A stretch of DNA of 64,000 nt from a phage. The stretch is taken from the NCBI GenBank assembly GCA_022901335.1, contig GCA_022901335.1_3641.1. One strand, 5' to 3'. Within the stretch, counting starts at the first letter, position 1, and each line of letters starts with the position of its first letter. Below are positions 1-64,000 of the stretch, one piece after another. The notes under the pieces were generated by a model. The model worked only from the letters and a program-made list of their open reading frames with translations. It was not told the origin of the DNA and did no database searches. The position numbers and the translations under genes are program-made.

Positions 1-1
1 G

Positions 2-553
2 CCAATAGCTGAAACTACGTTTGATGACGGAGATGTGGAGAGATACCCTCTTATCTATGACGTTCCAATTCAGGTGATGTCTGCAAACAGCGGAAAGGCA
101 AGGTTAACACTTCCTATTAAGGCTGGAGATGTTGTAGGATTACAGTTTTCAGAGAGAAATGAAAACAATAACGACGATCAACAAACTCACGGCCTGTTTC
201 CAGGGTGGGCAATCACCTCTGTCCATTCAGACTCAAACGCTTTACAGATCGATCCTGATAACGTAGAGTTATGGAATGATAGGGTTTATTTTAAACTGAC
301 ACCTTCTGGCGATTTTGAGCTTCAAACACCTGGTGGGACATTACGGTGCGACAGCAGCGGGGAGTTTTCTTTCACTAACGGGGCTGCCAATTTGCGAGCT
401 GCTGTGGATGGGAATATCAGAATGAATGGTGCCACAATAGACCCATCTGGTAGAATTATAACTGCTGCTGGTGTGGATTTGGATTCATTCTATGCAGAAT
501 ATAAAGGTCATACCCACTCTTGCCCTGATGGCGAGACAAGTGGACCGCACTAA
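2..553 (+). CDS. baseplate central spike protein, P2 gpV-like (5' partial; frame is open to window start)
   Basis: C-terminal HTHSCPDGETSGP resembles the P2 gpV / Mu gp45 HTHxHPGD-SGGT terminus; position at head of a baseplate cluster. Confidence 0.45.
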   Translation, partial: PIAETTFDDGDVERYPLIYDVPIQVMSANSGKARLTLPIKAGDVVGLQFSERNENNNDDQQTHGLFPGWAITSVHSDSNALQIDPDNVELWNDRVYFKLTPSGDFELQTPGGTLRCDSSGEFSFTNGAANLRAAVDGNIRMNGATIDPSGRIITAAGVDLDSFYAEYKGHTHSCPDGETSGPH

Positions 554-565
554 TAGAGGGCTTTC

Positions 566-1282
566 ATGGCTACGCTTTATAGTGATATATTGATGGACCC
601 ACAAACAGGCGATTTGGCGATAGACAAAGGTCTTGAGTTGATAGATTCAAACCAAGTCAGTCTGCGCCAGCGCTTGTGGATGAGGTTTAATACGTGGAAA
701 GGGAGCTGGTACTTCGACGAGTTGTTTGGCTTCCCTTATATGGACTTTCTCAGTAAGAAGGTCATGAAGACTGTTCTTGATAACAAGATTATGGAAGTGG
801 CAAGACAAGAGCCGGATGTGCTAAACATCATAAACTTCCAGTCTACCATGGATCGAAGATCGAGAACATACCAAGCGTTCTTTGAGGTTGTTACCAAAGA
901 GAACGAGATTGTAAGGCTGGCTTTCGTAGGTCTTGATCAGTTCACCTACCCACAGCCTGATTCTGGGACAACCTCTCTCTGTGATGATGAGGGTTGGATT
1001 AAGTGGGCTAATAAACTGTACTATCTGATCAACTTCAGGTTGCCTAGAACCGGAGATGCCACATGGTGGAACCAGTATGCTGGTCCTGAGATGGAAAACC
1101 CGATCCCTGTAGGCTCTCTGTTGACTCAGGATAAAGATCTGCTGATGACTGAGGCAGAACAAACCATTAACCGCAATACCTGGATGCTTGCTCCAGATGA
1201 GCGCGAATACTCTGGTGTTATTGCTACCTCCAATGATGAGGCTATTGCCAACCAGTCTGGTCGTGCTATTGATGTTAACTAA
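566..1282 (+). CDS. baseplate wedge protein with gp25/GPW-like N-terminal domain
   Basis: RBS GAGGG; N-terminal LYSD...WKGSWYFDELFGFPY...QEPDVLNI matches the T4 gp25 / P2 gpW fold signature; extra C-terminal domain. Confidence 0.5.
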   Translation: MATLYSDILMDPQTGDLAIDKGLELIDSNQVSLRQRLWMRFNTWKGSWYFDELFGFPYMDFLSKKVMKTVLDNKIMEVARQEPDVLNIINFQSTMDRRSRTYQAFFEVVTKENEIVRLAFVGLDQFTYPQPDSGTTSLCDDEGWIKWANKLYYLINFRLPRTGDATWWNQYAGPEMENPIPVGSLLTQDKDLLMTEAEQTINRNTWMLAPDEREYSGVIATSNDEAIANQSGRAIDVN

Positions 1283-1291
1283 GGAGAAATC

Positions 1292-1960
1292 ATGGCTGTA
1301 GCTTATCCTACAATACCAATTCCAGATCTTGAAGATGCAGAAACAGTCCTGAGTGATGACTTCTTGGTTGTCAACCAGACTGATGGGACAAGAAAGGCTA
1401 AGATTGATGATGTTGTCAACGATCTTAGCATTACCAAGATAGTCTATTTCACAGAGGGTGGTTATCTTAAGAGCAAGAAGGACTTTGCTTATGACCCAGA
1501 AACTAAGCGCTACTACACGTGGAACGGGGATTATCCTAAAATAATCCTCCCAGACTCCACTGTAGAGGGTGCTGGAGGTGTGTCTGCAAATGCCTGGTCT
1601 GTTTTTGGTGAGCTTGCTGCAACTTCTTCTGGCAGAATAGTTGATTACGGATCTATCGGTGGTCAGCTTGATATGGATCTTGAAGTTGCGGATACCTTTA
1701 AGGTTCGACTAACTTCAAATACCACAATCTCTTTTGAAAATCAAACAGAAGGTCTTGAAGGGGTGGCGAGAACTATAACTGTATGCATTACTCAGACCTC
1801 TGGCGGCAACAAAGTCTATTGGCCTGGTAATGTTAAATGGTCCTACGGAAGAGATCCTATCCTAACATTTACAGCTGGTGCAACAGACATTTTCAAGTTG
1901 GAAACCTACGACAACGGGTTAACTTGGTACGGGGCACTGATTATCGCAGGAGCTATCTAA
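1292..1960 (+). CDS. tail fibre-related protein sharing N-terminal domain with the 1266-aa fibre
   Basis: RBS AGGAG; first ~110 aa (DDFLVVNQTDGTRKAKIDDVV...FTEGGYL...DFAYD) paralogous to N-terminus of ORF 4595..8395. Confidence 0.5.
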   Translation: MAVAYPTIPIPDLEDAETVLSDDFLVVNQTDGTRKAKIDDVVNDLSITKIVYFTEGGYLKSKKDFAYDPETKRYYTWNGDYPKIILPDSTVEGAGGVSANAWSVFGELAATSSGRIVDYGSIGGQLDMDLEVADTFKVRLTSNTTISFENQTEGLEGVARTITVCITQTSGGNKVYWPGNVKWSYGRDPILTFTAGATDIFKLETYDNGLTWYGALIIAGAI

Positions 1961-1961
1961 G

Positions 1962-4559
1962 ATGCGTATTCAACACAACATTGATAACGTATTTCAGATG
2001 ATTGAGGGGCACAGGAAGTGCCTCGATAACAACACAGGTATTACCAACACACCTACACAAAATAAGCTAGTAAACCCTGATGGTCTTATAGCTGCAGGGT
2101 GGGCAGGTAATAAGATAAATAACGATTGGGCAATGCATGAGTCCCAAGCTGTGTTGATTCTGGGATACATTGAAGCATACAGGGCATCGAAAAGCGATTT
2201 CTATCTGGATAGGGCAAAAGATGCTTGGGAAGCTTACAATAGTCATCTTCTGGGTGCATATGCAGTAGAAAGTAAAATGCAAAGATTGTCCCACTACCCT
2301 CTATCCACAGATGGGGTTCCATCACATGGTGGGTTTAAAGATGTGGTGGTGTCTTTTACCAATGGTAGAGGAAAAATCCCAGCTGGATCTCCGACATGGG
2401 GGGAATACCTGGACAAGGCATTCCAAGCGTATAACGGCGTGTTAGGAAGAAACACTGTAGACTCTGATGTTTACGGTGGCACAGATGCTAACCCAGATTG
2501 GACAACATCCGGATTAAGTTGGTGGGTTGAGTGGTATATAGCATGGGATGGTAACCGCTATTGGGCTAACGGTAGCATAGCCGACAGTGGTCATACGTCT
2601 GTAGAGTTCGGCACAATCCAATTACAAGATAAGGGTGTTACAGGAAGCCACAAGGTAACCTATTGTGTTAGATTACCTCAAGAGCAGGGTGGATCGGTGA
2701 TACCTGTAGGATCCCCTGTAATTGTAAATCCCATAAACGTGGTTGCAGATAATCAGGCCCCAGAGTTGGACGGGGAAGAAATGTGGTGTGACGCTTGTTA
2801 TCAACTCTACACCTTGACAGGTGAGGAAAAGTATTACACCGCGTTTGAACAGTCTTACAACAAGTTGCTTAATTTCAGTGATATAAACGCCTACGACAAA
2901 CTGTTTAGAAAGACCACGTTGATTAAGGCACCGTTTACAGATGGTACTTGTCTTGTTGCAGGAACAGTTCCTGCCATGAGCAGGGACAGTGACGGGTATA
3001 TCAATTTTAGAATGAACGCACACCTGCCTTGCGAAATAATTCAAAAAGGGACTACATACAAAATAGGCAGAGATGCTGAAATTGTTATGAATTTCGGAGG
3101 AGAAGGGGTTCTGTTCCAGCCACATTTCATCCTTAATGATGGCAACAATAACAAAAAACAGTACAGGATAGGGGTTCCTTTTGGAGGGGCAGAGGTAACA
3201 GAAATAGCTGCCAAGGTTACTGATTTCGTAGAGGTAGTTGGTAAAGACGGTAATCCGTATCTCTTACCTAAAGAGGAAAACATTGTCGTAAGCGGTGGCG
3301 CTAGTGTTAGTATGCAGTATGATACCGACATTTACAACCACTCTGACAACTTCACCCGTTGTAATATAGCAAGAGGTAAAGTAACTTTCAATTTTGGGAG
3401 AGAGATTTCTTTAAACTCAGTAACTTATCGATCAGATGATGAGATGGTAAGGGTCAAATTTCTTGACAAAGATAGGTGGTTATGGTATGCTGATCTATAT
3501 GCCACTAATGGACAATGGATAACAGAAACTCTTACTCTAGGAGATTTCAAACTAGATCCGACACAACCTCATCACACCGAAGAAGAGATTAAACCTTTCT
3601 TTGCTAATCCTAAGGGGCTCACCTCTGTAGATTTCAGCCTAAGCGACAGGCAGATAGGTAATGGCTTGTTTGATCTGTACTGCGTAAACACGCTGCCGCA
3701 GTTCTATATTGCAGATAGGGATGCTTATCTAATATGGTTTAGCGTATGGATGGCAAGCAAGACAGAATCAACCGCTAAGGTTGGTGATTGCTATGTCAGA
3801 AACTACAAGCAAGGTGCATACAGGCACACACCGGGTGTGTTCCCTGCCGGAAAGGTGATAGATAAGGAAAACTATCTCTTAGAGGAAAAGCCAAATTGGC
3901 CCTACCCTGGCATGCAATACCCAGCAATCTACTGCATGGGTGCAGAAAACATAGATCGCCATAGATTGTCAAATACAATAGGCTTTCTGTATGACGCTCA
4001 AGTCTGGTATAATAATACATTTAAGACAGAGGGTCCAGTTGCCTCACGTTATGTATGGCAGAGAGGTAATGAAGGGTTGACTGGTTGGTGGGAGATGGTA
4101 GATAACTCTAAGCTCCAGTCAAGATCTTTTGTTGCTGCGTGCCGCACAATATATGAGCTCAAGAAACATAAAGAACCTGTTGATGAAAGGCTGTTCCTGT
4201 TCTGCCAGAAATGGGCATGGTTCCTCAACAGATTCCAGTCATCTCATTCAGGAAATCTACCTACAGACTTTAACACCTCGGGGGGATATTCTTATCAGGA
4301 CAGAGGAGACAGGATGTGGGTGGTAGGTGAATGGCTTGCAGGTTGCTGCTGGCTAGGTCTGTGCGGGTATTCAGAGACAATACCTCAAATAGATATTGTT
4401 GTAGAGGCCTGTGTGAAGCTACTGCAAAAGCACCACTTCATTAATGGGGATAATGTTTTAAACGGCTGCTGGGCAGTTTCTGATCCGGTTGGCTATCACT
4501 CTGGCGAAATCCTTCGCGGTCTGGGCCTTTATGCTCAATACCGTGGATTGTACCTTTAA
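1962..4559 (+). CDS. large virion structural protein (baseplate/fibre-associated), function unknown
   Basis: 865-aa ORF in structural operon, tightly packed with neighbours; no diagnostic motif recognised. Confidence 0.45.
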   Translation: MRIQHNIDNVFQMIEGHRKCLDNNTGITNTPTQNKLVNPDGLIAAGWAGNKINNDWAMHESQAVLILGYIEAYRASKSDFYLDRAKDAWEAYNSHLLGAYAVESKMQRLSHYPLSTDGVPSHGGFKDVVVSFTNGRGKIPAGSPTWGEYLDKAFQAYNGVLGRNTVDSDVYGGTDANPDWTTSGLSWWVEWYIAWDGNRYWANGSIADSGHTSVEFGTIQLQDKGVTGSHKVTYCVRLPQEQGGSVIPVGSPVIVNPINVVADNQAPELDGEEMWCDACYQLYTLTGEEKYYTAFEQSYNKLLNFSDINAYDKLFRKTTLIKAPFTDGTCLVAGTVPAMSRDSDGYINFRMNAHLPCEIIQKGTTYKIGRDAEIVMNFGGEGVLFQPHFILNDGNNNKKQYRIGVPFGGAEVTEIAAKVTDFVEVVGKDGNPYLLPKEENIVVSGGASVSMQYDTDIYNHSDNFTRCNIARGKVTFNFGREISLNSVTYRSDDEMVRVKFLDKDRWLWYADLYATNGQWITETLTLGDFKLDPTQPHHTEEEIKPFFANPKGLTSVDFSLSDRQIGNGLFDLYCVNTLPQFYIADRDAYLIWFSVWMASKTESTAKVGDCYVRNYKQGAYRHTPGVFPAGKVIDKENYLLEEKPNWPYPGMQYPAIYCMGAENIDRHRLSNTIGFLYDAQVWYNNTFKTEGPVASRYVWQRGNEGLTGWWEMVDNSKLQSRSFVAACRTIYELKKHKEPVDERLFLFCQKWAWFLNRFQSSHSGNLPTDFNTSGGYSYQDRGDRMWVVGEWLAGCCWLGLCGYSETIPQIDIVVEACVKLLQKHHFINGDNVLNGCWAVSDPVGYHSGEILRGLGLYAQYRGLYL

Positions 4560-4594
4560 CATAGGGGGCTGTTTGCCCCCTTTCAGGAGAAAGA

Positions 4595-7500
4595 ATGGCT
4601 GATATTAAAGTTGTCAGAATCGAATCTCTTCCTGCCACTACCGCAGTGACAGAGGATGATTACCTGGTTGTTCAACAACCAGACCTGACCCGTCGTGTAA
4701 AAATTGGCGATGTTGTCCATGTGGATGGGACTGTTTCTCATGTAATCTCCTTTAAGGAAGGTGGTAAGTTAAACGGCCCAATGGATTTTGCCTACTTCGA
4801 AGAGGAAGACCTCTACCTGCGTTGGAAAGGCGAATTTCCCCACACTGTTCCTGCACTATCTTCACCGTACTCCGATGGTGGGATTACTGACGCTGCATGG
4901 ATGGTATATACAGATCCGTCCTTAAGGGAGGAGCTGGAATCTACCATTGGAGCATCTATGATCATGACAGCCGAAGGGCAGTCTGTCCAGGATGTAATGG
5001 ATGTTACTGTTCAAACAGCTAACGATGCTAAAGCACTTGCACAGCGTGTGGATTTTGGTACAGTGCACACTGTAGGTGATGTTATTCACCTTGATAACTT
5101 TGTGGGTCCTGCAGTTATTGAAGAGGGAAGAACCACCAACTACCCTTCTGTAGCAGCTGGTGAAAAATTTCTGAACGGTGTGGTATCTCGTCGTGATACT
5201 ACAACTGTTGATGGTATTTTCCGTGGCGCTACCTCCGGATCCATGTATACCATTGCAGTAACCAATGGTGTAGCAACAACAAAAAGAATAGCACTTCGTG
5301 ATGAATTTAAACGCCTAGAGGCAAACAGCCCAACAAGAACAGTTATCCGTGCTGGAGATGATTTAAACACGGCAGGGTACTTGCAGCTTGATGCAACAGG
5401 CCGCTGGGGTATGTGGAACCAACAAACAGCCTCGTGGCAACCTCTTGCTATAGAGCAAGGCGGTACAGGAGCCAGGGATGCCGCAGGTGCACGTATTAAC
5501 TTAGGGGCTTTCTATAAGCAACGTGCAGCCCTTGAGCCAAATTTCAATATCAATAACTTGACTGGTAATCAGGATGGTGTATACTACCAGCCGATGACTG
5601 CTTATGCAACCGAGGCAAATGGTTACCCTGCAGGTTCTGGTGCTGGTCACTTGATTGTTTGGCAGAACAATGCTAACGGCGGTACAGGTTGTCGTCAGGA
5701 ATACTATCCGTTCTCTAACGTAGATGTTTGGTATTTGAGAACCTATCAGGCCAACACAAACCAGTGGACTGCATGGCAGCCTATGGTCAGACCTCGTAAC
5801 GATGATACCTTTAGATCGCACATCGGTCTCGGGTCCAGAAATGCCCCTACTTTTGGGCACCTTTATCTGTCTCAAAGCACTGCTGAGGTTAAGTCGCCAT
5901 CAGGTATTCTCCATGGGGATAAATACGGCGCTGACGGTGTCCTTGAGCATGGATATCGTATCTACTCTGAAGTAAGAAATGATAATAAAGCTTGGTTAAC
6001 AATCCACCTGCATAAAGGTGCAAAAGGATCTGAAACTCACAGATATTTAGGTTTCTGCGAAGACGGAGTATTAGACTGCCCTAAATACATGCAGGTTGGG
6101 GATCTCACTGGTCAGCTGACAAACTGGGGACTTGGAGAGTGGATCCGTAGTTCAGGGGCAGAAAGAGGCTTCTGGGGGTCCAAGAAAGCCGCCAAGATGG
6201 TTGTCTGGGATGGTGGGATGGACGAATCCGGTAACGGCACTCTGGAATGGGGTGTTTATAACAACCGGAAGGCCAAGTGGGAACCTTTACCTCAAGCCGC
6301 AGGTGGCACTGGAGCTACAACTTTAGCAGATGCTCAGAATCTGTTCAAAGTTCCTATAGCAGCAGGTGTAAAAGACTTCTTAACACTGCCAAGAACCGCA
6401 GGGATGGAAGATGGGAAATACTACCCAATTATCGTTAGAACAGATCCGTACTATGCCCCAGCAACTGGCACTGATATTACCATAGTTACCAGATCGTCAT
6501 CCGGCGGTGACCCTATGAACTGTGCTACCTTACAGTGTCACTATAGAACTGGTGGGTGGACAGACAGAGGAGACTCTTTCTACGGGGTAGTAAATTTCTA
6601 CCAGAATGAAAAAGCACTTCTTGGGATGGTTGCTCCAACAAGGGGTAAACAAGAGTATGTTGCTTTCTATGTAGAGGCTCGTGCTTTCCCTGTCAGCATA
6701 TACGCAAGTAGAAATGTTGTCGAAGTGTTTACCAGAGAGCAAGATTACCAGGTCGGGGCTGTAACAGACAATCAGGATGGGGTTAAGTTCGTTGCACCTC
6801 TTCAATCAGCAGACTTGAATCTAGCTGTTCTTGGAGATAACAACACCAATACCAGACCTATTGTTGACTTCAAAGGTACTTCAGGGTTCTACACTGGCGG
6901 CGGCACACAGTGGCACTATATAGGCACTGCTGAACGCTATGCTGTGATGAGCAAAATGAATATGCCAAAAGTCGAGCTATGGGCAGACGGTATTGACTAT
7001 TTGTGCTACGGCAGTCCTAGAAAGGCGTTATTCTCTAATGCAGGATTCCAGTGTGCATCCGATGGGACAGAGGATCTTACTAACGGTACGTTTACCTCTA
7101 AATGCGGTAATGGTGCTGGTCTCAAAGGTCAGGCAGAGTTTAGATCTACTCCGGAAGCGGGTCAAGTTATTGTTCGCGATGTTGTAGGCACAGCTCATAG
7201 ATTCTACAACTTCAACAAAGATGGCACTTTCTCAGCTCCTGGTGGTTTTGTATGCCACACAGGTGCAGACTGGAACAACCAGTTCGGGAATAACAACCCT
7301 TCTAAAATAATGGCTGGTAACGTCAACGGACCTGAAGGTTCCATGGTTGTAGCAGGGTTGTCGGTTGGTTTTTCTGGAAACTACGCTTTCCAGATGGCAG
7401 GTCGTTTAGACCAGCTGTATACTCGTTCCATAGAGCAGGGAAACCACAGAGCGTGGAACAAAGTTATTCAGCACCGTGGTCAAGGGTTGGGAACTAATGA

Positions 7501-8395
7501 CCTTAACGACTACAAAGGAGATAGAGAGGGTTTTTATCATCAGGAGGCCAATGCTCAAGCCGCACTTGATAGAAACTACCCATGCTCTCAGGCAGGTACT
7601 CTCCTTGTCTATAGAAACTATGCCAACGTTCCAGAGAGTTGCGTACAGGAATATACAACATATCTTGGAGAAAAATTCCTGCGTTATGGGACAACGATAG
7701 GTGGTGTTTTCACATGGGGCCATTGGCAGCAGCTTGGCGGTAAGGGTATCACTTTAAAAACTCAAGGGTCCAATCTTGAACCTGAGTTCACAATACACAC
7801 AGGTGGTGGGACGGATGTTACCAACACTTCCAACATGCCTTCTAATACAGGCAGGTTGTACTATTGGGGTAATGGCGCTGATAGGAAGAATGTGCTTGAG
7901 TTTCAGATAAGTGATAACTCAACAGCCTCCAGCTGGGTATTCCACTGCGGAGCTAAGGCAGATGAGGCTAAATCAAGATATTTTGCTGTCAACGGCACGG
8001 TAGAATGTACCACTGTTAGCCAAAGTTCCGATAGAGACCTGAAGGATAATATAGAGGTCATACCTAACGCTCTGGAAGCAATTAGAAAGATGAAAGGCTA
8101 TACCTACACCTTGAAAGAGAATGGTATGCCTTATGCAGGCGTGATTGCTCAAGAGGTTATGGAAGCATTGCCAGAGGCAGTAGGATCTTTCGTGAAAAGG
8201 AAGGAAATAGAAGGTCCTACTCAAGACGGTATTCCTCTGATGACCGAGGAAAGGTTCTATAACGTTGACTACGCAGCTGTAACAGGCTTGCTTGTCCAGG
8301 TTTGCAGGGAACAGGACGATAAAATAACCGCCCTTGAGGAGCAGGTTAAAAAATTGACAGAGGTTGTTACTGGATTGCAAGAGAAACTGAAGTAA
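4595..8395 (+). CDS. long tail fibre protein with C-terminal peptidase-S74 intramolecular chaperone domain
   Basis: RBS AGGAGA; C-terminus SSDRDLKDNIEVIP...YTYTLKENG...GVIAQEV...VDYAAVTGLLVQ is the endosialidase/T5-pb1-type autoproteolytic chaperone signature (from ~8024). Confidence 0.8.
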   Translation: MADIKVVRIESLPATTAVTEDDYLVVQQPDLTRRVKIGDVVHVDGTVSHVISFKEGGKLNGPMDFAYFEEEDLYLRWKGEFPHTVPALSSPYSDGGITDAAWMVYTDPSLREELESTIGASMIMTAEGQSVQDVMDVTVQTANDAKALAQRVDFGTVHTVGDVIHLDNFVGPAVIEEGRTTNYPSVAAGEKFLNGVVSRRDTTTVDGIFRGATSGSMYTIAVTNGVATTKRIALRDEFKRLEANSPTRTVIRAGDDLNTAGYLQLDATGRWGMWNQQTASWQPLAIEQGGTGARDAAGARINLGAFYKQRAALEPNFNINNLTGNQDGVYYQPMTAYATEANGYPAGSGAGHLIVWQNNANGGTGCRQEYYPFSNVDVWYLRTYQANTNQWTAWQPMVRPRNDDTFRSHIGLGSRNAPTFGHLYLSQSTAEVKSPSGILHGDKYGADGVLEHGYRIYSEVRNDNKAWLTIHLHKGAKGSETHRYLGFCEDGVLDCPKYMQVGDLTGQLTNWGLGEWIRSSGAERGFWGSKKAAKMVVWDGGMDESGNGTLEWGVYNNRKAKWEPLPQAAGGTGATTLADAQNLFKVPIAAGVKDFLTLPRTAGMEDGKYYPIIVRTDPYYAPATGTDITIVTRSSSGGDPMNCATLQCHYRTGGWTDRGDSFYGVVNFYQNEKALLGMVAPTRGKQEYVAFYVEARAFPVSIYASRNVVEVFTREQDYQVGAVTDNQDGVKFVAPLQSADLNLAVLGDNNTNTRPIVDFKGTSGFYTGGGTQWHYIGTAERYAVMSKMNMPKVELWADGIDYLCYGSPRKALFSNAGFQCASDGTEDLTNGTFTSKCGNGAGLKGQAEFRSTPEAGQVIVRDVVGTAHRFYNFNKDGTFSAPGGFVCHTGADWNNQFGNNNPSKIMAGNVNGPEGSMVVAGLSVGFSGNYAFQMAGRLDQLYTRSIEQGNHRAWNKVIQHRGQGLGTNDLNDYKGDREGFYHQEANAQAALDRNYPCSQAGTLLVYRNYANVPESCVQEYTTYLGEKFLRYGTTIGGVFTWGHWQQLGGKGITLKTQGSNLEPEFTIHTGGGTDVTNTSNMPSNTGRLYYWGNGADRKNVLEFQISDNSTASSWVFHCGAKADEAKSRYFAVNGTVECTTVSQSSDRDLKDNIEVIPNALEAIRKMKGYTYTLKENGMPYAGVIAQEVMEALPEAVGSFVKRKEIEGPTQDGIPLMTEERFYNVDYAAVTGLLVQVCREQDDKITALEEQVKKLTEVVTGLQEKLK

Positions 8396-8402
8396 CTGTT
8401 CT

Positions 8403-8432
8403 GCCCTCGCTTCGGCGGGGGCTTTTTGTTTG
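8403..8432 (+). terminator. rho-independent terminator (GCCCTCGC-TTCG-GCGGGGGC + T-run)
   Basis: GC stem with TTCG tetraloop followed by TTTTTGTTTG immediately after the fibre stop. Confidence 0.6.
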
Positions 8433-8434
8433 TA

Positions 8435-8463
8435 TTGCGTATTAACTCAAAATCTGGTAAAAT
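8435..8463 (+). promoter_or_regulatory. sigma70-like promoter TTGCGT-N17-TAAAAT
   Basis: hexamers with 17-bp spacer; shares CAAAATNTGGTAAAATA with promoter at 13706. Confidence 0.45.
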
Positions 8464-8494
8464 AGCTATCATGATTGTTTAACCTGGAGGCACA

Positions 8495-9085
8495 ATGTTT
8501 TTATGGGAAAGGCCTAGATACCTTCCAGATATTAGATTGGAGCTGCTGGCAGATATTGTTACGTTTAAAAGTCCGTTTACAGGTAAAACGCAAAAAGTAA
8601 CCTATGCCACACCTAACTGGAAAGGCACTTTGACGGTTTCCAATATCAGCGAGTCACAGTTGCTAGAGCTTAAGAGCTTTGTTGATCAGGTGTATAAAGA
8701 TGGAAACATCTTTCTTATTAAAACTTACGGTCACTCAGTTACAGCTAATGAGCCAATCGCCCTTGGGCCTACTGGTAACGACGATTTTTTGAAGACGGTT
8801 GGGTGGGAGCCAAACAGAGACATAGCCAGAGCTGGGGATAAAATATCTGTCAATGATGAATTGAAAGTGGTAACAGCTCCAGTGCGTAGCGATGGTGTTG
8901 GGTCTGCTGTTATAAGCATATCTCCAAGACTTAGAAAACCTATTGCCGCAGGGGATACTATGAAGATAATAACTCAATCCCCAAAGGGTAGGTTTCATAT
9001 CAGAGATATTTATAAAATTAAGCAAAAAGTCGATGCTATGCAAAAAGGTGATAATATAGTTATCACCTTCTTTGAGGATTTCTAA
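8495..9085 (+). CDS. minor tail protein (lambda gpL-like position)
   Basis: RBS GGAGG; first gene of a four-gene set ending in a J-like fibre; no motif recognised. Confidence 0.45.
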   Translation: MFLWERPRYLPDIRLELLADIVTFKSPFTGKTQKVTYATPNWKGTLTVSNISESQLLELKSFVDQVYKDGNIFLIKTYGHSVTANEPIALGPTGNDDFLKTVGWEPNRDIARAGDKISVNDELKVVTAPVRSDGVGSAVISISPRLRKPIAAGDTMKIITQSPKGRFHIRDIYKIKQKVDAMQKGDNIVITFFEDF

Positions 9086-9086
9086 G

Positions 9087-9638
9087 ATGATCAGAGCGCC
9101 ATTAGATAATTTATTTCTTGAAAAGCTGGAGCTTGATGGTGTTGAGATCTTAATTGCTGCAAAGCTGGAGCTACCGACAGGAACTGTCAGGGTGTGCTCA
9201 GGCACTGGTGTTGTAGTAATTGAGGGGCAACATTTTATAGGGATAGGGGGATCAGCAACATTAACTGCTGTGTCTGAGAAAGATGCCACCAACTTCGGAT
9301 CTGTGGTAGCAACATTGAACGGGTTTGATCCTAAGTATGTGGGTGATCTGCTGAAGACGGAGTATTCTGGTTGTCGTGCCACGTTGTACATTACCGCTAT
9401 GGAGAATGGTCTACCTGTCACAACTAATGGCTTGTTTGACGGCCTTATAACAGATATGGCTATTCAGACAGGTGAGAATAGTGCTTTGTCCATATCCATC
9501 TCTTCCATCTTCAACAGTTGGTTAAGAGGTTTTCCTTATCGGTACACGGAGGAAAGCCACAGCTCAAGAAACGATAATGACAGATTTTTTAAATATGTGG
9601 ATCAGGTGGCGAGCCGCCCGATCATTTGGGAGGTTTAA
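9087..9638 (+). CDS. tail assembly/minor tail protein
   Basis: ATG at 9087 after RBS GAGG (track start 9072 is TTG); stop overlaps next start (TAATG). Confidence 0.45.
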   Translation: MIRAPLDNLFLEKLELDGVEILIAAKLELPTGTVRVCSGTGVVVIEGQHFIGIGGSATLTAVSEKDATNFGSVVATLNGFDPKYVGDLLKTEYSGCRATLYITAMENGLPVTTNGLFDGLITDMAIQTGENSALSISISSIFNSWLRGFPYRYTEESHSSRNDNDRFFKYVDQVASRPIIWEV

Positions 9639-10063
9639 TGAGCACACACCCTCGTTTAGTGGATTGGCAAGAAAGATTGTGGAAAGTGTTTGACGAAGAG
9701 GCCACCATACCTTTTGAATGGGGATTCCACGATTGTTGCACCTTTGCGGCTAAGTGTGTTGATGCCCAATACGGAACAGATTTTCTTTCCAACTTCGAAG
9801 GAACGTATAAAACAGAGTTGGAAAGCAAAAGATGGTGCATGCTTCGTTTCAAAACTACACACCTGCCTACTATTTTTGATCTCTTTATGACTCGGCTGGA
9901 TACTCCTAAACAGGTTCAGCGTGGAGATATTGTCATTTTCGAAGGTCTGAACGGCCTCACCGCTGGTGTGTTCTGGAACAACCAGATTTTGGCGAAAGGT
10001 GATAAAGGGGTCTTTATGTTCGATATGAAAGATTCTATCGTTGTTGATGTCTGGAGGTATTAA
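9638..10063 (+). CDS. tail-associated protein, possible Cys-His (NlpC/P60-like) peptidase
   Basis: ATG 9638 overlaps upstream stop; FEWGFHDCCTF Cys motif; sits where gpK/gpI-like genes precede gpJ. Confidence 0.4.
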   Translation: MSTHPRLVDWQERLWKVFDEEATIPFEWGFHDCCTFAAKCVDAQYGTDFLSNFEGTYKTELESKRWCMLRFKTTHLPTIFDLFMTRLDTPKQVQRGDIVIFEGLNGLTAGVFWNNQILAKGDKGVFMFDMKDSIVVDVWRY

Positions 10064-13000
10064 TGCCAATTGCAATGATTGATAACATCGTTGCTTCTGC
10101 AAGATCTTCAAGTTATGACTGGAACGCATCCAAGGCAGCTCTGGCTGACAGCCTGAACACTGTTACCACCAGAACTCTGGATAAGATTTTTGAGGGCAAC
10201 AAATCTTACAGAAGTCAGCAAGATAGACAAAAGCTTCTCAGATCTTCTGCTGCACCCTGCTCTGTAGTGTATGGGAAGACACGTACGTCTGGACTGCTTG
10301 CGTTTTTGGAGCAGGATAGCGACAGAACCCTCCATTGTGCTATTGTTCTTGCCAATCACCCTCTGGAGGGTATAGAAGATATACTTATCGACGGTAATCC
10401 TATTTCCTCGTATGGAGATCTGGTATCGTGGGAGCTACATAACGACAGAAAAACATCTGATCCTTTCATGGGTACACACTGCCCATCATGGTCACCTGAC
10501 ATGATAGGTAGAGGGATTAGTTGGCTACGTGCCAGTTTCAAGTTTGACCCTAACAAGTTTCCTTTTGGGTTGCCAAACGTTACACTCGTTAAGGTTGGTA
10601 AAAAATGCTATGATCCTCGTATCAGTAAAGAGGTGTACACCAATAACGCAGCCTTGGTGATCCTAGACTATTTAAGAACGTACCTTAAATGTCCTGACGA
10701 AACCATCAACTGGGAGTCCTTTAAGGAGGCCGCCAACATATGCGACGAGGCGGTAAAAAACGCTGACGGAACCAGTGAGCGACGTTACACCATTAACGGT
10801 GAGTTTGACATGGATGAGGCCCCAGCAAGCATTATGGCAGAAATGCTGAAAGCTTGTGGTGCAGATCTCAGCTATGTAGCTGGTAAGTATGGTTTGCTGG
10901 TTGGTGCATACTATGGCCCGGCAACAATGACACTGAGTGAGGATTGTGTCTGCGGTGAGGTCAAGATCTATCCGGAAGCCTCATTTGACAAAAGATCCAA
11001 CACAATAACTGGCAGATTCACCAGTCCTACCAAAGGGTATTCTGAAACAGATTTTCCATCAGTGTTTGTCCCAGAGTGGGTAGAGAAGGATGGAGAAAGA
11101 AAGATAATCGATATAGACTATCGCTTTGTTACCAGTCCTTATCAAGCTCAGCGTGTTTCTGCAATCTTCCTAAGACGTGCCAGAGCTGGCAGGATTATTG
11201 AAGTCACCTGCAATATGCGAGGTTTCAAATTTAAACCTGGTCGTTACGTTACAATGGACCTCCCAAGTATTGGTATAGTGGGCCAAGAAATGAGAGTTCT
11301 TGAATGGGAGTTTACCAAAAAGGGTGGTGTCAAGGTAAAACTTCGTCAAGATGCTAAAGAGTGGAATGATGCCACAGGACAACTTCCGGATTCTGGCGAT
11401 GTAGATATTCCAATATCTCCATCTGGTGTAGCTCAACCGCAAAACTTCAGATATTCCGTTCTCCAAGCTGGAGAAGTAACTCACGGTGTTTTGGCTTGGG
11501 ACAACGTTGGGACCTACGCTCAAAATATTGTGCAGGTAAGAAAGAACGGAGAGATTGTTTGGACAGCACAAACAGTTGAGCAGTTTGTCCGAGTAGAAGG
11601 CTTGACCAAAGGGTCATACACAGCAACCGTGGTTGCAACATCTTATAAGGGTGGCGTATCTCCGGAAGCATATTGTGAGTTCAACATTCAGGCACCTGAA
11701 GCTCCGGTTTCTGTGGAGGTTAAACAGGGATACTTTGCTATTACCCTGATCCCGCACAGCAGAGACTTGGCTAGTGTAAGCACCCAGTACGACTTTTGGA
11801 CATCTGGGATGACAAGATTGCCAGATACCAGTGATGCAACCGTTACTTCAAAAGCCACTCGTATGGGTGTTGGTTCAACTTGGACATCTGAAGGTCTGCA
11901 GAACGATAAGATTTATTACTGGTATATCAGGACAACAAATGCTTTTGGTTCATCTGCTTTTGTGGAGTGTGCAGCCCACTGTTACACATCCATAGAAGAT
12001 CTTATGCCACAGATTGATGCTGAGTTCAAAAAGACAGAGACTTATAAAGAGCTTACCGCCAATCTTGATAATGCAGTCAAGGAAATGGATAAAAATGTTG
12101 GTGCAGTCAATGACCGTGTTACTAGCATTTTTGAAGAGCTTGGGGATACAATAGAGGGTGTTGTCAGAGAGACGACAGAAAAATTTACAGGGGTTAATGG
12201 AGAAATTTCTGCCCTTAACAGTAAGCTGGTAGCAGCTCAGCAATCCTTTGACGATAAACTTGCAGCAGAGTCTGGTAGGCTTGGGTCACTAATCGAGACA
12301 ACAAATAGATCAACCGTTGATCTTGTTAATCGTAAAACTCAAGCATTGAGTGAGCAAATAACTGCAACTCAAGGTACTCTGCGGGAAGAGTTGAAGAACA
12401 CTGAGAGCAAACTTAACTCCTCTATTCAAGAAACCAACAAGGCAACAACCGATCTGCTAAATAAGACAACGGAAGCTATTAAGCAGGATCTGGTGGCAGC
12501 TACAGGGAAGATCACCAAGCTGGAAGATGATGTGCAGAAAGAGGTTGCCAATCTGCAAGCATCTATTCAAGAAACTAATAGTACAACAGTTGATCTTGTT
12601 AATAATACAGCCACAGCGATCCGTCAAGAACTTACCTCTGCAAAACAAGAAATTGTTGACGAAATGGGTAATATTGATGAGCTCAGGGCTACAGTATCTA
12701 ATACCTCTAAAGCTGTAACAACACTTGAGGGTAAAATAGATGCTCAGTGGGGAGCTAAGATTCAGGTAGACTCCGCAGGGAATAAATATGTTGCAGGTAT
12801 CCAGCTGGGGATGGAAGGGTCTGGAGGCCAAGTTCAATCCTACTTCATGGTTAGTGCAAACAATTTTGCGGTATACAACCCTGGAAATGGAACAGCAACC
12901 CTTGCTTTCGCAATCAAGAACAACCAAGCGTTCTTGAAAGACGCTTTTATAGAGAATGGCACGATCTCCTCTGCCAAGATCGCACAAGAAATTTCGTCAA

Positions 13001-13662
13001 ACAACTACGATGGTAACGGGTACCATCAATACGGTTGGTATATTAACAAGAACGGGCACGCCCAATTTATGGATGTGTGGGTGAAAGGCAACATCAACGC
13101 CAGTTCTGGTAACTTCACAGGGGCAGTTAACGCCACTAGTGGTACCTTCCGTGGGGATGTTTATGCCAATAATGGTAGCTTTAGAGGCACCATAGATGCA
13201 ACCGGAGGTACATTCCGTGGTCGTGTAGAAGCTTCTGTTATCCGTGCTAACCAGTTCGAAGGTGCAATAGTTGCACACAGGACTTACGGGGATTGTGCTC
13301 CAGTATATAACTCCCAGCAAAGGGTTTGCCGTTGGAGGTGGAGATACGTAGATAACGTTTCAGGTCAGGGTAAGAACGTAACATTCTTCTTTAAACTGAA
13401 TGGTACTCTTGCCAGCTCCCAACTGAATGCATGGATAGCTGGTCATCAGATCCTTGCTGGCAAGAAGTATTTTAACGACAACAACGGCATGTGTGCGGTA
13501 GGGATAACAGGTCTTGGTGAACAAACTATAGACATTGTTATCGAGATTTACACACCGTGGTCAACGTCGAGCGTGACAGGTGTCACAATTTCCTGTCCTA
13601 CTGTGATAGTAAGTCGTTCAAACTCTAGCTTCCAGGGACCTTGGAACGAGTCTCACGACTAA
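10063..13662 (+). CDS. central tail fibre / host specificity protein (lambda gpJ-like) with fibronectin-III-like domain
   Basis: 1199 aa; N-terminal gpJ-like region (…CYDPR…), FN3-like segment (YTATVVATSYKGGVSPEA), coiled-coil stretch, C-terminal GTF/GSF repeats. Confidence 0.55.
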   Translation: MPIAMIDNIVASARSSSYDWNASKAALADSLNTVTTRTLDKIFEGNKSYRSQQDRQKLLRSSAAPCSVVYGKTRTSGLLAFLEQDSDRTLHCAIVLANHPLEGIEDILIDGNPISSYGDLVSWELHNDRKTSDPFMGTHCPSWSPDMIGRGISWLRASFKFDPNKFPFGLPNVTLVKVGKKCYDPRISKEVYTNNAALVILDYLRTYLKCPDETINWESFKEAANICDEAVKNADGTSERRYTINGEFDMDEAPASIMAEMLKACGADLSYVAGKYGLLVGAYYGPATMTLSEDCVCGEVKIYPEASFDKRSNTITGRFTSPTKGYSETDFPSVFVPEWVEKDGERKIIDIDYRFVTSPYQAQRVSAIFLRRARAGRIIEVTCNMRGFKFKPGRYVTMDLPSIGIVGQEMRVLEWEFTKKGGVKVKLRQDAKEWNDATGQLPDSGDVDIPISPSGVAQPQNFRYSVLQAGEVTHGVLAWDNVGTYAQNIVQVRKNGEIVWTAQTVEQFVRVEGLTKGSYTATVVATSYKGGVSPEAYCEFNIQAPEAPVSVEVKQGYFAITLIPHSRDLASVSTQYDFWTSGMTRLPDTSDATVTSKATRMGVGSTWTSEGLQNDKIYYWYIRTTNAFGSSAFVECAAHCYTSIEDLMPQIDAEFKKTETYKELTANLDNAVKEMDKNVGAVNDRVTSIFEELGDTIEGVVRETTEKFTGVNGEISALNSKLVAAQQSFDDKLAAESGRLGSLIETTNRSTVDLVNRKTQALSEQITATQGTLREELKNTESKLNSSIQETNKATTDLLNKTTEAIKQDLVAATGKITKLEDDVQKEVANLQASIQETNSTTVDLVNNTATAIRQELTSAKQEIVDEMGNIDELRATVSNTSKAVTTLEGKIDAQWGAKIQVDSAGNKYVAGIQLGMEGSGGQVQSYFMVSANNFAVYNPGNGTATLAFAIKNNQAFLKDAFIENGTISSAKIAQEISSNNYDGNGYHQYGWYINKNGHAQFMDVWVKGNINASSGNFTGAVNATSGTFRGDVYANNGSFRGTIDATGGTFRGRVEASVIRANQFEGAIVAHRTYGDCAPVYNSQQRVCRWRWRYVDNVSGQGKNVTFFFKLNGTLASSQLNAWIAGHQILAGKKYFNDNNGMCAVGITGLGEQTIDIVIEIYTPWSTSSVTGVTISCPTVIVSRSNSSFQGPWNESHD

Positions 13663-13671
13663 CCTTTAAAG

Positions 13672-13698
13672 CCCCGCTTCGGCGGGGTTTATTTTTAT
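13672..13698 (+). terminator. rho-independent terminator (CCCCGC-TTCG-GCGGGG + T-run)
   Basis: perfect 6-bp GC stem, TTCG loop, TTTATTTTTAT. Confidence 0.6.
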
Positions 13699-13705
13699 GC
13701 TCAGA

Positions 13706-13734
13706 TTGACTATTGTTACAAAATTTGGTAAAAT
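13706..13734 (+). promoter_or_regulatory. sigma70-like promoter TTGACT-N17-TAAAAT
   Basis: hexamers with 17-bp spacer upstream of GTG-initiated baseplate gene. Confidence 0.5.
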
Positions 13735-13767
13735 ACCTTGTAGAGATTTTCATACCGGAGGAGTGAC

Positions 13768-15258
13768 GTGGCTAAGTATGGATTGACAGAGGCTGGTTTC
13801 GTTATACCAACCCTAAATGACCTAATCGTTGAAACTAAGCAAAGCCTGATCCGTGCTTTTGGCGAAAACTTCAACGTACAGAGTAACTCCGTTGCAGATA
13901 AGCTGACCACTATCTTCAACGAGCGAGAGTATCAACTTATTCTTATGGCAGCATCTGTATACGCATCACAGACGCTGTATGGGGCAGAAGGTATTTACCT
14001 GGATGAGCTTCTTGGAAGACAGGGTATTTACCGAAGAGGCCGTTCTAAATCATCAGGTACCTGCCAGTTGACAATCAACACAACTGTGCCGTACAATATG
14101 ATTTATGATTCCAAAACTTATACGCTGGACAGTGGCAACTTTGTTCTTAGCAATGATGTGCAGGTGGCAGGGAATCTTATTGCCCACAGAATAAATGCTC
14201 CAGACCTAAGGATTGGTAAATACAACTTTCAAATTACCAACCAGACAGATGGAAGTATCAAAACAAAAAGTCTGGTTTTAACAGATAAGGCTCTAGACTC
14301 TTCTGATCTGCCAAGCTTTTACGGAGAGATTAAGCAATTCATTGTCGATAATACAACCCTGTTGAACGACGATTTGATTCAGATCGATATGTTGACAGGA
14401 ACGTTGTGGATAGGGTACAATTCGAATCTTGATCAAGTTGGACTTAACAGCAGAGTAGATTTCAGAGTATCCCCGATTGTAGGGGAAAGAACTATCACAC
14501 TGGATGTTATCGCTAACGAGGCTGGTGAGCTGTCAAGAGAGGCAGAAACCGTGACAACAATGTCACCTACTCCCAGTGGATTTATCAAGCTTACCAACCG
14601 AGAAAGATTCAATGAGGGCAGGGATGTTGAGAAAGACTCAGAGTATCGCTTAAGAGCTTCCAGCACAAAACAGTTAACATCTAAGGCTACCCGTCCTGCA
14701 ATCCTTAGCGCTGTAAGCGAGGTGAAAGGTGTTGAGAAAGTGAGAGTGTTCTCCAACAACACCGATAAAACTGATGCTAAAGGTATACCTCCTTACAAGT
14801 TCCAAGTGGTTGTGTTTGGTGGTGCAACGGAAGACATTTGCCAAGCACTTTACCAAACTATAGCCTGTACGAACAGGACTTATGGTAATATTTTCTACGA
14901 TGTCACTACATCTGACGGTCAAACTGAAAGAATTTATTACTCCAAGGCAAACACCTACCGCCTGGATATGAGAATTACCTACTCCGGTGCTGCGCTTTCT
15001 ACAACCGAAAAAGATGCCATTATAGAGGCTCTTTTGCAGGTTGTTAACGGACTGGATGTTGCAGATACGTTGTATAATATCCAATTGGTAGGTGCTGCAT
15101 CTGCTGCTGTGTCAATAGGCAGATTTAATAGACTGGTAATTCAAGTTAAATCCGTAGGAGCTTCTGATGAAGCTTACACTACAAACGATATTGTTGCGAA
15201 CATGACCGAGGTGTTTGACCTCGACGAAAGTAATATAACTTTCCAACAAACTATTTAA
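13768..15258 (+). CDS. baseplate J-like protein (P2 gpJ / T4 gp6 family)
   Basis: GTG start with RBS GGAGGA; N-terminal MAKYGLTEAGFVIPTL...FGENFNV...S pattern typical of Baseplate_J. Confidence 0.55.
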   Translation: MAKYGLTEAGFVIPTLNDLIVETKQSLIRAFGENFNVQSNSVADKLTTIFNEREYQLILMAASVYASQTLYGAEGIYLDELLGRQGIYRRGRSKSSGTCQLTINTTVPYNMIYDSKTYTLDSGNFVLSNDVQVAGNLIAHRINAPDLRIGKYNFQITNQTDGSIKTKSLVLTDKALDSSDLPSFYGEIKQFIVDNTTLLNDDLIQIDMLTGTLWIGYNSNLDQVGLNSRVDFRVSPIVGERTITLDVIANEAGELSREAETVTTMSPTPSGFIKLTNRERFNEGRDVEKDSEYRLRASSTKQLTSKATRPAILSAVSEVKGVEKVRVFSNNTDKTDAKGIPPYKFQVVVFGGATEDICQALYQTIACTNRTYGNIFYDVTTSDGQTERIYYSKANTYRLDMRITYSGAALSTTEKDAIIEALLQVVNGLDVADTLYNIQLVGAASAAVSIGRFNRLVIQVKSVGASDEAYTTNDIVANMTEVFDLDESNITFQQTI

Positions 15259-15269
15259 GGCGGCGAGAT

Positions 15270-15956
15270 ATGGCAGAGATTAAGTCGGATGTTAACCACA
15301 TCCACGCTCTGCCAGATTTTGTTCAGGGAGGTCTTGACTACCTACCTGGAGATTTTCTGGCTGAGAAGGTTAATTTAGTCACATTCTTAACCGTATACCT
15401 TAAAAGGTTGGAGGATGTTGATAAGATGCTGGTAGGTTTGGCTGAAGGAAGATTGCTTAACAATGCCAGCGGAAGATACCTTGACGAAGTTGGTAATCAA
15501 CTTGGTATTCTTAGGAATGGACTTTCAGATGCTGATTTTCGTGCCACACTAATTATTCAGCAGGCCGCAGCATCAAGGGGCGGGACTCGCGAAGATGTCA
15601 TCTCCACCTTGCGACAATTGTTCGGAAGAGACAATTTCGATACGTGGAAAGGAGACAACTTCAGGTTTGACATAAATATTAGAAAAACTTGCTTTGACAT
15701 ATTGCAGTCTATCGATCAGATCTTAGATATGCTACCATTACCTTGTCATTTGCGTCTTACAGAATCGCAAGGGCAAGCTTTTGGTTTTGAAGGGGACTCT
15801 ACAGCTCTTGGCTTCGGATCAGTGTGGGAAGAAAGCCAATTCGGAGTTGGTGGGCTGGCTACTTTGCTATATGTTCCTGACGTAAGACCTGATTGGGACA
15901 CCACAACCATTTATTGTGAAAGTATTACAGTAAACGCAACTAGACAGGAGGGTTAA
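15270..15956 (+). CDS. baseplate protein (P2 gpI / DUF2612-like)
   Basis: follows J-like gene; LDEVGNQLGILRNGLSDADFR motif resembles gpI-type baseplate proteins. Confidence 0.4.
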   Translation: MAEIKSDVNHIHALPDFVQGGLDYLPGDFLAEKVNLVTFLTVYLKRLEDVDKMLVGLAEGRLLNNASGRYLDEVGNQLGILRNGLSDADFRATLIIQQAAASRGGTREDVISTLRQLFGRDNFDTWKGDNFRFDINIRKTCFDILQSIDQILDMLPLPCHLRLTESQGQAFGFEGDSTALGFGSVWEESQFGVGGLATLLYVPDVRPDWDTTTIYCESITVNATRQEG

Positions 15957-18028
15957 TGGCAACAGCTGTTTTTAAACCTTACCGTGATTACTCTACAATG
16001 GCTGCACAGTTTCATTACCGAACAGTTCAGGATACTGCCGTTCCTGGTAGGGATTATAATCATGTTGAGGGCGATGTAACTATCCCAATTGGGGCAACCA
16101 GTATTGAGATCCCCGTGGAAATTGTTGACAAATTACCCAACAGGTTGCCAAGAAGCTTCTTTATGGAGTTTTCATCAAAATCTCAAGGGGTGATGATTGG
16201 AACACAAAGGGCGAAATGTACAATAGTTTCAGATGAGAATCTTGACAGGATATCTTGGGATACTGTTGAGGAGAGAATGTTTCACCCAAGGTATTGGGTT
16301 ACAACTACTCAGCAGACTGAAAGTACCTGTATTGTTGCAGATAACAACTGTTGTATTAACCGTTTAGTGTCAAGAACATATGGAGGTATGGCTGGGTGCA
16401 TTTGGGAAACAGTTGACAAGTATGACCATTTCGGTATTGGGTTTGATGATCACTATGAGATGAGAAACACCAAGCTTTGGTTCAGAATGTCAATAACCAA
16501 TGCCAGCAACTTCTCCACCCCTGAAAAGATGATTATGACTGTAGACCTTGTTGATGGCACAATCATCTATGTTCCTTTAGCTCAATATGCTGTCAGCATC
16601 TCAGAGGATAAGAATGTTGCAGAGATTCATATTGATTTCGAGGACTGCGTCGGGATGGATCAGAACAACAACATGATGGGTGTTGATCCTCGACAGGTGA
16701 GAAGGATTTTAATACCGCTTATGCCTAAAGACTGGGTAAGTAATAGCACAGACCCGAGAACGGAAAATGTAGAGTGTGAGTTGCGCCTAGATCTGCTCCA
16801 GCCAGACACAGGCTGGAAAATGATGCAACTTAACAATATTCAGGTTAAAGAGCACGACGTTGGGATCTGCACCGCATATGACGATATGTGGAACGTATCT
16901 CCTTTAAGGGTGTTGAACAATATCAAGCGTCTGGGCTATACCGGAACCATAAACCATTATGTTGGTATGAGTCATTATTATGACTACACATGGTCAGGAA
17001 CCCAATGGTCTATAAACAGAACAGGGGCGCTAAACGCTGCAGCTTATAAATGGCATGATGATTTTATGTACAATGCCAAACGACATAACTTCGACGTTAT
17101 GCAATCTGTAAGTTTTGAGCTTTTCAGCGATGCCTGCCCGTTGGAATGGACCCAAAGAGACTGGAACGATAACTACGCTAAAACAGGGTATACACCTTGT
17201 AGCTACCTCCTGTCTCCAACCATTGAAGAGGGTATGAATTTCCTTACTGCAGTATTTAAGAATTTTGCATCAGCCGCTATGAGAAACAACCTGCCAGTGA
17301 TTATGCAGGTTGGTGAACCGTGGTGGTGGTACAATACCGATACTCGTAGACCTTGTATTTATGATTACCCTACAAAGCAGGCGTTTTATGATGAGACAGG
17401 TGAGTATGCATTAGATATTGGGACTATTGACGATCCTAAAACTGGCGGTGTTTACGACAAGTATGTAGCATTTTGTCGTGGTAAGCTTGGCGCTCGTATT
17501 GCGGCTATTTCAAAGGCAATAAAGGCACACGCTGCATCAGCTCAGATGACAGCTTTGCTGTTTTTCCCAACCATCATGGAAACCGAGCTTACGCAAAAGC
17601 TGAACCTTGCTGACCAATATAAAAAGGAAGCAGGTGCTCTTGATTTCTTCTGCACCGAGTGCTACGATTGGGTGATGCAGGGGGGTATTGAAAAGGCAAA
17701 AGAGTCTGTAAACATACCTATCGTTAAGTTAGGTTGGCAACCGTCTGAAATACAATACCTTGCAGGGTTCGTTCCTAGTAAAGAGCTTGCTCCGGTATAT
17801 GGATACGACCCAACTAGGAATTACCAAGAATTTTTATGGAGATGTATTTGCGGAAACATGGCAACTATAGAGTATAGATACCCTGAGGTAAAACAGTATG
17901 TGTGGGCATACCCGCAAGTAATGTCTGACAGCATCACTGTTACCGCTAGAGATTCTACCGTGCTTCATATGGGGCAGGTTGCTCTGAAAGGGTATGTAGA
18001 AGATGTTGTCCCGCCAGACTTCTCATAA
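15956..18028 (+). CDS. structural protein with Calx-beta-like N-terminal domain, possible glycanase
   Basis: AVPGRDYNHVEGDVTIPIGATSIEIPVEIVD resembles a Calx-beta motif; rest unassigned. Confidence 0.4.
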   Translation: MATAVFKPYRDYSTMAAQFHYRTVQDTAVPGRDYNHVEGDVTIPIGATSIEIPVEIVDKLPNRLPRSFFMEFSSKSQGVMIGTQRAKCTIVSDENLDRISWDTVEERMFHPRYWVTTTQQTESTCIVADNNCCINRLVSRTYGGMAGCIWETVDKYDHFGIGFDDHYEMRNTKLWFRMSITNASNFSTPEKMIMTVDLVDGTIIYVPLAQYAVSISEDKNVAEIHIDFEDCVGMDQNNNMMGVDPRQVRRILIPLMPKDWVSNSTDPRTENVECELRLDLLQPDTGWKMMQLNNIQVKEHDVGICTAYDDMWNVSPLRVLNNIKRLGYTGTINHYVGMSHYYDYTWSGTQWSINRTGALNAAAYKWHDDFMYNAKRHNFDVMQSVSFELFSDACPLEWTQRDWNDNYAKTGYTPCSYLLSPTIEEGMNFLTAVFKNFASAAMRNNLPVIMQVGEPWWWYNTDTRRPCIYDYPTKQAFYDETGEYALDIGTIDDPKTGGVYDKYVAFCRGKLGARIAAISKAIKAHAASAQMTALLFFPTIMETELTQKLNLADQYKKEAGALDFFCTECYDWVMQGGIEKAKESVNIPIVKLGWQPSEIQYLAGFVPSKELAPVYGYDPTRNYQEFLWRCICGNMATIEYRYPEVKQYVWAYPQVMSDSITVTARDSTVLHMGQVALKGYVEDVVPPDFS

Positions 18029-18040
18029 TCAGGAGATAAA

Positions 18041-19081
18041 ATGTCAAAACCTAGTTTTCCATTAGAGATTTGGGCAGAGGAGGATCAGGTTCTGCCTAAC
18101 ACCCACAGACAGAACAGGCTACGCCCGATTGATGATTTGTGGAGAAAAGGTTGGGATCTTGGTCAAAAGCCCTCATGTGAAGAACTTAACTATATTTTCA
18201 ATATGCTTGGAACTTGGGCAAAATATATTGCTGACGAGCAGATCCCCGCTCAAGAAGGCCGTTATCTGGTACGTGATAATAACCTGAGTGATCTTTTGAA
18301 CATTCCTGTTGCCCGTAGAAACCTTGGGATTATTACTAAGGAAGAGGCAGATGCCAGGTATGTAAAAGTTACAGGTGATACAATGACAGGCCCATTGGGT
18401 TTGCAACGTATCAACTTTAAAGCTGCCGAGACAGATAAGGCTTGGATAGAGACAACTATTGGCCCAGATAAGACAACTCTCGACTTCGGGTTAAGTGATA
18501 ATATTGGGTCGTTTGATGATGGTAGTACATCTACAGTAGATGCGTTTCGTTGGAGATTCCAGCCAACTCAGCCGGATATTAATCCAGAGTTCACTTTGAT
18601 GTACCTTAACGCGATCACGGCTAACCGTGCGCTGTTGAAAGTGGTCGGCAATGTTGAAGTTGTCGATAACATGAGGTGCAATAACCTTACTATCAGCAAT
18701 ACAGCAACATTCACCAACTGCAATGTAGCTAGTCAGTTGACGGCTGGGTCAGTATATGTCAATGGCGGTGCAAGTTGTGACAGTATGGTTGTAAGAAGTC
18801 AGCACTGTGTTGTCGGTAACAGAAATGTGGTGCGATCTGTGAATGGAGTGACGGCTAACGGTAACGGTGATGTAACAATCACTATCCCGCAGACAGGTGT
18901 GCAAGACATCAGAATCGGTGCAAGACTTGTTGACGGCGTTTCTGAATCTCCAATTCGCAACGGCTACGTTGTCACAGGCTGGCATTTCGGTGACAAAAAA
19001 GAGATGCGTGGTTCAACCTACTGGGCAGGACCTTTACAAAAACTTGTAAACGGTCAATGGATCACTGTTAATTATGCATAG
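18041..19081 (+). CDS. tail fibre protein (paralog A)
   Basis: RBS AGGAG; paralogous to 20096..21139 (shared N-terminus and C-terminal QKLVNGQWIT motif). Confidence 0.55.
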   Translation: MSKPSFPLEIWAEEDQVLPNTHRQNRLRPIDDLWRKGWDLGQKPSCEELNYIFNMLGTWAKYIADEQIPAQEGRYLVRDNNLSDLLNIPVARRNLGIITKEEADARYVKVTGDTMTGPLGLQRINFKAAETDKAWIETTIGPDKTTLDFGLSDNIGSFDDGSTSTVDAFRWRFQPTQPDINPEFTLMYLNAITANRALLKVVGNVEVVDNMRCNNLTISNTATFTNCNVASQLTAGSVYVNGGASCDSMVVRSQHCVVGNRNVVRSVNGVTANGNGDVTITIPQTGVQDIRIGARLVDGVSESPIRNGYVVTGWHFGDKKEMRGSTYWAGPLQKLVNGQWITVNYA

Positions 19082-19095
19082 ATCGGAGGACTAGC

Positions 19096-19680
19096 ATGAA
19101 AATACTTCAAGAGTTTAAACTTTACCAACCGGGATCTGGCGAATACCACGCCAACAAGGGTACCAAGGAGCTGACCCCTCAAGAGGTTGAGGATTACACC
19201 GCATACACTGGGTATTTTTTACGTAATGATGATGGCGATTGGTATGTGCAGTCACGAACATTGCGACAAGAAAATCCGGGTTGTATCTTCCTACTTGTTG
19301 ACGAGAAGGGAATTCTTAAGACATCTACAGAAGAACCTGATGCCTTATGGCCTGCTCCAGGTCTTCGTGTGGTTATCGCCAAAAAAGAAGAGGTACCAGA
19401 AAACATTATGCTTCACCACGACGCTTTGCGTTTAGTTGGTGATGAATTTGTCACAGATAATGAATTCTTTGTTCAACAGGCAGAGGGTGTCATCGAGACA
19501 GAACTTGCTTGGGCTACTGCTAGAATTGGTGCCTATCAAGACATGATTGACCTTGAATATGATCTTACTGATGACCAGAAACGTAACATCAGAGATTTGA
19601 AAATGTACAGGGTAAAACTTCTTGAAATAGATACATCTAAAGCCCCTGACATTTTCTTCCCGGAGCGACCTACCCTCTAA
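19096..19680 (+). CDS. tail fibre assembly chaperone (Tfa / Caudo_TAP family)
   Basis: C-terminal YRVKLLEIDTSKAPDIFFPERP matches the tail assembly chaperone signature. Confidence 0.7.
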   Translation: MKILQEFKLYQPGSGEYHANKGTKELTPQEVEDYTAYTGYFLRNDDGDWYVQSRTLRQENPGCIFLLVDEKGILKTSTEEPDALWPAPGLRVVIAKKEEVPENIMLHHDALRLVGDEFVTDNEFFVQQAEGVIETELAWATARIGAYQDMIDLEYDLTDDQKRNIRDLKMYRVKLLEIDTSKAPDIFFPERPTL

Positions 19681-19691
19681 GAGGAGGTGTT

Positions 19692-20006
19692 GTGGAGTTG
19701 GATTTGGCGGCATTGTACGGTATCTGTATGGGTACCGTTGTCCCGATCTGTGTATGGGCTTTCAACCAGTGGCACACCAAATGGAAAGGCATTTCCCAGA
19801 GGTTGGATGAACTGGAGAAAGACCTCATCTTAGTGAAAAACAGTATGGTTACAAAAGATAGACTTGATTCCGTTATCGAGACCCGGTTAAGCAAGCTAGA
19901 GGCAGATATTAACGACCTTAAGCAGGATGTTAGGACAGATGTTTCCGGTATCCGAGCTGATGTACAAAAGATCTTGCACATGCTTGTAGAGCATAGTAAA
20001 AGGTAA
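19692..20006 (+). CDS. small membrane protein with coiled-coil, possible holin-like
   Basis: GTG start with RBS GAGGAGG; one hydrophobic helix then coiled-coil; directly after Tfa as holin t follows gene 38 in T4. Confidence 0.35.
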   Translation: MELDLAALYGICMGTVVPICVWAFNQWHTKWKGISQRLDELEKDLILVKNSMVTKDRLDSVIETRLSKLEADINDLKQDVRTDVSGIRADVQKILHMLVEHSKR

Positions 20007-20014
20007 ACAAAGGT

Positions 20015-20048
20015 CAGAACGGAAAGGACTCCGTTCTTGCATTTTGTT
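20015..20048 (+). terminator. rho-independent terminator (AGAACGG/CCGTTCT hairpin + T-run)
   Basis: 7-bp stem, 8-nt loop, TTTTGTT; overlaps the -35 of the next promoter. Confidence 0.5.
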
Positions 20049-20065
20049 CTCTAAAGTGTTAAAAT
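20037..20065 (+). promoter_or_regulatory. sigma70-like promoter TTGCAT-N17-TAAAAT
   Basis: hexamers with 17-bp spacer upstream of fibre paralog B. Confidence 0.45.
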
Positions 20066-20095
20066 AGTCCTAAGGAATTTTCTCAGGAGAACGTG

Positions 20096-21139
20096 ATGAC
20101 TAAACCAGTTATCCCTCTTGATATTTGGGCCAATCAGGATGTTGTGCTTGAAAATACGGGAGAGTTGAATAAGTCTCAACCAAAAAAAGAAGAGAGATTG
20201 AAAGGTTGGGATATGACACAAAGAATGGCATGTGAAGTTGTTAACTTTGAACTTCACATGCTTTCTGCGTGGTTAAAGCATTTAACAGAAGATGTTGTCC
20301 CAGGATGGGATAATAGATTCTTAAGGGTCACTAATAATCTGGCAGACGTTCCAGACAAAGCTGCTGCACGTCAAGTTCTCAATGTATACTCGCCTGAAGA
20401 AATGGACGATCTATATGTTGACAAGTCTGGAGACATAATGACTCAGACTCAAACTTTAGGTCTTCAAAGAATCGAGTTTGCATCTGCGTCAACAGACAAT
20501 GCGGCAATATATACCACCATAACTCCAGACAAGACGACAATGGATTTCTGGATTATGGACAACATCGGTGGTGCTGACGGCACAGATCTTGATGATCCTT
20601 CTCACCAAATAGACGGGTTCCGTTGGAGATTTCAACCTTCTGGTGGGCAGCCTGTGTTTTCGGCTATGAAGCTCAATGCTATAACTGCCAACCGTGCAAG
20701 ACTGGCTATCCAAGGAAATCTTGAATGCAATGATGCAAAAAGCTCCTCTGCAAATGCTAATGCGGTAACGATACCTAGAGCCACTGTTAATGGACAACAA
20801 TCCTGCGGAAGCGCTCAAATAGGTGGAAGAGTTGATTGTAACGATGAAACAGTCAGGGGTCAATATGCAACAGTTGGTGGAAGAAACGTGGTCCGCAGGG
20901 TAAATGGTAGTAGCGCAGACAGTAGTGGTAACCTTACTATTCCTATGCCTAGTAGGGGTGTTGAAGATGTAAGGATAGCAAACCGTTTCAGAACCACCTA
21001 CAGAGAATCAAGAGTGTACCCTGGGCATGTAATGTGCTCCGGCAATTACGCCTATAAACACCCGTATCAGGGCGACTATTGGACTGGAGCTATTCAAAAA
21101 TTTGTAAACGGTCAATGGATCACCATATCTTATGCTTAA
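20096..21139 (+). CDS. tail fibre protein (paralog B)
   Basis: ATG 20096 after RBS AGGAGA; paralog of 18041..19081. Confidence 0.55.
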   Translation: MTKPVIPLDIWANQDVVLENTGELNKSQPKKEERLKGWDMTQRMACEVVNFELHMLSAWLKHLTEDVVPGWDNRFLRVTNNLADVPDKAAARQVLNVYSPEEMDDLYVDKSGDIMTQTQTLGLQRIEFASASTDNAAIYTTITPDKTTMDFWIMDNIGGADGTDLDDPSHQIDGFRWRFQPSGGQPVFSAMKLNAITANRARLAIQGNLECNDAKSSSANANAVTIPRATVNGQQSCGSAQIGGRVDCNDETVRGQYATVGGRNVVRRVNGSSADSSGNLTIPMPSRGVEDVRIANRFRTTYRESRVYPGHVMCSGNYAYKHPYQGDYWTGAIQKFVNGQWITISYA

Positions 21140-21148
21140 AGAGGGTAA

Positions 21149-21415
21149 ATGAAATTAACTCAGTTTTTATGGGGACTGGTTGCAGCATCTGATGACCCTA
21201 CAAAAGTGTCCCAATCTAAGCTATGGTCAAACATAGGCATGGCAGTGATGACTGGGGTTTTTATTCATATGGGGTACAATGATACGCTTCCTGAATGGTA
21301 TGCGTGGATATACGCACCTTCAGTAGCCTGCCCCCAGCTTATTAGCAAATTCATCTCGCTCCGGTGGGGTTGCCAGCACCCTGACCACGTTAAAAACGAA
21401 GAGCAAAAAGCTTAA
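21149..21415 (+). CDS. small membrane protein
   Basis: RBS AGAGGG; hydrophobic helix SNIGMAVMTGVFIHMGY. Confidence 0.4.
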   Translation: MKLTQFLWGLVAASDDPTKVSQSKLWSNIGMAVMTGVFIHMGYNDTLPEWYAWIYAPSVACPQLISKFISLRWGCQHPDHVKNEEQKA

Positions 21416-21424
21416 GGAGAAATC

Positions 21425-23170
21425 ATGGCGCAAGACATGACAAGCTTCGAGCAGGCGGTAGATCAAGTAATTGTTGATTCTGAACGTTTGCACTTGATTG
21501 TCAACGGTAACGCTGTGGATGAAGTTGTCGTAGAGGATGGGACCACCATCCCTACGGTACGAAAAGCCATGCTTGACACCCTTTATTTTAAAACGCCACC
21601 AATCCCTTGGGCGTATGGTGCATCCACAACAGTTTTTAACCAGTTGTATGAGTTTAAAGGGGATACAGGCCCTCAGTGGTGGTACGCCCCAGCAGCATCA
21701 AAATCTAACCCGGTTAGGATGCCAGCAGATCCTTCACAATCTCCGAACTGGAGATTATATACCGATTCTGCAGTAATGGCAAAATACTACGCAAAACTTA
21801 ACAGCCCAAGATTCGAAGGTGACCCGCGAGTACCTACACCTCCAATGGATGATAAGTCCGAGTCTATAGCAAACACAGAGTTTGTTGTTGACTATGTGGA
21901 TAGCATATTTAAAGCCATGGAGGGGATGAAAGTTACTGTAGGGTCTTTGGTGGTAAAAGGTCTTACAGAACTTGCTAACACTATAGTTGGTGGCACCCTT
22001 ACCTTACACGGGCCTGTTAATGGAGCGGATTCTACTGCACGCTTCAGGAACCTAATCCTTACTGCAAATACTTCTACACTAACTTTTGCGTGGAGCGATC
22101 CTAAGCATGCAGACTGGAGAAGCACAGAGCTGCAACCTCATGAAGTGGTCACCCACAGAGTTATAGCTGACACTATAACTTCTGGGAAACCAGTGGCTAA
22201 TAACAACGATGTGCATTTTGATGGTCTAGGTAATAACTTTTTTGACTACGTGTACATTCGTGGTAACTCCATGAAGGCAGCAACCGAACCGACATTGCAG
22301 GTTGATGGGACCACCAGGGTTAAGAACCTTGAGGTGACAGGCACCGTTACAGGGATAACCTACTCTGTAGATGGCACCATGATCTACCCTAGCTATATTG
22401 AAAGCACGGGAGATGCACTGATCAATGGAGATTTAGAGGTTGGCGGATCTATAGTCATTCGTGGCACAGCATCTGTCCAGAACATATCTTTAAATACTCT
22501 GAGGGTGAATGAGCGTGCCACTTTTGAAGGGGAAGGGCTTACCGCCAACAAAGGTACGATTACCGAGCTGACAACCACTACTCTAACTGCAACAACTGCA
22601 AACTCTGAAAACTGCAACGTTACCCGCAACTTGCAGGTAAATGGAGATGTTAGTTTAAACGCAGCAGGTACGGGAACCACTTATCTTCACAACCTTGAAA
22701 TATCCGGCACGGTGACTGGGTGGCTGCCAGACTTCTCTAATGTCAACTTTGTCTGCAATGGCATTAACTCCAGTGGTAAGATAACCACCTCTCAAGAAAT
22801 TGAGGCTGGTAAAACTATTACTGCCCCTACTTTCCACGCAGGGAAGGTAGATTTTGATTTAGAGGAGGTTGACGCATCCAGTGGGACATGGACACCTAAC
22901 GGGCAGGCCAGCATGTATGTTGTCCACGCGAAAGGGGATTTTACAATAGGACAGTGGCCTGGGACATCAGCGGAAGATAAACCTTATCCATTCACTGCAG
23001 TTATCTATGTCATTCAGGATGCTGTAGGTCACAACGTGACTTTGCACGATAAGTATGCTATCCTGTCGGCAACACCTGTTATTAACAACAAGGCTAACAG
23101 TGTTACCTTGCTGCAATTAACGTATTGTGGTGTTGGTGATATTGTAGACGTAGTAATTGCACAACGTTAA
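21425..23170 (+). CDS. side tail fibre protein (P2 gpH / lambda Stf-like)
   Basis: RBS AGGAG; SPRFEGDPRVPTPPMDDKSESIANTEFV matches the conserved fibre N-terminal motif; repetitive beta-rich C-terminus. Confidence 0.6.
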   Translation: MAQDMTSFEQAVDQVIVDSERLHLIVNGNAVDEVVVEDGTTIPTVRKAMLDTLYFKTPPIPWAYGASTTVFNQLYEFKGDTGPQWWYAPAASKSNPVRMPADPSQSPNWRLYTDSAVMAKYYAKLNSPRFEGDPRVPTPPMDDKSESIANTEFVVDYVDSIFKAMEGMKVTVGSLVVKGLTELANTIVGGTLTLHGPVNGADSTARFRNLILTANTSTLTFAWSDPKHADWRSTELQPHEVVTHRVIADTITSGKPVANNNDVHFDGLGNNFFDYVYIRGNSMKAATEPTLQVDGTTRVKNLEVTGTVTGITYSVDGTMIYPSYIESTGDALINGDLEVGGSIVIRGTASVQNISLNTLRVNERATFEGEGLTANKGTITELTTTTLTATTANSENCNVTRNLQVNGDVSLNAAGTGTTYLHNLEISGTVTGWLPDFSNVNFVCNGINSSGKITTSQEIEAGKTITAPTFHAGKVDFDLEEVDASSGTWTPNGQASMYVVHAKGDFTIGQWPGTSAEDKPYPFTAVIYVIQDAVGHNVTLHDKYAILSATPVINNKANSVTLLQLTYCGVGDIVDVVIAQR

Positions 23171-23179
23171 TATATCTAA

Positions 23180-23204
23180 CCGCTCCTGACGGGGCGGTTT
23201 TCTT
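23180..23204 (+). terminator. rho-independent terminator (CCGCTCC-TGAC-GGGGCGG + T-run)
   Basis: 7-bp stem with one G-U pair followed by TTTTCTT. Confidence 0.45.
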
Positions 23205-23218
23205 ATCTGGAGAACACA

Positions 23219-26200
23219 ATGCTTCCAATCCCTTTGCTAAAACTTGGTCGTCATTTCCTCGATAAGAGGGGTGGAATTAAGGAACTTGCTGTTCTGTCAT
23301 ACCCAATAGACAACAGTGATGGTACAAGCAACACAGTATCCTATGTAAATAGCTTAGCTATACTTTTTGATGATGGTCAGCTTAATATTACTGGCTATAA
23401 TAGGTTCGGAGAGTGTCGGACTGGAGATCTTGATACAATAAACTATCCTAATGAGGCAGCTTGGAACGTAGACCATGTTTGGAGAGCTGACCGTGCATTT
23501 GTAATCCGCACATTCGATAATAAATTTTTCTATATTGGTTGCACAGCTGGTCTTATCGGATCGGAGGCAGCAGGTGGAAACGATGTTTGTGTCAGAGAGT
23601 GGACACCTTTGCCGGAACAGATCGTAACAGGGTTGCATTTGGACACCCATCCTGAGAGACTTGTTGAAGTAATGGGTGGCGTAAACAATACAGTGTGGGT
23701 AATTGCTGCACCAGAGGCTGATGGTATGCTTCACCTGTACGGCTCTGGCAATAATACTTACGGCTCTCTTCATGTTGACAAAAGTCAACACGCTACTCCA
23801 GTTAAGATCGGTGAAACATCTGAAAGTCCAGAGACAGGTCCTTGGAAAAATCCAAGAATTAATTGTGAAGTTCATGACAACTCGGTTATTTTTGGTGGTC
23901 CTAACGGATTCTGGATTGCAGGTTATGATTTCTTAAGAAATAACAGCAAAAACACACTAGTTTATCCAGCCGAGCATGTGACTCTTGACCAGTTTAAAGG
24001 CATCCCGGTGGGCGAGACATGGAAAGGGTTCATGTGTGGGCCTAATGGTGCAATTATAGCCACAGAAAGGATGCACAAACCTGATGACCAACAGCTTGTT
24101 AATGTGTTTTATGGTCAGGATGTTTGGGGTGACGACACGTGGAGAAGCCTTAACATCACCTATACCCATGAAGTAATTATGGCTCGCGGGTACGGGACTA
24201 GTGGAATTTTCTTCAATAATGGTACAAAACAGTACCGTGGTTTCTCCAGAAACCTGTGTAACGATATTGGTGCTCAATCTGCTAATAATAATCCTAGGGC
24301 CAATTTTATTCATTACAGAGCGCTGGCAACAGCTAAGTTTGTTGAACAGACAGAGCCAGTAAGCTGGACAGAAAGCGTTTATTTTCAAGGGATCCACAGG
24401 GAAGGTTTCTTAGGCACACTCTGTGTGGTAAATGGAAAGCTTTGGTGGTCAGGAATACCACGTGGTAGTTTTTCAGGATCTAATAACCTCTTTGGTGGCA
24501 GACTTAACAGCCAAGGGTTCACAGAGATTCCGGAGAATTGGTATAAAAATGTCCCGGTAGACAGTTGGGGTGTTGAGGATATTTTCGACGTTAACGGTGT
24601 TAGCAGCGTTAGCAATATTTACATTGGTGACACGGTCAAGATGAAGTTGAAGCCTCAGCCAGAGGGGGCTACGTTCATTATTGACAAGATTGAACTGGTA
24701 AATGCTGCAGGTACGGTTGTTACAGATGCAAATTACCAATTCTCCACCAACTGGAACCACGGCGGGGCCAACGAAGTTGTTGTTACCCAGTATAACAGAA
24801 ATGTTAACAGACGTGGCCTGTACTCTGTAAAAATAACCTATCATGACAAGCATGGCACAGGCAGAACCCATACGACAAGGACTTTGAACTGGAACACCAT
24901 AGTTCCTGCGTATCCGTCCAACGGCAAGTGGCATACTGTCGGTAGAAACAAACAGTTCCATGTCAACGATACTGTATACTTCGGGCTTAACGCAGCTCAA
25001 CCTGCTGTAGAAGGCGATACATCGTATATAGTACGACTCCATAGAATGGATGCCGGGTCTGTAACCTACGATGTGACTCAGGAGATCTACGATCAGAGAC
25101 GTACCACGTATGACAATGTTGTGAAAACACAAGCCTTGTGGGAGTTCAACCCTAACGGCAGAGGCGGTAAAATGTTGCAGGTCAACGAGCAAAACGGGAC
25201 ATCGTTGACTGTCCATGAACATCCAGATCCTTGGCCTGATCCTGGAAAACCTAACTCTGGTGCTCGTACACTGAAAATTGTTAGCCATGATGCAGGATAT
25301 TTCGGAATACGCTGGGAAGCCACAGTAAGATATGCCGACGGGACAACAAACAACATAGGGATCACCCTTGGTGGCACTAGTGAGGATAACTCCCTGAAAA
25401 TTGCCTACACCCCTAGGGGCATCTCTATTGACAACATAGATGTTGTTCGCAACGGTTACGGCGATGTGAATGTCAAAGTTACTCTTGGCGAACATCTTGG
25501 TGGGGAAAGGATCATCATGTATGCCTTTGATCATGATCCGCGCACCAATGGGACTTATGCAAATCAGGCATGGAGTTATCTGATAAATGCACCTGAGCCG
25601 AATACTAAAGAGTTCTACTACGGTATGAAGCGAGATGTGTGCAAGAAAACAGGAACACATGACTGGATTGCTATCTGCGTTAAAGATGAGCGCACAGCTT
25701 GGGATGAGCCTGTTAACAGATGGTTCATAGGTATTCCTACCAGAAGTGATAAGTATGTCGCAGAATATATTGTATGCATGGGCGGTACCAACCTAAACAT
25801 GTGTTGGAACGAAGATGTAAACAAATACTCTGATTATGACTATATGAGGGATTACTCTTGTAATTTGTGGTTTAACCAAACTACAGGTTACCCTCCGCGT
25901 CAGGCAAGGGTAAATCCTGCAATCTTTACAGATACGCAGGTTTTCTTGACAAAACAGGCCAACGAGGTCCAGACCTTCAAGAACAAATACGACCCTAATA
26001 AGTGGTTCTATAACTGCTATGGGGCATTTTTCTGGGGACCTGGAGAATTACCTGGTGGTGGCTCTTGTTTTGAGGCTGCAACTTACGCCAGTGACAGATT
26101 TATGGGCCAGGTCAAGAAATACAAGATAATTCCAGGGCCTGAAACTTTAGGCAACGCTGTCGACCCCTATATCATCATGAGTGATCTAAGATCGAACATG

Positions 26201-28855
26201 GATGGAACATCCATATCTATGCAAGTTCCGGTAACAAACGGATACAAGCGTGTTGTGATGATCATTAAGTGCGATCTGATAGGTAAGCAAGTTCTTGCAG
26301 AGAACGGAACTTCCACCCACCTATTTGAGACTGCTCTGCACTATCAGTTTTCTGATTCACCTTTTGCAGGGGATAAGAGAATATCTGACACAGACGCTGT
26401 GCGATGCAAGAAATTTATGCTAGGTGGTGGGTGGTGGTGGTATGAATTTGACTTAACAGACAAATTCACCGACACGTCTAAAGTAGTGACGGGGCTTCGT
26501 CTAGACCTTGGCGAAAACATGCACAAAAGTGTTTGTGATGGCACCTACGGTGACCCAACAATCTACTTAAAGTATGTCTCTTTTGAGCACCCAGAGGATG
26601 TTGTTTATGGTCCAAAACTGAGACTGTTTGGCAATTGGATTGCTAAAGACAGGGTAGGTATGGGCAAGAAGGTAAGAGGCTTCTTAATGGATGCCGGTAC
26701 AGAGGACATGCTAGTCAATGCAGTGTGGCCTGAATTACCTGGGACTCAGTGGAACAACTCAGCCAAATCTATAAACTGGTTCAATATCCACAGGGCTATG
26801 TGGACAACCAACTGTTACCTGTGGAAAGAGCTGAATGACGGCGCTTTCGGGTTCACAGGCGGCAGAAGAATGGCAATCATTTGCTGGACAACGTTGCAAA
26901 GATGTTATGACCATGACTACGAGATTGGAGGTAGGGCATGGAAAAATATTAGGGATAGAATCATAACCAACTTTGCAGATCCTAACGGTGGTGGAGCGTA
27001 TGGCTTCGACTGCAGCAGGCTCATCCATTTGAACGGATCCTCTGCCTACAAGAAAGAAGGTTACTCTGGGTCTATGATAGAATGGGGCCTGGTGAAAGAT
27101 GCTCGCGTGCTGATGGGTCAACAACTTGCTGCTGCAATAGGTCCTAATGCAGTGCAATCTGTTAAACCTGCGTGGTTTGATATCCCATTGTGGTCATCCG
27201 GTACACCAGGAACTGCTGCAATCAACCCTACCACGGGGGATCTGGAAATCTCTTGGGAGGACTTGAAGCAGGTTGGAGGCTGGGATAAAACAGGGTATCA
27301 GGTCCAGTGGTGGAGGGCTGATGGATCTTTAGCCGCTGATGAGTTTGTTAAGGACAATTTCTACACCATGTCCTCTGCAAAAGCACAGCAATTATTTGGT
27401 CAGGCCACTCCGTCAACGATCACCATGTCTATGTGCTGTAAAGACAACAGGACTGGAGCTTTGGGGCCAAGGGTTGCTAAGGTTTTCTCAGGTATTAAAT
27501 GGAATCTCCCTGTTCAAAGTGTTTCATGGAAGCAAATAGGTGATAACAAGCTGCTGGTTACCCCTGCCTGTCAGTTCAACGCAACTCTTAACGTTGATCC
27601 TGCTGTTGCGGCAAACTCAGCTAAAGCTTCTGACTTCTCTGTGTCTAACACTGCTATGGCAGATGTGAGGAAGATTGACACGCTGAACGCCAGAATTACC
27701 TGTAAAAACACTTATGGCACATTCCAGATCATCAACAACTTCACAGATGCTGATTCTAAGGTAGTGAGGACAGCAAGCCAGACTTTGAGTTTAGGAACTC
27801 TGGCCTATGCGGCCCTGATCACTGAACAGTCGGCAACACTCCAAGGAGGTGGTGTAGGCAAGTCCATTACAACACCTGTGTGGAAGCCAAATGAGTGGGT
27901 TGTGTTCGATTTGACTGTGGACTTCTCCAGTGATAATAACTGGACATGGGTAAGGAATTGTTTGTCACAGTTGATGGGCGGTCCAAGCTCCATTAGCGAT
28001 AGTCACGACTCTACTGACCCGAGCGTGTTCCAGGTGGGTAAAACTCACCCAGAGACTGGAGAAACGTTGCCTGACAGGAAGTATGCTTTGGTTTGCATCT
28101 CTTACGGGAAGGCAGATGTCACCTTCTCAGGGACACACACTTATAACGGAACCTACAACTTCTCAAGGAAGTATAGTCTCAAAGCAGGGAACATTGTAGA
28201 CGAGGTTGGTGTGCTGTATAATCCAGGTAACGGCATAGGGATTGTGGGTGGTAAACTGCAGATGCAGGAACCTTCTATTACCCCTTCCAACGTATCCGGT
28301 ATTAGAAAGACTTGGGAAAGTAATAATACCAACATTGCAACAGTGGATGCTGCCACAGGGCTGGTAACATTTAAAGCTACTGGGAATGTCACCATAAAGT
28401 TTGTAGTTACTGATGATGCAGGGCGCAAAACGTCTTCAACATCTTTTACTGTCAAACAGATGGCACCACAGTGGAGAATGTGGATAGGTACAGCAACAAA
28501 CGGGGCATACCCTAATCCGGCAGGTACTTCTGGTATGAAGACTTTCTCTACAAGCAAACCGATGGAGTACGGCAGCGGTCCTAAGGTAGGGCAGATGGTG
28601 TACTTTGGTGCGTATATTCCTGAAATTATAGGGCTTCCGAGAAGTCAGCTTCAGTTGCTGTTTGGGGCTGGTGTTGACGATCTTGCCACTTTCGGGTATA
28701 GCGACAACATCGAGGCTGCAAGGAGTTCAGGATGGGTAGGGTTCAGAATGGAGTCTGGAAAGGAAGGCAGGGTTCTAGGGACAGCCTCTATAGGTGTTAT
28801 GTTCCCTGGTGACCAGCAGTATCGTCTAGAAGCCTACGCAACCTTTTCTCGTTAG
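23219..28855 (+). CDS. giant virion-associated protein with C-terminal Ig-like (Big_2-type) domain
   Basis: 1878-aa ORF with RBS GGAGAA; Big_2-like segment (...IATVDAATGLVTFKATGNVTIKFVVTDDAGRK...). Confidence 0.55.
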   Translation: MLPIPLLKLGRHFLDKRGGIKELAVLSYPIDNSDGTSNTVSYVNSLAILFDDGQLNITGYNRFGECRTGDLDTINYPNEAAWNVDHVWRADRAFVIRTFDNKFFYIGCTAGLIGSEAAGGNDVCVREWTPLPEQIVTGLHLDTHPERLVEVMGGVNNTVWVIAAPEADGMLHLYGSGNNTYGSLHVDKSQHATPVKIGETSESPETGPWKNPRINCEVHDNSVIFGGPNGFWIAGYDFLRNNSKNTLVYPAEHVTLDQFKGIPVGETWKGFMCGPNGAIIATERMHKPDDQQLVNVFYGQDVWGDDTWRSLNITYTHEVIMARGYGTSGIFFNNGTKQYRGFSRNLCNDIGAQSANNNPRANFIHYRALATAKFVEQTEPVSWTESVYFQGIHREGFLGTLCVVNGKLWWSGIPRGSFSGSNNLFGGRLNSQGFTEIPENWYKNVPVDSWGVEDIFDVNGVSSVSNIYIGDTVKMKLKPQPEGATFIIDKIELVNAAGTVVTDANYQFSTNWNHGGANEVVVTQYNRNVNRRGLYSVKITYHDKHGTGRTHTTRTLNWNTIVPAYPSNGKWHTVGRNKQFHVNDTVYFGLNAAQPAVEGDTSYIVRLHRMDAGSVTYDVTQEIYDQRRTTYDNVVKTQALWEFNPNGRGGKMLQVNEQNGTSLTVHEHPDPWPDPGKPNSGARTLKIVSHDAGYFGIRWEATVRYADGTTNNIGITLGGTSEDNSLKIAYTPRGISIDNIDVVRNGYGDVNVKVTLGEHLGGERIIMYAFDHDPRTNGTYANQAWSYLINAPEPNTKEFYYGMKRDVCKKTGTHDWIAICVKDERTAWDEPVNRWFIGIPTRSDKYVAEYIVCMGGTNLNMCWNEDVNKYSDYDYMRDYSCNLWFNQTTGYPPRQARVNPAIFTDTQVFLTKQANEVQTFKNKYDPNKWFYNCYGAFFWGPGELPGGGSCFEAATYASDRFMGQVKKYKIIPGPETLGNAVDPYIIMSDLRSNMDGTSISMQVPVTNGYKRVVMIIKCDLIGKQVLAENGTSTHLFETALHYQFSDSPFAGDKRISDTDAVRCKKFMLGGGWWWYEFDLTDKFTDTSKVVTGLRLDLGENMHKSVCDGTYGDPTIYLKYVSFEHPEDVVYGPKLRLFGNWIAKDRVGMGKKVRGFLMDAGTEDMLVNAVWPELPGTQWNNSAKSINWFNIHRAMWTTNCYLWKELNDGAFGFTGGRRMAIICWTTLQRCYDHDYEIGGRAWKNIRDRIITNFADPNGGGAYGFDCSRLIHLNGSSAYKKEGYSGSMIEWGLVKDARVLMGQQLAAAIGPNAVQSVKPAWFDIPLWSSGTPGTAAINPTTGDLEISWEDLKQVGGWDKTGYQVQWWRADGSLAADEFVKDNFYTMSSAKAQQLFGQATPSTITMSMCCKDNRTGALGPRVAKVFSGIKWNLPVQSVSWKQIGDNKLLVTPACQFNATLNVDPAVAANSAKASDFSVSNTAMADVRKIDTLNARITCKNTYGTFQIINNFTDADSKVVRTASQTLSLGTLAYAALITEQSATLQGGGVGKSITTPVWKPNEWVVFDLTVDFSSDNNWTWVRNCLSQLMGGPSSISDSHDSTDPSVFQVGKTHPETGETLPDRKYALVCISYGKADVTFSGTHTYNGTYNFSRKYSLKAGNIVDEVGVLYNPGNGIGIVGGKLQMQEPSITPSNVSGIRKTWESNNTNIATVDAATGLVTFKATGNVTIKFVVTDDAGRKTSSTSFTVKQMAPQWRMWIGTATNGAYPNPAGTSGMKTFSTSKPMEYGSGPKVGQMVYFGAYIPEIIGLPRSQLQLLFGAGVDDLATFGYSDNIEAARSSGWVGFRMESGKEGRVLGTASIGVMFPGDQQYRLEAYATFSR

Positions 28856-28863
28856 CAAGGGGT

Positions 28864-28898
28864 AAATAAAAAGGGGCCAAACGGCCCCTTTCTTTTTA
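28864..28898. terminator. bidirectional rho-independent terminator between convergent blocks
   Basis: 8-bp stem AAGGGGCC/GGCCCCTT, loop AAAC, A-run on one side and T-run on the other. Confidence 0.65.
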
Positions 28899-28901
28899 TA
28901 A

Positions 28902-29102
28902 TTAGTAATACTCCCAACATGCTCCATCTTCAGACGGCTTGACGCGCTTACCTTTATGGTCAACATAGGTATAGCCACAACCTTCACAAATAACAGGTGC
29001 TGCATAGCCTTCCTTCCACTGATCCTCAGTGATCAGACCTTCCAAATCTTTGCAGTCAAAGCCAAACAACTCTTCAGAGCAATCTTTACAAAAATCAGCC
29101 AT
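28902..29102 (-). CDS. small zinc-ribbon protein
   Basis: 66 aa with CxxC...CxxC Cys pairs. Confidence 0.45.
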   Translation of the reverse strand: MADFCKDCSEELFGFDCKDLEGLITEDQWKEGYAAPVICEGCGYTYVDHKGKRVKPSEDGACWEYY

Positions 29103-29105
29103 TTC

Positions 29106-29588
29106 TCAGTCCTCGCATTTAACAAATTTTTCTACAGATCCACCAAGCACAGCTTGTTGCTTGATGGCACTCTCTTCATCATAGTGGATAGACTTATGTT
29201 CCGTACCTCCAAACTTGCCTGTGTGGAAGGTGTGCACCCAAATCTCTTTAGGAAGGGATTTATTCTCTTCTTCCACCAGCTCCCATATACCCCACAGGTG
29301 GTCTGTAATATCTTTGATGAAATATCCCTCGCCAAGATTTGTATTCACACTATAGGCTGATTCGTGGTCTCCACAAATATAACGGAAGGCGGTGTACTCT
29401 TTCCCAGGTGTGAAGTGGGTATCCATCAGTATAGCTGTTAAAGAATTCGGGTCTCGAAAGCCCAAGAACTTTAGTTTAACAATTTCGACGTTCACACTTG
29501 CAAGATTATCCATGACAATCTCCTCTGCTTGGTTGATGAGATAATCATATATAAATCTGGTGTTGATGTCAAGCTTAATTTTAAGCAA
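29106..29588 (-). CDS. hypothetical protein
   Basis: 160-aa ORF packed in the minus-strand operon. Confidence 0.5.
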   Translation of the reverse strand: MLKIKLDINTRFIYDYLINQAEEIVMDNLASVNVEIVKLKFLGFRDPNSLTAILMDTHFTPGKEYTAFRYICGDHESAYSVNTNLGEGYFIKDITDHLWGIWELVEEENKSLPKEIWVHTFHTGKFGGTEHKSIHYDEESAIKQQAVLGGSVEKFVKCED

Positions 29589-29676
29589 TTTGAGAGGGTA
29601 TTTTATTCAGGAGGGTAATCTCACAGGGTAGGGCAATTTATGAAGGCACAGGCCTCGTTTGAGGCCTTAAAATAGG

Positions 29677-30057
29677 TTATGACACTTTGACGTAGCGCTC
29701 TGACAAAGCTGGGAAGCCAAAAGCAGTACCTATACTACCGTATGCTACCCACCATTGAAGTTCATCGTGACACCATTTTCCGATCAGAAAGGTGCTGGGG
29801 TAGCGAGTCAGTATTTTGGCATAAGCTTTAGGGTCTGCATCCTCTGGGATAATGATACTTGGAACATCTTTGTTATGACCACAGCAGCAGTTTAGAGTTT
29901 TCAATCCTGCCGCCCATAGACTCATGATAGGCTTAGCCATACACTTATCAAGGCACACACGTTTTTTGCCGTCACGGAGCTTTTTAGGCACATCAACGAT
30001 AACATTTTGATGCTTGGCACCTTTCACTTTCCAATTATAGGATTTACACTTGCACAT
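29677..30057 (-). CDS. Cys-rich putative metal-binding protein
   Basis: 126 aa with CKC...CLDKC...CCCGH cluster. Confidence 0.5.
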   Translation of the reverse strand: MCKCKSYNWKVKGAKHQNVIVDVPKKLRDGKKRVCLDKCMAKPIMSLWAAGLKTLNCCCGHNKDVPSIIIPEDADPKAYAKILTRYPSTFLIGKWCHDELQWWVAYGSIGTAFGFPALSERYVKVS

Positions 30058-30087
30058 TTAATCAATCTCCATCTAGAAAGCAATACT

Positions 30088-30258
30088 TTACTTAAAATCT
30101 TTGTCACCTATTACGATTGCACGAATCCACTCATTGCGATGTTCAATGGCGGTAAGGTGTAACATAATGCAGTGATTGTCATTACCAAACACGGTGCGGT
30201 AAGCTTTAGCAGCACCATGATATAACTTCCACATCAGGTAATGATATCTTCGCCTCAT
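30088..30258 (-). CDS. small hypothetical protein (56 aa)
   Basis: below the 60-aa track cutoff; ATG overlaps upstream stop as ATGA; fills an otherwise 200-bp gap. Confidence 0.3.
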   Translation of the reverse strand: MRRRYHYLMWKLYHGAAKAYRTVFGNDNHCIMLHLTAIEHRNEWIRAIVIGDKDFK

Positions 30259-30734
30259 GGCTCTTTCTCCGGTTCAGGATCTGGGTAATCTTCAATAATA
30301 AAAGGCCATCCGTTCCGCTTAGCCTCAGACTTGTACTCAATCTCCTTCATTGCAAACTCTAACTGATTTTTAGCCGGAATACATGCCGGAGAATCATCAA
30401 TCCAGATATCTGGGTAGATATCAAACTGCGCCAGGTAGGCTGCCTTCTGAACACCGCCAGTATAAAACACACCAACATCGAGCTCCTTGCGCCAATACTC
30501 AATGTCTACGTTGTCTTGAGTGATGAATCGGAAAGTCACAAGGTAGACTGTCCACCCTTCCTTTTTCAAGTCCCTAATCAGGCGGGAGAAGATGAAAGGA
30601 CTCGCATTAAATGTTCCATCAAAGTCAATGGCAATGATGTGTGTGCCGTGGCGAGTCTCGTATGGATTGCTTGTGGTAAGATTACTGTAGTTAAAAGGAA
30701 CTTCTTCCCCGCAGTAGCTGTAGTCCATATTCAC
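30255..30734 (-). CDS. HAD-superfamily phosphatase-like protein (possible nucleotidase)
   Basis: motif I IIAIDFDGT (DxDGT) and downstream WIDDSP acidic motif. Confidence 0.5.
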   Translation of the reverse strand: MNMDYSYCGEEVPFNYSNLTTSNPYETRHGTHIIAIDFDGTFNASPFIFSRLIRDLKKEGWTVYLVTFRFITQDNVDIEYWRKELDVGVFYTGGVQKAAYLAQFDIYPDIWIDDSPACIPAKNQLEFAMKEIEYKSEAKRNGWPFIIEDYPDPEPEKEP

Positions 30735-31006
30735 ACCTTCTCGTTGATAAATTTACGGGCTGTTTGGTGAGTTGTTTCTGCTGTCTTCAGAATGATATTA
30801 ATTTTATTGTCAAGATCATTCATCTCTGCAGTTAATTCAGGAATCTCTCCAGTATGCATAGTGAAATCATACATAGACATGCCCAGAATCTCATTGATGC
30901 GACGGTTGCATTCTGCAGCACGCTGGTTCATTTTCCAAGCTAATACCAAAGCCTCCTGCGTAGCCTCTAGTGCAAAGTCTAATACGTCGGCCTCTTCTTT
31001 CGTCAT
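30731..31006 (-). CDS. hypothetical protein
   Basis: 91-aa ORF, overlap-coupled to downstream gene. Confidence 0.45.
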   Translation of the reverse strand: MTKEEADVLDFALEATQEALVLAWKMNQRAAECNRRINEILGMSMYDFTMHTGEIPELTAEMNDLDNKINIILKTAETTHQTARKFINEKV

Positions 31007-31063
31007 CTCAGTCTCTCCTGTTGTATTGTTGGTAGGTGTATGAATACCTTATAACTCACCTTT

Positions 31064-31630
31064 TTATTCAAACTGCAATAGTAAGTCCACCACCGCGCTA
31101 GGTCTGTCAACAAATTCCCCAGGTCCACATGCCCACAGAGGGTATCCGTCTACATACCGCCAAATCCAACCTGCAGTGTGTAGCTCAAGCAGGGCAGTAC
31201 CGTCCTTACTGTCAACCACCCTTTCCCACAGTGTTGGGCAGCGAAGCTTGAGAATCGGATCACCCCCCTTATACCCATCCATGTAGATACCCATTGCAAA
31301 GTTCAGCATCATCTTTTTGTGCACTGATCTCTTATTGAGAGTGCTCATCACTTCCTCTTTGTGAATGTTTGTAAGCTTCTCCCTGGCTACCCGCAGATCG
31401 TTGCAATCATTGTTCAGAAGATCTTCCAGGCACTTGATCCGAAGGTCGTGAATGTCTTTGTCGTGTACCGTTGGCACAGGGTCGTAGCGGTATAGCACTG
31501 TTGATACAAGGTTGCTCGGGTGTGGGTCTGACAGCAACCCATAACCCCAATACTCTTCTGTATCTGAAAGGACAAGACACCCAATGTCTCTGTCAAGCTT
31601 TCCTGTGTTGTAAGCCACATTGACCGCCAT
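31064..31630 (-). CDS. hypothetical protein
   Basis: 188-aa ORF in operon. Confidence 0.5.
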   Translation of the reverse strand: MAVNVAYNTGKLDRDIGCLVLSDTEEYWGYGLLSDPHPSNLVSTVLYRYDPVPTVHDKDIHDLRIKCLEDLLNNDCNDLRVAREKLTNIHKEEVMSTLNKRSVHKKMMLNFAMGIYMDGYKGGDPILKLRCPTLWERVVDSKDGTALLELHTAGWIWRYVDGYPLWACGPGEFVDRPSAVVDLLLQFE

Positions 31631-31632
31631 GA

Positions 31633-31878
31633 CTATAGCTCCACTAGCAAAGTGCTTTCAAAGTGCCGTTCATGCAGACCGTTGTAAGGGACCACTTCCA
31701 CAACGCCATCACGGACATACGGGGCCATCATGGTGGCATAATCCCCAAACGGGTTGGTATTGTCACTAACCACAACCACCTTCTGCCCTTCCTTGGCAGA
31801 GTGCCAAATAGACCTGCACTTCATCAGGTGTTCGAGAGCTCCAGGTAAAATTTTGTTACGTTCTTTACGGGTCTTCAT
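31633..31878 (-). CDS. hypothetical protein
   Basis: 81-aa ORF. Confidence 0.45.
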   Translation of the reverse strand: MKTRKERNKILPGALEHLMKCRSIWHSAKEGQKVVVVSDNTNPFGDYATMMAPYVRDGVVEVVPYNGLHERHFESTLLVEL

Positions 31879-32324
31879 AACAGGTATAGCTCCTTATGAA
31901 AGTGGTCTTTTAATTTCTCACTGAGAAACCTTTTGATACCTTCCTCTAAAGTGTTTTCGATATAGTCCAGCTTAACTGCTTCGATGGACATATCATAGAT
32001 CGCCAGCTCTAAGCTGTCAAGTCCCATCATAGCATGAACCATAAGATTTTCATCTTCAGATACATTCAGGGGACTTCCTATAACATCTGTAGGGAGGATA
32101 GTTTCCCAATTATTCTGGGGGGTAGTTCTCCCGCCATCCACTTTACGGCGCAGTTCGAAGGTGTTCTTAGTGTAGAACACTTCATAAGAAACGATACGAC
32201 TATCGCTCTCATAATAAACGAAGTTCAGGTAGGAGCCTAGCCGCAGTCGGCAAACTTCTACCCCAAACCATTGTTTCTTATAAGAATTCAGGCTAATGCT
32301 ATCGCATTCACGTTTGCTCAACAC
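31875..32324 (-). CDS. hypothetical protein
   Basis: 149-aa ORF, overlap-coupled. Confidence 0.5.
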   Translation of the reverse strand: MLSKRECDSISLNSYKKQWFGVEVCRLRLGSYLNFVYYESDSRIVSYEVFYTKNTFELRRKVDGGRTTPQNNWETILPTDVIGSPLNVSEDENLMVHAMMGLDSLELAIYDMSIEAVKLDYIENTLEEGIKRFLSEKLKDHFHKELYLL

Positions 32325-32339
32325 GGCTCTCTCCTTTTG

Positions 32340-32573
32340 TTAATCTTCGTAAATCAGGATTTCTGCTTTAGGTTTTCGTGCTTTCAGGTCCAGCTCTATC
32401 CAGTGCACCATAGCTGTTTCAAGAAAAACAGCTTGGATGCATCCGTCCTCAGCGTGCCCCACCAACATAACAAGATCTTCACCTTCGTCATCTGCATCAC
32501 GAACATACAGAATCTCTCCAGATTCAAAGTCTTTCACAACCTGATTGCTGGATAATTTACGAATTTTTGCCAT
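32340..32573 (-). CDS. small protein, divergent member of tandem paralog family
   Basis: 77 aa; weak similarity to the three 87-aa paralogs upstream. Confidence 0.4.
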   Translation of the reverse strand: MAKIRKLSSNQVVKDFESGEILYVRDADDEGEDLVMLVGHAEDGCIQAVFLETAMVHWIELDLKARKPKAEILIYED

Positions 32574-32574
32574 A

Positions 32575-32838
32575 TCAGAAACCCTCTAAAAAGCTCTTGT
32601 AGAAAATAATTTCAGTGTCCACACCTGTCACGATCTTATCGTTTCGGATCTCATCGGTAAGATAGGTGTCAAAACGCAGAACCTGTGTGGTGTTGTCACA
32701 CATCCACTCAGCTGTGACCATTGCGAAAATCTTAGCATCTTCATTATCTGGTGTGAATGTTACCACCTCACCGCACTTAAACTTTTCGATAGGCTGAGTG
32801 TTAGCTTTCGGTTCTGCGATAGTGATTTTTGTGGTCAT
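32575..32838 (-). CDS. small protein, tandem paralog family member 3
   Basis: 87 aa; shares CGxVV...VTGVDTEIIF core with neighbours. Confidence 0.5.
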   Translation of the reverse strand: MTTKITIAEPKANTQPIEKFKCGEVVTFTPDNEDAKIFAMVTAEWMCDNTTQVLRFDTYLTDEIRNDKIVTGVDTEIIFYKSFLEGF

Positions 32839-33101
32839 TATTCTCCTCCTTCTTTCGAATAGCTTGTCTCTCCAAGGATGGTAATTTTGGTATCAAGCTC
32901 TGTAACTTTCATGTTTGGCGGCAGATCGTACAACTCATTATTTTCTAAATCGAATCCCCACACACAATGTTCTCCTGTTTTGACAATCATAACTATGTTT
33001 TGAATGCCGTCTCCGTCGCAACTTACCACGGTCCCACACGGAAAACTGTCTGCACGCTTTTTGTTCTTCACCTTAGAATTGAATACAATGCTAGTAGCCA
33101 T
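32838..33101 (-). CDS. small protein, tandem paralog family member 2
   Basis: 87 aa; MATS..F.SK.K.KK..S..CGTVV...VWGFDL...VTELDTKITILGE; ATGA overlap with neighbours. Confidence 0.5.
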   Translation of the reverse strand: MATSIVFNSKVKNKKRADSFPCGTVVSCDGDGIQNIVMIVKTGEHCVWGFDLENNELYDLPPNMKVTELDTKITILGETSYSKEGGE

Positions 33102-33364
33102 TATTGTTCCTCCACCATAACTTCGCCAAGAATTTCTATGCAGGCATCCATTTCTGTAACAACCAAACTGTGAGGTAGTTCTACAAACACCTTTCTGAAC
33201 AGGTCAAATACCCCAACATATATGTTTGCAGGATGTGATTTTACAACAAGTGCTGTATTCACATCCCCAAGTTCATCAACAAACATCACCACAGTGCCTA
33301 GAGCTACTGAGGACAGATACTTCTTAGTTTTACGGTTTGATGCAAATTTTAACTCTGTTGCCAT
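33101..33364 (-). CDS. small protein, tandem paralog family member 1
   Basis: 87 aa; MATELKFASNRKTKK...GTVV...VGVFDL...VTEMDACIEILGE. Confidence 0.5.
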   Translation of the reverse strand: MATELKFASNRKTKKYLSSVALGTVVMFVDELGDVNTALVVKSHPANIYVGVFDLFRKVFVELPHSLVVTEMDACIEILGEVMVEEQ

Positions 33365-33379
33365 AAATAGCCTCCTCTC

Positions 33380-34861
33380 TTACTTAGCGTACTCGATTAA
33401 TTCCACAGTTTTCCCAAAGCTCGGGATATAATTTTTATTATACCCTTCAGTGAGAACCCATAAAGTATCGTACTTTTTCCACTTGTTGTCAACAGCCTTT
33501 TGTTCAAAGTTATGCTCAAAGTATAGGTCGGTCAGGACGATGACATCTTTTGCATTCGGTATGTTGGCATCCAGATACTCGAACACGCAAGCAGCTGTTG
33601 TGCCCCATGTTGAGTGGACCTCATAGTTGATCATTTCGTCTATGTTGCCGCGAGTATATACTTTAACCTCTCCGACTTCAGTTGACCAACAGAACATTGT
33701 AACCTTAAACTCTTTATACAGATTGCACAATCCGGTGATTTCATTGAACATTTTCTTTAAAGTTCTTTGAGAGATCGAGCCAGAAACGTCTAAAGCTACC
33801 ACAATATCTATGGTGTTTTCCGGATTACGACCAGGAACAATAACGTGCTGGTTCTTGTTTATAGCCCCAACTTTTCGCATTGTGCTGGTCAAAGACCCAG
33901 ATCGGCGACCAGGTTTTCTGTAGGTCAGTTCGGCCTTTCTTTTAGACAACATGCGTTGCTTGATGATGTCTATATAATTGATTACAGGCTTACCTCTATT
34001 CTTGACAAACTCACGAACCGCCTCAGGGCAACGGCCTCCGGAAGCTTGCATTGCTGCCTCCAGCATGTCACCAGAGTCCTGCATGGCCTGATCTTTATCA
34101 GATTGGCTTATTACAGGTTGTGGCTGATCATACCCCATAGCTTTTCCAAGATCATCACTGGTGCCACCGTTACCACTCATGTGATCATCGGTTTGTCGCT
34201 TATCACCTTGAGAGTTCTCACCTTTACCGCTCTTACTTTTACCGTTATTCTGATCTCTTTGCTTATCAAGAACTGCATAGACGTTCTCAGCAATCCATCC
34301 ATGAAACTTCATGTCGCAGTAGCAGTTAGCTAAGAAGCCAAAAGGCTTGCCTTTCACGAACGTAGTGCTTTTCCCCTTCGGGAAGAAAACACAAGGAGGC
34401 TTGCTAAAGTCAACCACAAGACCTGTGTTGATAACGTGATCACAAGCAATATTAAACAGTTCCGGCTCAAAGCTCTTACCACGGACCAGGTGATCACAGA
34501 TAATATGCCCCACCTCATGTGACAGAAGAAAGGCCACCTCTTTCACAGATTTGGGGGAATAGAAAACCTCAGCCATCTCAAACTGCTTGTCAGTTAGAGA
34601 AGCCTTAAGAATAGCCTTGCGTTCATCAGCCAATCCCATAATGAACTCAGGACTGTAATAGATGCGTTTATGGTCGGTTGCCATGGTGGAGCACCATGTG
34701 TGGTTTTCTACGAACTGCAACCCTGACAGTAGTGTGCCATAGAACGGCAGCTTTTCAAGGAGATACATACGTGCAGCCTGCAACATTCTCAGGGCATCAT
34801 CTTTCTGCGAGGCAATGATTTCTGAACTTCTGCTATCCATTAAAACTCCAGAAGGGGCCAT
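33380..34861 (-). CDS. VWA-domain protein with N-terminal HExxH metallopeptidase-like domain
   Basis: HEVGH motif in N-terminal half; MIDAS-type DVSGSIS in C-terminal half. Confidence 0.6.
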   Translation of the reverse strand: MAPSGVLMDSRSSEIIASQKDDALRMLQAARMYLLEKLPFYGTLLSGLQFVENHTWCSTMATDHKRIYYSPEFIMGLADERKAILKASLTDKQFEMAEVFYSPKSVKEVAFLLSHEVGHIICDHLVRGKSFEPELFNIACDHVINTGLVVDFSKPPCVFFPKGKSTTFVKGKPFGFLANCYCDMKFHGWIAENVYAVLDKQRDQNNGKSKSGKGENSQGDKRQTDDHMSGNGGTSDDLGKAMGYDQPQPVISQSDKDQAMQDSGDMLEAAMQASGGRCPEAVREFVKNRGKPVINYIDIIKQRMLSKRKAELTYRKPGRRSGSLTSTMRKVGAINKNQHVIVPGRNPENTIDIVVALDVSGSISQRTLKKMFNEITGLCNLYKEFKVTMFCWSTEVGEVKVYTRGNIDEMINYEVHSTWGTTAACVFEYLDANIPNAKDVIVLTDLYFEHNFEQKAVDNKWKKYDTLWVLTEGYNKNYIPSFGKTVELIEYAK

Positions 34862-34873
34862 TGGCCCCTGTTA

Positions 34874-35914
34874 TTATTTAACGTGTTTGAAAATACCTGC
34901 CAACTCGGTCATTGTCATGCGGGTGGTCTTCATAAGATCTGTCATAGCTTTCTCCATAATTGGAGATACTACCATAAAGTTTCCTTTAGTGAAACCTTTA
35001 TTCCAGTCGGTCACCAACAGAGGTTTAAGTCCAGCTCCAAGACGTTCACCAGTTAAAGCACAGCATTTGCGAATATACGAACTCTTAAATTGGCTGAACG
35101 ACAGATCAACTTTCATACCTACATCGTAGAACGTTTGACAATAGAAAGTGTAAGCTTTGGCAATCTCAACATCATCAGGTAGTGCAGGAACCTCTTCTGT
35201 AAGCTCCTCTTCGACCTCCTGAGTCTCTTTTTCCTCTTCATGCACCTGTTGCGTCATTTCTTCAATCTCTTCTGTGATAGGCTCGTTTACAATGTCGGAA
35301 ATGTGCTTCTTGGGTGCACGATAAGTAACTTTAGACATCGGTAGCATATCTTCCTCCTCTTCTTCGTCAAAGAGTGCTAGTTTATCCTCTTCCGTTCCAT
35401 ATTGCAAGATGAAATCTTCAAAAGTATAATCACCTTTCAATTTCTCCATACGCTCTTCGCTCAGGTGGAGCATCATCTGCTGGACAATTTTTCGATCAGT
35501 TTCGTCTTTAATCAAGACTGCAGTCTTTTTATCTACCAGACAGTCCTTTAGAGAGTTGCATCTCAATCCCACCACACAACAGTTATCAACCGCATAAGGA
35601 CCTTCATCATCTATCCGCTCCAGAGATGGGTAGAAAGGATTTCCCAGCCCGTTTTCATCTGTGTGCATGTCAAAAGGTATAAGGGTATAGTCGCATACTC
35701 CATCTCCTAAAAGTTTTTTACCAAATAGGAGGTATTCTTCCCATGACAGGTCGAACTCTATATCTCGTTTCCGTGCGTTATTCTGTTTGCGTCTATATTT
35801 TTTGAGCAAGCGCTCTAACTCTTCCGGTGTATAATATTTTTCAAGATTCATGAGTCGTCTCTCGTGCTCTGTAAGTGAAGAAATCGTATCAATTGTCTCA
35901 ACAGATGTCAACAT
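34874..35914 (-). CDS. protein with two HNH-like (S-x-E/D-R-I-D type) domains separated by an acidic linker
   Basis: ATG at 35914 (track start 35917 is TTG); DIEFDLSWEEY...SLERIDDEGPYAVDNCCVV and a second similar unit; poly-E linker. Confidence 0.45.
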   Translation of the reverse strand: MLTSVETIDTISSLTEHERRLMNLEKYYTPEELERLLKKYRRKQNNARKRDIEFDLSWEEYLLFGKKLLGDGVCDYTLIPFDMHTDENGLGNPFYPSLERIDDEGPYAVDNCCVVGLRCNSLKDCLVDKKTAVLIKDETDRKIVQQMMLHLSEERMEKLKGDYTFEDFILQYGTEEDKLALFDEEEEEDMLPMSKVTYRAPKKHISDIVNEPITEEIEEMTQQVHEEEKETQEVEEELTEEVPALPDDVEIAKAYTFYCQTFYDVGMKVDLSFSQFKSSYIRKCCALTGERLGAGLKPLLVTDWNKGFTKGNFMVVSPIMEKAMTDLMKTTRMTMTELAGIFKHVK

Positions 35915-35924
35915 CAAAAACGTG

Positions 35925-35953
35925 TTGACTTTACTCTAACTCCACAATATAGT
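35925..35953 (+). promoter_or_regulatory. sigma70-like promoter TTGACT-N17-TATAGT in divergent intergenic region
   Basis: near-consensus hexamers 40 bp upstream of the 35994 ATG, 10 bp from the minus-strand gene start. Confidence 0.55.
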
Positions 35954-35993
35954 GCACCCATTCGAAAGAAAACTAACATAGGAGCACTTACTT

Positions 35994-36899
35994 ATGGCAA
36001 ATCTTAACAGTTTTAGTACGCGGTGGAAACAGGACATAACAACCAATCTTTCAGCTGGAGACATCCTTTCTGCAATTTACGAGGCTTTAGATGATAAAGC
36101 TACTTCAAAAGCGGTTTGTACCAACCCACTAATTCCTGTAGTGATGAAGGTTATTGAGCGTAGATTGGTATCTGGGTCTGATAAGTGGACATATTTAGAT
36201 AATGAAGGACACACCTATTCCAATGGGTACGTCGATATAAAAGTAGAATACGCGGTATCATACCGCCGGAGCGGTTCTGTAACTTTCAACTTCTCTGGAG
36301 GTTTTCGATCTCTGGCTACCTCACCTTTTGTTTCCTCAGAGGAGAAGTATGAGCTGCCATTTCTTTGGATGATGGCTAACGCGACAGGAAAAACCCCCGT
36401 TAGCATCCGAGTAAAATACAACTACAACGGATCTAGTAAGATCTATGCCGAAAGTGTCTCAGCAAGTTTTTATTTTGTGATGGGGGATGGAATCCTCAAA
36501 CATATAAAGATGTGCGATATGCATGATGTTATAAATGAAGTGACTGATAAGAATGTTCTAGTGAAAGACCTCAACAATTTTTATACACCCGGAGACTATT
36601 ACGTCAGCCGTCCACTGTGCATCTTTAATGCCGCACACCCTCTAGGTGAGTATTTGATCGCCAATAGCGATATTGCCAATAACCGCTTCGAGGTAGCAAG
36701 AGTTCAGAATGAGGTATTGACATCTTGCAAGAGCGGTGATAAGTTTACCGAAGAAGAGATGGGTGTTTTAGAAATGATGGGATATAAGTGTAGCCTTTGG
36801 GTAGATGAGGTGTTTAATGATTGCATCTATGGACAGGATATTTACCCATTAAAGAAGTATACTGATTCCAGTTTAATTTACGCGGAGATTTTACTATGA
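35994..36899 (+). CDS. hypothetical early protein
   Basis: 301-aa ORF with RBS AGGAG. Confidence 0.55.
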   Translation: MANLNSFSTRWKQDITTNLSAGDILSAIYEALDDKATSKAVCTNPLIPVVMKVIERRLVSGSDKWTYLDNEGHTYSNGYVDIKVEYAVSYRRSGSVTFNFSGGFRSLATSPFVSSEEKYELPFLWMMANATGKTPVSIRVKYNYNGSSKIYAESVSASFYFVMGDGILKHIKMCDMHDVINEVTDKNVLVKDLNNFYTPGDYYVSRPLCIFNAAHPLGEYLIANSDIANNRFEVARVQNEVLTSCKSGDKFTEEEMGVLEMMGYKCSLWVDEVFNDCIYGQDIYPLKKYTDSSLIYAEILL

Positions 36900-37168
36900 T
36901 GAAGGCATGTGGTAGTGTATACTATGTGGGTGAAAATGTTCAGGCAGACAATGTGTGGAAATCCATTAAGTCCACCACCGATGATGCCTTCTTGAGCGGG
37001 TTATGTTTCCCCAATCCAGGGGACATCCTTCCTCACCCTGGAGATTTTGTTGTTAACAAGATGGACGGTTATACCGTGTGCCTGATGGTTGAAAAAATCT
37101 TTTTAGACACTAGACACAATCACCGTCTTGTGTTAAAATTTCAAGAATGTAAAATGACAATTGCCTAA
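36896..37168 (+). CDS. hypothetical protein
   Basis: 90-aa ORF, overlap-coupled. Confidence 0.45.
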   Translation: MMKACGSVYYVGENVQADNVWKSIKSTTDDAFLSGLCFPNPGDILPHPGDFVVNKMDGYTVCLMVEKIFLDTRHNHRLVLKFQECKMTIA

Positions 37169-37181
37169 GGAGGCCTTACCG

Positions 37182-37538
37182 ATGTCTAAAGCTACTTATC
37201 GTGCAGCTATTTACTGCAATGAACACCCCATCAATAATGATGGTCACTGCCTTTTTAAAGAAAATCAGTTGGGCTGTATTGTCCTACCTGATGAAGGGAA
37301 AGGTTATCTGATTGCATTGACAGGGTTCGAGCCTGAAGCTTTGGAAGCCAATCTGGACTATCTGGTAGAAGAGGGTGCTGCAGACCTGGTTTCCAATGGA
37401 CTCGCCATAAGCCTTGACGAGGTGGAGCGCTTCATGGGCAATTACCGTGTAGTGCGTGAGTTTACTATCGAGGTGGAAACTCCAGAGTGGGGTAGCACTG
37501 AAACTAACGCCGAAGAAAAAGAAGAGGAGGTAGAATAA
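37182..37538 (+). CDS. hypothetical acidic protein
   Basis: ATG 37182 after RBS AGGAGG (track start 37161 is TTG). Confidence 0.45.
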   Translation: MSKATYRAAIYCNEHPINNDGHCLFKENQLGCIVLPDEGKGYLIALTGFEPEALEANLDYLVEEGAADLVSNGLAISLDEVERFMGNYRVVREFTIEVETPEWGSTETNAEEKEEEVE

Positions 37539-37795
37539 TGAAAGTGCAGATCTTGACTAATGCCGAGAAGATGTTTATTGAAGATACACCTTTTGAAGCT
37601 GGTGAGCTACAGTTCGTTTATTTTGTTGACTTAGATAAGGTGTTCCCTGCACTGAATCTGGGTCTGGATGAAGTTCCTCATAAAGTTTTGTGCCAAGTTG
37701 TTCGTGCCTTAGCGGCAGATGGGGATTTCCACACCCTTGAAGATATCCAGACCTACGGGTATCTTGAACTGCAACGAGAAGAAGAGGTGGACTGA
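37538..37795 (+). CDS. hypothetical protein
   Basis: 85 aa, RBS GAGGAGG. Confidence 0.45.
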   Translation: MKVQILTNAEKMFIEDTPFEAGELQFVYFVDLDKVFPALNLGLDEVPHKVLCQVVRALAADGDFHTLEDIQTYGYLELQREEEVD

Positions 37796-37797
37796 TA

Positions 37798-38178
37798 ATG
37801 GCCCGGTGGAAGACAACAGTTGACCTTCATGATCAGTGGTTAGGACGCATCGCTGAAGACGGGAAACTAGTAGAGTGGGACAATAAGCATGTTAGCGAGT
37901 TGGCAAGCATTGTGGCTGGCAAGTTACGCTCCAAGTTCCCTGAACAACTGGATCCTGATAGTTCAAAGTTCGATCCTGAGTTGGAGGATGTTGTATACTA
38001 CTTCGATACCGTGGATGACTACGATGCGTGGTTTGCAGCACGGGAGCTTTACCCACAAGGCTCTGCTATGCGCCAGATGGAAGAAGATTATCCTCCGTGT
38101 GAGCAATTCAATAGTGCAATGACTTGCCTCTATGATTGGGCAGATAAGAACCTTGTCTGGATTCGGACTGCATTTTAG
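37798..38178 (+). CDS. hypothetical protein
   Basis: 126-aa ORF. Confidence 0.45.
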   Translation: MARWKTTVDLHDQWLGRIAEDGKLVEWDNKHVSELASIVAGKLRSKFPEQLDPDSSKFDPELEDVVYYFDTVDDYDAWFAARELYPQGSAMRQMEEDYPPCEQFNSAMTCLYDWADKNLVWIRTAF

Positions 38179-38222
38179 TGGGCAGGAATGGCGGCAAGGA
38201 TGCTGCTTAAGGAGTAGTAGAA

Positions 38223-38492
38223 ATGTTATACCAGCAATATGAACTTCGTGCAGAAAAAGAGTTAAATTTTGACAAAGATATTCACAGATATTATTATGGG
38301 AAAGTTAGAGGGCAAGCAAGAAAGTGTACTCCAACACTCTTTTATGCCAGCAGACGACTAGCGCCAGAAGAGGCAACAGCAGAAAGGGTTGCGTACAACT
38401 GGAGAGTCACGTATGATATTGACAGATTCGATGTGATATCTGTTTTGGAAAACTTTGAAAACACTTACACACAAGTAGAGGACTTTTACTAA
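38223..38492 (+). CDS. hypothetical protein, coupled to AAA+ gene
   Basis: RBS AAGGAG; stop overlaps next start (TAATG). Confidence 0.45.
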   Translation: MLYQQYELRAEKELNFDKDIHRYYYGKVRGQARKCTPTLFYASRRLAPEEATAERVAYNWRVTYDIDRFDVISVLENFENTYTQVEDFY

Positions 38493-39676
38493 TGTCAAGA
38501 AACGTATTCGAAAGTGGTCAAATCACTGTCCGTGAGTTGCCAGCTATTATTCAGTTTGCCCAACGTCATAGCCGATCTGTCCTAATTTTGGGACCAATGG
38601 GTGTGGGTAAAAGCCAGGTGATGAAGCAGATCGCTGATAATATGTTCGGTGAGCGAGATGACAACCTTGTTGACGTGCGACTGTCAGATAAAGATCCTGC
38701 CGACTTATCTGGGCTACCTATCCCTGTAGAAGCGGATGGAACTACACGTACAGTGTTTGCAATTCCAGAATTTTGGCCTGCGGATCCTGACTGGAGCGGA
38801 ATTATCTTTCTGGATGAGCTCACTCATGCAGATAACTACCTGCAAAAGGTTGCAATGCAAATTATGCTTGACCACAAGTGCGGCACCTATGCATTCCCTA
38901 AGGGTTCTGTTTTTGTGGCTGCGGGTAACCGTTCTACAGATGGTGCGGTTCTTTCGGCGCTCGAAGCCCCTCTGGCTAACCGTTTTATCATTGTAGAGGT
39001 TACAAGCAATGCAGAGGTGTTTATTGAGGACTACGCATTCCTTAATGGGGTGCACTCCTCTGTAATTGGATATCTGAAAAGAGTTCCATCAGCTATCGAT
39101 AATTATGAGGCCATGGCTGAGATTAATTGTCCATCTTTTGCCACACCGCGATCTTGGGTTGCTGCATCTGATATCTTGCACGATTTTGACAGCGGTATTA
39201 TTTCTGACGCTATGGCCCGTGTTCTTCTGCAAGGTGCTATTGGTCACACTGCAGCGGTAGAGATCTGGACATACCACACCAAGAAACGCAATTTACCGGA
39301 AATCGGTCGGATTATGGCAGGTGGCTGCAAAGAATACGTAGGCCCTAAGCAGCCAGACATTTTGTGGATTCTTGGATCTGAAGGTTGTATCGCTATTCGT
39401 AATATGATGGAAAATGCAAGTATCTCAGACGAAGATCTTGTCAGCTGCGTGGCAAACTTCCTCGATTTCCTTTGGGAAAACTTCAAGGACGAGAACCGAG
39501 ATTTTGTATTCTCAGTCTTTATGGCGATGATGAAACCTAATGCCTTAGGAAATGCCTTGCTTATCGGTAAAGGTCGTGACAAGATTGTTGCTCAGCTGAT
39601 CAAAGCATACCCAAACCTGATGAAGATTGTAAAAGAGTTTGGTGAAGAGTTTAGCGCCATTTTGGCTAAAGCTTAA
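38492..39676 (+). CDS. MoxR-like AAA+ ATPase (AAA_5-type)
   Basis: Walker A GPMGVGKS, Walker B IIFLDEL, sensor motif LANRF. Confidence 0.65.
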   Translation: MSRNVFESGQITVRELPAIIQFAQRHSRSVLILGPMGVGKSQVMKQIADNMFGERDDNLVDVRLSDKDPADLSGLPIPVEADGTTRTVFAIPEFWPADPDWSGIIFLDELTHADNYLQKVAMQIMLDHKCGTYAFPKGSVFVAAGNRSTDGAVLSALEAPLANRFIIVEVTSNAEVFIEDYAFLNGVHSSVIGYLKRVPSAIDNYEAMAEINCPSFATPRSWVAASDILHDFDSGIISDAMARVLLQGAIGHTAAVEIWTYHTKKRNLPEIGRIMAGGCKEYVGPKQPDILWILGSEGCIAIRNMMENASISDEDLVSCVANFLDFLWENFKDENRDFVFSVFMAMMKPNALGNALLIGKGRDKIVAQLIKAYPNLMKIVKEFGEEFSAILAKA

Positions 39677-39685
39677 GGAGGTTGT

Positions 39686-40066
39686 ATGGCTAAAGTAGGT
39701 AAGCGGGGAAACTACCTGGTGGTATTGACCGAGGAGCCGGAGAAGGAGTACGAATGCAGCTCCACTTGCGTGATCGATATCCGAGAAAAAGATGTAGATG
39801 AAATCTGGTTTAAAATATTGGACGCTTGCGATAGCAGTGATTATTTCTTCATCTATGTCAACGATAAGGCTGGGTTCTTCCATGACGACGGAGAGTTGCC
39901 GTATGAAATCTATGAACTTGTAGAGGCTTGCCATCGTGGAGATGCGGAGTTGTTTGGCTTACGGCTGAAAAGCGGTAAATTCTTCTATCAAGATGAGTGC
40001 ATGAATCTTCATAACTTTGTAGAGGGAACTTGCAACGATGGAGAGATTTTGGCACACTACGATTAA
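39686..40066 (+). CDS. hypothetical protein
   Basis: 126 aa, RBS AAGGAGG. Confidence 0.5.
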   Translation: MAKVGKRGNYLVVLTEEPEKEYECSSTCVIDIREKDVDEIWFKILDACDSSDYFFIYVNDKAGFFHDDGELPYEIYELVEACHRGDAELFGLRLKSGKFFYQDECMNLHNFVEGTCNDGEILAHYD

Positions 40067-40078
40067 TTTCTAATACCA

Positions 40079-40105
40079 CCCCGCTTCGGCGGGGATTTTC
40101 TATTT
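40079..40105 (+). terminator. rho-independent terminator (CCCCGC-TTCG-GCGGGG + T-rich)
   Basis: same hairpin as at 13672, followed by ATTTTCTATTT. Confidence 0.55.
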
Positions 40106-40114
40106 GGAGTTATT

Positions 40115-40615
40115 GTGAAAATTAAGATCTTTGCTATTATTTTGAGCGCATTTTTATCGCTGCCTGTTGTTGCAGCACCAAAACAAAAAGTATATCATAC
40201 TTGCAAGCCCTCAGATACTAAGGAAAACATTTTGGCATGTAATATCTACAGGGAAGCTAGAGGGGATGGCACGATGGGTATGCTGGCATCTGGGTTTGCC
40301 ACATTAAACAGGAAATCTCACCCTAAATACCCAGACACTATAAGAAAGATTGTCTACCAACCTAACCAGTTTTCGTGGACAAACCACGGCAAAACTTTTA
40401 AGGTGACAGAAAAAGATTCATGGGATCACGCTAAAAGTCTTGCAAAGATGCTTCTAAAGGTCTATAATAACAACCATGTTGCATACATGGCTATGGATAT
40501 AACAGGTGGAGCAACACACTACCATACAACCAAAGTACGACCGAAATGGGCAAAAAAGATGCAGAGGACAGCTCAATTCGGGAGCCATATCTACTACAAG
40601 GAGCGCAATAAATGA
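40115..40615 (+). CDS. secreted cell-wall hydrolase, SleB/CwlJ-like (Hydrolase_2 family)
   Basis: GTG start with RBS GGAG; signal peptide MKIKIFAIILSAFLSLPVVAAP; ILACNIYREARGDG...ATLNRKS...VYQPNQFSW. Confidence 0.6.
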   Translation: MKIKIFAIILSAFLSLPVVAAPKQKVYHTCKPSDTKENILACNIYREARGDGTMGMLASGFATLNRKSHPKYPDTIRKIVYQPNQFSWTNHGKTFKVTEKDSWDHAKSLAKMLLKVYNNNHVAYMAMDITGGATHYHTTKVRPKWAKKMQRTAQFGSHIYYKERNK

Positions 40616-42594
40616 TTGTAAACAGTAATGAAACTAAAGCAGTGCTAACCGGAAATATGGAGGTCACCAGGGGCTCAATTTCTCTTAACAAAGAGACTTT
40701 TGGGCTAATCATTAAAGGGATTTACGAAGATAAGGTGCTGGCAAGCTGCCGTGAACCAATCTTCAATGCTGTGGACTCTCATGTTGAGTCTGGACGGGGT
40801 GATGTGCCGATCATTATTCACTCTCCTACAGACCTTGAACCATACTTCTTTGTGCAGGACGTTGGATTGGGCATGTCAGAAGAGATGGTCCGCAACACTT
40901 TCATGAACCTCGGTGAGTCAACCAAGCGCAACAGCAACGCTCTGGTTGGCAATAAAGGTGTTGGTTCAAAGGCTCCGTTCAGCATGGTGGACACTTTCGA
41001 TGTTATCAGTGTGCACAATGGTATTGAAAGCACATATCTATTGTTCTTGGATCAGGGTATCCCAAACGTTACCAAGATCCGCGAGCGGAAGACTGAAGAG
41101 CACAACGGGGTAAAAGTTCAGTTCCATGTTAAGAAAGAGCATGTCCTGAAATATCGCACTGCTATTGCATCGTGCTTACGCTATGCGAAGTTTCCGTTCA
41201 TCGTCACCGATCCCATGACCAGTAAGATGTTAGAAGGTGACAAGGTTGAGGCACAGTATCATTACGAGAAGGATGGCTGGAAAATGACCATCCTGAAAGG
41301 TTATACCAGTTCTGATGAGAGCCGTGTTGTGATGGGTCACCAACCTTACCGCTCCAAGTTCCTGGAGACATTGACCGATTACCCTGCAATCTGCGTGGAA
41401 ATTCCTATTGGGGATTGCAATATTAACCCTGGGCGTGAATGGACCATAGAGGGCCATGACGACGGTGGATTCCAGGATCGCCTGGAGGCATTTGTCAAAG
41501 AAGGTATACGTCTTCGCGGGGCAGAAGTTGTTGCAGAACTGGAGACGGCAAAAACCTCCGCAGAAGCACGTGAAATGATGAAGAATAGTGGAGTGTTCGG
41601 ACACATCTTCGGCAAGAACTTTATGTGGAACCGTTGGGAAGAAACAGGGCTTGGCGACTTAGGCGATTGTGAAATTTTCGCTGGCGGCTTAAATAAAGGC
41701 CGCATAGACTATGCTCGTTACGGAAAGTCGGAGTTCTTACGAGGTGTATACCTTGTATTTAACGACGGAGACGGCAAATATAACCGGAATAAGTGTAACT
41801 ACTTAAGCGAGATCACCGGACGCAACGTTTTCTATTGCCGGAACACGGATCTGGTGAAAGAGTTTAAAGAGGCGGCACACCATCCTTTCTTTGCAGATAC
41901 GGTCAAATTGTTATCGGAGCTTCCACGCCGACCTGCGAAGAAAGGTGAAACCAAAACTCGTTACAAGCCAGGCTACTGGGTTAAGAAGCTTAGAGAGGAT
42001 GGCTACTTCCATCGTGAGCGCCTCACGAAGGCAGAGTTCAAGAAGATTAAGCATTGCATCCCTTATGAGGGGGATATCCAACGGGGAAGCTGCTGGCTGG
42101 GCCAGATGAGTAACATCTACCAGCAAAATTATGACCGTGTGCGTGCTGCACTCCAGATTCCTGAAGGTGAAGATCTGTACCTGGTATCAGAATCTCGTCT
42201 GCTTTGGACTGATCCTGATTGCCAGTATGTTACAGAGAAGAATGTGGAACATTTGTTGAAAGAGGATGCTTGGAAATTCTTACTGACTCGCGCAGCAAAT
42301 GAAACTTCATATGACAGCCTGTATAGACAATTAGGGAAAATTATCCCCATGCAGGATTTTGGAAATTATCGGCCACATTTCCACAAGTGGGAAGGTAACA
42401 CCGCGTGGAAGCACAGTGAGCTAAATCATCGTGCCAAAATCTTAATCGCCAACCGGGTTAAGTGCGGGAAGGCCTATATTGCAAGATTGGAAAAGAAATA
42501 TCCACTTTTGAAGCATGTGGGCTTGAAATATTGGGACACTCCTGCTATGATTGAATACCGTGAACTGATCGATACAAAGAATAACATCAAATAA
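40612..42594 (+). CDS. rIIA: rIIA-like protein (GHKL ATPase fold)
   Basis: N box REPIFNAVDS, G1 VQDVGLGMS, G2 VGNKGVGSKAPFSMVDTFDVISVHNG align with T4 rIIA N-terminus. Confidence 0.75.
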   Translation: MIVNSNETKAVLTGNMEVTRGSISLNKETFGLIIKGIYEDKVLASCREPIFNAVDSHVESGRGDVPIIIHSPTDLEPYFFVQDVGLGMSEEMVRNTFMNLGESTKRNSNALVGNKGVGSKAPFSMVDTFDVISVHNGIESTYLLFLDQGIPNVTKIRERKTEEHNGVKVQFHVKKEHVLKYRTAIASCLRYAKFPFIVTDPMTSKMLEGDKVEAQYHYEKDGWKMTILKGYTSSDESRVVMGHQPYRSKFLETLTDYPAICVEIPIGDCNINPGREWTIEGHDDGGFQDRLEAFVKEGIRLRGAEVVAELETAKTSAEAREMMKNSGVFGHIFGKNFMWNRWEETGLGDLGDCEIFAGGLNKGRIDYARYGKSEFLRGVYLVFNDGDGKYNRNKCNYLSEITGRNVFYCRNTDLVKEFKEAAHHPFFADTVKLLSELPRRPAKKGETKTRYKPGYWVKKLREDGYFHRERLTKAEFKKIKHCIPYEGDIQRGSCWLGQMSNIYQQNYDRVRAALQIPEGEDLYLVSESRLLWTDPDCQYVTEKNVEHLLKEDAWKFLLTRAANETSYDSLYRQLGKIIPMQDFGNYRPHFHKWEGNTAWKHSELNHRAKILIANRVKCGKAYIARLEKKYPLLKHVGLKYWDTPAMIEYRELIDTKNNIK

Positions 42595-42604
42595 GGAGAC
42601 CAAG

Positions 42605-43810
42605 ATGATTTTCATCTACGAACATTTCAAAACCCGTAAAGAAGCACGAGACCGCCGTGCAGAACTTGAGAAGAAGGGTTTCACATGTGCCATTGAGAAA
42701 GGCGACACAACCTGGACACTGGCAGTTGGTGCCCCAGAGTTGTTCGATCCTGACCGTGACAGCGTCTGCTACACCCGTGAGGATTTTGAAACCCGCGAAG
42801 AGGCCCGTTTATTTCGATACGGTCTGGAAGATAACGGTAAGTACGCTATGATCTTAGATTTAGGCGAAGGTTCCGTTAAACGTTGGGGCGTGGTATACCC
42901 ACTGTGTGTTGTTCACGGTGTGGGGTTCACTGGGGTAGCAATCAAGTCAGAAGAACCTTTAGTAGAAGTCAAAGATCCGGTGCTGGAGGTGGTGAGCAGT
43001 GTGTCTCAGCAACAGACTCGAAGCATCGAGCCTTTGGTAGTTATTTGTGGTGAACTCCTCCAGATCACCTGCAACGAAGGCATTTTTGAAATTCGCCGCA
43101 GCGAAAGTGAGGAAGTTTACCAGAAAGTCTTCGACCATATCTCTGTTCAGGAATATGATGAGGCAATTGGTGAAATCCTTGTCTGGCTGGAACGCAAGAA
43201 TGAGTTCACCACACTTGCAGACAACCTGATCATGAAAGATGGTAAGCTCTACTACTACGGTGTAGAGATGCGATCCACCATTGCAAAGAAAATTGAGAAA
43301 GATTATGCAGACGGAACGCTGGATGACCGCTATGTGAAATTCCTCGTTCGCCTGCTACGCAATCCTTCTGCAAAATCTGTAAACATGCTCTACGATTTTA
43401 TGCAGGCCAACGATATCCAGATTGCAGAAGATGGTCGAATCATTTGCTACAAAGGGGTTCAGTTTAACGGCAGCAAGTGGGTGGATTGGCACAGTGGTAA
43501 AGTTCCACAATACCAGGGTGCTTTTGTATCCATGCCTCGTAACTTTGTAGAGGATGATCCGGAAGCTGCGTGCTCCTATGGCTTACACTGCGCCAGCAAA
43601 GAGTATGCAAAGAGCTACGGCACTGTAATGACTGTTATGGTTGATCCTGCAGATGTGGTTAGTGTGCCATACCAACACAATAGCGCTAAGTGCCGTGCAT
43701 GCCGCTATGAGATTGTGGTAGCTCCGGAAGCACGCAAAGATGGAGACCCTATTGAATATGTAGTTGATCGTGACGGTAACACTATCGACATTCTTTACGA
43801 GGAGGCGTAA
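42605..43810 (+). CDS. rIIB: rIIB-like protein
   Basis: C-terminal LYDFMQANDIQIAEDG...SYGLHCASKEY...VMVDPADVVSVPY...CRACRYEIV parallels T4 rIIB; adjacent to rIIA. Confidence 0.7.
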   Translation: MIFIYEHFKTRKEARDRRAELEKKGFTCAIEKGDTTWTLAVGAPELFDPDRDSVCYTREDFETREEARLFRYGLEDNGKYAMILDLGEGSVKRWGVVYPLCVVHGVGFTGVAIKSEEPLVEVKDPVLEVVSSVSQQQTRSIEPLVVICGELLQITCNEGIFEIRRSESEEVYQKVFDHISVQEYDEAIGEILVWLERKNEFTTLADNLIMKDGKLYYYGVEMRSTIAKKIEKDYADGTLDDRYVKFLVRLLRNPSAKSVNMLYDFMQANDIQIAEDGRIICYKGVQFNGSKWVDWHSGKVPQYQGAFVSMPRNFVEDDPEAACSYGLHCASKEYAKSYGTVMTVMVDPADVVSVPYQHNSAKCRACRYEIVVAPEARKDGDPIEYVVDRDGNTIDILYEEA

Positions 43811-45180
43811 TGGAAAAAGGGCAGTATGATGTAGGCACAGATGCTGCCCTCGTTGCAATCATGAGCGGTGAGAATGTCTTCGTTTCAGGACCCGCAGGTT
43901 GTGGGAAGACGTACCTCATCAACATGATCCAGTCAATGTATGGAGACTCTTGCATAACGGTTGCCCCGACAGGGGTAGCCGCTTTAAACGTTAATGGAGC
44001 AACAGCACACCGAACCTTCGATCTTGCAGCAGGTGTGAGCATGGAGTCAGACTGGACCGCAATAAGGGCAAAAACAGCAAAGCCTTTGAAAAGCAAGGCA
44101 TTTACCATCCTAATTATCGATGAAATCTCTATGATCCGTGCTGATAAGTTTATAGAGATGGATAGGAAACTCCGCTTCCTTCGAAAAAATGACAAACCTT
44201 TCGGAGGCATACAGGTCATATTGTTTGGCGATTTTTACCAGGCACCTCCTGTTGTCTCTTCTATGGAGAAGGAAGCCTACTTCAACTTCTACCATACGGA
44301 CCTGTGTTGCTACACCGAATCTTGGAAAGAACTTGACCTCCACAACATAGCTCTAATAGATCAGTTCCGACAGGAGTCTATTCGATTTGCCACAATGCTC
44401 AACTGTGTTCGTGAGGGTCGTCGCATAAAAGAGGTTGTAGCAGAACTTAATGCTCGCTGTTACAAAGGCGGTGTACCAACAGACGCTCTCACAATTTGCG
44501 CCACCAACAAACAAGCGGAGGAAGTGAACAGAAGGTTCTATGATGCCATCAACGCCCCAGAGAAGGTATACACTGGTGAAATGAAAGGTAAGTTTCCCTC
44601 CACCCTGCCAGTTGAGCAGGAGATGAAGTTGAAAATTGGCATGAAGGTTATGATAACCGCCAACGATGTTGACCCGACGCACAAAGTACCTTATTATGTT
44701 AACGGAACACGTGCCACGATTGTTAAATTTAAGAACAAGGCGGTGGTGGTGGAGCTTGAAGATGGAACACAGGTTGACATAGAGCAAAGGTTGTGGGAGA
44801 ATAACGAGTATAAGCCATCTCAAAGATACAACATTGCAGAAAGGAAGATGGAGAAGTTTATAGAGAGGGTAGTGATTGGATCATACAGGCAACTTCCTCT
44901 GAAATCTGGGTACGCCGTAACATCTCATAAAAGTCAAGGACTTACGCTAGATTGTTACAACCTGGACCTTGGAAAGAACGGAGCTTTCTCTCCTGGGATG
45001 ACGTATGTTGCTTTGAGTCGAGTTAAGACAATACAAGGAATAAACTTGTTGCGTCCACTAAGAGAAGTTGACATTATTGTTGACCCGCGAGTCGTAGAGT
45101 TTTACAATACAACATTCCCTGACTTAGACAAAATTGTCAGGAAAGATTTTGAAACCAGAGCAGAAGAGGGGGACGTATGA
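43810..45180 (+). CDS. Dda/Pif1-like SF1 DNA helicase
   Basis: Walker A SGPAGCGKTY, motif Ia TVAPTGVAA, motif II LIIDEISM, GDFYQAPPV, motif VI TSHKSQGLTLD. Confidence 0.75.
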   Translation: MEKGQYDVGTDAALVAIMSGENVFVSGPAGCGKTYLINMIQSMYGDSCITVAPTGVAALNVNGATAHRTFDLAAGVSMESDWTAIRAKTAKPLKSKAFTILIIDEISMIRADKFIEMDRKLRFLRKNDKPFGGIQVILFGDFYQAPPVVSSMEKEAYFNFYHTDLCCYTESWKELDLHNIALIDQFRQESIRFATMLNCVREGRRIKEVVAELNARCYKGGVPTDALTICATNKQAEEVNRRFYDAINAPEKVYTGEMKGKFPSTLPVEQEMKLKIGMKVMITANDVDPTHKVPYYVNGTRATIVKFKNKAVVVELEDGTQVDIEQRLWENNEYKPSQRYNIAERKMEKFIERVVIGSYRQLPLKSGYAVTSHKSQGLTLDCYNLDLGKNGAFSPGMTYVALSRVKTIQGINLLRPLREVDIIVDPRVVEFYNTTFPDLDKIVRKDFETRAEEGDV

Positions 45181-45518
45181 GTTTGTGGAGAAATATAGTT
45201 AACTACGTGTGTGGCAATCCAACTCCTGAAGAGAAGGATGTTGTGATTCACGATTTTACTAAAAGATCTCGTGAAAAAGACCTGCTGCTAACAAAGGTGG
45301 TTGATAAAGATCCTGCAGTCGGGGACTGGGCAGGTTTTGCGTTTACATCGGACAAATACACCTTTAACAAAGGTGACTATCTTGTTGTAGATTTTAACGA
45401 AGACATTGAGGGTGCTGAACCTTACTATCAGACCCTTATTATTGCAGGGTGCGTTGATCTCTCTGCAGGAATGCACAGTTTGATTCTTTTTGAGCTTGAC
45501 TCTGAAGACCTTCAGTAG
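45177..45518 (+). CDS. hypothetical protein
   Basis: 113 aa, overlap-coupled. Confidence 0.5.
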   Translation: MSLWRNIVNYVCGNPTPEEKDVVIHDFTKRSREKDLLLTKVVDKDPAVGDWAGFAFTSDKYTFNKGDYLVVDFNEDIEGAEPYYQTLIIAGCVDLSAGMHSLILFELDSEDLQ

Positions 45519-45578
45519 TAAGATGTTAGTCTAAAGGGGAGGCACTCCTCCCCACAAAAACTAAGGAAGCACTAAACG

Positions 45579-45881
45579 ATGAAACGTTATAAACCATACA
45601 CTTTTGAAATCGATTTCGAACTTGACGATATGTTTACTGTGGAAGCTCAAGCAGTTGTCCAGTTGCCAGACTCGGAGTGCCGTGACTCTGATGTTGACTA
45701 TTACGGATTTAGACAAATTACCGATGTGCGTGTTTACCACAACGGTGAAGAGGTGGACTTCCACCAACTACCAAACGATATGCGCCACTTAATTTACAAA
45801 CGTGCAGCCCGTGAACTAGAGTCCTATCTGGATGCAGCGACGACAGCAGCTGCATTTGCTGAAGAAGTTGGAGGTTTCTGA
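45579..45881 (+). CDS. hypothetical protein
   Basis: 100-aa ORF. Confidence 0.5.
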   Translation: MKRYKPYTFEIDFELDDMFTVEAQAVVQLPDSECRDSDVDYYGFRQITDVRVYHNGEEVDFHQLPNDMRHLIYKRAARELESYLDAATTAAAFAEEVGGF

Positions 45882-46276
45882 TGATTACAGGTGTGAAGAT
45901 TATCCAATACCACTTAACCAAATTGGAAGATGCTGAAAAAGAGCTTGCAGAAGTTCTGAATAGTGGATATACTTTGCTATCATGCGCCTGCTCAGATACC
46001 TACGCTGTGTGGACACTTACCCGGAAGGAAGAGCCTGCATGGGTCTTGGTGCCAAACCCTAAGATTATTAGTGAGGTGGATGACTACCCTCAGGACGGTC
46101 TGCCAGAAGACTGGGTAGTATGGGAAGGTGGTGAAAACCCTGCACCAGGTAAGTGGGTAAAATATAAACTACGTAGTGGTGCACAGTACGCTGACTACTC
46201 TGATAACCTAGACTGGAGTCATTCTTCACTAGGATCGTCTGCAAGTTCATATGATATCGTTGCTTTTCAGGAATAA
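45881..46276 (+). CDS. hypothetical protein
   Basis: 131 aa, ATGA overlap. Confidence 0.5.
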   Translation: MITGVKIIQYHLTKLEDAEKELAEVLNSGYTLLSCACSDTYAVWTLTRKEEPAWVLVPNPKIISEVDDYPQDGLPEDWVVWEGGENPAPGKWVKYKLRSGAQYADYSDNLDWSHSSLGSSASSYDIVAFQE

Positions 46277-46288
46277 GGAGAAGGTGGT

Positions 46289-46771
46289 ATGTCAGATTTT
46301 ATGTGGAAAGTTGGTTATTCCTCCCCTGAAATGTGTAAAGCCTGTTTTGTGAAAATAGGTCGCGAAGATATCGACAAAGTGATCCTTAAGTTTCGTGATG
46401 TGGCTGTGATCGGCAACCGAGTGCTTAAGCACTTAAAGAATCTGAAGCTCACCAAAAAGAAATTCTTCGGACTTTTCGAAGAGAAAGTTGATGCTTGGAC
46501 CCATTGCATTCAGGAAGCTAAATCTCACTACAGTGCCATCATTACCCCAGAACGGGTAGCCAAGATGGAAGGATTCATCAACAGCACAGAGTTTGAGTGC
46601 CTGAAAGCTGCACTTGATAGTTATCCGAAATGCCTCAAGCACTTGGACAAGTATGTAGAAAAGGATGGGGAAATGTATCTAACCCTGGACGCATATTATG
46701 AGATGCAAGAAATTTTAAATTTAGATTTGACATTGGTATCCACCGAGTATACAATAGGTATCCGGGTTTAA
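46289..46771 (+). CDS. hypothetical protein
   Basis: 160 aa, RBS AAGGAGAAGG. Confidence 0.5.
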   Translation: MSDFMWKVGYSSPEMCKACFVKIGREDIDKVILKFRDVAVIGNRVLKHLKNLKLTKKKFFGLFEEKVDAWTHCIQEAKSHYSAIITPERVAKMEGFINSTEFECLKAALDSYPKCLKHLDKYVEKDGEMYLTLDAYYEMQEILNLDLTLVSTEYTIGIRV

Positions 46772-46777
46772 CACTAG

Positions 46778-46806
46778 GCCCTGCCCGAAAGGGTGGGGCT
46801 TTTTGC
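46778..46806 (+). terminator. rho-independent terminator (GCCCTGCCC-GAAA-GGGTGGGGC + T-run), copy 1
   Basis: 9-bp stem with 2 G-U pairs, GAAA loop, TTTTT; identical hairpin at 58545. Confidence 0.55.
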
Positions 46807-46822
46807 ATTAGGAGACAGCAAA

Positions 46823-47587
46823 TTGAAATTTATCTACAAAGAACACTACCACAAAGGTGTTGTGTGGAGTCTGTTTGACGGGTCTGGTGGTGCAGTCATT
46901 GACTGGGCAAAAGCTGGGTACCTGTGCCTGTGCTTTAATGCAGAAGGTGCTGATCACGGCAGTTATGCAGAGGTGATAACCGATCATCCCAACATTCACT
47001 ATGTGGATTATTGGATTGACCCATGGTTCCCTCAGGAAACTTTTTGCATGTACCCAGCTCCAGACTTTATTCTTGCATTTCCTCCGTGCACGCATTTAGC
47101 GGTATCAGGTGCTGCACATTTTAAGAAAAAGCTGGCTAAGGATCCTTTGATCCAAATTAATGCTGTAAAGGATGCTCGGGTTGCGGAAGAACTGGGAGAG
47201 ATTTACGATTGCCCGTGGCATGTAGAGAATCCTGTTGGTGTTATGTCCACACTGTGGCGCAAACCTGATTACCGTTTTCATCCTTCTGACTATGGCGGGT
47301 ATTTACCGGAGGATGATGTAAACCCCTGGTTTCCTGAATTTATAGCTCCACGTGATGCCTATCCAAAAATAACTTGCGGCTGGATAGGTAATGGATTTAT
47401 AATCCCGGCCACAAAACCTGTCCCGCAAATAGTTGACGCGGTTAGCGGGTATTCCATGCAACACGCCAAGCTGGGCGGAAAGAGTGCAAGAACGAAGATG
47501 ATCCGAAGCCTCACACCACGTGGCTGGGCAAAAGCCGTATTCTTAGCAAACGAGCCTGCAGTAAGGAGAAGGGCAAATGGTTGTTGA
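46823..47587 (+). CDS. short C5-cytosine-methyltransferase-like protein
   Basis: TTG start after RBS AGGAGA; motif I-like LFDGSGG, PC motif FPPC, ENV-like ENPVG; lacks a recognisable target-recognition domain. Confidence 0.4.
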   Translation: MKFIYKEHYHKGVVWSLFDGSGGAVIDWAKAGYLCLCFNAEGADHGSYAEVITDHPNIHYVDYWIDPWFPQETFCMYPAPDFILAFPPCTHLAVSGAAHFKKKLAKDPLIQINAVKDARVAEELGEIYDCPWHVENPVGVMSTLWRKPDYRFHPSDYGGYLPEDDVNPWFPEFIAPRDAYPKITCGWIGNGFIIPATKPVPQIVDAVSGYSMQHAKLGGKSARTKMIRSLTPRGWAKAVFLANEPAVRRRANGC

Positions 47588-48251
47588 CTGGAGCAAGTAT
47601 TTCACCTATAGCGACGGCAAACTGTTCTGGGCGTATACCGCAAAAGCCGGAAGGGGTAGGATCATACATTACGCAGGTGAGGAGGCCACAGGCACAGATA
47701 AAGATGGCTATAGAGTAATAAATGTGTCAGGTGTTGGAAGTGTTCGTAGGCACAGAATAATTTGGGAGATGCATTACGGAGAGATACCTGAAGGTCTTGT
47801 TGTTCGGCACAAGAACGACATAGCAGGGGACGACAGGATAGAGAACCTAATCCTGGGGACACAAGGTGATAATGCACGAGACATGATCTACAGTGACAAG
47901 CTAAACATTAACAATACCTCAGGGTATCGTGGCGTGCGCTATCATAGAGGTATAAAAAGATGGACTGCATCTGCTGGAGACATATACTTAGGGTGTTTTA
48001 AGACAAAAGAGGATGCAATTGCATGCAGAAAGTTATGGGAGAAAGGAAAATTCGTCCCGCAAGAATTAGATGTTAGAAACACTAGCGGTGTAACAGGGGT
48101 GTTCTATGTGCCGAGCTCTGGAAGGTGGAGAGTCCGAGTGCAAAGCGGCAAAAAGAGAAAGAGCTATGGCACTTACAACACTTTAGAAGAAGCAAAAGCT
48201 GTAAGGGATAAGGTGATGAAAGAGATTGAGGAGTTTAAAGATGGGGAATAA
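47577..48251 (+). CDS. HNH homing endonuclease with two AP2 DNA-binding domains
   Basis: HNH_3 motif HRIIWEMHYGEIPEGLVVRHKNDIAGDDRIENLILGTQGDN; AP2-like SGYRGVRYH...W and SGVTGVFY...GRWRVRV...YGTYNTLEEA. Confidence 0.7.
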   Translation: MVVDWSKYFTYSDGKLFWAYTAKAGRGRIIHYAGEEATGTDKDGYRVINVSGVGSVRRHRIIWEMHYGEIPEGLVVRHKNDIAGDDRIENLILGTQGDNARDMIYSDKLNINNTSGYRGVRYHRGIKRWTASAGDIYLGCFKTKEDAIACRKLWEKGKFVPQELDVRNTSGVTGVFYVPSSGRWRVRVQSGKKRKSYGTYNTLEEAKAVRDKVMKEIEEFKDGE

Positions 48252-50319
48252 GTTTATACCCTCTGCATATAGCCGCTATGGAGAACCTAACCCAGTTGCA
48301 ACAAGATACAAAAGCGGAGGTAGTATGAAACGAGACTATCGCGATGAAAAAGAGGTTGAAACTGTAGAGACCGTTTTAGAAAATACTAAAATTGTCCCTG
48401 TCCCACAACAAAATATCGGTCTGATGGCTGCACAATATTTTGGTGTGCGATCAGCATTGTCCCAAGAGGACGGTGTGACAGTAACTGCAACATATTTCCC
48501 ATATTACGACCGCTACGGAAATCTATCTGGCTTTAAAAAGCGTGATTGGTCTAAGCCAAAAGAGCAGAAAGGGCACTGGTCTGTAGTGGGCATCGTAAAG
48601 GCCAACTCCCAGATGTTTGGTCAAAAGCTGTGTGCATCTTCCAACAACCGTAAGCAGATTAACGTTTGTGAGGGAGAAGGTGATGTTATTGCAGCATGGC
48701 AGGCTGCATATCAGATACAAGTAAAAGGGATTCTCACCAACGCTAAAGCCCCGGCAAAGGTGAAGCAGTGGGCTAAAGAGGTCCAGGACGGGATCGACGC
48801 AGTTATCAACGGTGGTGATCTGGCAGGAAAACCCTGCCTACCTTTTGTTGGAATTAACTGTGGATGTGCAAACGCAGTAGATACTTTTGCAAACAATGAG
48901 AAGTTTATCCGTAGCTATGGAACAGTTGTGCTGGCAATGGATAACGATGCAGCTAACGAGGTAGAGAAGCAAAAACACGTCATTAAAGGTGTTGAGGCTA
49001 CGCACAATATCGCAGCATTTTTGATGGCTGATAACGTTTACCACGTAGAGTACCCTGGTGAAGTAAACGATCCTGACGGTGTAAAAGATATCCGTGACAT
49101 GCTAAAGGCTAAAAAGCTGGAAGATATTGTCAACATGTTCCGTCACCCAGTCAAATATGTGCCCGATGCTGTATCTGATTTAGAAGACTTCTCCATTGAA
49201 TCTCTTCGTAAGAAGACTTCTAATGGCGTAGATATCAGCGCGGAGTTCCCTAAATTGCAGAAGATGCTGAAAGGACTCCACAAAGGCACCTTGATGATGC
49301 TGACAGGCCCATCTGGCGGTGGTAAAACAACTGTAGCCAAGAAACTAGAACACTGCATTGCAAAATACTTGATGGATCCGACATGCCCTAAAGCCGATGA
49401 TTATGAAGAGGATGATCGCCTGTGTCTGATTCACCTTGAAGAGGACCCTGAGGAAGCAATTAACTCTCTATACGCCAACCAGTTGGGGTTTGATGTTAAA
49501 GAGTTTGTTGAAGACCCTAGTCAGTTCCTGACTGATCAGGAGCATGCTGAGATTCACCAATCTTGGGCCAAGGCTGGAAAAATCAAAGTGTTCAAGCATT
49601 TTGGGTCTATTCCTGTAGATGAGTTGATCACTAAGCTTAAACAAATGGTGTGTCTGTATCACTGCCGTTACATTGTGCTGGATCACCTGTCCATGGTAAT
49701 TTCAGGGCTTAATGTTAAGGATGAGCGCAAAGAACTTGACATGGCTATGACGCAACTAGCCGCGTTCTGCAAGCAGTTTAATGTATTTATCTTGGTGATC
49801 GCTCACCTGAAACGCATAGAGATTGTGCCTCCAAAGGACAAGGATGGGAATCCGTTACCTTTCTGGTATCCTGTACGAAAAGAGAACCTTCGGGGTAGTG
49901 CCGGATTGGAGCAACTTAGCTGGGTAGTTGTTGGGGTGGAGGCAGAAGAGATGGTGGATCGTTCCCGTGGACGTGTCCGACTGGTAGGTCTTAAAAACCG
50001 CCCAGCAAAAACGTTAGGCATTGCGGATACCTTAGTTATGGATCCCCACACAGGTAAGTTCCATGATGCCAGCAACTGGTACTGGGACAAAGAAATGCAG
50101 ATGTTCACAGACGGCGAAGGTGGGGAGGTTGTTTGGAGACCTCAAGCTATGTTTGAGGATCAAGGGCACGCAGTTGTAGAAACACCTGTAGGTAGGGTTG
50201 TGGCTGATAAGGTTGTAACTCCTACTGTTAACCCTGTTGACACACAAGAAGATCTCCCGTATGATGATCCGTCCTCTGACCATGTTCCCGGTTTTGAGGA
50301 TGATGAAACACCTTTTTAA
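48241..50319 (+). CDS. primase-helicase (Toprim primase + DnaB/T7 gp4-like helicase)
   Basis: ATG 48241 after RBS GAGG; Toprim CEGEGD and LAMDNDAANE; Walker A GPSGGGKTT; Walker B-like IVLDHL. Confidence 0.75.
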   Translation: MGNKFIPSAYSRYGEPNPVATRYKSGGSMKRDYRDEKEVETVETVLENTKIVPVPQQNIGLMAAQYFGVRSALSQEDGVTVTATYFPYYDRYGNLSGFKKRDWSKPKEQKGHWSVVGIVKANSQMFGQKLCASSNNRKQINVCEGEGDVIAAWQAAYQIQVKGILTNAKAPAKVKQWAKEVQDGIDAVINGGDLAGKPCLPFVGINCGCANAVDTFANNEKFIRSYGTVVLAMDNDAANEVEKQKHVIKGVEATHNIAAFLMADNVYHVEYPGEVNDPDGVKDIRDMLKAKKLEDIVNMFRHPVKYVPDAVSDLEDFSIESLRKKTSNGVDISAEFPKLQKMLKGLHKGTLMMLTGPSGGGKTTVAKKLEHCIAKYLMDPTCPKADDYEEDDRLCLIHLEEDPEEAINSLYANQLGFDVKEFVEDPSQFLTDQEHAEIHQSWAKAGKIKVFKHFGSIPVDELITKLKQMVCLYHCRYIVLDHLSMVISGLNVKDERKELDMAMTQLAAFCKQFNVFILVIAHLKRIEIVPPKDKDGNPLPFWYPVRKENLRGSAGLEQLSWVVVGVEAEEMVDRSRGRVRLVGLKNRPAKTLGIADTLVMDPHTGKFHDASNWYWDKEMQMFTDGEGGEVVWRPQAMFEDQGHAVVETPVGRVVADKVVTPTVNPVDTQEDLPYDDPSSDHVPGFEDDETPF

Positions 50320-50377
50320 TGTTTAACCAAGAGTGGGAGGGGTAGTACAACCGCCTCCCCTTTAAGGAGAACTGTAT

Positions 50378-53300
50378 ATGAGCATGTGGTCTTTCGATTT
50401 TGAGTCATCCGGTTTGCTGGAAGACCCAGATCTTTATTATCACTGCGGCCTGTTTAAAGAGTTGAATAAGAACCGTTTTATGCTGTTCCTTCCTCTGAAT
50501 GACCGCACACACTACTCCGAGGAGGATATAGAGAAGGCTAAGAACTTTATTCTGGCAAAGAAAACTCTTTATAAGGATTTTGAAGTTCGCATAGCAGATT
50601 TTTCAGAGTTGGAAGGTTGGCTTACAGGCAATTCTGACTGGTCACCCACAGCTTTGAACTGCCACAACTGCTACAGCTACGACTTTATGCTGATGGAGAG
50701 ATTGTCCGGTATTCATTTTGATATGTTCCGTGATCCTAAGTGCATGGGGACTATCAACGACCACCAAGTTAATCTGTTTGATACGTTGGCGATGAGCCGA
50801 ATCTTGTGGCCTGATCGCCCTTTACCAAAAGGTTGTCCGGACTCTGTATTCAACCCGGTTACTAAGAAAATGCAGCCTGTTGGTCCTCACGGCCTTATGG
50901 CATGGGGCTACGCCCTTGGTAACCAGAAAGTTCAAATTGATGACTGGCGCGATCTTCCGTTGTGGAAGTATGTGGATCGTGTATTCGAGGACGTTATCAT
51001 CCAGGAGCTGCTCTGGAAAGAGCTGGTAGCGGAATCAAAAGGTGTATTCTACGGCAAATCTGACATGCAGAACTTTATGTACGATCCAGCCAAAGAGAAG
51101 CCGAAAGGGTTCAAGAAGATCACCTGGAAGAACGCATTACGTCGAGGAATGCTGCAGCACTTCCTGATGGAGCTGCAGGCCCGTCAGGGTGTATACTTCG
51201 ACATAGATGGGGCTATTGCTTTACGTGACCGTTGCGATGCGTGGATGAAAGAAATCGCTGATCGTGTTGAACCACAACTGCCTTTAAAAGAGCTGTCAAT
51301 GTCTCAGCGGCCCAAGTTCCCTGAAAAGCCGTTTAACCAAGACGGGACAATCTCTAATAATGGTTGGAAATGGTTAAAAGATAAGCTTGGCTATCCTGTA
51401 GACATGAGTGCTTTAGAGTTCAAAGCCCCGCCTAAGCGAGCATTTACCTCTACAGGAGATGTCAGTAAGATGGGGATAAAATGGTGTGAAGAGATGGGCT
51501 GCAAAGACCCCGATAAGATGGCTGATTTCTTGAGAGGCTATATTAAGGGCACCTCCACACCACAACCTTTACCTAAAGAGCTAATGGATCAGGCAATAAG
51601 TGATCTACAGCAGAAGCGAATGCCGGACTGCAAGATACCTATGAAAATCAGCAACCAGGACGACATTAAGCGATACCTGATCAGTGCTGGTTGGCTTCCA
51701 ACAATGTGGAGAACTAAGGATGTAACTAAAGACAGCAAGAAGAAAGCTCTACCTGATGCAGATGTTGATGCACGAGTATATGCATATATGGACGAGCTTT
51801 TAGAGTCAGAGTATTGTGACCTGATTATCAACTTCTGGAACAAAACTGATGCTAAGTTCCAGACAACCGTGCACAAGTTCCGAAGCTTTCCTAACTCCGA
51901 AAGGATTAAAAAGGAAGTATTCGGGAAAATACGTAGAAAAGCTAGGGCACTTATTACTTCTCCGCAACTGAAAGATACGTTTGGACACCTATGCCCTAAT
52001 CTTGAAAAATTGAACGGAGAGATGGCTAAAGATATCGTCTTGTGGTTATCATTGCGAAACCGCAGATCGGTCCTTGATCCAATCAAGGAGGATAAGGTTG
52101 ATACTGGTCTTCTTAATCACCCACGTTTGAAGATTGACCATAAGCTTCCTGCTAAAAGTTCTGGATTAACAAACACTTCCCGACAGAAACACAGTATTTG
52201 TGCAAACATGCCTAAACCATCTCCTAAAGTGGTTATGGGTAAAGAGATGCGTAGTCTGTGGGGTGTTCCTCCAGGATACTTTGAGATCGGTATTGACGGG
52301 TCCAACTTAGAGCAGCTTATCGGGGCTTGGGGTGCCTTTGAGTTCGACAACGGCCTGTATTACGATGTTGTAAGTAATGGCGATGCACACTGTTATTCAG
52401 GAGATACACAAATTCTCACGGAGAAAGGGTGGGTGAGGTTTGAAGATCTTGATCCGGGAACACAAGTGTTCCAGTACGATCACAGCACCTCGTCAATGAA
52501 CCTTGTTACTCCATTAAATTACGTTAAGCGTAGTTATTATGGGGATATGTATCATTTCCACAACAGTAGTGTGGATTTTATGGTTACAGATCAACACCGG
52601 ATGCTGACTGTGGATCACAGAAGCAATAAATTGTTTGAAGATTTGGCAAAAGACCTGAAAGCAGGTAAAGGGTCTAATTCAGGAAGAAGGTTTATCCATG
52701 CGGCAGAGTTTTATGGGAATACAGCCTTATCTCCTGCCCAGGTTAATTTGCTTATTGCTATTCACGATGATGGGCACTTGCATACAAATAAGGACGGCAG
52801 CATCGTGTGCAGGATTCAGGTCGGAAAGGGAAGAAAAGTTGCAACGCTTTTAGATACTTTTTCTGCTCTAAGCCTTAGTTATGTAGAGCAGAGCGGGAAA
52901 ACCACAAAAGGAGGCTTACTGGCGAGAAGGTTCCAATTCCACGTTCCGTCCTGGGTATTTGAGTTTTTGGACAGCAATAAGGATTTCACCTACAACCTGA
53001 TGAACCTTGATAAAGAATCTAAAAACCTGTTTATAGCTTCTTTATCTAACTGGGACGGGTGGGTATCTTCCGAAGGTGGAAAGGTTGCTTACTACTCTCA
53101 GGCCGAGTGCAGGAAGAAATCTGTAGAGGTGGTGTCTGCGCTGGCTACTCAGTGTGGTTTACGGAATAATACGGTGGCGATTCACAAAAAAGGTCGTGCC
53201 GTGCAGCACAGAATCACAATTGGTAGCAAACAAAGAGCAGGGTTGCTGACACTATCTAAAGAGTCTGTCGAGGTGAGCGGTTCTTTGGTTTATTGCGTTA

Positions 53301-54124
53301 CCGTCCCTTCTGGAGCAATCATTGTGAGAAGGAATGGTAAAGTGGCAGTGTGCGGTAACTGTAATAACGCCAAAGCTTACTCTTCTGTAGCAGGCAAGGA
53401 GATTTCCCGTAACGACGGTAAACCTATCACGTATGGGGTTATGTACGGGGCACAAAAAGATAAAGTTGCAGATATGCTGGACATCTCTCCAGAGTTGGGA
53501 CAAAGGGTAATCGATGCGCTTTGGGATGCCAACCCTGGTCTTAAGGGCCGTAAAGAGGATCTGGAGAAATTCTGGGAAGCAACGGGTAAGAAGTTTATCT
53601 ACTCTTTTGATGGTCATGCCATCTGGACCCGATCTAAACACTCTTTACTTAATGCATACCAACAGAATGGTGGTGCATCGCTGTGTGACTTGGTTGGGAT
53701 ACTTATGCACCACCAAATGGTGAAGCGTGGGTGGTACGATGAAGGTGTTCGTCGTATTATCTATTACCATGACGAATATCAGCTTCAAGTACCTGACACA
53801 CCGAAGTATAAGACTGTGTACACCTTCGACACAATTGAAGAATTGGAAGCATTTAAGGCAGAGCAGGAGGCCAAACTTCATGTGTTCGACGGTCATAAGT
53901 ACAAAAAGGCACGCAAGGATGAAAACGGAAACGAAGTGGTTGACAGAGACGGAAACACGGTGTACGATCCTATCCTGAACGATGACGGAAAGCTTGAACT
54001 TATCTGGAGTCCTGTGGGCGAAATGGTGGTACATTGCTTCTGGCAAGCTTCTAAAATGATGGGAGTCCCGTTCCAGATCACAGGTGAATACTTGTGTGGT
54101 CGTAATTGGGGTGATTGTCACTAA
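50378..54124 (+). CDS. family A (T7-like) DNA polymerase with intein insertion
   Basis: Exo I FDFESSGL; motif A IGIDGSNLEQL; motif B RNDGKPITYGVMYG; motif C YYHDEYQLQV; about 323 aa inserted between A and B. Confidence 0.85.
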   Translation: MSMWSFDFESSGLLEDPDLYYHCGLFKELNKNRFMLFLPLNDRTHYSEEDIEKAKNFILAKKTLYKDFEVRIADFSELEGWLTGNSDWSPTALNCHNCYSYDFMLMERLSGIHFDMFRDPKCMGTINDHQVNLFDTLAMSRILWPDRPLPKGCPDSVFNPVTKKMQPVGPHGLMAWGYALGNQKVQIDDWRDLPLWKYVDRVFEDVIIQELLWKELVAESKGVFYGKSDMQNFMYDPAKEKPKGFKKITWKNALRRGMLQHFLMELQARQGVYFDIDGAIALRDRCDAWMKEIADRVEPQLPLKELSMSQRPKFPEKPFNQDGTISNNGWKWLKDKLGYPVDMSALEFKAPPKRAFTSTGDVSKMGIKWCEEMGCKDPDKMADFLRGYIKGTSTPQPLPKELMDQAISDLQQKRMPDCKIPMKISNQDDIKRYLISAGWLPTMWRTKDVTKDSKKKALPDADVDARVYAYMDELLESEYCDLIINFWNKTDAKFQTTVHKFRSFPNSERIKKEVFGKIRRKARALITSPQLKDTFGHLCPNLEKLNGEMAKDIVLWLSLRNRRSVLDPIKEDKVDTGLLNHPRLKIDHKLPAKSSGLTNTSRQKHSICANMPKPSPKVVMGKEMRSLWGVPPGYFEIGIDGSNLEQLIGAWGAFEFDNGLYYDVVSNGDAHCYSGDTQILTEKGWVRFEDLDPGTQVFQYDHSTSSMNLVTPLNYVKRSYYGDMYHFHNSSVDFMVTDQHRMLTVDHRSNKLFEDLAKDLKAGKGSNSGRRFIHAAEFYGNTALSPAQVNLLIAIHDDGHLHTNKDGSIVCRIQVGKGRKVATLLDTFSALSLSYVEQSGKTTKGGLLARRFQFHVPSWVFEFLDSNKDFTYNLMNLDKESKNLFIASLSNWDGWVSSEGGKVAYYSQAECRKKSVEVVSALATQCGLRNNTVAIHKKGRAVQHRITIGSKQRAGLLTLSKESVEVSGSLVYCVTVPSGAIIVRRNGKVAVCGNCNNAKAYSSVAGKEISRNDGKPITYGVMYGAQKDKVADMLDISPELGQRVIDALWDANPGLKGRKEDLEKFWEATGKKFIYSFDGHAIWTRSKHSLLNAYQQNGGASLCDLVGILMHHQMVKRGWYDEGVRRIIYYHDEYQLQVPDTPKYKTVYTFDTIEELEAFKAEQEAKLHVFDGHKYKKARKDENGNEVVDRDGNTVYDPILNDDGKLELIWSPVGEMVVHCFWQASKMMGVPFQITGEYLCGRNWGDCH
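52391..53359 (+). mobile_element. intein with LAGLIDADG homing-endonuclease domain inside the DNA polymerase gene
   Basis: block A CYSGDTQILTEKGWV after extein GDAH; block B TDQH; LAGLIDADG-like LLIAIHDDGHL and FIASLSNWDGW; ends VAVCGN before +1 Cys. Confidence 0.65.
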
Positions 54125-54173
54125 TGTAAACTATCAACACATGGAAGTGTTGTTGAGCAAAGAGGAGACTTTT

Positions 54174-54458
54174 ATGGTAGTAGAACCAACAAAAACATTT
54201 ACATCTATGACTATCCCTGTTATTATGCAGGTGGAGTGTGTTCAGGTATCTCAAGTGTGGCCTGGTACCAAAATCCCAACAGGGCCTGATTTCTTTCAGG
54301 TTGGGAAAGTGTACAATGTCTGGAAGGCACCAGATTGTTACCCTTTCATCAAAGATGACCGTGGAATGTTGTGGTATCTTGGAAATGATTTGACACTTCA
54401 CCTTGGGAATGTTATTATTGCAGTATTCAGACTTAACAAGAAGGAGACCGATCAATGA
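54174..54458 (+). CDS. small protein, early paralog family 2 (member a)
   Basis: ATG 54174 after RBS AGAGGAG (track ORF 54084 overlaps the polymerase 3' end); shares F.VG..Y......KDD.G..WYL motif. Confidence 0.4.
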   Translation: MVVEPTKTFTSMTIPVIMQVECVQVSQVWPGTKIPTGPDFFQVGKVYNVWKAPDCYPFIKDDRGMLWYLGNDLTLHLGNVIIAVFRLNKKETDQ

Positions 54459-54682
54459 CAACTTTGGTTAAAGCTACTTTTGTAGAAGAAAAGATGACAG
54501 ACCTGTCATTCTTTAAAGAAGGAAATACCTACGAGGTTTATTACGATAAAGCTCGTGCAAACAAAATGATTAAAGACGAGGAAGGGGTTGCCTGGTATAT
54601 CTCTCACCTAGCAAACGGTGAGTATCATATCTACGGAACCACTTTGCTTGCCAAGTTTGTAGTTGTTGAAGAGGACCTATGA
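54455..54682 (+). CDS. small protein, early paralog family 2 (member b)
   Basis: RBS AAGGAGA; FKEGNTYEVYY...KDEEGVAWYISHLANGEYHIYG. Confidence 0.45.
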   Translation: MTTLVKATFVEEKMTDLSFFKEGNTYEVYYDKARANKMIKDEEGVAWYISHLANGEYHIYGTTLLAKFVVVEEDL

Positions 54683-54873
54683 AAGTAAAGTATCTTGCTG
54701 AAGGTATGAATAGGTATTTTACCCTTGGTGAAGAATATTGGCCCTTTACAAACAACGGCGATGTCTACGTGAAAGATAATTTCGGCACGCCGTGGTTTCT
54801 GCACTCTAATGGGCTGGGATACTCCATTTACTGCGGTGCAGTGAACAACACAACTCTTGCAGAGTTCGTTTAG
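54679..54873 (+). CDS. small protein, early paralog family 2 (member c)
   Basis: FTLGEEYWPF...KDNFGTPWFLHSNGLGYSIY. Confidence 0.45.
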   Translation: MKVKYLAEGMNRYFTLGEEYWPFTNNGDVYVKDNFGTPWFLHSNGLGYSIYCGAVNNTTLAEFV

Positions 54874-54883
54874 AGGAGGTAGG

Positions 54884-55255
54884 ATGTTAGTAAAAGGTAC
54901 CCACACAGTCAAACAACGTATTGAAGTTGAGATTGATGATTGTGAGCTGAAGCATATTTTACGGTCATGCTCCAACGTTTTGCTCCTTAGTATTCTTCAG
55001 GAGCGAGCGGAGAACGAGTTCTTAAATGCATTGGCAGGCCGTCCTGGTGACTTCTGTGTGCGTAAGCGTGGTGACAACAAGTCATGGCTGTGGGAAATCG
55101 ATGCCGACTGGGATTACCACAAAAATGAGGGTATAGATGAGCCTATTCGTGAATTGACAGACAAAGAGGTTCAGACGTACAATGAAGTTTGTCATTGGGC
55201 AACACGCCAACAAATTTACCTCGACCCTGTGTGGCTGATTGAAAATAGCCATTGA
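54884..55255 (+). CDS. hypothetical protein
   Basis: ATG 54884 after RBS AGAGGAGG. Confidence 0.45.
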   Translation: MLVKGTHTVKQRIEVEIDDCELKHILRSCSNVLLLSILQERAENEFLNALAGRPGDFCVRKRGDNKSWLWEIDADWDYHKNEGIDEPIRELTDKEVQTYNEVCHWATRQQIYLDPVWLIENSH

Positions 55256-55280
55256 CAAGAAGTAAGATTAGATATAAGAT
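55252..55280 (+). promoter_or_regulatory. sigma70-like promoter TTGACA-N17-TAAGAT
   Basis: consensus -35, 17-bp spacer; upstream of 55332 gene. Confidence 0.45.
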
Positions 55281-55331
55281 GCTTCACACAAACAGATCGG
55301 TGATTTTTAAATAACTAAGGAGACTGCCAAG

Positions 55332-55586
55332 ATGAAAATTACTTTGAAGCCAGAATGCGTTGCAAATGACCGAGCTTTTAAAGATTGCACAGTCGGTGCA
55401 ATTTATGAAGCAGAGTTTTGTGAGAACCCTCTGGTAAAAGCCCTTCTGGAAGAAGGGGCCCCTTTATCACAAGAAGAGATCGATGAGCTGGAAAACTCAG
55501 CACAGTGCCTTACCTTTAAAGATGATGAAGGAGACTCTGTCTGGTGCACTGTTAATGAAGTCGTTTTTGTAAAACCTGAACATTAA
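55332..55586 (+). CDS. small protein, early paralog family 3 (member a)
   Basis: RBS AAGGAGA; AFKDCTVGAIYEA...LTFKDDEGDSVWCTVNEV. Confidence 0.5.
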   Translation: MKITLKPECVANDRAFKDCTVGAIYEAEFCENPLVKALLEEGAPLSQEEIDELENSAQCLTFKDDEGDSVWCTVNEVVFVKPEH

Positions 55587-55589
55587 TAC

Positions 55590-55627
55590 TTGACAACAGC
55601 GATAGGACCTAATACAATGGTCCTATC
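55590..55627 (+). promoter_or_regulatory. sigma70 promoter TTGACA-N17-TACAAT with 9-bp inverted repeat bracketing the -10
   Basis: GATAGGACC (55601-55609) and GGTCCTATC (55619-55627) flank TACAAT. Confidence 0.5.
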
Positions 55628-55649
55628 AAAACGAAAGGGGACCACAACA

Positions 55650-55910
55650 ATGACCAAACAATACCAACGAATTAAAGCCAAGGTTAAGCCAGACTATCTG
55701 GAGAAGGACTCTGCTTTTCGGGACTGCACAGCTGACAAAGTTTACACAGGGGCCGTCCTGTTGAACGATGAACTTGAAGTAGATGTGCTGGGTAAAGAGG
55801 CCGTTATCGAGGATGACAACGGTGACTGTGTTTTCTGCACCACACGAGAGCTAGAAGTCTTAGAATATTTCGGTGAAATCTTCAACTCCTTAGACGACGA
55901 GGAAGCGTGA
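55650..55910 (+). CDS. small protein, early paralog family 3 (member b)
   Basis: internal ATG 55650 chosen because the track start lies upstream of the promoter; AFRDCTADKVYTG...IEDDNGDCVFCTTRELEV. Confidence 0.45.
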   Translation: MTKQYQRIKAKVKPDYLEKDSAFRDCTADKVYTGAVLLNDELEVDVLGKEAVIEDDNGDCVFCTTRELEVLEYFGEIFNSLDDEEA

Positions 55911-56299
55911 TGAAAAATATTTGGGATATCGATATCTTTGAAGCCTCTAAGCTTGACGGTGCTGATGGAGTGATTATGGTGTCTGATGGCAAGGCAACAC
56001 TAACTTCCGGAGATATCATCTATGCCTTGGACGAGCTGGCGCTTCTGAAATCTACCGGTAACACTTTGGAGGAGCGTCTTCAAGGATTCGCTTTCAAAGA
56101 AGGTACAAATACAGCCATGATGTGCACCACACGGACAGTTCAGGTTGGTAACGGTGTCTATATGATTATTGCTGTGTGTCCTAAATTCAGCAACGTCAAC
56201 AAAGATGATGCTGACGCGGTCAACGATGTGGTTGTTCTCTTCGTGGGTGACGCTATGGCAGATCTGATGAATGCAGGAGAAGCAGCAAATGAAGACTGA
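55907..56299 (+). CDS. hypothetical protein
   Basis: 130 aa, ATGA overlap. Confidence 0.5.
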   Translation: MMKNIWDIDIFEASKLDGADGVIMVSDGKATLTSGDIIYALDELALLKSTGNTLEERLQGFAFKEGTNTAMMCTTRTVQVGNGVYMIIAVCPKFSNVNKDDADAVNDVVVLFVGDAMADLMNAGEAANED

Positions 56300-56591
56300 A
56301 AACATCACCCCAGCAGGGTTCTTAAAAGTATACCGTGAACTGCTATATACTACAGAGGACAGTGTTCTAGAGTATCCAGAATATCTTTTGCTGTATAAGT
56401 ATCTGCAGGAGGCTGGTGAAAATCTGCCAGTTAGTGCAGAAGGTGGTCCAAACTGGATATACAGCGCATGGAGAAAGGTTGACATTCTCCCAGACCCAGG
56501 TAAAGATATGGTAGTTTGGCAGCTTATCAACAACATCGGGATTCCAATCTTTGATGAAGCTGTTAAAATCTATTTTGAACTTGACGATTAA
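56289..56591 (+). CDS. hypothetical protein
   Basis: ATG 56289 after RBS AGGAGAAG. Confidence 0.45.
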   Translation: MKTENITPAGFLKVYRELLYTTEDSVLEYPEYLLLYKYLQEAGENLPVSAEGGPNWIYSAWRKVDILPDPGKDMVVWQLINNIGIPIFDEAVKIYFELDD

Positions 56592-56608
56592 TATCAGGAG
56601 ACCTTAAG

Positions 56609-56854
56609 ATGACTGAAGCAGTTGCTCGCGCAGGACAGAAAGTACGTTGTGTTGAAGTAGGTTTTGGTGGCAAAGGGTGTCAAAACTTGACTCAAGGCAA
56701 GGAATATGCTGTTATCTCTGGTGGTGGCGACGAAAGTATTGTGTTCGAGGGCCACATCCTGGATGCTGAAAACTTTGAAATCTTTGACGACGATGGGGAT
56801 CCGATCACCTGCCTGCTGGACGGGAATTGGGGAACTTTCGAAGTGATTGGCTAA
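56609..56854 (+). CDS. small protein, early paralog family 3 (member c)
   Basis: RBS AGGAGA; GCQNLTQGKEYAV...FDDDGDPITCLLDG. Confidence 0.45.
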   Translation: MTEAVARAGQKVRCVEVGFGGKGCQNLTQGKEYAVISGGGDESIVFEGHILDAENFEIFDDDGDPITCLLDGNWGTFEVIG

Positions 56855-56864
56855 CAAATACCTA

Positions 56865-56906
56865 TTGTAATTTACAGAAGGGGATGCTAAAATAGTGTCT
56901 CCTTCT
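56865..56906 (+). promoter_or_regulatory. sigma70 promoter TTGTAA-N17-TAAAAT with inverted repeat bracketing the -10
   Basis: AGAAGGGGA (56876-56884) and TCTCCTTCT (56898-56906), one mismatch, flank TAAAAT. Confidence 0.45.
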
Positions 56907-56937
56907 ATGTTGTTCAAATAAAATCGGAGATTCCATA

Positions 56938-57306
56938 ATGGAACAAATGAACGATCAAGAGTCGGTTGCGATGAACGAGCAAGAACAACCTCAAGAATTT
57001 TTCTTAGGGTTAAGTAAAGATCAAGTGTCTCTTTTGCTAGTGCTTTCTTCTTTCATGGGAAGACTTCAGGAGCTCACACAACAACCGGAGGCTGAACAAT
57101 TATTTCAGGCTCTGCGTGAAGAAGAAAAATATCGTCGTTTGGACTATGCCTTAGGTTGGGTAGCTCAACAACGAGATATGTTGATGGCCCTCTCTGGGAC
57201 CACAAGTTTTGCAATGGGCCTGTTGGCTCAAGTTCAGGACAAATTAATTCAAGCAGGGTTTGCACACACGGCAAACACTAACGAAGAACAAGGAGACAAA
57301 GAATGA
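56938..57306 (+). CDS. hypothetical coiled-coil protein
   Basis: 122 aa, RBS GGAGA. Confidence 0.5.
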   Translation: MEQMNDQESVAMNEQEQPQEFFLGLSKDQVSLLLVLSSFMGRLQELTQQPEAEQLFQALREEEKYRRLDYALGWVAQQRDMLMALSGTTSFAMGLLAQVQDKLIQAGFAHTANTNEEQGDKE

Positions 57307-58529
57307 GCGTTATTCAACAATTCGCTAACCCGATGAATCCGCGTGAAACTGTTTTACTGGCTCACGGCATGATTAAACGCGTCAGCATCAAGCCTATCAA
57401 AGGTGCTGATCCTACAACAGGTATTAAAACCACTGTGTGGCAAGGTAAGAAAATTGAGTCCAGCCACACCATCTCTTTACTGATTTCTGAACTGGATTCC
57501 TCTGATAACCTACTTCAAGGTGGTGAAGAAGTTTGGATCAGTATGGGCGATAAGCTGCTTAAACCGGGTCATCAAGACTCTGTCTCTGTTAAAATTGATG
57601 ACAAGTGGGAAACCGTAACGCCAGGATGGATCGTAAATATCCCTTTGAAGGCAAACGAGCATAACGGTAAGACCTACTACAAAGGCTCACTGGCTAAGAT
57701 GGTTAAGCTGGGTGCAGGAGAGGCTCCAGCAGCGACTCAGCAGCAAAAACAGCAACAAGGTGCACAATCACAAGGCCAGAAGCAGAAACCTCAGCAGAAT
57801 GCCAATCAGGACGTTTTACGCATCTATGGTGATGTGACTCAGATTGTTGGCAACGTGGTTACTGTTAATGACCACAAGATTGGCGAAGGTGCTATGGTTG
57901 TAACTGATGAGCAGCTTAAAGACCTGGTGGTAGGTGGTCGTGTTGCAGCCATTGTTGACAAAGACACCGGAAACATTATCAGTGGTTTCAAAGCCTATCC
58001 TCCTAAGGCAGAGAACGGTACTCAAGGCTCTGGTGGCAAGCGTAAATCCTCTTACGACCCTATCGGTGTGGAAACGGGGCATAGCATCAATGCGTTGCAA
58101 ATCATCCTGGATCGCGGGTTTAAGGTAGACGACCCACTAGGAGTGGCTAAAACACTACACGTAGTCACTATTGAGCTTAAGAAAGAGTATGCTCAAGCCA
58201 CCAACCGAACTGAAGATGAAGTAGGTGCCAGTGTCGGTAATGCGGTGTTGAACGCTTGTCGCCGTATTGACAAGAAAACGAAAGTTGATGATTTTGCAGC
58301 GGCAATTACTGCAGAAGCAAAAGATGTCTTGACTAATCTGGCTGAGCCGTTGTACGATTGGATCAAGAACGGTGCTGGGTCAACTGACCATCAAGAACCT
58401 CAGGCTGCCAAACAGGAAGCAGCTCCACAGCAAAACACTGTAGACGCTCCTCCTGTAAATGATGGGGAAGATGACTCGATGGATCAGAATCCAGCACAGT
58501 ACGCCTTTGATGATGACATCCCATTCTAA
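57303..58529 (+). CDS. ssb: ssDNA-binding-like protein with E. coli SSB-type acidic C-terminal tip
   Basis: ends ...AQYAFDDDIPF (E. coli SSB ends DFDDDIPF); Gln-rich flexible linker; replication-module context. Confidence 0.55.
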   Translation: MSVIQQFANPMNPRETVLLAHGMIKRVSIKPIKGADPTTGIKTTVWQGKKIESSHTISLLISELDSSDNLLQGGEEVWISMGDKLLKPGHQDSVSVKIDDKWETVTPGWIVNIPLKANEHNGKTYYKGSLAKMVKLGAGEAPAATQQQKQQQGAQSQGQKQKPQQNANQDVLRIYGDVTQIVGNVVTVNDHKIGEGAMVVTDEQLKDLVVGGRVAAIVDKDTGNIISGFKAYPPKAENGTQGSGGKRKSSYDPIGVETGHSINALQIILDRGFKVDDPLGVAKTLHVVTIELKKEYAQATNRTEDEVGASVGNAVLNACRRIDKKTKVDDFAAAITAEAKDVLTNLAEPLYDWIKNGAGSTDHQEPQAAKQEAAPQQNTVDAPPVNDGEDDSMDQNPAQYAFDDDIPF

Positions 58530-58544
58530 CATCTAGTTAACATA

Positions 58545-58573
58545 GCCCTGCCCGAAAGGGTGGGGCATTTTTG
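58545..58573 (+). terminator. rho-independent terminator (GCCCTGCCC-GAAA-GGGTGGGGC + T-run), copy 2
   Basis: hairpin identical to 46778-46799, followed by ATTTTTG. Confidence 0.55.
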
Positions 58574-58591
58574 TATAAGGAGATCTGAAAA

Positions 58592-59008
58592 ATGACATTA
58601 GAAGATATCATTGTTAAACCTGAGAACTATGACCAATACAACCTGTCAACTCAATCTGTAGACCTTGGATGCGCCACAGTTAGTGCGTGGCTGGTTAACG
58701 GAAAAGAGCTGGACAAGTGCTTAGAAGCTCACATGTCTGTTAACAAGTTTCTGGATGAAAATACTCACTGGCTGGAAGGTGCAGGCGTATATGCTTCATG
58801 GTTGGAGAGCATGGGCTTTGACTATCAATCTGATGAAGGGTGGTGGAGCTATCTAGCTATCTGTCCAGAAACACTGCAATGCTTCATGAAATACTCTGAA
58901 GATCTTGAGTACCGAGCGGTGGTTGATAGTGCTATTGCCCGTTATAGCCGTAAACCTTTTTCCCATGACATTAAAACTGTGGAAGAATTTGTTGAAGTTT
59001 TCTGTTGA
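58592..59008 (+). CDS. hypothetical protein
   Basis: 138 aa, RBS AAGGAGA. Confidence 0.5.
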   Translation: MTLEDIIVKPENYDQYNLSTQSVDLGCATVSAWLVNGKELDKCLEAHMSVNKFLDENTHWLEGAGVYASWLESMGFDYQSDEGWWSYLAICPETLQCFMKYSEDLEYRAVVDSAIARYSRKPFSHDIKTVEEFVEVFC

Positions 59009-59104
59009 CACAGGTTGAAAGGTGTGCAATTATAACTTCATAAAACGGGAGGACGCGATGAACGAAGAAAACTGGGATGTATAACTAACAGGAGACCACT
59101 GCCC

Positions 59105-59302
59105 ATGATTTATCGAATCCGTGTAAGAGAAGATGCACCAGGCTGTTACTTTGACTGGCGTGGGTGGTGGTTTCTCCACCCAATGGATGGACTCACAGAT
59201 AGAATGCTGGATGCTGCCCTTTATACAGATACCGACATAGGATATAATCTCTATCTGAAGGACGGTATAGATAACGGTCTATTTGAAGCAATTCCTGTGT
59301 AA
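59105..59302 (+). CDS. small hypothetical protein
   Basis: 65 aa, RBS AGGAGA. Confidence 0.4.
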   Translation: MIYRIRVREDAPGCYFDWRGWWFLHPMDGLTDRMLDAALYTDTDIGYNLYLKDGIDNGLFEAIPV

Positions 59303-59367
59303 GAGACTGTGATAGCCATGTTTTATGATCTTCCTGTAGCACCACCTGTTGAACCTGGAGAACTAAG

Positions 59368-59787
59368 ATGATCTATGAAATGCCAAAATTGATCCGTGAC
59401 GATGCCCAAAACCACACCATTATTATGGGTAAACGCATGAATATCCTTTGCCGTAACGATTTCTGTGGTGTAGAATACGTTGCAGACTACTTCGGTGAGA
59501 ATGGTAAACACCCTGTTCAGTTCTTCCTTGACCATGAGGATAACATTATCTGGGAGTTTGAAACTGAAGATATCCGCAACCTCTTCATCTTCCTCGGTGT
59601 CAAGGTTAAGGCCAATTTCGCGGAAGGTGAGTGCGACGATTGTGGATTTTATGAGGTGACAGACTTCTATCTCCCGAGTGGCAAGAACCTTTACTGTGAG
59701 AGTCACTTCGGAAACACCAACATGCCTCAAAGCTGGGAAGAATTTTTCAGTATCGTAGAAGAGGAGCTGGCATACCGTGATTATTGA
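59368..59787 (+). CDS. hypothetical Cys-containing protein coupled to macro-domain gene
   Basis: 139 aa; 3' end overlaps next gene by 11 nt. Confidence 0.5.
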   Translation: MIYEMPKLIRDDAQNHTIIMGKRMNILCRNDFCGVEYVADYFGENGKHPVQFFLDHEDNIIWEFETEDIRNLFIFLGVKVKANFAEGECDDCGFYEVTDFYLPSGKNLYCESHFGNTNMPQSWEEFFSIVEEELAYRDY

Positions 59788-60235
59788 TACTGTAAAGGGA
59801 GATTTAATCTCCCTTTTTAAGAGCGGTGCTGGTCACCTAATCCACGGTTGTAACTGCTTCCACACAATGGGTAAGGGCATAGCAAAACAGATTGCCCGTG
59901 AGTTTCCTCAAGCATTGTCAGCCGACAAAGAGACCAGACACGGTTGCCTAAGTAAACTGGGTGCGTTCTCCCGATGGGAGCACTTATCTCCGAGAGGTAT
60001 TGTCTACGGAATCAATCTGTATACTCAGTTCTACCCAGGGCCTAATGCTGAATATTTCTCAATCCTGAAAGGCTTTGAGCTAGTCAATGAGGTATTCGAG
60101 GGATCGACTTTACCATTCTACATCCCTAAGATAGGGTGCGGCATAGGCGGTTTGAAGTGGGAGCACGTAGAGGACGTTATTAACCTCGCCACTTTTGATA
60201 TAGATATTATCGTGGTGGAGTACAAAGAGTGTTGA
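59777..60235 (+). CDS. macro-domain protein (ADP-ribose binding/processing fold)
   Basis: GTG start; GDL...LIHGCNCFHTMGKGIAKQI and IPKIGCGIGGL align with macro-domain motifs. Confidence 0.6.
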   Translation: MIIDTVKGDLISLFKSGAGHLIHGCNCFHTMGKGIAKQIAREFPQALSADKETRHGCLSKLGAFSRWEHLSPRGIVYGINLYTQFYPGPNAEYFSILKGFELVNEVFEGSTLPFYIPKIGCGIGGLKWEHVEDVINLATFDIDIIVVEYKEC

Positions 60236-60260
60236 CAGCTGACTTTTGAGATGGTATAGT
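60232..60260 (+). promoter_or_regulatory. sigma70-like promoter TTGACA-N17-TATAGT
   Basis: consensus -35 and near-consensus -10 upstream of 60292. Confidence 0.55.
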
Positions 60261-60291
60261 CACCACAACGATTGAGAGAGGGAGCACCACT

Positions 60292-60492
60292 ATGGAGACT
60301 AAAATCTTAATTCTGGCTGTGATAGATACGACCGAAGGGGCCGTGTTCGAATCTGCAGGAGGGTATTTCTACCTGCCCTACGGAAAAATAACTTCCGAAC
60401 CGAGTAAAGATTCAATCCTTAAAGTGTTCCCTTGTGCTTTCTGGCTGGAGATTCTGGTAGAAGATTGCAGAGGATTGGGGAGAGAATTATGA
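60292..60492 (+). CDS. small hypothetical protein
   Basis: 66 aa, RBS GAGAGGGAG. Confidence 0.4.
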   Translation: METKILILAVIDTTEGAVFESAGGYFYLPYGKITSEPSKDSILKVFPCAFWLEILVEDCRGLGREL

Positions 60493-60683
60493 GAAACAAG
60501 AAAGAGCTTTACTCTGGCGAGTGGATCAACGATCAACAGGTCGGAGAGGTAACCTGCTTCAGGTGTTTTACTCGGTACAATCTTAAAACTGCACCAAAAA
60601 GTGTTCCAAAGACTGACGGTTATTACATAAAAGAACCTCATTGCCCAAAATGTAAATGCCGATTGTACTGGAGCAATCTATAA
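60489..60683 (+). CDS. small zinc-ribbon protein
   Basis: ATGA overlap start; CFRC...CPKC Cys pairs. Confidence 0.4.
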   Translation: MRNKKELYSGEWINDQQVGEVTCFRCFTRYNLKTAPKSVPKTDGYYIKEPHCPKCKCRLYWSNL

Positions 60684-60687
60684 GAGG

Positions 60688-60715
60688 TTGACATCTGAAA
60701 ACTGCAGTGTATAGT
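60688..60715 (+). promoter_or_regulatory. sigma70-like promoter TTGACA-N16-TATAGT
   Basis: consensus -35, 16-bp spacer, upstream of 60747. Confidence 0.5.
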
Positions 60716-60746
60716 ATACGCATAAACTAACAGAGAGCGATGTATT

Positions 60747-60938
60747 ATGGTAATTTTTAACCGGGATGGTATCATAGTTAGACAGCACCCGTTCCTTGAA
60801 TACTATCAAATTGAGCAATGGTGCTACGGGGATTGCAGTCACTCCTATGGGCAAAGTTGGGGATATCGTACAGTTTTTGAATCAACAGACCTTGACAAAG
60901 TAAGACAGAAAGTTTTAGAACTTATTAACAACAAGTGA
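60747..60938 (+). CDS. small hypothetical protein
   Basis: 63-aa ORF. Confidence 0.4.
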   Translation: MVIFNRDGIIVRQHPFLEYYQIEQWCYGDCSHSYGQSWGYRTVFESTDLDKVRQKVLELINNK

Positions 60939-60947
60939 GTATGATAT

Positions 60948-61280
60948 ATGGTAACATTAGAAAGACGTAAAGCTATCGCCGTCACACTGGCAGACATCTT
61001 TTGGGATTGCAACTTAAAAGATACCAGAAATTGTGGCGCATCTGTAGATGTATTATTCCCACGGCCCACCATTGTTGCAATGGGAAACCTGTTAAACGTA
61101 ATGTACGGAGCATGGGACAAAGAAGGTGGATTCTATATCTGGCAACCTGACTACAGAGCCTGGAAAGAGGTAAGGGGTGCGGTTGACTTTGGGCCTGCAA
61201 GTGCTAAGATGGATGGCTGGGAAATTTATGTTGGAAACGACATGAAGCTGAAAGGCGAGATTGTTTACTGGTTGCCTTAA
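60948..61280 (+). CDS. hypothetical protein
   Basis: 110-aa ORF. Confidence 0.45.
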   Translation: MVTLERRKAIAVTLADIFWDCNLKDTRNCGASVDVLFPRPTIVAMGNLLNVMYGAWDKEGGFYIWQPDYRAWKEVRGAVDFGPASAKMDGWEIYVGNDMKLKGEIVYWLP

Positions 61281-61300
61281 GAACGTGCAGGAGATAAAGT

Positions 61301-61546
61301 ATGAACAAAGGGTGGACATTCGTAGACGGCGTTAAAAACATGCCTCTTGGAAAGTATATTGTAGCCATGGCAGATGAGAATGGCAAGGTGGATTTCGGAG
61401 TTTGCGAGGTTGTTCTTGCAGGATCTGGCGACTATGTGCACAAAACTGGGATAATTAACGGTCATTTCTACTTTGATTACAACCCTGTTGTGGCGTATAT
61501 GGCTATGCCAGAGTTAGAGCTCCCAAAGGAGGGTGCAGATGTTTAA
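61301..61546 (+). CDS. hypothetical protein
   Basis: 81 aa, RBS AGGAGA. Confidence 0.45.
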   Translation: MNKGWTFVDGVKNMPLGKYIVAMADENGKVDFGVCEVVLAGSGDYVHKTGIINGHFYFDYNPVVAYMAMPELELPKEGADV

Positions 61547-61736
61547 GCTTAAATCTGCATGGAACATCGCTGTGGGGGACGAGATCCGCATCCCAGGTGG
61601 AAAGACCATTATGAAGATATCACGTATCGAGTATGAAGGTGATCGTGTATTTCATATCTTTGCAGAAGATGGTCGAGAAATTTATATACAGGCAGGCTCT
61701 CACATCTATATCCATAAGAAAGGGGACGACAAATGA
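61533..61736 (+). CDS. small hypothetical protein
   Basis: 67 aa, RBS GGAGGG. Confidence 0.4.
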   Translation: MQMFKLKSAWNIAVGDEIRIPGGKTIMKISRIEYEGDRVFHIFAEDGREIYIQAGSHIYIHKKGDDK

Positions 61737-62065
61737 CAGAGATCATCGTTTCAACTGCAGGGTATGTATTCCTGACAATCATTGCGTTGGCTATTCTGGT
61801 GGCGGTGTATGGATTTGTTATCCTGCCTATTCTTGAGACATTTAGCTTGTGTCGGTGTTGGAGAAAAGCTTACGGACCACAACCGTGGAAAGACTGGTTT
61901 CATTTGGTGCGTATAGCGTTCTCTTATGCCTATGATCACTCCAGCAGTGCATGCGTAACCGGGTACCATGCCTACAACTGGAACTGGGAAGGGCTGGGGA
62001 GATGGACTGTTACAAAAACTATACCCTTACGGTTGTATAAAGGAAAGAACACACTGGGAGCCTGA
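61733..62065 (+). CDS. small membrane protein
   Basis: hydrophobic N-terminal helix YVFLTIIALAILVAVYGFVILPIL. Confidence 0.45.
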   Translation: MTEIIVSTAGYVFLTIIALAILVAVYGFVILPILETFSLCRCWRKAYGPQPWKDWFHLVRIAFSYAYDHSSSACVTGYHAYNWNWEGLGRWTVTKTIPLRLYKGKNTLGA

Positions 62066-62109
62066 TATTTTAAGTTATCAGGTTGCCAGAGATCAGGAGG
62101 ATTTCTAAA

Positions 62110-62322
62110 ATGGATTTCCTCCTTTTGATATTTTACCTACCAGGATATTTTAAAATCCTTAGAAAATCAGAAAATGGATCGAAAACTAAAATGGATTTTT
62201 CAGAGCAGGCACGACGAGATGAACCACTCATCCTATCGTCTGCACCATATTCCAGACCACCATTACAGATTTCCCGCACATGCTCACACCCTTCTACTAG
62301 AACTTCCCCCACTTACCTTTGA
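62110..62322 (+). CDS. possible small protein (70 aa) in repeat-rich region
   Basis: ATG 62110 nine nt after AGGAGG; hydrophobic N-terminus; overlaps AAAATGGAT repeats, so weak. Confidence 0.25.
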   Translation: MDFLLLIFYLPGYFKILRKSENGSKTKMDFSEQARRDEPLILSSAPYSRPPLQISRTCSHPSTRTSPTYL

Positions 62323-62375
62323 CCTTTTATAGTAATAATCCAACCACTACCTTGAAGTTGTGGCGCAGCTTTCCA

Positions 62376-62560
62376 AGTACTCGATCTGTTTTTCGTTTCA
62401 AAGATTGAATTTTCTGAAAATTTTTCTCGATAAATTTCTCAGTACTCGATCTGTTTTTCGTTTTCTGAATCGGATTTTCTGGAAATCGTTCCGGCTCTCG
62501 ACCTGAAATTTTTGGGGACGAAATCGATTTTTCGTTTTCAGAAATGGATTTTTAAAATTT
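62376..62560. repeat. three iteron-like direct repeats (core CGATCTGTTTTTCGTTTTC + GATTTTCTG)
   Basis: copies start near 62376, 62441 and 62515; AT-rich non-coding context. Confidence 0.5.
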
Positions 62561-62666
62561 CTATATGGGAATATTTTAGTGGATACTATTTTATAGGAAA
62601 TTGTTACGGAGGGTAATTAGCGTGCTAATTAAATTTATTAAATGCGAGGAGTTCTCATTTAGAATT

Positions 62667-62685
62667 TTGAATGATAATCATTCTC
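62667..62685. promoter_or_regulatory. Fur-box-like palindrome A
   Basis: 15/19 matches to GATAATGATAATCATTATC with ATGATAATCATT core intact. Confidence 0.4.
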
Positions 62686-62784
62686 GTTTGCAGAATAACG
62701 GGCAGGCCTGGTGATTGTCTCCCGGCCCCTACTGCCCCGGCTTGTTATTATAGTAACACACAGGACAAAGAAAGCAAGAAGTTT

Positions 62785-62814
62785 TTGCATAAATTTTTAG
62801 ACGATAATGATAAT
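62785..62814 (+). promoter_or_regulatory. sigma70-like promoter TTGCAT-N18-GATAAT overlapped by Fur-box B
   Basis: -10 hexamer lies inside the Fur-box-like palindrome. Confidence 0.4.
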
Positions 62815-62821
62815 CGTTCTC
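62803..62821. promoter_or_regulatory. Fur-box-like palindrome B
   Basis: GATAATGATAATCGTTCTC is 17/19 to the E. coli Fur consensus. Confidence 0.5.
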
Positions 62822-62901
62822 ATTTCATGCAGCGCCCATCCCCGGTGGTTGTCTCCCCCGTCACCGGTGCCTGCCGTCCTTTCGATAGGTATATTTTGCC
62901 A

Positions 62902-63040
62902 CCTGGCGGGGCCACTGTCAACACTTTTCAAAAAAAAATTTCTAACCTGATGCGCTGACCGCTGCAACCTGGCGGGGCCAGCCTGGCAGGGCCTAACTGA
63001 CCAGGTAGGAGATAATGAAGGCTTGCAAACCTGGTGGGCC
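62902..63040. repeat. four copies of CCTGGYRGGGCC motif
   Basis: copies at 62902, 62968, 62982 and 63030; each contains a CCTGG (CCWGG) site. Confidence 0.4.
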
Positions 63041-63051
63041 TATGCTATAGG
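63023..63051 (+). promoter_or_regulatory. possible sigma70-like promoter TTGCAA-N17-TATAGG
   Basis: hexamers 30 bp upstream of the 63082 ATG. Confidence 0.3.
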
Positions 63052-63081
63052 ATAGGTAACAATTGAAGAGGAGGTACAAAA

Positions 63082-63264
63082 ATGGAAGGTAATATGATCC
63101 CCCTGGAAAATGTAGCTATTAATGACGCTGAGGCTATCGCCCTGGTTGAAAAGGCTATGGCGGGAGCGTTGGAACATAAAGAAGAGTACGAAAAAATGAT
63201 GGTTAACCTGGCAGGGGCGGCGGCTGGAGAATTCTACCCAAAAATAATTTTAACTAATGGTTGA
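63082..63264 (+). CDS. small hypothetical protein
   Basis: 60 aa with strong RBS GAGGAGGT. Confidence 0.5.
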   Translation: MEGNMIPLENVAINDAEAIALVEKAMAGALEHKEEYEKMMVNLAGAAAGEFYPKIILTNG

Positions 63265-63289
63265 CAGCTCGGACAGTTCTTGTTATTCT
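63261..63289 (+). promoter_or_regulatory. sigma70 promoter TGTTGACA-N17-TATTCT
   Basis: consensus -35; leader AGAGGATAAAAAATCATG shared with the next unit. Confidence 0.55.
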
Positions 63290-63342
63290 TACCCTCGCAA
63301 GGTGAACAACACCACACCAATTAACAGAGAGGATAAAAAATC

Positions 63343-63540
63343 ATGAACGCCTACGGAATTAAAGTACGTCGCAACACTCGCCAGGTGGTCACCAATCAAG
63401 TGATTTGCCGGGTGGATGTAACCATCAACAACGGGCAAGGCCTTTATAAATTTCGTCGCGGTCATAGCTATACCCTGCAACAGCTTAACCGTTGCGCCCT
63501 GACAAAAGGTCAGATCAACCACTGGTTTAATAAAAAATAA
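63343..63540 (+). CDS. small basic protein
   Basis: 65 aa, RBS AGAGGA. Confidence 0.5.
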   Translation: MNAYGIKVRRNTRQVVTNQVICRVDVTINNGQGLYKFRRGHSYTLQQLNRCALTKGQINHWFNKK

Positions 63541-63542
63541 TG

Positions 63543-63571
63543 TTGACATATGGTCTGACACAAAATATACT
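63543..63571 (+). promoter_or_regulatory. sigma70 promoter TGTTGACA-N17-TATACT
   Basis: consensus -35; leader AGAGGATAAAATCATG. Confidence 0.55.
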
Positions 63572-63603
63572 GAAATCGCAAAAGACACTAAGAGGATAAA
63601 ATC

Positions 63604-64000
63604 ATGAAAACCACTACCTTTAATTTTGATAATGCGGACTTTTCTTTTTCTGATGTCAAGAACTGCCGCCGTGATCGTGGATTTTACAAGGCTTATAATC
63701 TGGTGGGCCTAGACGATGATAATAATTTGCACGAAGTAGCGGAGATCCGGTACTATGCCGCCGCCAGCGGTAACACTAACTACTGCGTTTTTTGGATACA
63801 CGACAACAAGAATAATAAGTACGGTTATACTGGTGGCAAGGCGAGCGGTCACGGTTATGATAAGGCCAATGCAGCACTTGAAAGCGCGTTAAATGCTATG
63901 GGGATCACTGCCAACGGCTGGATCTATGAAGATGAGTTTTTGTCAGCACTTGCTGCCCACCTGGGGTATAAAAAGCACATTGTGACATGCGCCCACGAAT
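63604..64000 (+). CDS. hypothetical protein (3' partial, runs off window)
   Basis: ATG 63604 after RBS AGAGGA; open to window end; absent from the ORF track because no stop is reached. Confidence 0.5.
   Translation, partial: MKTTTFNFDNADFSFSDVKNCRRDRGFYKAYNLVGLDDDNNLHEVAEIRYYAAASGNTNYCVFWIHDNKNNKYGYTGGKASGHGYDKANAALESALNAMGITANGWIYEDEFLSALAAHLGYKKHIVTCAHE

Follow-up and report, generated by a model that had tools for sequence, protein, structure and literature searches.

A tandem array of four small, paralogous proteins with a predicted β-barrel fold in the putative early region of Vequintavirus phages

The four consecutive genes A–D in a 64 000-nucleotide stretch of phage DNA (NCBI GenBank assembly GCA_022901335.1, contig GCA_022901335.1_3641.1; hereafter the window) encode a lineage-specific family of small putative early proteins with a predicted β-barrel fold, which is unrelated in sequence to the known families of this kind in lytic phages. 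The array brings together two contrasting elements, a hyper-conserved and mobile C–D module and a cassette slot that occurs in two haplotypes and is occupied in the window by A and B. The genes, their neighbours and the two recombining segments are listed in Table 1.

Table 1. Features of the array and its surroundings (positions are those of the window).
Feature	Coordinates	Strand	Basis or remark
Srd-like 'anti-sigma' gene, first of the transcription unit	34874..35917	minus	PHROG Srd and sigma70-decoy matches
DUF2201 metallopeptidase-like and VWA-like protein, 493 aa, upstream neighbour	33380..34861	minus	Pfam PF13203 (3e-28), PF09967 (4e-11)
Gene A, 87 aa, A-type slot member	33101..33364	minus	ORF listing
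Gene B, 87 aa, B-type slot member	32838..33101	minus	Start overlaps the stop of A (ATGA)
Gene C, 87 aa, remote paralog, almost invariant	32575..32838	minus	Start overlaps the stop of B (ATGA)
Gene D, 77 aa, conserved, most divergent paralog, lacks the long N-terminal strand	32340..32573	minus	
g149, downstream neighbour	31875..32324	minus	phrog_6790; its 'tail protein' label is a mislabel
Swappable cassette (A+B interior), 499 nt	32851..33349	minus	blastn breakpoints
C–D module, high-identity mosaic patch common to the diverged L011	32224..32830	minus	60-column block identities

The three 87-aa ORFs and one 77-aa ORF are arranged on the minus strand exactly as given in a preliminary description of this DNA. 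The ATGA overlaps of stop and start codons reported there are present at the A/B and B/C junctions but not at C/D, where a 1-nt spacer separates the two codons (TGAtATG). Similarly, the sequence motifs quoted as common to the proteins are complete in A and B only; C retains CGEVV and a degenerate VTGVD..II, and the motif set does not extend to the full array. Each gene is preceded by a Shine–Dalgarno (SD) sequence 6–9 nt upstream. For gene A this is AGGAGG at 33376–33371, 6 nt ahead of the ATG, and GGAGGA codons in the acidic C-terminal tail of an array protein double as the SD of the array gene that follows. A 12-nt junction motif with a period of 263 nt is the sole DNA-level repeat among the copies, which are otherwise unrecognizable as DNA repeats; the duplications are therefore ancient rather than recent. 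No Rfam match to an RNA element was found across 28800–36300. Judging from the SD sequences, the coupling of the reading frames and the low dN/dS values given below, the array genes are probably real and expressed.

A and B are 38% identical. Their Smith–Waterman score of 105 far exceeds that of shuffled sequences (23.7 ± 4.2; z of about 19–20), none of 2000 shuffles scoring as high, and both match phrog_10698 over their full length (E of about 2e-42 for A and 5e-41 for B). C and D are full-length matches to two other families, phrog_12861 (E = 9e-62) and phrog_12046 (E = 5e-55), respectively. The pairwise scores of C and D are only marginal (z of 1–5 overall and 1.9–5.4 for C alone), and profiles were therefore built for them. 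The A/B alignment, searched against 5.8 billion proteins, gave 30 clusters at 90% identity; 25 of these were aligned together with A from the window. The A/B family profile aligns with C over 73–75 columns (hhalign probability 87%, E = 4e-6), with a score of 34.5 against 10.4 ± 1.9 for column-shuffled controls, and the combined A/B+C profile aligns with D over 66 columns (probability 80%, E = 1.4e-5), with a score of 31.2 against 9.8 ± 2.2; in neither case did any of 200 controls score as high. Compared head-on, C and D show no significant similarity (4/200 shuffles reach the score). When the A/B+C HMM was run over the 412 ORFs of at least 40 aa in all six frames of the window, D was the sole further match (E = 2.3e-5; the runner-up had E = 0.53), which indicates a four-member paralogous family with no dispersed copies in the window. 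Two other genes of the window considered as members, g81 and g91, are unrelated (hhalign probability <1%, hmmsearch E > 0.3), and the same values exclude an 85–86-aa gene with an 'AWGF' motif that lies between the Srd-like and DUF2201 genes in Seunavirus and Mydovirus. By these comparisons A and B are clear paralogs and C and D are remote paralogs. The proposal of a tandem array of diversified paralogs, including the 77-aa ORF, is thus borne out; alignment of A with B was sufficient for the first pair, and profile–profile comparison was needed for C and D. The full-length PHROG matches (and pVOG VOG5597 for A/B) are filed as three unrelated families of unknown function, and the common origin and predicted fold of these three PHROGs, unrecorded in those databases, are new here.

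All four proteins are acidic (pI 4.5–5.0, net charge −4 to −8), with an N-terminal strand rich in Lys and Arg; protein A, for example, has a pI of 5.0 and a basic N-terminal strand. Searches of Pfam (E up to 0.1), NCBIfam, PADLOC and PDB sequence profiles gave no match for A–D and revealed no catalytic or other known domain. Nor was an anti-defence family matched in Pfam, NCBIfam, PHROG or PDB, or in PADLOC, which holds defence models only. The AlphaFold2 model of B, calculated from a 26-sequence family alignment (pLDDT 82.4, pTM 0.67), combines a long strand at the N-terminus with a one-turn helix and five more strands. The model of D (pLDDT 81.8; 79–82 for all five models) was calculated from a family-wide alignment and contains a core of a short helix and five strands in the same order as in B, without the N-terminal strand; since the alignment included A, B and C, this fold does not constitute independent evidence. 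The models display the five-stranded, strongly bent antiparallel barrel characteristic of the SH3-like fold class. With both models confident (pLDDT of about 82), we predict with confidence that the array proteins are single-domain, five- to six-stranded small β-barrels of SH3/Tudor/KOW-like type.

Small β-barrels of the SH3-like class also include Tudor and KOW domains, the C-terminal domain of ribosomal protein L2 and the C-terminal domain of UvrD/PcrA. The array proteins are not Tudor domains in the Pfam sense (no Pfam match at E up to 0.1 and no PDB sequence-profile match) and do not belong to the KOW or NusG/Spt5 families (no match to Pfam PF00467). The fold is generic and names no target, since barrels of the SH3-like class have protein, RNA, DNA and peptide ligands. 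The same fold is predicted in BFVD for small proteins (55–90 aa) of N4-like and other lytic phages (N4 gp21 and proteins of 172-1, NJ01, ECBP2, SU7, LAMP and Cronus). The BFVD neighbours of the B and D models overlap, with TM scores of 0.5–0.7 to both, but these proteins are only 10–23% identical to the array proteins, their homology is not demonstrable and they are themselves uncharacterized. Several of these neighbours come from phage groups that have DUF2201 homologs.

The closest analogue, in terms of fold class only, is the GoF/MotB.1/Frd.2 group of T4. These mutually divergent early proteins (119–141 aa) are encoded by dispersed genes, are dispensable in the laboratory and still await a function; they contain an SH3/LSm-like N-terminal barrel that AlphaFold revealed (Kim et al. 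2025; PMC12152347). As in the array, several very divergent small proteins of one lytic coliphage have a five-stranded SH3/LSm-like barrel, are lineage-restricted and are encoded in the same kind of early region, which also encodes Srd. Unlike the T4 proteins, which carry an additional C-terminal domain and are dispersed, the array proteins are single-domain (77–87 aa) and are encoded in tandem by translationally coupled genes with a polymorphic slot. Against the family profile, T4 goF and motB.1 gave hhalign probabilities of 0.3% and 0.1%, and hmmsearch gave E = 0.57 for GoF and did not report MotB.1. Membership in the GoF/MotB.1 family was therefore rejected, as there is no sequence relationship and the two-domain architecture (119–141 aa) is absent from the array proteins, which at most may work 'like' that group.

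The barrel raises the question of RNA binding. As LSm/Sm-like RNA binders, the array proteins could modulate the stability or translation of early mRNA, perhaps together with the Srd-like protein; we consider this rather unlikely. The small β-barrel class includes the RNA-contacting Hfq/LSm, KOW and L2 C-terminal domains, the N-terminal strand of the array proteins is rich in Lys and Arg and a C-type gene lies immediately upstream of the Srd-like gene in a third lineage (see below). Srd of T4 stimulates RNase E. However, all members carry a net negative charge, in the range given above, and none resembles Hfq, LSm, KOW or GoF in sequence. The GoF family has been proposed to act on RNA and GoF(D25Y) stabilizes an mRNA, but wild-type GoF showed no RNA effect (PMC12152347).

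The copy number of the array differs among related phages. A and B are both present in 44 of 118 records and are represented by a single gene in the other 74. In one-copy relatives the cassette is replaced by ∼232 nt encoding a single rV5-type gene (84–86 aa), which is ∼40% identical to A and to B. Homology detected by blastn to three such genomes (L002, L007 and L008) ends at 33350 and restarts at 32850/32849, which places the breakpoints 15 nt inside A and 12 nt ahead of the ATG of C. The flanks are 87–97% identical between haplotypes, whereas the interior is without blastn similarity. The exchange of A+B for the rV5-type gene is a clean cassette replacement at gene boundaries. An origin of the rV5-type gene by unequal crossing-over, as a chimera of the A N-terminus and the B C-terminus, was considered and rejected, as the lean of the segment identities in this direction (10/21 versus 6/19, then 5/24 versus 9/24) is not significant. 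Across 43 phage records, gene A is 98% identical. Although assigned to V. murica, Pr121LW has the single-gene slot, which shows that the slot haplotype is not congruent with species assignment.

The slot family falls into three roughly equidistant clades that are 33–42% identical to each other: an A-type clade (A and P0031), a B-type clade (B and P0002) and an R-type clade, in which the rV5-type gene is joined by 83- and 86-aa forms. A diverged lineage (L009–L011) has its own A'+B' pair, which is 55% and 64% identical to A and B of the window, respectively, so that the A/B duplication is older than the split from this lineage. Values of dN/dS are 0.14–0.24 for gene A against its orthologs, 0.00–0.14 inside the slot classes and 0.28–0.41 between R subtypes. 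None exceeds 1 in the comparisons across the array and the slot; an arms race is therefore not demonstrated, and the slot polymorphism could be neutral mosaicism. The slot classes are best described as old, functional and discrete alleles under purifying selection, not as hypermutating sequence. The term 'diversified' used for the array in the preliminary description holds in this restricted form: the variable slot comprises few old allele classes and does not reflect continuous diversification.

The label 'accessory' fits C and D less well, as few genes of the region are conserved to a similar degree. For C, dN/dS is 0.01–0.02 at dS of 0.5–1.7, and for D it is 0.05–0.10; both are at or below the values of the flanking genes. 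In L011, C and D are 96.6% and 94.8% identical in amino-acid sequence to those of the window, compared with 36–82% for the flanking proteins. The DNA of this genome, compared with the window in consecutive 60-column blocks, is 83–97% identical inside a patch extending from the start of C to ∼100 nt into g149 and 33–73% identical outside it. Such a patch within diverged flanks points to horizontal exchange of the C–D module combined with strong constraint. In a third lineage (L015), a C-type gene that is 82% identical to C lies directly upstream of the Srd-like gene. Nucleotide similarity to the window is limited to this gene, which three genes separate from DUF2201. In contigs related to L015, a lone R-type gene is flanked by an NT5C-like gene and a gene of 142 aa. 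Members of the family thus behave in early regions as small-gene cassettes that are individually mobile, and the B/C junction is a recurrent breakpoint.

These results also bear on whether the array genes are by-products of neutral mosaicism, i.e. dispensable 'filler' ORFs that have no specific target or are partly untranslated. This ORFan family is missing from sister genera (see below), so that neither the virion nor replication depends on it, and the absence of any dN/dS above 1 is compatible with such an origin, as is the laboratory dispensability of the analogous T4 genes (PMC12152347). It is nevertheless improbable in our view: the dN/dS of C is below that of its flanking genes even at the high dS noted above, the ORFs and SD sequences are kept in three lineages in which the neighbours have diverged to 36–82%, the C–D module was retained after horizontal transfer and the predicted folds are confident.

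The region from 31000 to 35000 is 97–98% identical to more than 100 complete Vequintavirus genomes (rV5-, FV3- and Murica-like coliphages). When 1.84 billion representatives were searched exhaustively with HMMER, the A/B type gave three genuine clusters only, at 50% identity; the remaining matches are long repetitive proteins and look spurious. Protein searches with C and D returned close variants only, tblastn located C in 118 Vequintavirus records only, always at 90% identity or higher, and IMG/VR yielded two loci only. The array family is an ORFan that, across the databases searched, does not extend beyond Vequintavirus and two sister lineages.

The DUF2201 gene, which has a homolog in 498 phage records, was used as an anchor for synteny. 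In Seunavirus, Mydovirus, W70 and Certrevirus CR3 the gene directly after it encodes 123–133 aa, and in Seunavirus (E = 2e-11) and Mydovirus (E = 3e-5) this gene is a homolog of g149; in W70 and CR3 the gene is of similar size and without BLASTP similarity to g149. None of the four has a family member within 3 kb of DUF2201, and the array is thus an insertion peculiar to Vequintavirus and its nearest relatives, placed between two conserved genes that are adjacent elsewhere.

This distribution also makes it unlikely that the array proteins are adaptors, substrates or regulators of the adjoining pair of a MoxR AAA+ protein and DUF2201 (a VWA-metallopeptidase). Such a role is suggested by the position of the array directly downstream of DUF2201 in one operon in Vequintavirus, and by N4-like phages, in which DUF2201 homologs occur alongside small proteins of this fold. 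In contrast, the four other Vequintavirinae genera have MoxR and DUF2201 with no family member in the 3 kb interval, the slot-type gene of the third lineage adjoins the NT5C-like gene far from DUF2201 and the C gene of L015 is three genes removed from it.

The array belongs to a unit on the minus strand whose first genes are the Srd-like gene and DUF2201; the unit goes on with ∼15 mostly small genes and ends at a hairpin terminator near 28870–28891; a phage MoxR AAA+ gene is encoded alongside DUF2201 and the array in this Srd/MoxR operon. A promoter scan identified divergent consensus-like sigma70 promoters at 35911–35883 (minus) and 35925–35953 (plus). The rV5 genome paper proposed a unit of genes 11–26 as an operon, with bidirectional promoters at this position. 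It is from the promoter consensus and this proposal, taken alone, that we infer early timing for the array. The array genes themselves receive no mention in the rV5 genome paper, the first BASEL paper or the daunorubicin paper, and the rV5 supplements in text form contain no match for gp13–15.

A role as minor virion or assembly components, for which automated 'tail protein' labels on nearby small genes might be cited, is very improbable. SH3-like barrels are known in some phage structural proteins. However, the genes lie in the Srd/MoxR operon, outside the morphogenesis unit, the family is absent from related genera with the same virion architecture and the 'tail protein' label traces to one PHROG (phrog_6790) with no experimental basis. 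Moreover, the rV5 virion mass-spectrometry list (main text) names gp30–64 and gp133 only.

From their small size, the lack of catalytic motifs, the binding-type fold, the location in the Srd/MoxR operon, the lineage restriction, the mobility and the purifying selection, we infer that the array proteins may be early stoichiometric binders. In the mechanism that we propose, the four anciently duplicated genes would be co-transcribed from the Srd-like gene in a leftward sigma70-driven unit (gp11–gp26 of rV5), and their translation would be coupled through overlapping stop and start codons and an SD embedded in the acidic tail of the preceding gene. The products would be early-expressed, non-catalytic, stoichiometric binders of host or phage macromolecules, acting by protein–protein or protein–nucleic acid binding and not by enzymatic activity. 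C and D would engage an invariant host or phage target, and the slot proteins would engage a target that differs among hosts or is under conflict, alternative alleles thereby being maintained.

The preliminary description had noted that arrays of this kind in phages are often host-takeover or anti-defence loci. This idea fits the Srd-headed sigma70 unit, the small, acidic, non-enzymatic proteins, the lineage restriction and the cassette polymorphism, and we judge the chance that the array is a host-takeover or counter-defence binder module, as a general class, to be about even; any specific target is much less probable. Vequintavirinae have been reported to be unusually sensitive to restriction–modification systems, so that the array proteins, if they are counter-defence factors, do not provide broad anti-restriction. 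A more specific form of the binder hypothesis is tentative and on balance doubtful. It holds that the slot classes neutralize, or avoid triggering, different variants of a host factor, for instance a defence sensor, and that C–D docks on conserved host machinery, with RNA polymerase, Rho and the degradosome as examples. The A+B, rV5-type and 83–86-aa classes would in that case be kept in the population and recombined at gene-boundary microhomologies, these details sharing the low probability of the whole.

Few coliphages are isolated as often as those of the rV5 type, which are used in biocontrol and therapy cocktails, and almost nothing is known about their early genes. Four 'hypothetical proteins' assigned to three supposedly unrelated families now become one paralogous family with a predicted fold. 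Owing to their extreme conservation and horizontal mobility, C and D are the members likeliest to have a conserved, identifiable binding partner. The slot constitutes a natural experiment: genomes that are 95–97% identical in the flanking DNA differ at this position and the BASEL collection contains several phages of either type, for example CarlMeissner with A+B and AlexBoehm with one copy, so that allele-specific phenotypes are directly testable on defence-carrying or natural hosts. If the array proteins prove to be dispensable, the array would be an ordinary, lineage-specific expansion of small genes in the early region of a phage. If, on the other hand, the slot classes do act on different variants of a host factor, the array would represent a family of counter-defence or takeover effectors new to phages, one of whose modules is inherently polymorphic.

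The Srd-like gene heads the minus-strand unit and in the mechanical ORF listing has a TTG start; a sigma70-like promoter lies over the first codons of the ORF. In the JES2013 annotation, the Srd-like product is 325 aa in length, which places its start at Met23 (about 35851 in the window), and this start fits the promoter better than does the TTG. Coordinates are summarized in the table.

Features of the minus-strand unit, its surroundings and the compared loci of other phages (L003, L004, L012 and L017)
Feature	Position	Strand	Remark
MoxR-type AAA+ ATPase gene	window 38492-39676	plus	
Srd-like ORF	window 34874-35917	minus	TTG start at 35917; 347 aa
Promoter TTGACA-17-TACGAT	window 35911-35883	minus	extended -10
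DUF2201/VWA gene	window 33380-34861	minus	usual VWA partner of MoxR-type ATPase
Tail codons/Shine-Dalgarno	window 33365-33380, 33102-33120, 32839-32856		
149-aa gene	window 31875-32324	minus	
126-aa ORF	window 29677-30057	minus	
GC-rich hairpin	window 28870-28891		AAAGGGGCC-AAAC-GGCCCCTTT
85-86-aa gene	L003 2678-2935; L004 2038-2298		Seunavirus, Mydovirus; between Srd-like and DUF2201 genes
142-aa Cys-rich gene	L012 4267-4695; L017 3172-3600		

The MoxR-type ATPase and DUF2201 genes lie on divergent strands in the window. In CR3 the ATPase gene shares the strand of DUF2201 and directly precedes it; in W70 this position is occupied by an unannotated gene of matching size. The 498 phage genomes with a DUF2201 homolog include those of N4-like and jumbo phages. 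The 85-86-aa gene of Seunavirus and Mydovirus (followed in Mydovirus KNP2 by an extra 627-nt gene before DUF2201) is similar in size to array genes A-C and has a superficially similar 'AWGF' motif; its sequence is not significantly related to the A-D family.

In public annotations of these genes and of loci L003, L004 and L018 of other phages, the Srd-like protein and the metallopeptidase/VWA (DUF2201) protein both carry the label 'HNH endonuclease', and the 149-aa gene is listed as 'tail protein' or 'holin'. The Pfam and PHROG results suggest that these labels are propagated errors. Separately, 16 GenBank records (MG0656xx; H32, H34, H35, H43 and others) are titled 'Campylobacter phage' with C. 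jejuni as the stated host; their near-identity (90-100%) to the E. coli Vequintavirus region of the window suggests that they are mislabelled or contaminant genomes.

Towards the end of the unit, the 126-aa ORF has a homolog with 68% nucleotide identity, a Cys-rich gene of 142 aa (..NCCCGHNK..) that in a diverged lineage comes directly after the slot-type gene. The hairpin lies between the end of the unit and a convergent plus-strand ORF of 1878 aa. On the plus strand it is followed by a T-run; it was not flagged by the scan on the minus strand. Its position matches that of the bidirectional terminator described between genes 26 and 27 in the rV5 paper.

The slot proteins (A, B or the rV5-type single-gene product at the variable A+B position) end in acidic tails (..EE(Q), ..EGGE) encoded by GGAGGA-type codons. 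The next gene has its Shine-Dalgarno sequence in these same codons, so the 'conserved tail' may be due in part to constraint from translational coupling and not to the function of the protein.

Follow-up and report, generated by a model that had tools for sequence, protein, structure and literature searches.

Organization of the locus

The window, a stretch of 64,000 nucleotides of phage DNA, comes from an rV5-like Vequintavirus, a phage of E. coli. It contains exactly one gene for an AAA+ ATPase and one for a protein with a VWA domain; no second VWA or MoxR partner was found in the window. An earlier note, made from the sequence alone, had proposed that these two genes, which lie on opposite strands, form a MoxR-type pair split across a divergent promoter. 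Both open reading frames were found at the coordinates it gave, and their start-to-start distance of 3631 nt agrees with the separation of about 3.6 kb that it reported. The features of the locus are as follows.

33380..34840, minus strand: DUF2201-family VWA protein, rV5 gp12, 486 aa (phrog_1314, E 4e-123)
33527..33790, minus strand: MIDAS residues of the VWA domain (mapped motif, alignment)
33529..33527, minus strand: MIDAS D445, invariant
33601..33599, minus strand: MIDAS T421, invariant
33790..33776, minus strand: MIDAS DVSGS, D358-x-S360-G-S362, invariant
34490..34519, minus strand: HEVGHIICDH zinc-binding/catalytic motif, HExxHxxxxH (mapped motif, alignment)
34853..34869, minus strand: GC-rich hairpin with a stem of 7 bp and a loop of 3 nt, separating the stop codon of the Srd-like gene from the start of the VWA gene
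34874..35851, minus strand: Srd-like 'anti-sigma' gene, rV5 gp11 (phrog_3118, 4592, 1400; rV5 paper)
35883..35953, both strands: back-to-back sigma70-like promoters in the 142-bp intergenic region 35852..35993
35911..35883, minus strand: predicted leftward promoter, TTGACA-17-TACGAT, TG-extended (sequence scan)
35925..35953, plus strand: predicted rightward promoter, TTGACT-17-TATAGT (sequence scan)
38223..38492, plus strand: small ORF, rV5 gp5, 89 aa (ORF list, profile search)
38269..38297, plus strand: strong promoter-like site inside gp5 (sequence scan)
38492..39676, plus strand: MoxR-type AAA+ ATPase, rV5 gp4, 394 aa (ORF; phrog_1297, E 2e-110)
38591..38614, plus strand: Walker A, GPMGVGKS (mapped motif, alignment)
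38801..38821, plus strand: Walker B, IIFLDEL, with D108 and E109 invariant (mapped motif, alignment)
38918..38986, plus strand: sensor-1 AAGNR to PLANRF, the arginine-finger region (mapped motif, alignment; profile match)
38972..38986, plus strand: LANRF (mapped motif)
40079..40094, plus strand: strong intrinsic-terminator-like hairpin, after the ORF 39686..40066

The VWA reading frame does extend to 34861 (493 aa), where the earlier note had it begin, but the true start is probably the ATG at 34840, because a GGAG Shine-Dalgarno sequence lies 6 nt upstream of it and because it agrees with the public annotation and with the 486-aa cluster representative P0121; the ATG at 34861 falls in the loop of the intergenic GC hairpin. 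The Srd-like gene is the first of the leftward unit, with the VWA gene directly downstream of it, and the same order is present in Mydovirus KpS11. On the rightward side, the TAA stop of gp5 and the ATG of the ATPase overlap by one base (TAATG), which suggests translational coupling of the two genes; the site at 38269..38297 could provide separate regulation of the ATPase, and the hairpin at 40079..40094 may mark the end of the ATPase-carrying transcript.

The divergent promoter region previously placed at 35.9 kb is borne out by the two facing-away sites, whose hexamers are kept in diverged relatives with variable spacers, and the predicted pair agrees with a published description of bidirectional promoters in rV5, located between its genes 10 and 11. 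The total number of promoter-like sites in the region (17) is not in excess of that in shuffled sequences (13.6 ± 3.6). The ATPase and VWA genes each lie at most 2.6 kb from this region.

Fold, profile and homology place the ATPase among MoxR enzymes

The motifs GPMGVGKS, IIFLDEL and LANRF are all present at their mapped positions. Throughout an alignment of 26 homologues, Walker A, Walker B, sensor-1 N146, R147, R164 and R220 are invariant, and the segment AAGNR...PLANRF parallels the 'ATQNP...LPEAQLDRF' of MoxR. The name MoxR has been in use for rV5 gp4 since 2013. Its membership of this clade is supported via fold, profile and transitive homology, not by a direct Pfam match: AAA_5 scores 16.7 bits against a curated cut-off of 22, all direct matches are sub-threshold and generic, and none of 13 Vequintavirinae-type ATPases reaches E 0.001 on the family's Pfam models. 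The transitive link is provided by a sister group (about 34% identity and E 1e-44 to the window ATPase), in which AAA_5 and AAA_3 are recognized in 13/13 members and bpMoxR in 4/13.

When the AF2 model of the ATPase (pLDDT 85) was used in a Foldseek search, ranks 1-17 were all NorQ or CbbQ/CbbQ2 (TM on target 0.6-0.69); the MoxR protein CHU_0153 and cso-CbbQ were also in the list, with RFC, MCM and dynein ranked lower. The structure of NorQ has been solved in complex with the VWA domain of NorD. With the ATPase profile, the best match in the PDB is midasin (E 2e-10), in an alignment running from Walker A to the NRF motif, whereas a single-sequence search returned only P-loop-level matches (ClpB, ClpC, p97). 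The predicted model places a hairpin (E76-81/E84-89) between beta2 and beta3, as would a helix-2 insert, and a short hairpin (129-134) between alpha3 and beta4, in the position of a pre-sensor-1 hairpin. The folds, the midasin profile and the AAA_3/AAA_5/bpMoxR homologues thus place the ATPase, as had been supposed, within that part of the MoxR group whose members work with VWA proteins.

The VWA protein carries a predicted peptidase domain

The description of the minus-strand partner as a VWA protein with an N-terminal HEVGH domain is confirmed by two Pfam matches above their gathering cut-offs, DUF2201_N (PF13203; E 3e-28, 99.5 bits, cut-off 23.2) and the VWA-like DUF2201 (PF09967; E 3.6e-11, 43.7 bits, cut-off 26.4), in addition to the phrog assignments of both proteins. 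With such matches neither frame can be taken for a chance ORF. From the N-terminus, rV5 gp12 consists of the zincin-like metallopeptidase domain, a disordered linker rich in Q/N/G/K/D, a helical region and the VWA domain. The N-terminal domain is predicted from its sequence to be a zincin-like peptidase: H115, E116, H119, H124, R127 and D141 are invariant in 31 sequences, and the HEVGH helix has a weak profile link to the minigluzincin MJ1213 and to M48 peptidases. In fold searches VWA matches filled the lists, so that no peptidase fold was resolved for the N-terminal domain. The VWA fold is present, with NorD among its structural matches, and its MIDAS (DxSxS...T...D) is complete.

With the PADLOC models of catalogued anti-phage defence systems no significant match was obtained: the ATPase gave P-loop-level matches only (E ≥ 0.003), and the VWA protein gave no match at all. 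Cobaltochelatase-type phage auxiliary genes were also considered, but the CobS/CobT families are absent from the Pfam matches of both proteins.

Co-occurrence and gene order

Of 823 phage records that have at least one of the two genes, 813 carry the ATPase and 676 the VWA protein; about 666 records therefore contain both, so that nearly every VWA-bearing record (~666/676) also has the ATPase. Host-genus counts for the two sets are nearly identical. At an identity of at least 95% there are 118 records for the ATPase and 119 for the VWA protein, and all these rV5-like genomes keep both genes without the loss of any catalytic or MIDAS residue. Divergence of the two proteins is parallel (53%/43% identity to KpS11, 37%/37% to phage A5-4). 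The earlier note had named two observations that would speak against the pairing, a non-MoxR ATPase and a lack of co-occurrence in related genomes; what we find is a MoxR-clade ATPase and a pair that is inherited together.

Gene order was examined in 142 distant loci, viral and cellular, with downstream sequence long enough to judge. In 136 of them the VWA gene follows the ATPase on its strand, usually abutting it; in no case does the VWA gene lie on the strand opposite the ATPase (0 of 136 distant loci are divergent). In the viral loci it follows immediately in 65/67 cases (median gap 76 nt), and in the cellular loci, exemplified by Sulfurivermis fontis, it lies downstream in 71/75, of which 62 abut. 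The two genes adjoin in Certrevirus-like phages, jumbo phages and N4-likes, and are separated by just one HNH gene in phage A5-4, while the split layout is common to Vequintavirus, Mydovirus and the Seunavirus-type phage 4MG. Given the same-strand order in the distant loci, the divergent layout of core Vequintavirinae is, as judged from these comparisons, an inherited rearrangement of an ancestral ATPase-VWA operon. Calling the arrangement unusual, as the earlier note did, is correct when all members of the family are considered, but within core Vequintavirinae this arrangement is the rule. The rV5-like pair is not in one operon, unlike the MoxR-VWA norm and most of its own homologues; operon linkage is typical of MoxR-VWA systems, but is not part of their mechanism, and their persistence does not need it.

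Relationship to known systems

A MoxR/vWA-metallopeptidase pair (ASV44729.1 and ASV44728.2) was described in 'group 2.2' jumbo phages by Iyer, Anantharaman, Krishnan, Burroughs and Aravind (2021, Viruses 13:63; PMC7824862). It shares with ours both families and the fusion of an N-terminal metallopeptidase to the vWA domain, and both window proteins have direct tblastn matches in Rak2-like and other jumbo phages; however, the jumbo-phage genes are adjacent and co-directional, whereas in the window 3.6 kb and a change of strand separate the two genes, and identity is only about 25-28%. Also homologous to the window pair are gp24 (AAA ATPase) and gp25 (vWFA) of N4 and their Schitoviridae homologues, which are 2 of the 14 core genes of N4-like phages and belong to the middle transcripts, before the late genes. 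The rIIA/rIIB genes downstream of the pair are shared by N4 and the window, but the N4 genes are adjacent on the same strand, and their products are shorter (~350 and 380 aa) and only ~21-27% identical to ours.

Among cellular systems, the same families are found in the AAA_5-DUF2201 operons of Sulfurivermis fontis and of Sulfuricurvum, Sulfurimonas and Aliarcobacter chromosomes, with an ATPase 33-38% identical to that of the phage and with invariant HExxHxxxxH and MIDAS residues, as in the phage; these pairs differ from ours in being operonic. The closest solved structures to the ATPase model are those of the CGN subfamily, NorQ/NorD and CbbQ/CbbO, whose general logic of a hexameric MoxR ring with a MIDAS-bearing VWA adaptor may be shared by the phage pair. 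The VWA docking mechanism is known for NorQ-NorD. Identity to the phage proteins is 15-22%, NorD and CbbO, which act in metal insertion or Rubisco activation, lack a peptidase domain, and the phage ATPase carries a C-terminal helical extension of ~100 aa with respect to NorQ/CbbQ. The tail-development system of the Acidianus two-tailed virus (ATV) is also a viral MoxR-VWA couple, likened here by description only; it belongs to an archaeal virus and is without a peptidase domain. Systems of this kind were already known; novelty is confined to the order of the genes and to recognizing them as partners in this subfamily.

A probable split machine and its possible targets

We consider it likely that the two proteins are cognate halves of a MoxR-type AAA+/VWA-zincin machine, split by relocation of the VWA gene, read outward from shared promoters and co-inherited. 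The relocation, in an ancestor of core Vequintavirinae, would have taken the VWA gene to the other strand, just behind the Srd-like gene, leaving the two genes to be transcribed outward from one back-to-back sigma70-type promoter pair while still inherited together. By analogy with NorQD, CbbQO and midasin, the ATPase would form a hexameric ring on which the VWA domain docks; a substrate protein would be held at the MIDAS site through one of its acidic residues, ATP hydrolysis, passed via the flexible linker, would remodel the substrate or partner, and the HExxH domain would then cut the substrate. The analysis itself shows which domains the proteins have, that their catalytic and MIDAS residues are intact, that the genes occur together and were ancestrally adjacent, how the promoters are laid out, and that neither protein was detected in rV5 virions; that the two proteins interact, that a ring forms, that a substrate is cleaved and when the genes act in rV5 are inferred, and the 'chaperone/remodelling system' of the earlier note is likewise a reading of homology. 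As for the target, we have a weak preference, short of an even chance, for a protein handled before late morphogenesis, from the host or the replication phase.

A virion-assembly intermediate ranks below this and seems rather unlikely as the target. The same two-protein machine would then serve virion morphogenesis, as a chaperone/co-chaperone that assembles structural proteins and trims them by proteolysis. Iyer et al. proposed this for jumbo phages, citing ATV as the precedent for a role in assembly (PMC7824862); roseophage RPP1 has middle-expressed virion genes near its gp24/25 homologues, and the PA5oct ATPase record bears an 'ESI-MS/MS' note from virion preparations. These three points also count against a pre-late target, and core status in N4-likes fits an essential function. 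However, the PA5oct note is ambiguous, because the PA5oct paper has 7 'virion-unrelated enzymes' among its MS matches; neither gp4 nor gp12 was detected by MS in the rV5 virion proteome; the N4 gp24/25 transcripts are middle; and the pair is located in early/middle regions of rV5, N4 and PA5oct, beside Srd-like, RNAP II, nucleotide-metabolism and rII genes and outside the structural modules.

A more specific form of the pre-late reading appears improbable. The pair would be an ATP-gated protease, and not an assembly chaperone, whose task is to remodel and cut a protein of the host, for example one involved in transcription, the envelope or defence; placed behind the Srd-like gene, the VWA protein would be made with the first host-takeover transcript and the ATPase from the opposite unit, with motor and adaptor controlled separately. 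If true, this would be machinery for host takeover or counter-defence of a class not yet described, core in N4-likes and present in >800 phage genomes.

That the rV5-like ATPase and VWA-peptidase are functionally uncoupled, each acting alone or with other partners, is very unlikely. Opposite strands and separate transcription units, the possible private promoter and own terminator of the ATPase, and the VWA-Srd-like linkage kept in KpS11 would suit such a reading; it is opposed by the intact catalytic and MIDAS residues of all rV5-like genomes, by a split that is stably co-inherited across genera with parallel divergence, by the single copies without alternative partners in the window, and by the proximity of both genes to the same bidirectional promoter region. 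Hardly credible is that the ATPase is some other AAA+ protein (Clp/Hsp100-like, clamp-loader-like or a replication factor) with a coincidental likeness to the usual neighbour of VWA proteins, since its generic Pfam matches, P-loop-level PDB matches and lower-ranked RFC, MCM and dynein folds are set against the NorQ/CbbQ ranks, the midasin alignment, the sister-group domains, the two hairpins of the model and a VWA gene adjacent or nearby in 136/142 distant loci.

Read as a split MoxR-VWA machine, the rV5-type pair reveals no new mechanism. Among phage modules that lack an assigned function the pair is one of the most widely conserved, being core in N4-likes and present also in rV5-like, Certrevirus-like, Rak2-like and other jumbo phages, in total more than 800 sequenced genomes. 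Misleading annotations of its members as 'HNH endonuclease', 'DNA repair ATPase' or 'hypothetical protein' can be corrected. Phages rV5 and EdH4 and those of the BASEL Bas51 group infect E. coli and are amenable to experiment, so that either gene can be disturbed on its own with no polar effect on its partner.

Assignment of the two proteins

The coordinates that an earlier note had given for an ATPase (38492..39676, + strand) and a VWA-metallopeptidase gene (33380..34861, − strand) proved exact, and every sequence motif quoted there is present. With the ATPase as a single query, Pfam and NCBIfam return sub-threshold generic AAA matches (AAA_5 scores 16.7 bits against a cut-off of 22), and a PDB search returns P-loop matches to Clp and p97; an alignment profile, an AF2 model and a fold search were therefore used instead. 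The protein matches phrog_1297 (E 2e-110) and has thousands of homologues in a large protein database, among which those at about 34% identity (E ~1e-44) bear the Pfam domains AAA_3, AAA_5 and sometimes bpMoxR. Walker A, Walker B, AAGN(146)R and PLANR(164)F are invariant in a 26-sequence alignment, whose profile finds midasin as its best PDB match (E 2e-10) over a span from Walker A to the NRF motif. The AF2 model (pLDDT 85) has a helix-2 insert hairpin and a pre-sensor-1 hairpin; in a Foldseek search with this model the top 17 structures are NorQ (including NorQ-NorD complexes) or CbbQ2, with the MoxR protein CHU_0153 and cso-CbbQ at lower ranks. Homologue domains, invariant motifs, profile match and predicted fold together support a place in the MoxR class. 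NorQ and CbbQ are exactly those MoxR enzymes that work via VWA partners, so these best folds argue against a non-MoxR clade that dispenses with such partners. A CobS/CobT-like auxiliary metabolic gene pair was ruled out by a Pfam scan of the two proteins.

The VWA protein, which matches phrog_1314 (E 4e-123), has both of the domains ascribed to it, as DUF2201_N (putative metallopeptidase, E 3e-28) and DUF2201 (VWA-like, E 3.6e-11) are found above the curated Pfam thresholds; a literature search for 'DUF2201' returned nothing relevant. The window has a single intact ORF of 486/493 aa at the place where the 2013 rV5 table lists a gp12 of 441 aa and then an overlapping gp13 of 81 aa, and a frameshift or sequencing error has probably split off part of the VWA domain in the rV5 reference. 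In PHROG and in RefSeq-derived labels this protein and the Srd-like protein encoded upstream of it (phrog_3118) are both called 'HNH endonuclease', and other public labels are 'DNA repair ATPase', 'gp25-like' and 'tail protein'. Since Pfam detects no HNH domain in either protein, these labels look like propagated misannotations.

Co-occurrence and ancestral gene order

In tblastn searches of 50,697 phage records the ATPase was found in 813 and the VWA protein in 676, with nearly equal counts by host genus (Escherichia 214/212, Pseudomonas 108/104, Pectobacterium 26/26, Cronobacter 17/17, Achromobacter 17/17). The union obtained with a fused query is 823 records, which leaves approximately 666 with both genes, a minimum estimate given that N4-like VWA proteins are only just detectable. 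In 246 records a single place spans at least 80% of the fusion, that is, the genes are adjacent and in ATPase-then-VWA order. A single-protein scan of viral contigs recovered rV5-like loci only, and an alignment-based scan was needed to reach distant ones. It gave 80 contigs with an ATPase about 30-35% identical, and the 67 loci whose downstream sequence reaches 600 nt or more include 65 with the VWA gene directly downstream on the same strand (median gap 76 nt); in L027, the 1 kb of downstream sequence has no VWA match.

The cellular scan was carried out with the ATPase alignment, the VWA alignment being too divergent, and yielded 80 loci, mostly on Campylobacterota chromosomes. Among the 75 assessed for the downstream gene, 71 have the VWA gene downstream on the same strand (abutting in 62), and none of the cellular loci has it upstream or on the opposite strand; the order is the same in the Sulfurivermis fontis chromosome. 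The shared records and the downstream VWA genes of distant viral and cellular loci thus uphold the earlier note's pairing of the two genes. Looked for across lineages, no third gene proved to be conserved alongside the pair.

The nearest cellular relatives of the phage ATPase are mostly from Campylobacterota (Sulfuricurvum, Sulfurimonas, Aliarcobacter; loci L095-L173), usually in chromosomal ATPase-DUF2201 operons, with 0.6-5.5 kb of inserted genes between the two at nine loci. On one viral contig (L077, IMGVR_UViG_3300048042_000013) the ATPase relative is full-length (28% identical over residues 2-391), but the 10 kb to its left and right contain no DUF2201 gene; here too the pair may have been split, or the partner lost.

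Listings of N4 genes have for a long time given gp24/gp25 as conserved and of unknown function. The 2013 rV5 annotation named gp4 as MoxR and gp12 as a conserved hypothetical protein with DUF2201_N, and did not link the two; current GenBank labels are 'MoxR ATPase' and 'putative metallopeptidase' or 'VWA-like'. The pair belongs to a known system, of which the gene order here is unusual and the system itself is not new. What is new is the recognition that core Vequintavirinae carry the same cognate pair, and the divergent arrangement, which, as the earlier note had suspected, is out of the ordinary: it is unique with respect to the approximately 140 distant loci examined.

Origin of the divergent layout

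The divergent layout is common to all seven rV5-like loci and Mydovirus KpS11, and, judged from match positions, to phage 4MG (Seunavirus type); in NDO71 and Av-05 the two genes are likewise at two separate places. The operon is retained in the Certrevirus-like phages CR8, KaOmega and SSBI34 and in the deep-branching Vequintavirinae phage A5-4, where only an HNH homing endonuclease lies between the genes (L088 9285..9779). From this distribution across sequenced relatives the split is read as a derived rearrangement, stably inherited. Beyond the ATPase, the VWA protein and the cell-wall hydrolase, A5-4 has nothing in common with the region, and no breakpoints of the rearrangement could be placed. 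In PA5oct the genes share a strand but are separated by 3 kb, which contains a homing endonuclease and small ORFs (L093 5413..6909); because homing endonucleases occur at the ATPase-VWA junction in two unrelated phages, insertion there may be recurrent and one of the ways in which the operon is broken.

The split could be taken to mean that ATPase and VWA-peptidase have become functionally uncoupled in rV5-like phages. Against this, the two proteins diverge in parallel (ATPase/VWA identity 53%/43% to KpS11 and 37%/37% to A5-4), records at 95% identity or more number 118 and 119, respectively, and each gene is present just once in the window.

Promoters and neighboring genes

The features of the region are as follows (rV5 numbering: ATPase, gp4; Srd-like protein, gp11; VWA protein, gp12).

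32340..33364, − strand: tandem array of small ORFs, paralogues of one another, next to the 3' end of the VWA gene
33101..33364, 32838..33101 and 32575..32838, − strand: the three array ORFs of 87 aa
32340..32573, − strand: array ORF of 77 aa, a more diverged paralogue
34853..34869: hairpin AGGGGCC-AAT-GGCCCCT with a perfect 7-bp GC-rich stem, between the Srd-like stop codon and the VWA start
34874..35917, − strand: Srd-like gene, longest ORF, from a TTG
35852..35993: 142-bp intergenic region parting the two directions
35911..35883, − strand: sigma70-like promoter in the intergenic region
35925..35953, + strand: sigma70-like promoter in the intergenic region
38223..38492, + strand: gp5, 89 aa, phrog_13164, whose TAA overlaps the ATPase ATG (TAATG)
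38269..38297: sigma70-like site TTGACA-17-TATTAT (11/12) inside the gp5 ORF, the best match in the region
40079..40094: strong terminator-like hairpin

The − strand Srd-like gene and six small + strand ORFs separate the two genes. The divergent promoter region proposed at 35.9 kb is borne out by back-to-back sigma70-like sites whose hexamers are kept in diverged relatives while the spacers vary; the 7-kb region as a whole is not enriched in promoter-like sites over chance (17 vs 13.6 ± 3.6). An ORF begun at TTG 35917 would extend into the − strand promoter; the plausible start of the Srd-like gene is the annotated ATG at 35851, with which the intergenic region measures 142 rather than 77 bp. 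For the VWA gene, ATG 34840 (486 aa) is more likely than ATG 34861: the former has GGAG 5' of it and is the start in the public annotation and in cluster representative P0121, and the latter sits in the loop of the hairpin. This hairpin partly overlaps the stretch just 5' of the VWA Shine-Dalgarno, and could attenuate or stabilize the transcript entering the gene. The first two ORFs of the downstream array are 39% identical (E 6e-13), and no homologues of the array were found near the pair in other lineages.

On the other side, the site within gp5 could be an internal promoter for the ATPase, in a unit that the terminator would close. Some records label gp5, which has no detectable domain, 'ATPase'. 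The rIIA/rIIB genes lie a few kb 3' of the ATPase both in the window (40612..42594 and downstream) and in N4-type genomes (L092 12487..16225), which may simply reflect a common early/middle module.

Possible function

The pair is very widespread among phages. In NorD a linker is remodelled by ATPase activity, and MIDAS sites in general capture an acidic residue or peptide of a client protein. By analogy we infer that gp4 would form a ring docking the VWA domain of gp12 and driving conformational work on a MIDAS-bound client, which the zincin fused to the VWA domain would then cleave.

N4 gp24/gp25 are two of the 14 N4-like core genes and belong to middle transcripts; in N4-type genomes the pair has the RNAP II genes on one side and those for nucleotide metabolism and rII on the other. 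In the window the early-type sigma70 promoters are flanked by the pair, whose neighbors include the Srd-like gene, a cell-wall hydrolase, rIIA/rIIB and a helicase; rV5 gp4 and gp12 are without mass-spectrometric evidence as virion proteins. On these purely positional grounds we lean, tentatively, to a client handled before late morphogenesis. That the pair serves virion assembly, as proposed by Iyer et al. (PMC7824862), seems somewhat less likely; in its favor, roseophage RPP1 has virion genes close to the pair, and the record of the PA5oct ATPase has an ESI-MS/MS note, whose meaning is ambiguous as the PA5oct paper numbers its genes differently. A defence-system identity was rejected, PADLOC giving no matching defence family. 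A literature search found no transcriptome of an rV5-like phage, and in the CRISPRi-ART paper MCP and rII were the only EdH4 targets.

Closest relatives

More than 100 Escherichia phages in the genus Vequintavirus, among them rV5, LL12, WalterGehring/Bas51 and EdH4, match the region at 97-98% identity over 7.1 kb. Sixteen records (MG0656xx; matches H6, H31, H32, H88 and H95) are named 'Campylobacter phage', with host Campylobacter jejuni, yet match rV5-like phages of E. coli at 98-99% identity throughout the region; so odd a host for rV5-like sequences suggests mislabelled or contaminated isolates.

Follow-up and report, generated by a model that had tools for sequence, protein, structure and literature searches.

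Several described systems lie close to the exported cell wall hydrolase considered here, including bacterial germination enzymes, host murein hydrolases, and phage endolysins with or without an export signal. SleB and CwlJ of Bacillus, represented by the structures 4FET and 4F55, are germination-specific lytic transglycosylases that have the same Pfam family, fold, and position of the catalytic glutamate as the phage protein, although the latter is only 24% identical to SleB, is phage-encoded, and would act in a Gram-negative periplasm. The host's own periplasmic lytic transglycosylases, Slt70 and MltA-E, would share its compartment and type of reaction, but they are housekeeping enzymes with different folds, and no sequence relationship between them and the hydrolase was detected. 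The Mlt transglycosylases are lipoproteins, an arrangement mimicked by a subgroup of the phage homologues that carries a lipobox.

Phage endolysins reach the murein by distinct routes. Lambda R, gp89 of phage rV5, and LysECP26, which are GH104 enzymes, have predicted lytic transglycosylase chemistry and the type of phage genome in common with the hydrolase, but they possess an unrelated fold and lack a signal sequence, and are hence holin-dependent. Compared with such canonical endolysins, the hydrolase likewise has a muralytic domain, but it has an export signal and shows neither a late promoter motif nor linkage to lysis genes. SAR endolysins, such as P1 Lyz and R of phage 21, resemble it more closely in their Sec export without a holin and their periplasmic location before lysis, which is also predicted for the hydrolase; their SAR domains, however, are uncleaved, rich in Gly and Ala, and regulate a T4-lysozyme-like fold, which differs from that of the hydrolase. 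Lys44 of the Oenococcus phage fOg44 reportedly carries an N-terminal cleavable Sec signal and is exported independently of a holin. In contrast to the hydrolase, which is a second enzyme encoded in a non-late block outside any lysis cassette, Lys44 is the endolysin of its phage, shares its lysis cassette with a holin gene, and serves a phage of a Gram-positive host.

The nearest relatives are orthologues, namely rV5 gp2, bas59_0064, CB7_83, and CR3_087. In 2013, rV5 gp2 was annotated as 'cell wall hydrolase, 166 aa, pI 10.0, Hydrolase_2', beside gp1 rIIA. For CB7_83, the Certrevirus orthologue, a 2020 paper reported a signal peptide, conservation of the hydrolase across all Vequintavirinae genera, and toxicity upon expression in E. 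coli, the last as 'data not shown'. This unpublished observation of toxicity is the sole functional hint in the literature.

The window, meaning the whole 64,000-nucleotide stretch of phage DNA that was analysed, belongs to Vequintavirus and is 93-99% identical to rV5-like E. coli myophages, corresponding to approximately 17.7-80.3 kb of phage Bas59 EduardKellenberger. Its hydrolase is 99% identical in amino acids to the rV5-like cluster and is not materially different from rV5 gp2, which also has 166 aa and a pI of 10, lies upstream of rIIA, and is preceded by the terminator t003. It is therefore a known and already annotated gene, another member of a widespread phage family. The reading frame begins with GTG, and a GGAG or AGGAG motif precedes the start codon in 10/10 homologues. 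Minus-strand open reading frames that overlap the gene are all short and antisense. The features of the locus are collected in Table 1.

Table 1. Features of the hydrolase locus and its surroundings, in window positions.
Feature	Position	Strand	Remarks
Sigma-70-like promoter	35925..35953	+	TTGACT-17-TATAGT; 10/12 consensus match; identical to rV5 P010 (Table S4)
Intrinsic-terminator-like hairpin	40079..40105	+	CCCCGC-TTCG-GCGGGG then ATTTTCTATTT; 6 GC pairs; 3' end 9 nt upstream of the GTG
Shine-Dalgarno GGAG	40106..40109	+	5 nt 5' of the GTG start; read from the sequence
CDS, exported SleB-type cell wall hydrolase (export predicted)	40115..40615	+	166 aa; rV5 gp2 / bas59_0064 orthologue; precursor 19.05 kDa, pI 10.0
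Signal peptide, residues 1-20 (MKIKIFAIILSAFLSLPVVA)	40115..40174	+	predicted signal peptidase I cut A20|A21
Mature enzyme (predicted), residues 21-166	40175..40612	+	16.9 kDa, pI 9.95
Cys30 (40202-40204) and Cys42 (40238-40240)	40202..40240	+	sole two cysteines; adjoin the catalytic helix
Glu47, predicted catalytic glutamate, codon GAA	40253..40255	+	aligned to the YGESRG glutamate of SleB 4f55
Hydrolase_2 domain, residues 51-161	40265-40597	+	
rIIA homologue (HATPase_c_3)	40612..42594	+	ATG overlaps the hydrolase stop codon as ATGA
rIIB homologue	42605..43810	+	
Pif1/RecD-like helicase, after rIIB	43810..45180		

The assignment to the SleB type, already made in the initial annotation from short sequence signatures, is borne out by profile, fold, and active site. 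The translated frame scores 70.4 bits with Pfam Hydrolase_2 (PF07486), for which the curated cutoff is 27 (E=2.1e-19; match spanning positions 2-100 of the 100-position profile), and it also matches PHROG 938, which bears the name 'endolysin' (E=1.7e-27). When the PDB was searched by sequence, only SleB catalytic domains were matched (4f55, E=2.5e-6, and 4fet). An AlphaFold model resting on 120 homologues reached a mean pLDDT of 90.6, with residues 1-20 as the sole poorly defined part (pLDDT 49-60). Foldseek comparison of this model with the PDB again returned 4fet and 4f55 as the only significant matches (E 1e-5 to 3e-5, probability 1.0, target-normalised TM 0.74-0.79, with 0.79 for 4fet), while the comparison with viral models returned dozens of matches named 'cell wall hydrolase SleB'. 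Hydrolase_2 is the single Pfam match, and the N-terminal peptidoglycan-binding domain of SleB was not found in the protein, residues 21-50 of which are modelled as a short linker, a strand, and a helix. Because that N-terminal domain is missing, the hydrolase has a SleB-type catalytic domain without being a SleB orthologue.

The transglycosylase activity of SleB requires its catalytic glutamate (PMC12331253), and the aligned Glu47 is conserved in 120/120 homologues, so that the hydrolase is predicted to cleave murein through this residue. The two cysteines beside the catalytic helix form a candidate periplasmic disulfide, as suggested by their co-occurrence: Cys30 is present in 38/40 homologues that have Cys42, and the number of cysteines in the mature part is even in 15/15 sequences of a smaller set. 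Among the distinct homologues of the larger set, 86 contain two cysteines, 30 contain three, three contain four, and one contains five. Overall, the protein can be described with high confidence as a single-domain lytic transglycosylase of the SleB/Hydrolase_2 type, orthologous to rV5 gp2, with a Sec signal on its precursor.

The signal itself, which the initial annotation had described as cleavable, is tripartite: MKIK, with a charge of +2, is followed by a hydrophobic core of 13-16 residues and then by P17-V-V-A20|A21-P22. The A20|A21 site satisfies the -3/-1 rule. Signal peptidase I disfavours Pro at +1, and a cut after A21 is therefore unlikely, since Pro22 would occupy that position. Aligned relatives retain small-x-small sites at the matching position despite their diverged sequences (VLA|K, AMA|T, ATA|L, and VVA|Q), and a basic, hydrophobic, and small-x-small N-terminus occurs in 115/120 homologues, with a lipobox in 4 more. 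An explicit rule set of sequence features, run on all 215 open reading frames of at least 60 aa in the window, selected only the hydrolase and one out-of-frame reading frame, and thus singled out the hydrolase among the real genes. Sec export and cleavage at A20|A21 are accordingly the predicted fate of the precursor.

The gene is located among fucosyltransferase, MoxR ATPase, gp3, hydrolase, rIIA, rIIB, helicase, primase, and DNA polymerase genes, in this order, and the flanking non-late rII and replication genes agree with its earlier placement in an early or replication block. The ATGA overlap implies that the hydrolase and rIIA would be co-transcribed, and the two may possibly be translationally coupled as well. 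Among the lineages compared, rIIA and rIIB lie 3' of the hydrolase only in Vequintavirus and Henunavirus. Glycosyltransferases, helicase, RNA ligase, and genes of that sort are found next to it in VivaForever, ETEC-TG, Mendera, CR9, PAK_P4, the T5-likes, and two metagenomic relatives. The neighbourhood conserved outside Vequintavirus and Henunavirus consists of an RNA ligase on the 5' side, with early genes such as a Pif1 helicase on the 3' side. In all lineages compared, the homologues sit among early or replication-type genes. Adjacency to the rII genes was considered as a conserved functional link and rejected, since the neighbours differ in most relatives. The acidic gp3 (39686..40066), which the rV5 table lists as a T5.083 homologue, was likewise rejected as a conserved inhibitor or chaperone partner; neither blastp nor tblastn matched it in the upstream genes or loci of nine other lineages. 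An Rfam scan of 38-43 kb detected no RNA family.

Signals of transcription and translation point to restrained, non-late expression. The rightward unit begins at a divergent promoter region near 35.9 kb, where the sigma-70-like promoter likely starts a rightward non-late unit that contains the hydrolase, and the rV5 authors describe genes 10-1-238... as forming one transcription unit. The motif defined for late promoters in rV5 has 18 matches in the window against 5.9 expected, clustered in the structural module, and zero matches between 35.7 and 46.1 kb. Directly upstream of the hydrolase, the hairpin ranks first among terminators across 11 kb; the rV5 authors predicted the identical element as t003, with a dG of -16 kcal/mol. 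A hairpin occupies the equivalent position in 8/10 lineages examined, and the scanner found a strict terminator 5' of the PAK_P4 homologue too. In Phapecoctavirus and Sugarlandvirus, the hairpin is followed by a sigma-70-like site with an extended -10. In the window, no sigma-70-like site was found between the terminator and the hydrolase start codon, and the rV5 authors list no promoter for gene 2. Additionally, GTG or TTG start codons occur in 5/10 homologues, compared with 10.5% of Bas59 genes (P about 0.01 for 4/9 lineages, which are only partly independent). The upstream terminator-like hairpin and the weak start codon therefore suggest low-dose expression, and the pattern as a whole suggests a separately controlled, low-dose, non-late gene. 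The literature search found no transcriptomics for any Vequintavirus or for any homologue of the hydrolase.

Canonical lysis genes lie elsewhere in the rV5-like genomes. In Bas59, a 159-aa protein encoded near DNA ligase is a full-length lambda R homologue (PDB 1am7, E=6e-31) and matches PHROG 90. The corresponding rV5 gene, gp89, was called 'an obvious lysin' by the rV5 authors, who do not mention gp2 under lysis, and the LL12 authors list one endolysin plus spanins, with the gp2 homologue not among the lysis genes. An orthologue of this endolysin, LysECP26, lysed 29/29 Gram-negative strains tested when purified. The endolysin is present in about 99 rV5-like records and lies near DNA ligase and homing endonucleases; it is mosaic, with three diverged alleles at 67-100% identity, whereas the hydrolase retains at least 95% identity in 116 records. 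The lysis genes of these phages are dispersed, with spanins beside terminase, the endolysin near DNA ligase, and a holin candidate in yet another place, and no GH104 endolysin, holin candidate, or spanin was found in the window. Judging from relatives that are 93-99% identical, this phage presumably encodes a lambda-R-type (GH104) endolysin as well.

The presence of two enzymes extends beyond the rV5-like phages. Alongside the SleB-like enzyme, Certrevirus carries an M15-type peptidase or lysozyme-like enzyme, Septuagintavirus an M15C peptidase, Phapecoctavirus a GH24 lysozyme, and Menderavirus an N-acetylmuramidase. T5-like phages carry a SleB-like homologue and, as their canonical endolysin, a separate Lys peptidase. 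The exported SleB-like enzyme is thus paired with a genus-variable canonical endolysin in six lineages, Vequintavirus included. For phage Marzo, the CPT annotators left the SleB-like gene out of their endolysin count. The CR3 genome announcement, as cited elsewhere, implicates the homologue in lysis, probably through annotation only.

Since its relatives encode a separate canonical endolysin, the hydrolase is not the endolysin of this phage, or not the sole one; it is an additional enzyme rather than the principal endolysin. The initial annotation had raised the possibility of a Sec-exported endolysin in a phage with dispersed lysis genes. Dispersal of the lysis genes holds, while the identification as endolysin does not, since the relatives carry a lambda-R-type endolysin; a separate canonical endolysin elsewhere in the genome, the observation that the initial annotation had named as decisive against its proposal, is found in relatives 93-99% identical to the window.

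Neither a holin nor a spanin adjoins the hydrolase in the window, in agreement with the earlier remark that no canonical holin is adjacent. Two reading frames of the fibre module had been offered as holin-like candidates, and neither matches a lysis family: the product of 19692..20006, which has a single N-terminal TMD and a coiled coil, matches phrog_5345, of unknown function, and that of 21149..21415 matches phrog_1322 ('membrane protein'). The small multi-TMD reading frames of the window are all antisense within larger genes. In other genera, a small membrane protein does accompany the hydrolase. A class-II-holin candidate with two TMDs overlaps the hydrolase gene in Certrevirus, and a 77-aa 2-TMD protein lies between hydrolase and rIIA in Henunavirus. 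The Henunavirus protein resembles the Certrevirus candidate, and the occurrence of such a holin-like gene beside the hydrolase in both genera is suggestive with regard to a helper function in lysis. Searching both the window and the complete Bas59 genome for a homologue of these proteins by tblastn gave no significant match (best E=0.088), and a relocated small 2-TMD holin in the rV5-like genome was rejected on this ground.

Taken together, we propose that the hydrolase is an exported accessory transglycosylase of the periplasm, neither a virion component nor the principal endolysin, which helps in lysis; as a whole, this explanation is on balance probable, though far from secure. The gene would be transcribed with the non-late rII and replication block and not from a late promoter, and its dose would probably be kept low by the terminator 9 nt upstream together with the GTG start. 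Sec would export the precursor to the periplasm, signal peptidase I would cleave it behind Ala20, and the basic mature enzyme of 16.9 kDa would probably fold with a Cys30-Cys42 disulfide and cleave host murein using Glu47. Stationed in the periplasm in advance, this accessory murein hydrolase might be tolerated as long as the envelope stays energised and murein is still being synthesised. The role of principal endolysin would fall to the lambda-R-type (GH104) enzyme, which is cytoplasmic, depends on a holin, and is encoded at another site in the genome. After the holin fires, the hydrolase would speed the destruction of the sacculus by this canonical endolysin or act as a back-up.

The steps of this proposal differ in strength. 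The helper or back-up role, to which we attach moderate confidence, is the weakest step of the mechanism and only one among several roles with which the data agree. SleB of Bacillus is specific for cortex that contains muramic-delta-lactam, and this modification is absent from E. coli murein; because of its absence, activity of the hydrolase on the host sacculus is an assumption. Furthermore, the export of an active transglycosylase before lysis carries a risk of premature lysis, which speaks against the explanation.

Alternatively, the hydrolase could be a genuine Sec-exported endolysin resembling Lys44 of fOg44, which would build up in the periplasm until membrane depolarisation by a holin or pinholin activates it, and which would be either the main lytic enzyme or fully redundant with the GH104 protein. 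Its muralytic fold, intact active site, and export signal would suit such a function, the name 'endolysin' is used by PHROG 938 and several GenBank records, and expression of an orthologue is reportedly toxic to E. coli. The class-II-holin-like gene with two TMDs that overlaps or follows the hydrolase in Certrevirus and Henunavirus points in the same direction, as does the adjacency to rIIA and rIIB, which are tied to lysis control in T4. However, many relatives lack the rII adjacency, and both a late promoter motif and a holin partner are absent in Vequintavirus. Moreover, essentially all rV5-like genomes encode a lambda-R-type endolysin of experimentally demonstrated lytic activity, and five further lineages pair the hydrolase with a canonical endolysin. 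The judgement of annotators also runs against this alternative, given that both the rV5 and the LL12 authors assign the role of lysin to the GH104 gene and leave gp2 out of the lysis genes, and that the Marzo annotators excluded the homologue from the endolysins. We therefore consider a role as genuine endolysin unlikely.

A second alternative, which we also hold to be doubtful, is a non-lytic remodelling of periplasmic murein before lysis, with little or no contribution to the final lysis. Such remodelling could, for example, loosen the sacculus for cell enlargement, change the wall with consequences for superinfecting phages or for host structures anchored in it, or release anhydromuropeptides. 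It would account for the early or replication-type placement in more than six lineages, away from the lysis genes, for the co-existence of a complete canonical lysis set, and for the signs of dose limitation, and it is in keeping with a hydrolase far more conserved (at least 95% in 116 records) than the mosaic endolysin. The reported toxicity, on the other hand, indicates a capacity to damage cells, and the literature search found no precedent for a role of this kind. With respect to the proposed lysis-helper step, non-lytic remodelling fits the data about as well.

It is very unlikely that the N-terminal segment remains uncleaved and, in the manner of a SAR or signal-anchored endolysin, tethers an inactive enzyme to the inner membrane until depolarisation. 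SAR domains do solve the problem of holin-free export without premature lysis, and Pro22 excludes the A21|P22 cut and leaves A20|A21 as the sole remaining site. Nevertheless, the hydrophobic core is short, strongly hydrophobic, and without Gly, with a Gly/Ala/Ser/Thr fraction of 0.33, whereas the reference SAR domains of P1 Lyz and R21 score 0.55-0.65. Small-x-small cleavage motifs are kept at the aligned position in relatives, AlphaFold leaves residues 1-20 unpacked against the domain, and a large subgroup of relatives has a lipobox, which is a cleaved signal.

Finally, a virion-associated lysin that breaches the wall at DNA injection, to which the occurrence of Hydrolase_2 domains in virion or polyvalent proteins of very large size in other phages might point, is highly improbable, because the hydrolase is small and stand-alone with a Sec signal, its gene lies outside the structural module, the baseplate has its own spike and gp25-like components, and the portion of the rV5 virion mass-spectrometry table that the analysis covered contains 0/6 tryptic peptides of the hydrolase, a modest piece of evidence given that the table may be truncated. 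The export signal, the non-structural block, and, within that portion of the table, the absence of gp2 peptides are consistent with the virion-independent hydrolase that had been considered at the outset.

The accessory periplasmic transglycosylase that we favour has consequences for how these genomes are read. In rV5-like phages, the label 'endolysin', which many GenBank records and PHROG 938 attach to the hydrolase, is misleading, since the lytic endolysin is the lambda-R-type protein, and the two enzymes should be kept apart both in enzybiotic mining and in the mapping of lysis cassettes in rV5-like genomes. The pairing of a conserved, exported, non-late SleB-type enzyme with a variable endolysin is seen in Vequintavirinae, Phapecoctavirus, Menderavirus, and T5-like phages, and it poses the small question of why large virulent phages retain an exported second murein enzyme among their non-late genes. 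Speculatively, and with only a modest chance of being right, small SleB-type transglycosylases with an export signal may make up an as yet unrecognised functional class of pre-lysis murein enzymes, encoded in non-late blocks across at least six lineages of large virulent Gram-negative phages and always together with a separate canonical endolysin; secreted at a deliberately low dose, as the terminator and weak start codons may indicate, they would prime or remodel the sacculus during infection rather than execute lysis.

In 8 of the 10 phage lineages, the start codon of the gene for the exported Hydrolase_2 protein is directly preceded by a GC-rich hairpin, in many cases bearing a T-run, and GTG or TTG serves as the start codon in half of the homologues (5/10), compared with a non-ATG background of 10.5% in Bas59, the rV5-like relative. 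Taken together, the hairpin and the weak starts look like a conserved limitation on the dose of a toxic exported enzyme.

Features of the window, of the Bas59 record (L003) and of other loci carrying hydrolase homologues (L004-L007, L010-L013)
Feature	Record	Position	Strand	Remark
Baseplate-module gene	window	9626-10063	+	bas59_0029 in Bas59, annotated there as "cell wall hydrolase protein"
ORF, 104 aa	window	19692-20006	+	between tail-fibre chaperone and short tail fibre gene
ORF, 88 aa	window	21149-21415	+	fibre module; phrog_1322 match
Hairpin upstream of hydrolase	window	40079-40117		equivalents in L004, L005, L006, L007, L010, L011, L012
Homing endonuclease gene, HNH_3 + AP2	window	47577-48251	+	free-standing; insertion at about 47568-48244
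DNA polymerase ORF	window	50378-54124	+	insertion at about 52390-53387
Canonical lambda-R-type endolysin	Bas59	120248-120727 (L003:20248-20727)		outside window
77-aa protein, two TMDs	Erwinia phage Hena1	L005:4511-4744		between hydrolase and rIIA
Hydrolase family member with lipobox-like signal	L013	6001-6465

Proteins of about 155 aa form a large subgroup of the hydrolase family (about 75 proteins, alignment A3); they carry a lipobox-like ...LLLSTAS-C(D/E)H signal with Asp or Glu at +2, which suggests lipoprotein versions retained at the inner membrane. Their genes lie on phage-like contigs, surrounded by small genes of early type. In Hena1, the two-TMD gene is placed in the same way as is CB7_82, the class-II-holin candidate, in Certrevirus; its product had no PHROG match, and no homologue was detectable in rV5-like genomes.

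Two ORFs of the fibre module had been called holin-like in the initial annotation. For the 104-aa ORF, which combines one N-terminal TMD with a coiled-coil-like C-terminal part, no evidence for this call was found. It matches phrog_5345, of unknown function, and had no Pfam hit. The 88-aa ORF matches a PHROG described as "membrane protein" in the moron/host-takeover category, with no Pfam match and no TMD over the threshold used. The baseplate-module gene matches only Pfam DUF6950 and a PHROG of unknown function; its muralytic label, which may go too far, is attributable to a remote gp25-like similarity published for its homologue in Certrevirus.

The homing endonuclease gene, flanked by the cytosine methyltransferase on one side and the primase/helicase on the other, is missing in Bas59. 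The DNA polymerase ORF is uninterrupted and longer than in Bas59 (1248 aa, against about 925 aa); the extra sequence, about 1 kb and in frame, may represent an intein or else a mobile element inserted in frame. An intron in the DNA polymerase gene has been described by the LL12 authors.

Between 16 and 23 records, GenBank MG065659 and MG065677 among them, carry the name "Campylobacter phage" with C. jejuni as host; they share 98-99% identity with E. coli rV5-like phages over the region compared, and are probably mislabelled or contaminant assemblies.

Among rV5-like phages the canonical endolysin has three diverged alleles, with identities of 100%, about 72% and about 67%, and homing endonuclease genes flank it, whereas the exported Hydrolase_2 protein retains at least 95% identity across 116 records. 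This difference suggests that cassette exchange has affected the canonical endolysin and not the hydrolase.

Follow-up and report, generated by a model that had tools for sequence, protein, structure and literature searches.

The window, a 64,000-nucleotide stretch of phage DNA (contig GCA_022901335.1_3641.1), carries on its + strand an ORF that ends with a stop codon at position 47587 and that could start either at GTG 46793 or at TTG 46823. The TTG is the better start: the hexamer AGGAGA, which reads as a ribosome-binding site (46811–46816, + strand), lies 6 nt upstream of it, the GTG is located inside a GC-rich hairpin, and the same TTG is used by the relatives, namely in the rV5 and HeinrichReichert records and in the 254-residue cluster representative P0001. 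The resulting ORF (46823..47587, + strand) codes for 254 amino acids plus the stop, and the residue numbers given below refer to this start. Further upstream, within the 3′ end of the preceding ORF, we found a sigma-70-like promoter (46727..46755, + strand; TTGACA-17-TACAAT, 11 of 12 matches), the counterpart of which is annotated as ‘P231’ in rV5. Between this promoter and the ribosome-binding site lies the hairpin that covers the GTG (46776..46801, + strand). It consists of a GC-rich 11-bp stem with a T-run and is terminator-like; the fold energy of the region 46762–46830 is −22.8 kcal/mol (z = −1.85).

With Escherichia phage HeinrichReichert (BASEL Bas58) the region of the ORF shares 97% identity, and with rV5 about 96%; the window is thus that of an rV5-like Vequintavirus. 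The gene is part of a replication module with the order PIF1-like helicase, four small unknown ORFs, methyltransferase, HNH gene, DnaB-like primase/helicase (48241..50319, + strand) and family-A polymerase. Its orthologues are bas58_0073 of HeinrichReichert, with 99.2% protein identity and the annotation ‘Dcm-like C5 cytosine methyltransferase’, and gp226 of rV5 (ORF 231), with about 96% nucleotide identity; both agree with the window gene in start, length and place upstream of the primase/helicase gene. The label is ‘DNA methyltransferase’ in rV5 and others, and ‘hypothetical protein’ in many other records. The gene is therefore already known, as it is annotated in near-identical GenBank records and its family has a characterised member, and the window gene itself amounts to a routine annotation of a known orphan phage methyltransferase.

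Immediately downstream, the original prediction had placed an HNH-AP2 homing endonuclease gene. The ORF at this place (47577..48251, + strand; 224 residues) matches the Pfam families HNH_3 (E = 2e-17) and AP2 (two stretches, E = 2e-10). Its overlap with the methyltransferase ORF is exactly 11 nt (47577–47587), and that with the primase gene is again 11 nt. The gene is present in four of the 117 closely related records. The insertion is clean and falls on the ATG at the overlap of the methyltransferase gene with the primase/helicase gene in rV5; in rV5 and most relatives the HNH-AP2 gene is absent, so that the methyltransferase gene directly overlaps the primase/helicase gene, which then follows it immediately. 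The flanks are diverged: against 97–100% identity to rV5 elsewhere, the final ~35 nt of the methyltransferase gene reach 82%, and the initial 120 nt of the primase gene, which are unusually diverged, 70% and 85%. The tail of the methyltransferase is changed by the insertion in its final four residues (…RRANGC versus …SRINGK), and the conserved core is untouched. The two domains, the presence/absence polymorphism and the diverged flanks all bear out the prediction: by its sequence, the downstream gene is a free-standing HNH homing endonuclease with predicted cleavage activity, a mobile insertion at the methyltransferase/primase junction.

Motif anatomy of the predicted protein

Three motifs of C5-methyltransferases had been pointed out in the ORF, and all are found in the expected order, as is the 11-nt overlap with the HNH-AP2 gene. 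Motif I, LFDGSGG (residues 17–23; 46871..46891, + strand), the putative AdoMet-binding loop, aligns with F18–G23 of M.HhaI. The FxGxG pattern is present as F18-D-G20-S-G22, compared with F18-A-G-L-G in M.HhaI, and loosens to LFDxTG across the wider family. Motif IV, FPPC (residues 86–89; 47078..47089, + strand), holds the predicted nucleophile Cys89, which aligns with Cys81 of M.HhaI, with Cys82 of the K42/KarlJaspers Dcm discussed below and, in the profile alignment, with the PC motif of DNMT3B. Motif VI, ENPVG (residues 135–139; 47225..47239, + strand), contains the invariant Glu135, equivalent to E128 of this characterised homologue, and E135-N-P aligns with the ENV of M.HhaI in a greedy hhalign comparison. 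The spacing is 71 residues from F18 to C89 and 46 from C89 to E135, compared with 63 and 38 in M.HhaI.

The family-specific conserved block SDYGGYLPEDD...PRDAYPKIT (residues 155–184; 47285..47374, + strand) holds the ‘DYG’ of motifs VII/VIII; the greedy hhalign places its ‘DYGG.LP’ on the canonical ‘DYGIPQ’. The QxRxR of motif VIII is replaced by PK[K/I]T-C, with no RxR, and K182 in this segment corresponds to K175 of the characterised homologue. Moreover, the acidic residue of motif II is replaced by an asparagine in the clade from enterobacterial phages.

A separate target-recognition domain (TRD) is absent; ~35 partly variable residues (190–225) are all that links the last core strand to the C-terminal block. 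Only the variable loop at residues 190–215 (47390..47467, + strand), which is unlike the KarlJaspers-type enzyme in sequence, could serve as a minimal target-recognition region. It is followed by a highly conserved, motif-IX-like block, GGKSARTKMIRSLTPRG (residues 218–234; 47474..47524, + strand), and by a final helix. Within the block, RSLTPRGWAKAV aligns weakly with RRLTPRECARLM of Dcm (BLASTP, E = 1.3) and with RKLHPRECARVM of M.HhaI (hhalign, total E = 0.045), the latter pairing being colinear and, alone, not significant; the greedy hhalign puts the C-terminal ‘IRSLTPRGWAKAV’ on the same motif IX of M.HhaI. The near-invariant RSLTPRG is thereby aligned, with weak statistics, with RRLTPREC of Escherichia coli Dcm and RKLHPREC of M.HhaI. 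The original prediction had seen no obvious TRD and no motifs IX or X. This holds for the TRD and for motif X; for motif IX it is probably wrong, since RSLTPRG aligns with it, albeit weakly, and BLASTP to Dcm independently gives the same pairing. Motif X (GN[AS]V) is not detectable in the window protein, which ends ~20 residues after the motif-IX-like block; the final helix (residues 233–251) may stand in structurally for the helix of motif X.

Family membership and relation to C5-methyltransferases

The protein matches the profile of PHROG 757, ‘DNA methyltransferase’, over its full length (residues 2–251, E = 8e-87), and possesses all of the blocks of this compact clade: FPPC, ENP, PKxT and GGKSxRTKxIRSLTPRG. 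A word-indexed protein search returned 3546 homologues, tblastn found a match in 1504 phage records, and in an exhaustive profile search 2058 clusters at 50% identity matched the family profile (E ≤ 1e-3), nearly all of 200–260 residues. With such numbers, this is not a chance ORF. The earlier remark that the protein is only ~255 residues long and has no obvious TRD is correct: it is unusually small, with almost no TRD. The family is widespread in phages of Escherichia, Klebsiella, Salmonella and Vibrio, and its members are often left ‘hypothetical’ since it lies outside the Pfam and NCBIfam models. Its N-terminally extended members offered no informative fusion: no Pfam domain was detected in them, save for one with a C-terminal HNH. 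In 59 relatives, whose identity to the window protein is 31–54%, neither C89 nor E135 varies, and P87, T90, N136, P137, K182, T184, R228, S229, P232 and G234 are at least 90% conserved. Such a pattern fits selection on C5-methyltransferase chemistry.

Searched alone, the window protein has no match in Pfam or NCBIfam, even at E ≤ 1, and a single-protein search of the PDB sequences gave nothing usable; family profiles and a structure model were therefore needed to establish a link with the C5-methyltransferases. In an alignment of 26 homologues (A1), 12 members reach the family PF00145 individually (best E = 1.3e-6). Three of them (P0054, P0070 and P0072) exceed its gathering score, with 24.7–28.5 bits for a cut-off of 22, over matches that span only positions 4–94 of the 324 of the profile (motifs I–IV). 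Searched against the PDB, the A1 profile gave 11 matches, all 11 to C5-methyltransferases (DNMT3B, M.HaeIII), with E about 0.35 and an alignment running from motif I to the Pro-Cys. In hhalign, F18 falls on F18 of M.HhaI and C89 on its catalytic Cys81 (the M.HhaI sequence used being an exact match to 10mh_A). These sequence-level links to the canonical enzymes are at the detection limit (E = 0.02–0.4). Indeed, the weak methyltransferase matches in the PDB were gone with a more diverse profile of 59 sequences, and a global hhalign against M.HhaI and Dcm returned meaningless end-overlaps; the greedy local hhalign against the same pair is colinear over the whole protein, with low probability (E = 0.045).

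The AlphaFold model computed from A1 is confident (pLDDT 87.7, pTM 0.89) and has the class I Rossmann-like catalytic fold of the C5-methyltransferases. The best 50 Foldseek matches of this model in the PDB are all catalytic domains of DNMT3A, DNMT3B or DNMT3C, and DNMT2 scores below the DNA methyltransferases. In a viral structure library, the nearest models are members of the family labelled DNA-cytosine methylase (TM-score up to 0.9). A search for better profile matches in a non-methyltransferase family, proposed with the original prediction, returned methyltransferases as the only specific matches: PHROG 757 for the protein itself, PF00145 for its relatives, and DNMT3, M.HhaI and M.HaeIII by fold. 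The main reading of the ORF, a C5-cytosine methyltransferase-like protein, was thus right in substance, as supported by the PHROG 757 match and the invariant Cys89 and Glu135; the interpretation as a whole is partly supported.

A characterised homologue, the proposed activity and its alternatives

The closest experimental evidence comes from a preprint on retron Ec86 and phage K42, whose genome is 95.4% identical to that of KarlJaspers/Bas06 (bioRxiv 10.1101/2023.08.16.553469). In all four phages that escaped Ec86, a 711-bp dcm gene was lost or disrupted, and expression of this gene was toxic only in the presence of Ec86. LC-MS showed that 5-methylcytosine (5mC) on the msDNA is raised by wild-type K42 Dcm and not by the C82A/E128A/K175A/K176A mutant, and the defence needed an intact CCTGG in the double-stranded stem of the msDNA (bioRxiv 10.1101/2023.08.16.553469). 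We found that bas06_0055 of KarlJaspers is exactly 711 bp long and that its product and the window protein share 54% identity over 235 residues (E = 3e-86), with C82, E128, K175 and K176 falling on C89, E135, K182 and I183. A member of the PHROG 757-type family thus makes 5mC in DNA. The two proteins are alike in their compactness (236 and 254 residues), in FPPC, ENP, PK-T and GGKSxRTKxIRSLTPRG, in the asparagine at motif II, and in being encoded by an orphan gene of a lytic coliphage. On the other hand, K42 and KarlJaspers belong to the Drexlerviridae and the window phage to the Vequintavirinae, the sequence of the loop that joins the core to the C-terminal block is unrelated (…DNPGW… in the K42 type, …GYSMQH… in the window protein), K176 is replaced by Ile183, and the window protein has a 10-residue basic tail. 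The experimental results concern the K42 enzyme only, and with an isoleucine at the position of Lys176 and a different putative recognition loop neither the level of activity nor the specificity can be transferred with certainty. It should also be noted that the mutant of the Ec86 study combined four substitutions, that the host was dcm+, and that CCWGG was taken over from the host Dcm and is supported only by the msDNA-stem mutation, not mapped (bioRxiv 10.1101/2023.08.16.553469). We found no mapped methylation motif in the literature for the family of compact methyltransferases; a paper on Klebsiella phages showed only that a Webervirus with its own cytosine methyltransferase is still cut by HaeIII.

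Taken together, these data make it very likely that the ORF codes for a stand-alone, AdoMet-dependent DNA cytosine-5 methyltransferase of the compact phage-specific clade of PHROG 757. We infer from the 54%-identical homologue that the window protein itself would form 5mC. By analogy with the superfamily, Cys89 of FPPC would attack C6 of a flipped-out cytosine, Glu135 of ENP would contact N3/N4, and the methyl group would pass from AdoMet, held at the LFDGSG loop, to C5, giving 5-methylcytosine. The absence of a cognate nuclease, implied when the protein was first described as a possible orphan methylase, is borne out: in the five contexts inspected (four phage groups), namely Vequintavirus, Hanrivervirus (KarlJaspers), Krischvirus (JSE), a Dhillonvirus-like phage (Psq-1) and Webervirus (Sin4), no conserved nuclease, cmoA, TET, ligase or modification partner lies beside the gene, and the methyltransferase therefore appears to act alone.

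Could the protein instead have lost its activity? A relic devoid of activity, or a DNA-binding protein that keeps the methyltransferase fold and has no catalytic function, would account for the failure to match Pfam, for the missing motif X and the non-canonical motif VIII, for the asparagine in place of Asp/Glu at motif II and for Ile183 where the characterised enzyme has a lysine. Yet the unusual features, including the asparagine at motif II, are common to the KarlJaspers-type enzyme that makes 5mC, and compactness is a trait of the family and not a truncation. Moreover, 117 phage records contain a match to the ORF with a nucleotide identity of 90–99%, and apart from its last ~35 nt the coding sequence is 93–100% identical to that of rV5. 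The ‘degenerate relic’ contemplated in the original prediction is rejected on the grounds that small size is common to the whole family of 2058 clusters and that the catalytic Cys and Glu are invariant in the 59 relatives; we consider any such loss of catalysis highly improbable. Equally improbable is a DNA cytosine C5-carboxymethyltransferase like CmoX, which would take carboxy-S-adenosylmethionine (Cx-SAM), made by the CmoA of E. coli, and produce 5-carboxymethylcytosine rather than 5mC. FPPC does share PPC with motif IV of CmoX, and R228 and R233 are nearby candidates for an arginine at the position of Asn304 of M.HhaI. However, the first residue of the motif is a phenylalanine and not a serine, and DNMT3B and other true methyltransferases score as well as or better than CmoX by fold. 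Neither cmoA, nor a CmoY-type ligase, nor ParB-domain genes were seen in the neighbourhood of the gene, whether in the window or in the remaining phage groups inspected. Finally, wild-type CmoX takes only Cx-SAM (PMC12783734), whereas the K42 homologue, with its identical IRSLTPRG block, made 5mC in a cmoA+ host.

The substrate can be questioned in a similar way. The main target might be RNA, as for DNMT2 and its tRNA m5C, or single-stranded or replicating DNA without a defined specificity, but the lower fold score of DNMT2, a gene context without any pointer to RNA modification, and a homologue that acts on DNA and a defence that required CCTGG in a double-stranded stem leave this reading unlikely. 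A nucleotide-modifying enzyme, another option of the original prediction, finds no support, since the 54%-identical homologue methylates DNA. We thus retain a cytosine-5 methyltransferase of DNA.

As the gene lies within the replication module, its expression presumably coincides with phage DNA synthesis. The enzyme would then most likely methylate the phage DNA, and incidentally other DNA of the cell, at a short site. Methylation would blunt some type II restriction by the host and would expose the phage to methylation-sensing defences such as retron Ec86. An anti-restriction role is what would conventionally be proposed for such an enzyme. The BASEL study, reporting on Drexlerviridae, saw no simple relation of methyltransferase genes in phages to their resistance to restriction. 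CCWGG is mildly under-represented in the 64-kb window (102 observed for 156 expected, a ratio of 0.66). Other sites are also mildly depleted, such as CCGG (0.73), GTAC (0.63) and CTAG (0.55), and since many sites besides CCWGG behave in this way, the site composition supports no particular target.

We may wonder whether the clade, with its ~2000 clusters of 200–260 residues, represents a distinct minimal architecture of C5-methyltransferase, devoid of a TRD, of motif X and of the QxRxR arginines. With these elements missing, such enzymes could recognise a very short or relaxed target, or read it by means of a DNMT3-like oligomerisation, and those of the rV5 type, with a recognition loop different from that of the characterised homologue, could act on a target other than the assumed CCWGG. 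We put this forward tentatively, as a possibility with the balance somewhat against it. If true, the family would count as one of the smallest DNA cytosine methyltransferases in nature and would act as a general ‘methylation alarm’ sensed by defence systems. The compact family in any case illustrates how much of a C5-methyltransferase can be dispensed with, and few other phage proteins are known to trigger a retron. The target sequence of so small an enzyme bears on the prediction of phage sensitivity to restriction and to methylation-sensing defences, which is relevant to phage-therapy candidates such as the rV5-like phages.

Comparison with known C5-methyltransferases

The window protein shares the fold of M.HhaI and M.HaeIII (PF00145) and of E. 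coli Dcm, together with the motif order I, IV, VI, VII/VIII ‘DYG’ and a putative, weakly aligned IX. Compared with Dcm and the canonical bacterial type II enzymes it is 70–220 residues shorter, has neither the separate small (TRD) domain nor GN[AS]V, and has its QxRxR replaced. ‘Dcm-like’ should be read as a label only, since no specific similarity to E. coli Dcm was found: the best BLASTP match has E = 1.3 over 12 residues, and hhalign gives E = 0.17 for the PC region only.

CmoX (PDB entry 8yf3), a phage enzyme, is a larger protein of 333 residues, with a full TRD, an SPPC motif and a defined Arg350, and is usually encoded beside cmoA, a ligase or ParB genes (PMC12783734). Neither the full TRD, nor SPPC, nor this neighbourhood was found for the window protein.

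By fold, the nearest known proteins are the catalytic domains of DNMT3A and DNMT3B, yet with 12–16% sequence identity. Motifs VIII and X are both retained in DNMT3, which acts on CpG as a DNMT3L/DNMT3 oligomer. It is the catalytic domain of DNMT3, with its small TRD, that offers the closest resemblance to the ~35-residue loop that stands in place of a TRD in the phage protein.

A conserved position and domain context in the methyltransferase family

The acidic residue of motif II normally binds the ribose of AdoMet. It corresponds to position 39 of the window methyltransferase; alignments A1 (26 homologues) and A3 show an aspartate here in 90% or more of the broader family. In the same alignments, position 39 is an asparagine in the enterobacterial-phage clade, to which both the window protein and the KarlJaspers-type enzyme belong; the latter is experimentally active (a 54%-identical homologue reported to make 5mC). 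The compact domain also occurs in larger proteins: in some uncultured phages it is embedded in helicase-like proteins of 1,100–1,400 residues (BFVD viral structure library entries A0A6J5SE15 and A0A6J5NPY6), and the cluster representatives P0243, P0254 and P0270 carry N-terminal extensions of 170–200 residues, in which Pfam gave no match.

Genes and signals upstream of the methyltransferase

With a PF05970 match at E = 1e-32, the gene at 43810–45180 clearly encodes a PIF1-like helicase, and it is annotated as a DNA helicase in the near-identical phage HeinrichReichert. In the rV5 RefSeq entry, however, the same gene (gp230) is named 'methyltransferase' and described as resembling the N-terminal part of an adenine methylase; this label is probably a legacy mis-annotation. 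Between the helicase and the methyltransferase lie four small ORFs (113, 100, 131 and 160 aa; 45177–46771), none of which has a match in Pfam. A PHROG scan of the last two assigned them to PHROGs 11995 and 12900, respectively, both of unknown function, and the N-terminus of the 131-aa product also weakly matches a PHROG with the label DNA ligase (E = 6.5e-6).

The region 46727–46830 contains a strong sigma-70-like promoter (TTGACA-17-TACAAT), located within the 3' end of the ORF preceding the methyltransferase and annotated as P231 in rV5. About 20 nt downstream, just before the ribosome-binding site of the methyltransferase, is an 11-bp GC-rich hairpin followed by a U-run. Transcripts from the P231-type promoter would therefore directly meet a terminator-like structure, which could be an attenuator or a 5' stabiliser, or a plain terminator for the upstream operon.

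Mobile and putatively mobile elements downstream of the methyltransferase

Identity to rV5, which lacks the HNH-AP2 homing-endonuclease gene, is low on both flanks of this insertion (82% over 47540–47587 and 70–85% over 48241–48360), compared with 97–100% elsewhere. The changes in the N-terminus of the primase are mostly synonymous or conservative. The divergent flanks look like either a tract co-converted during homing or a target variant that is immune to cleavage. Away from the insertion, the primase/helicase gene has a second low-identity patch (48541–48600; 68% to rV5 over 60 nt).

The family-A DNA polymerase is encoded by a continuous and unusually long ORF (50378–54124; 1,248 aa). Its residues ~672–1010 include a match to the N-terminal part of a Hint domain, CYSGDTQILTEKGW (Hint_2, E = 7e-5, under the Pfam cut-off), which points to a putative intein. 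The HeinrichReichert annotation, by contrast, joins the polymerase from two pieces that flank a separate homing-endonuclease gene. The mobile elements in the polymerase genes of the two phages thus appear to differ.
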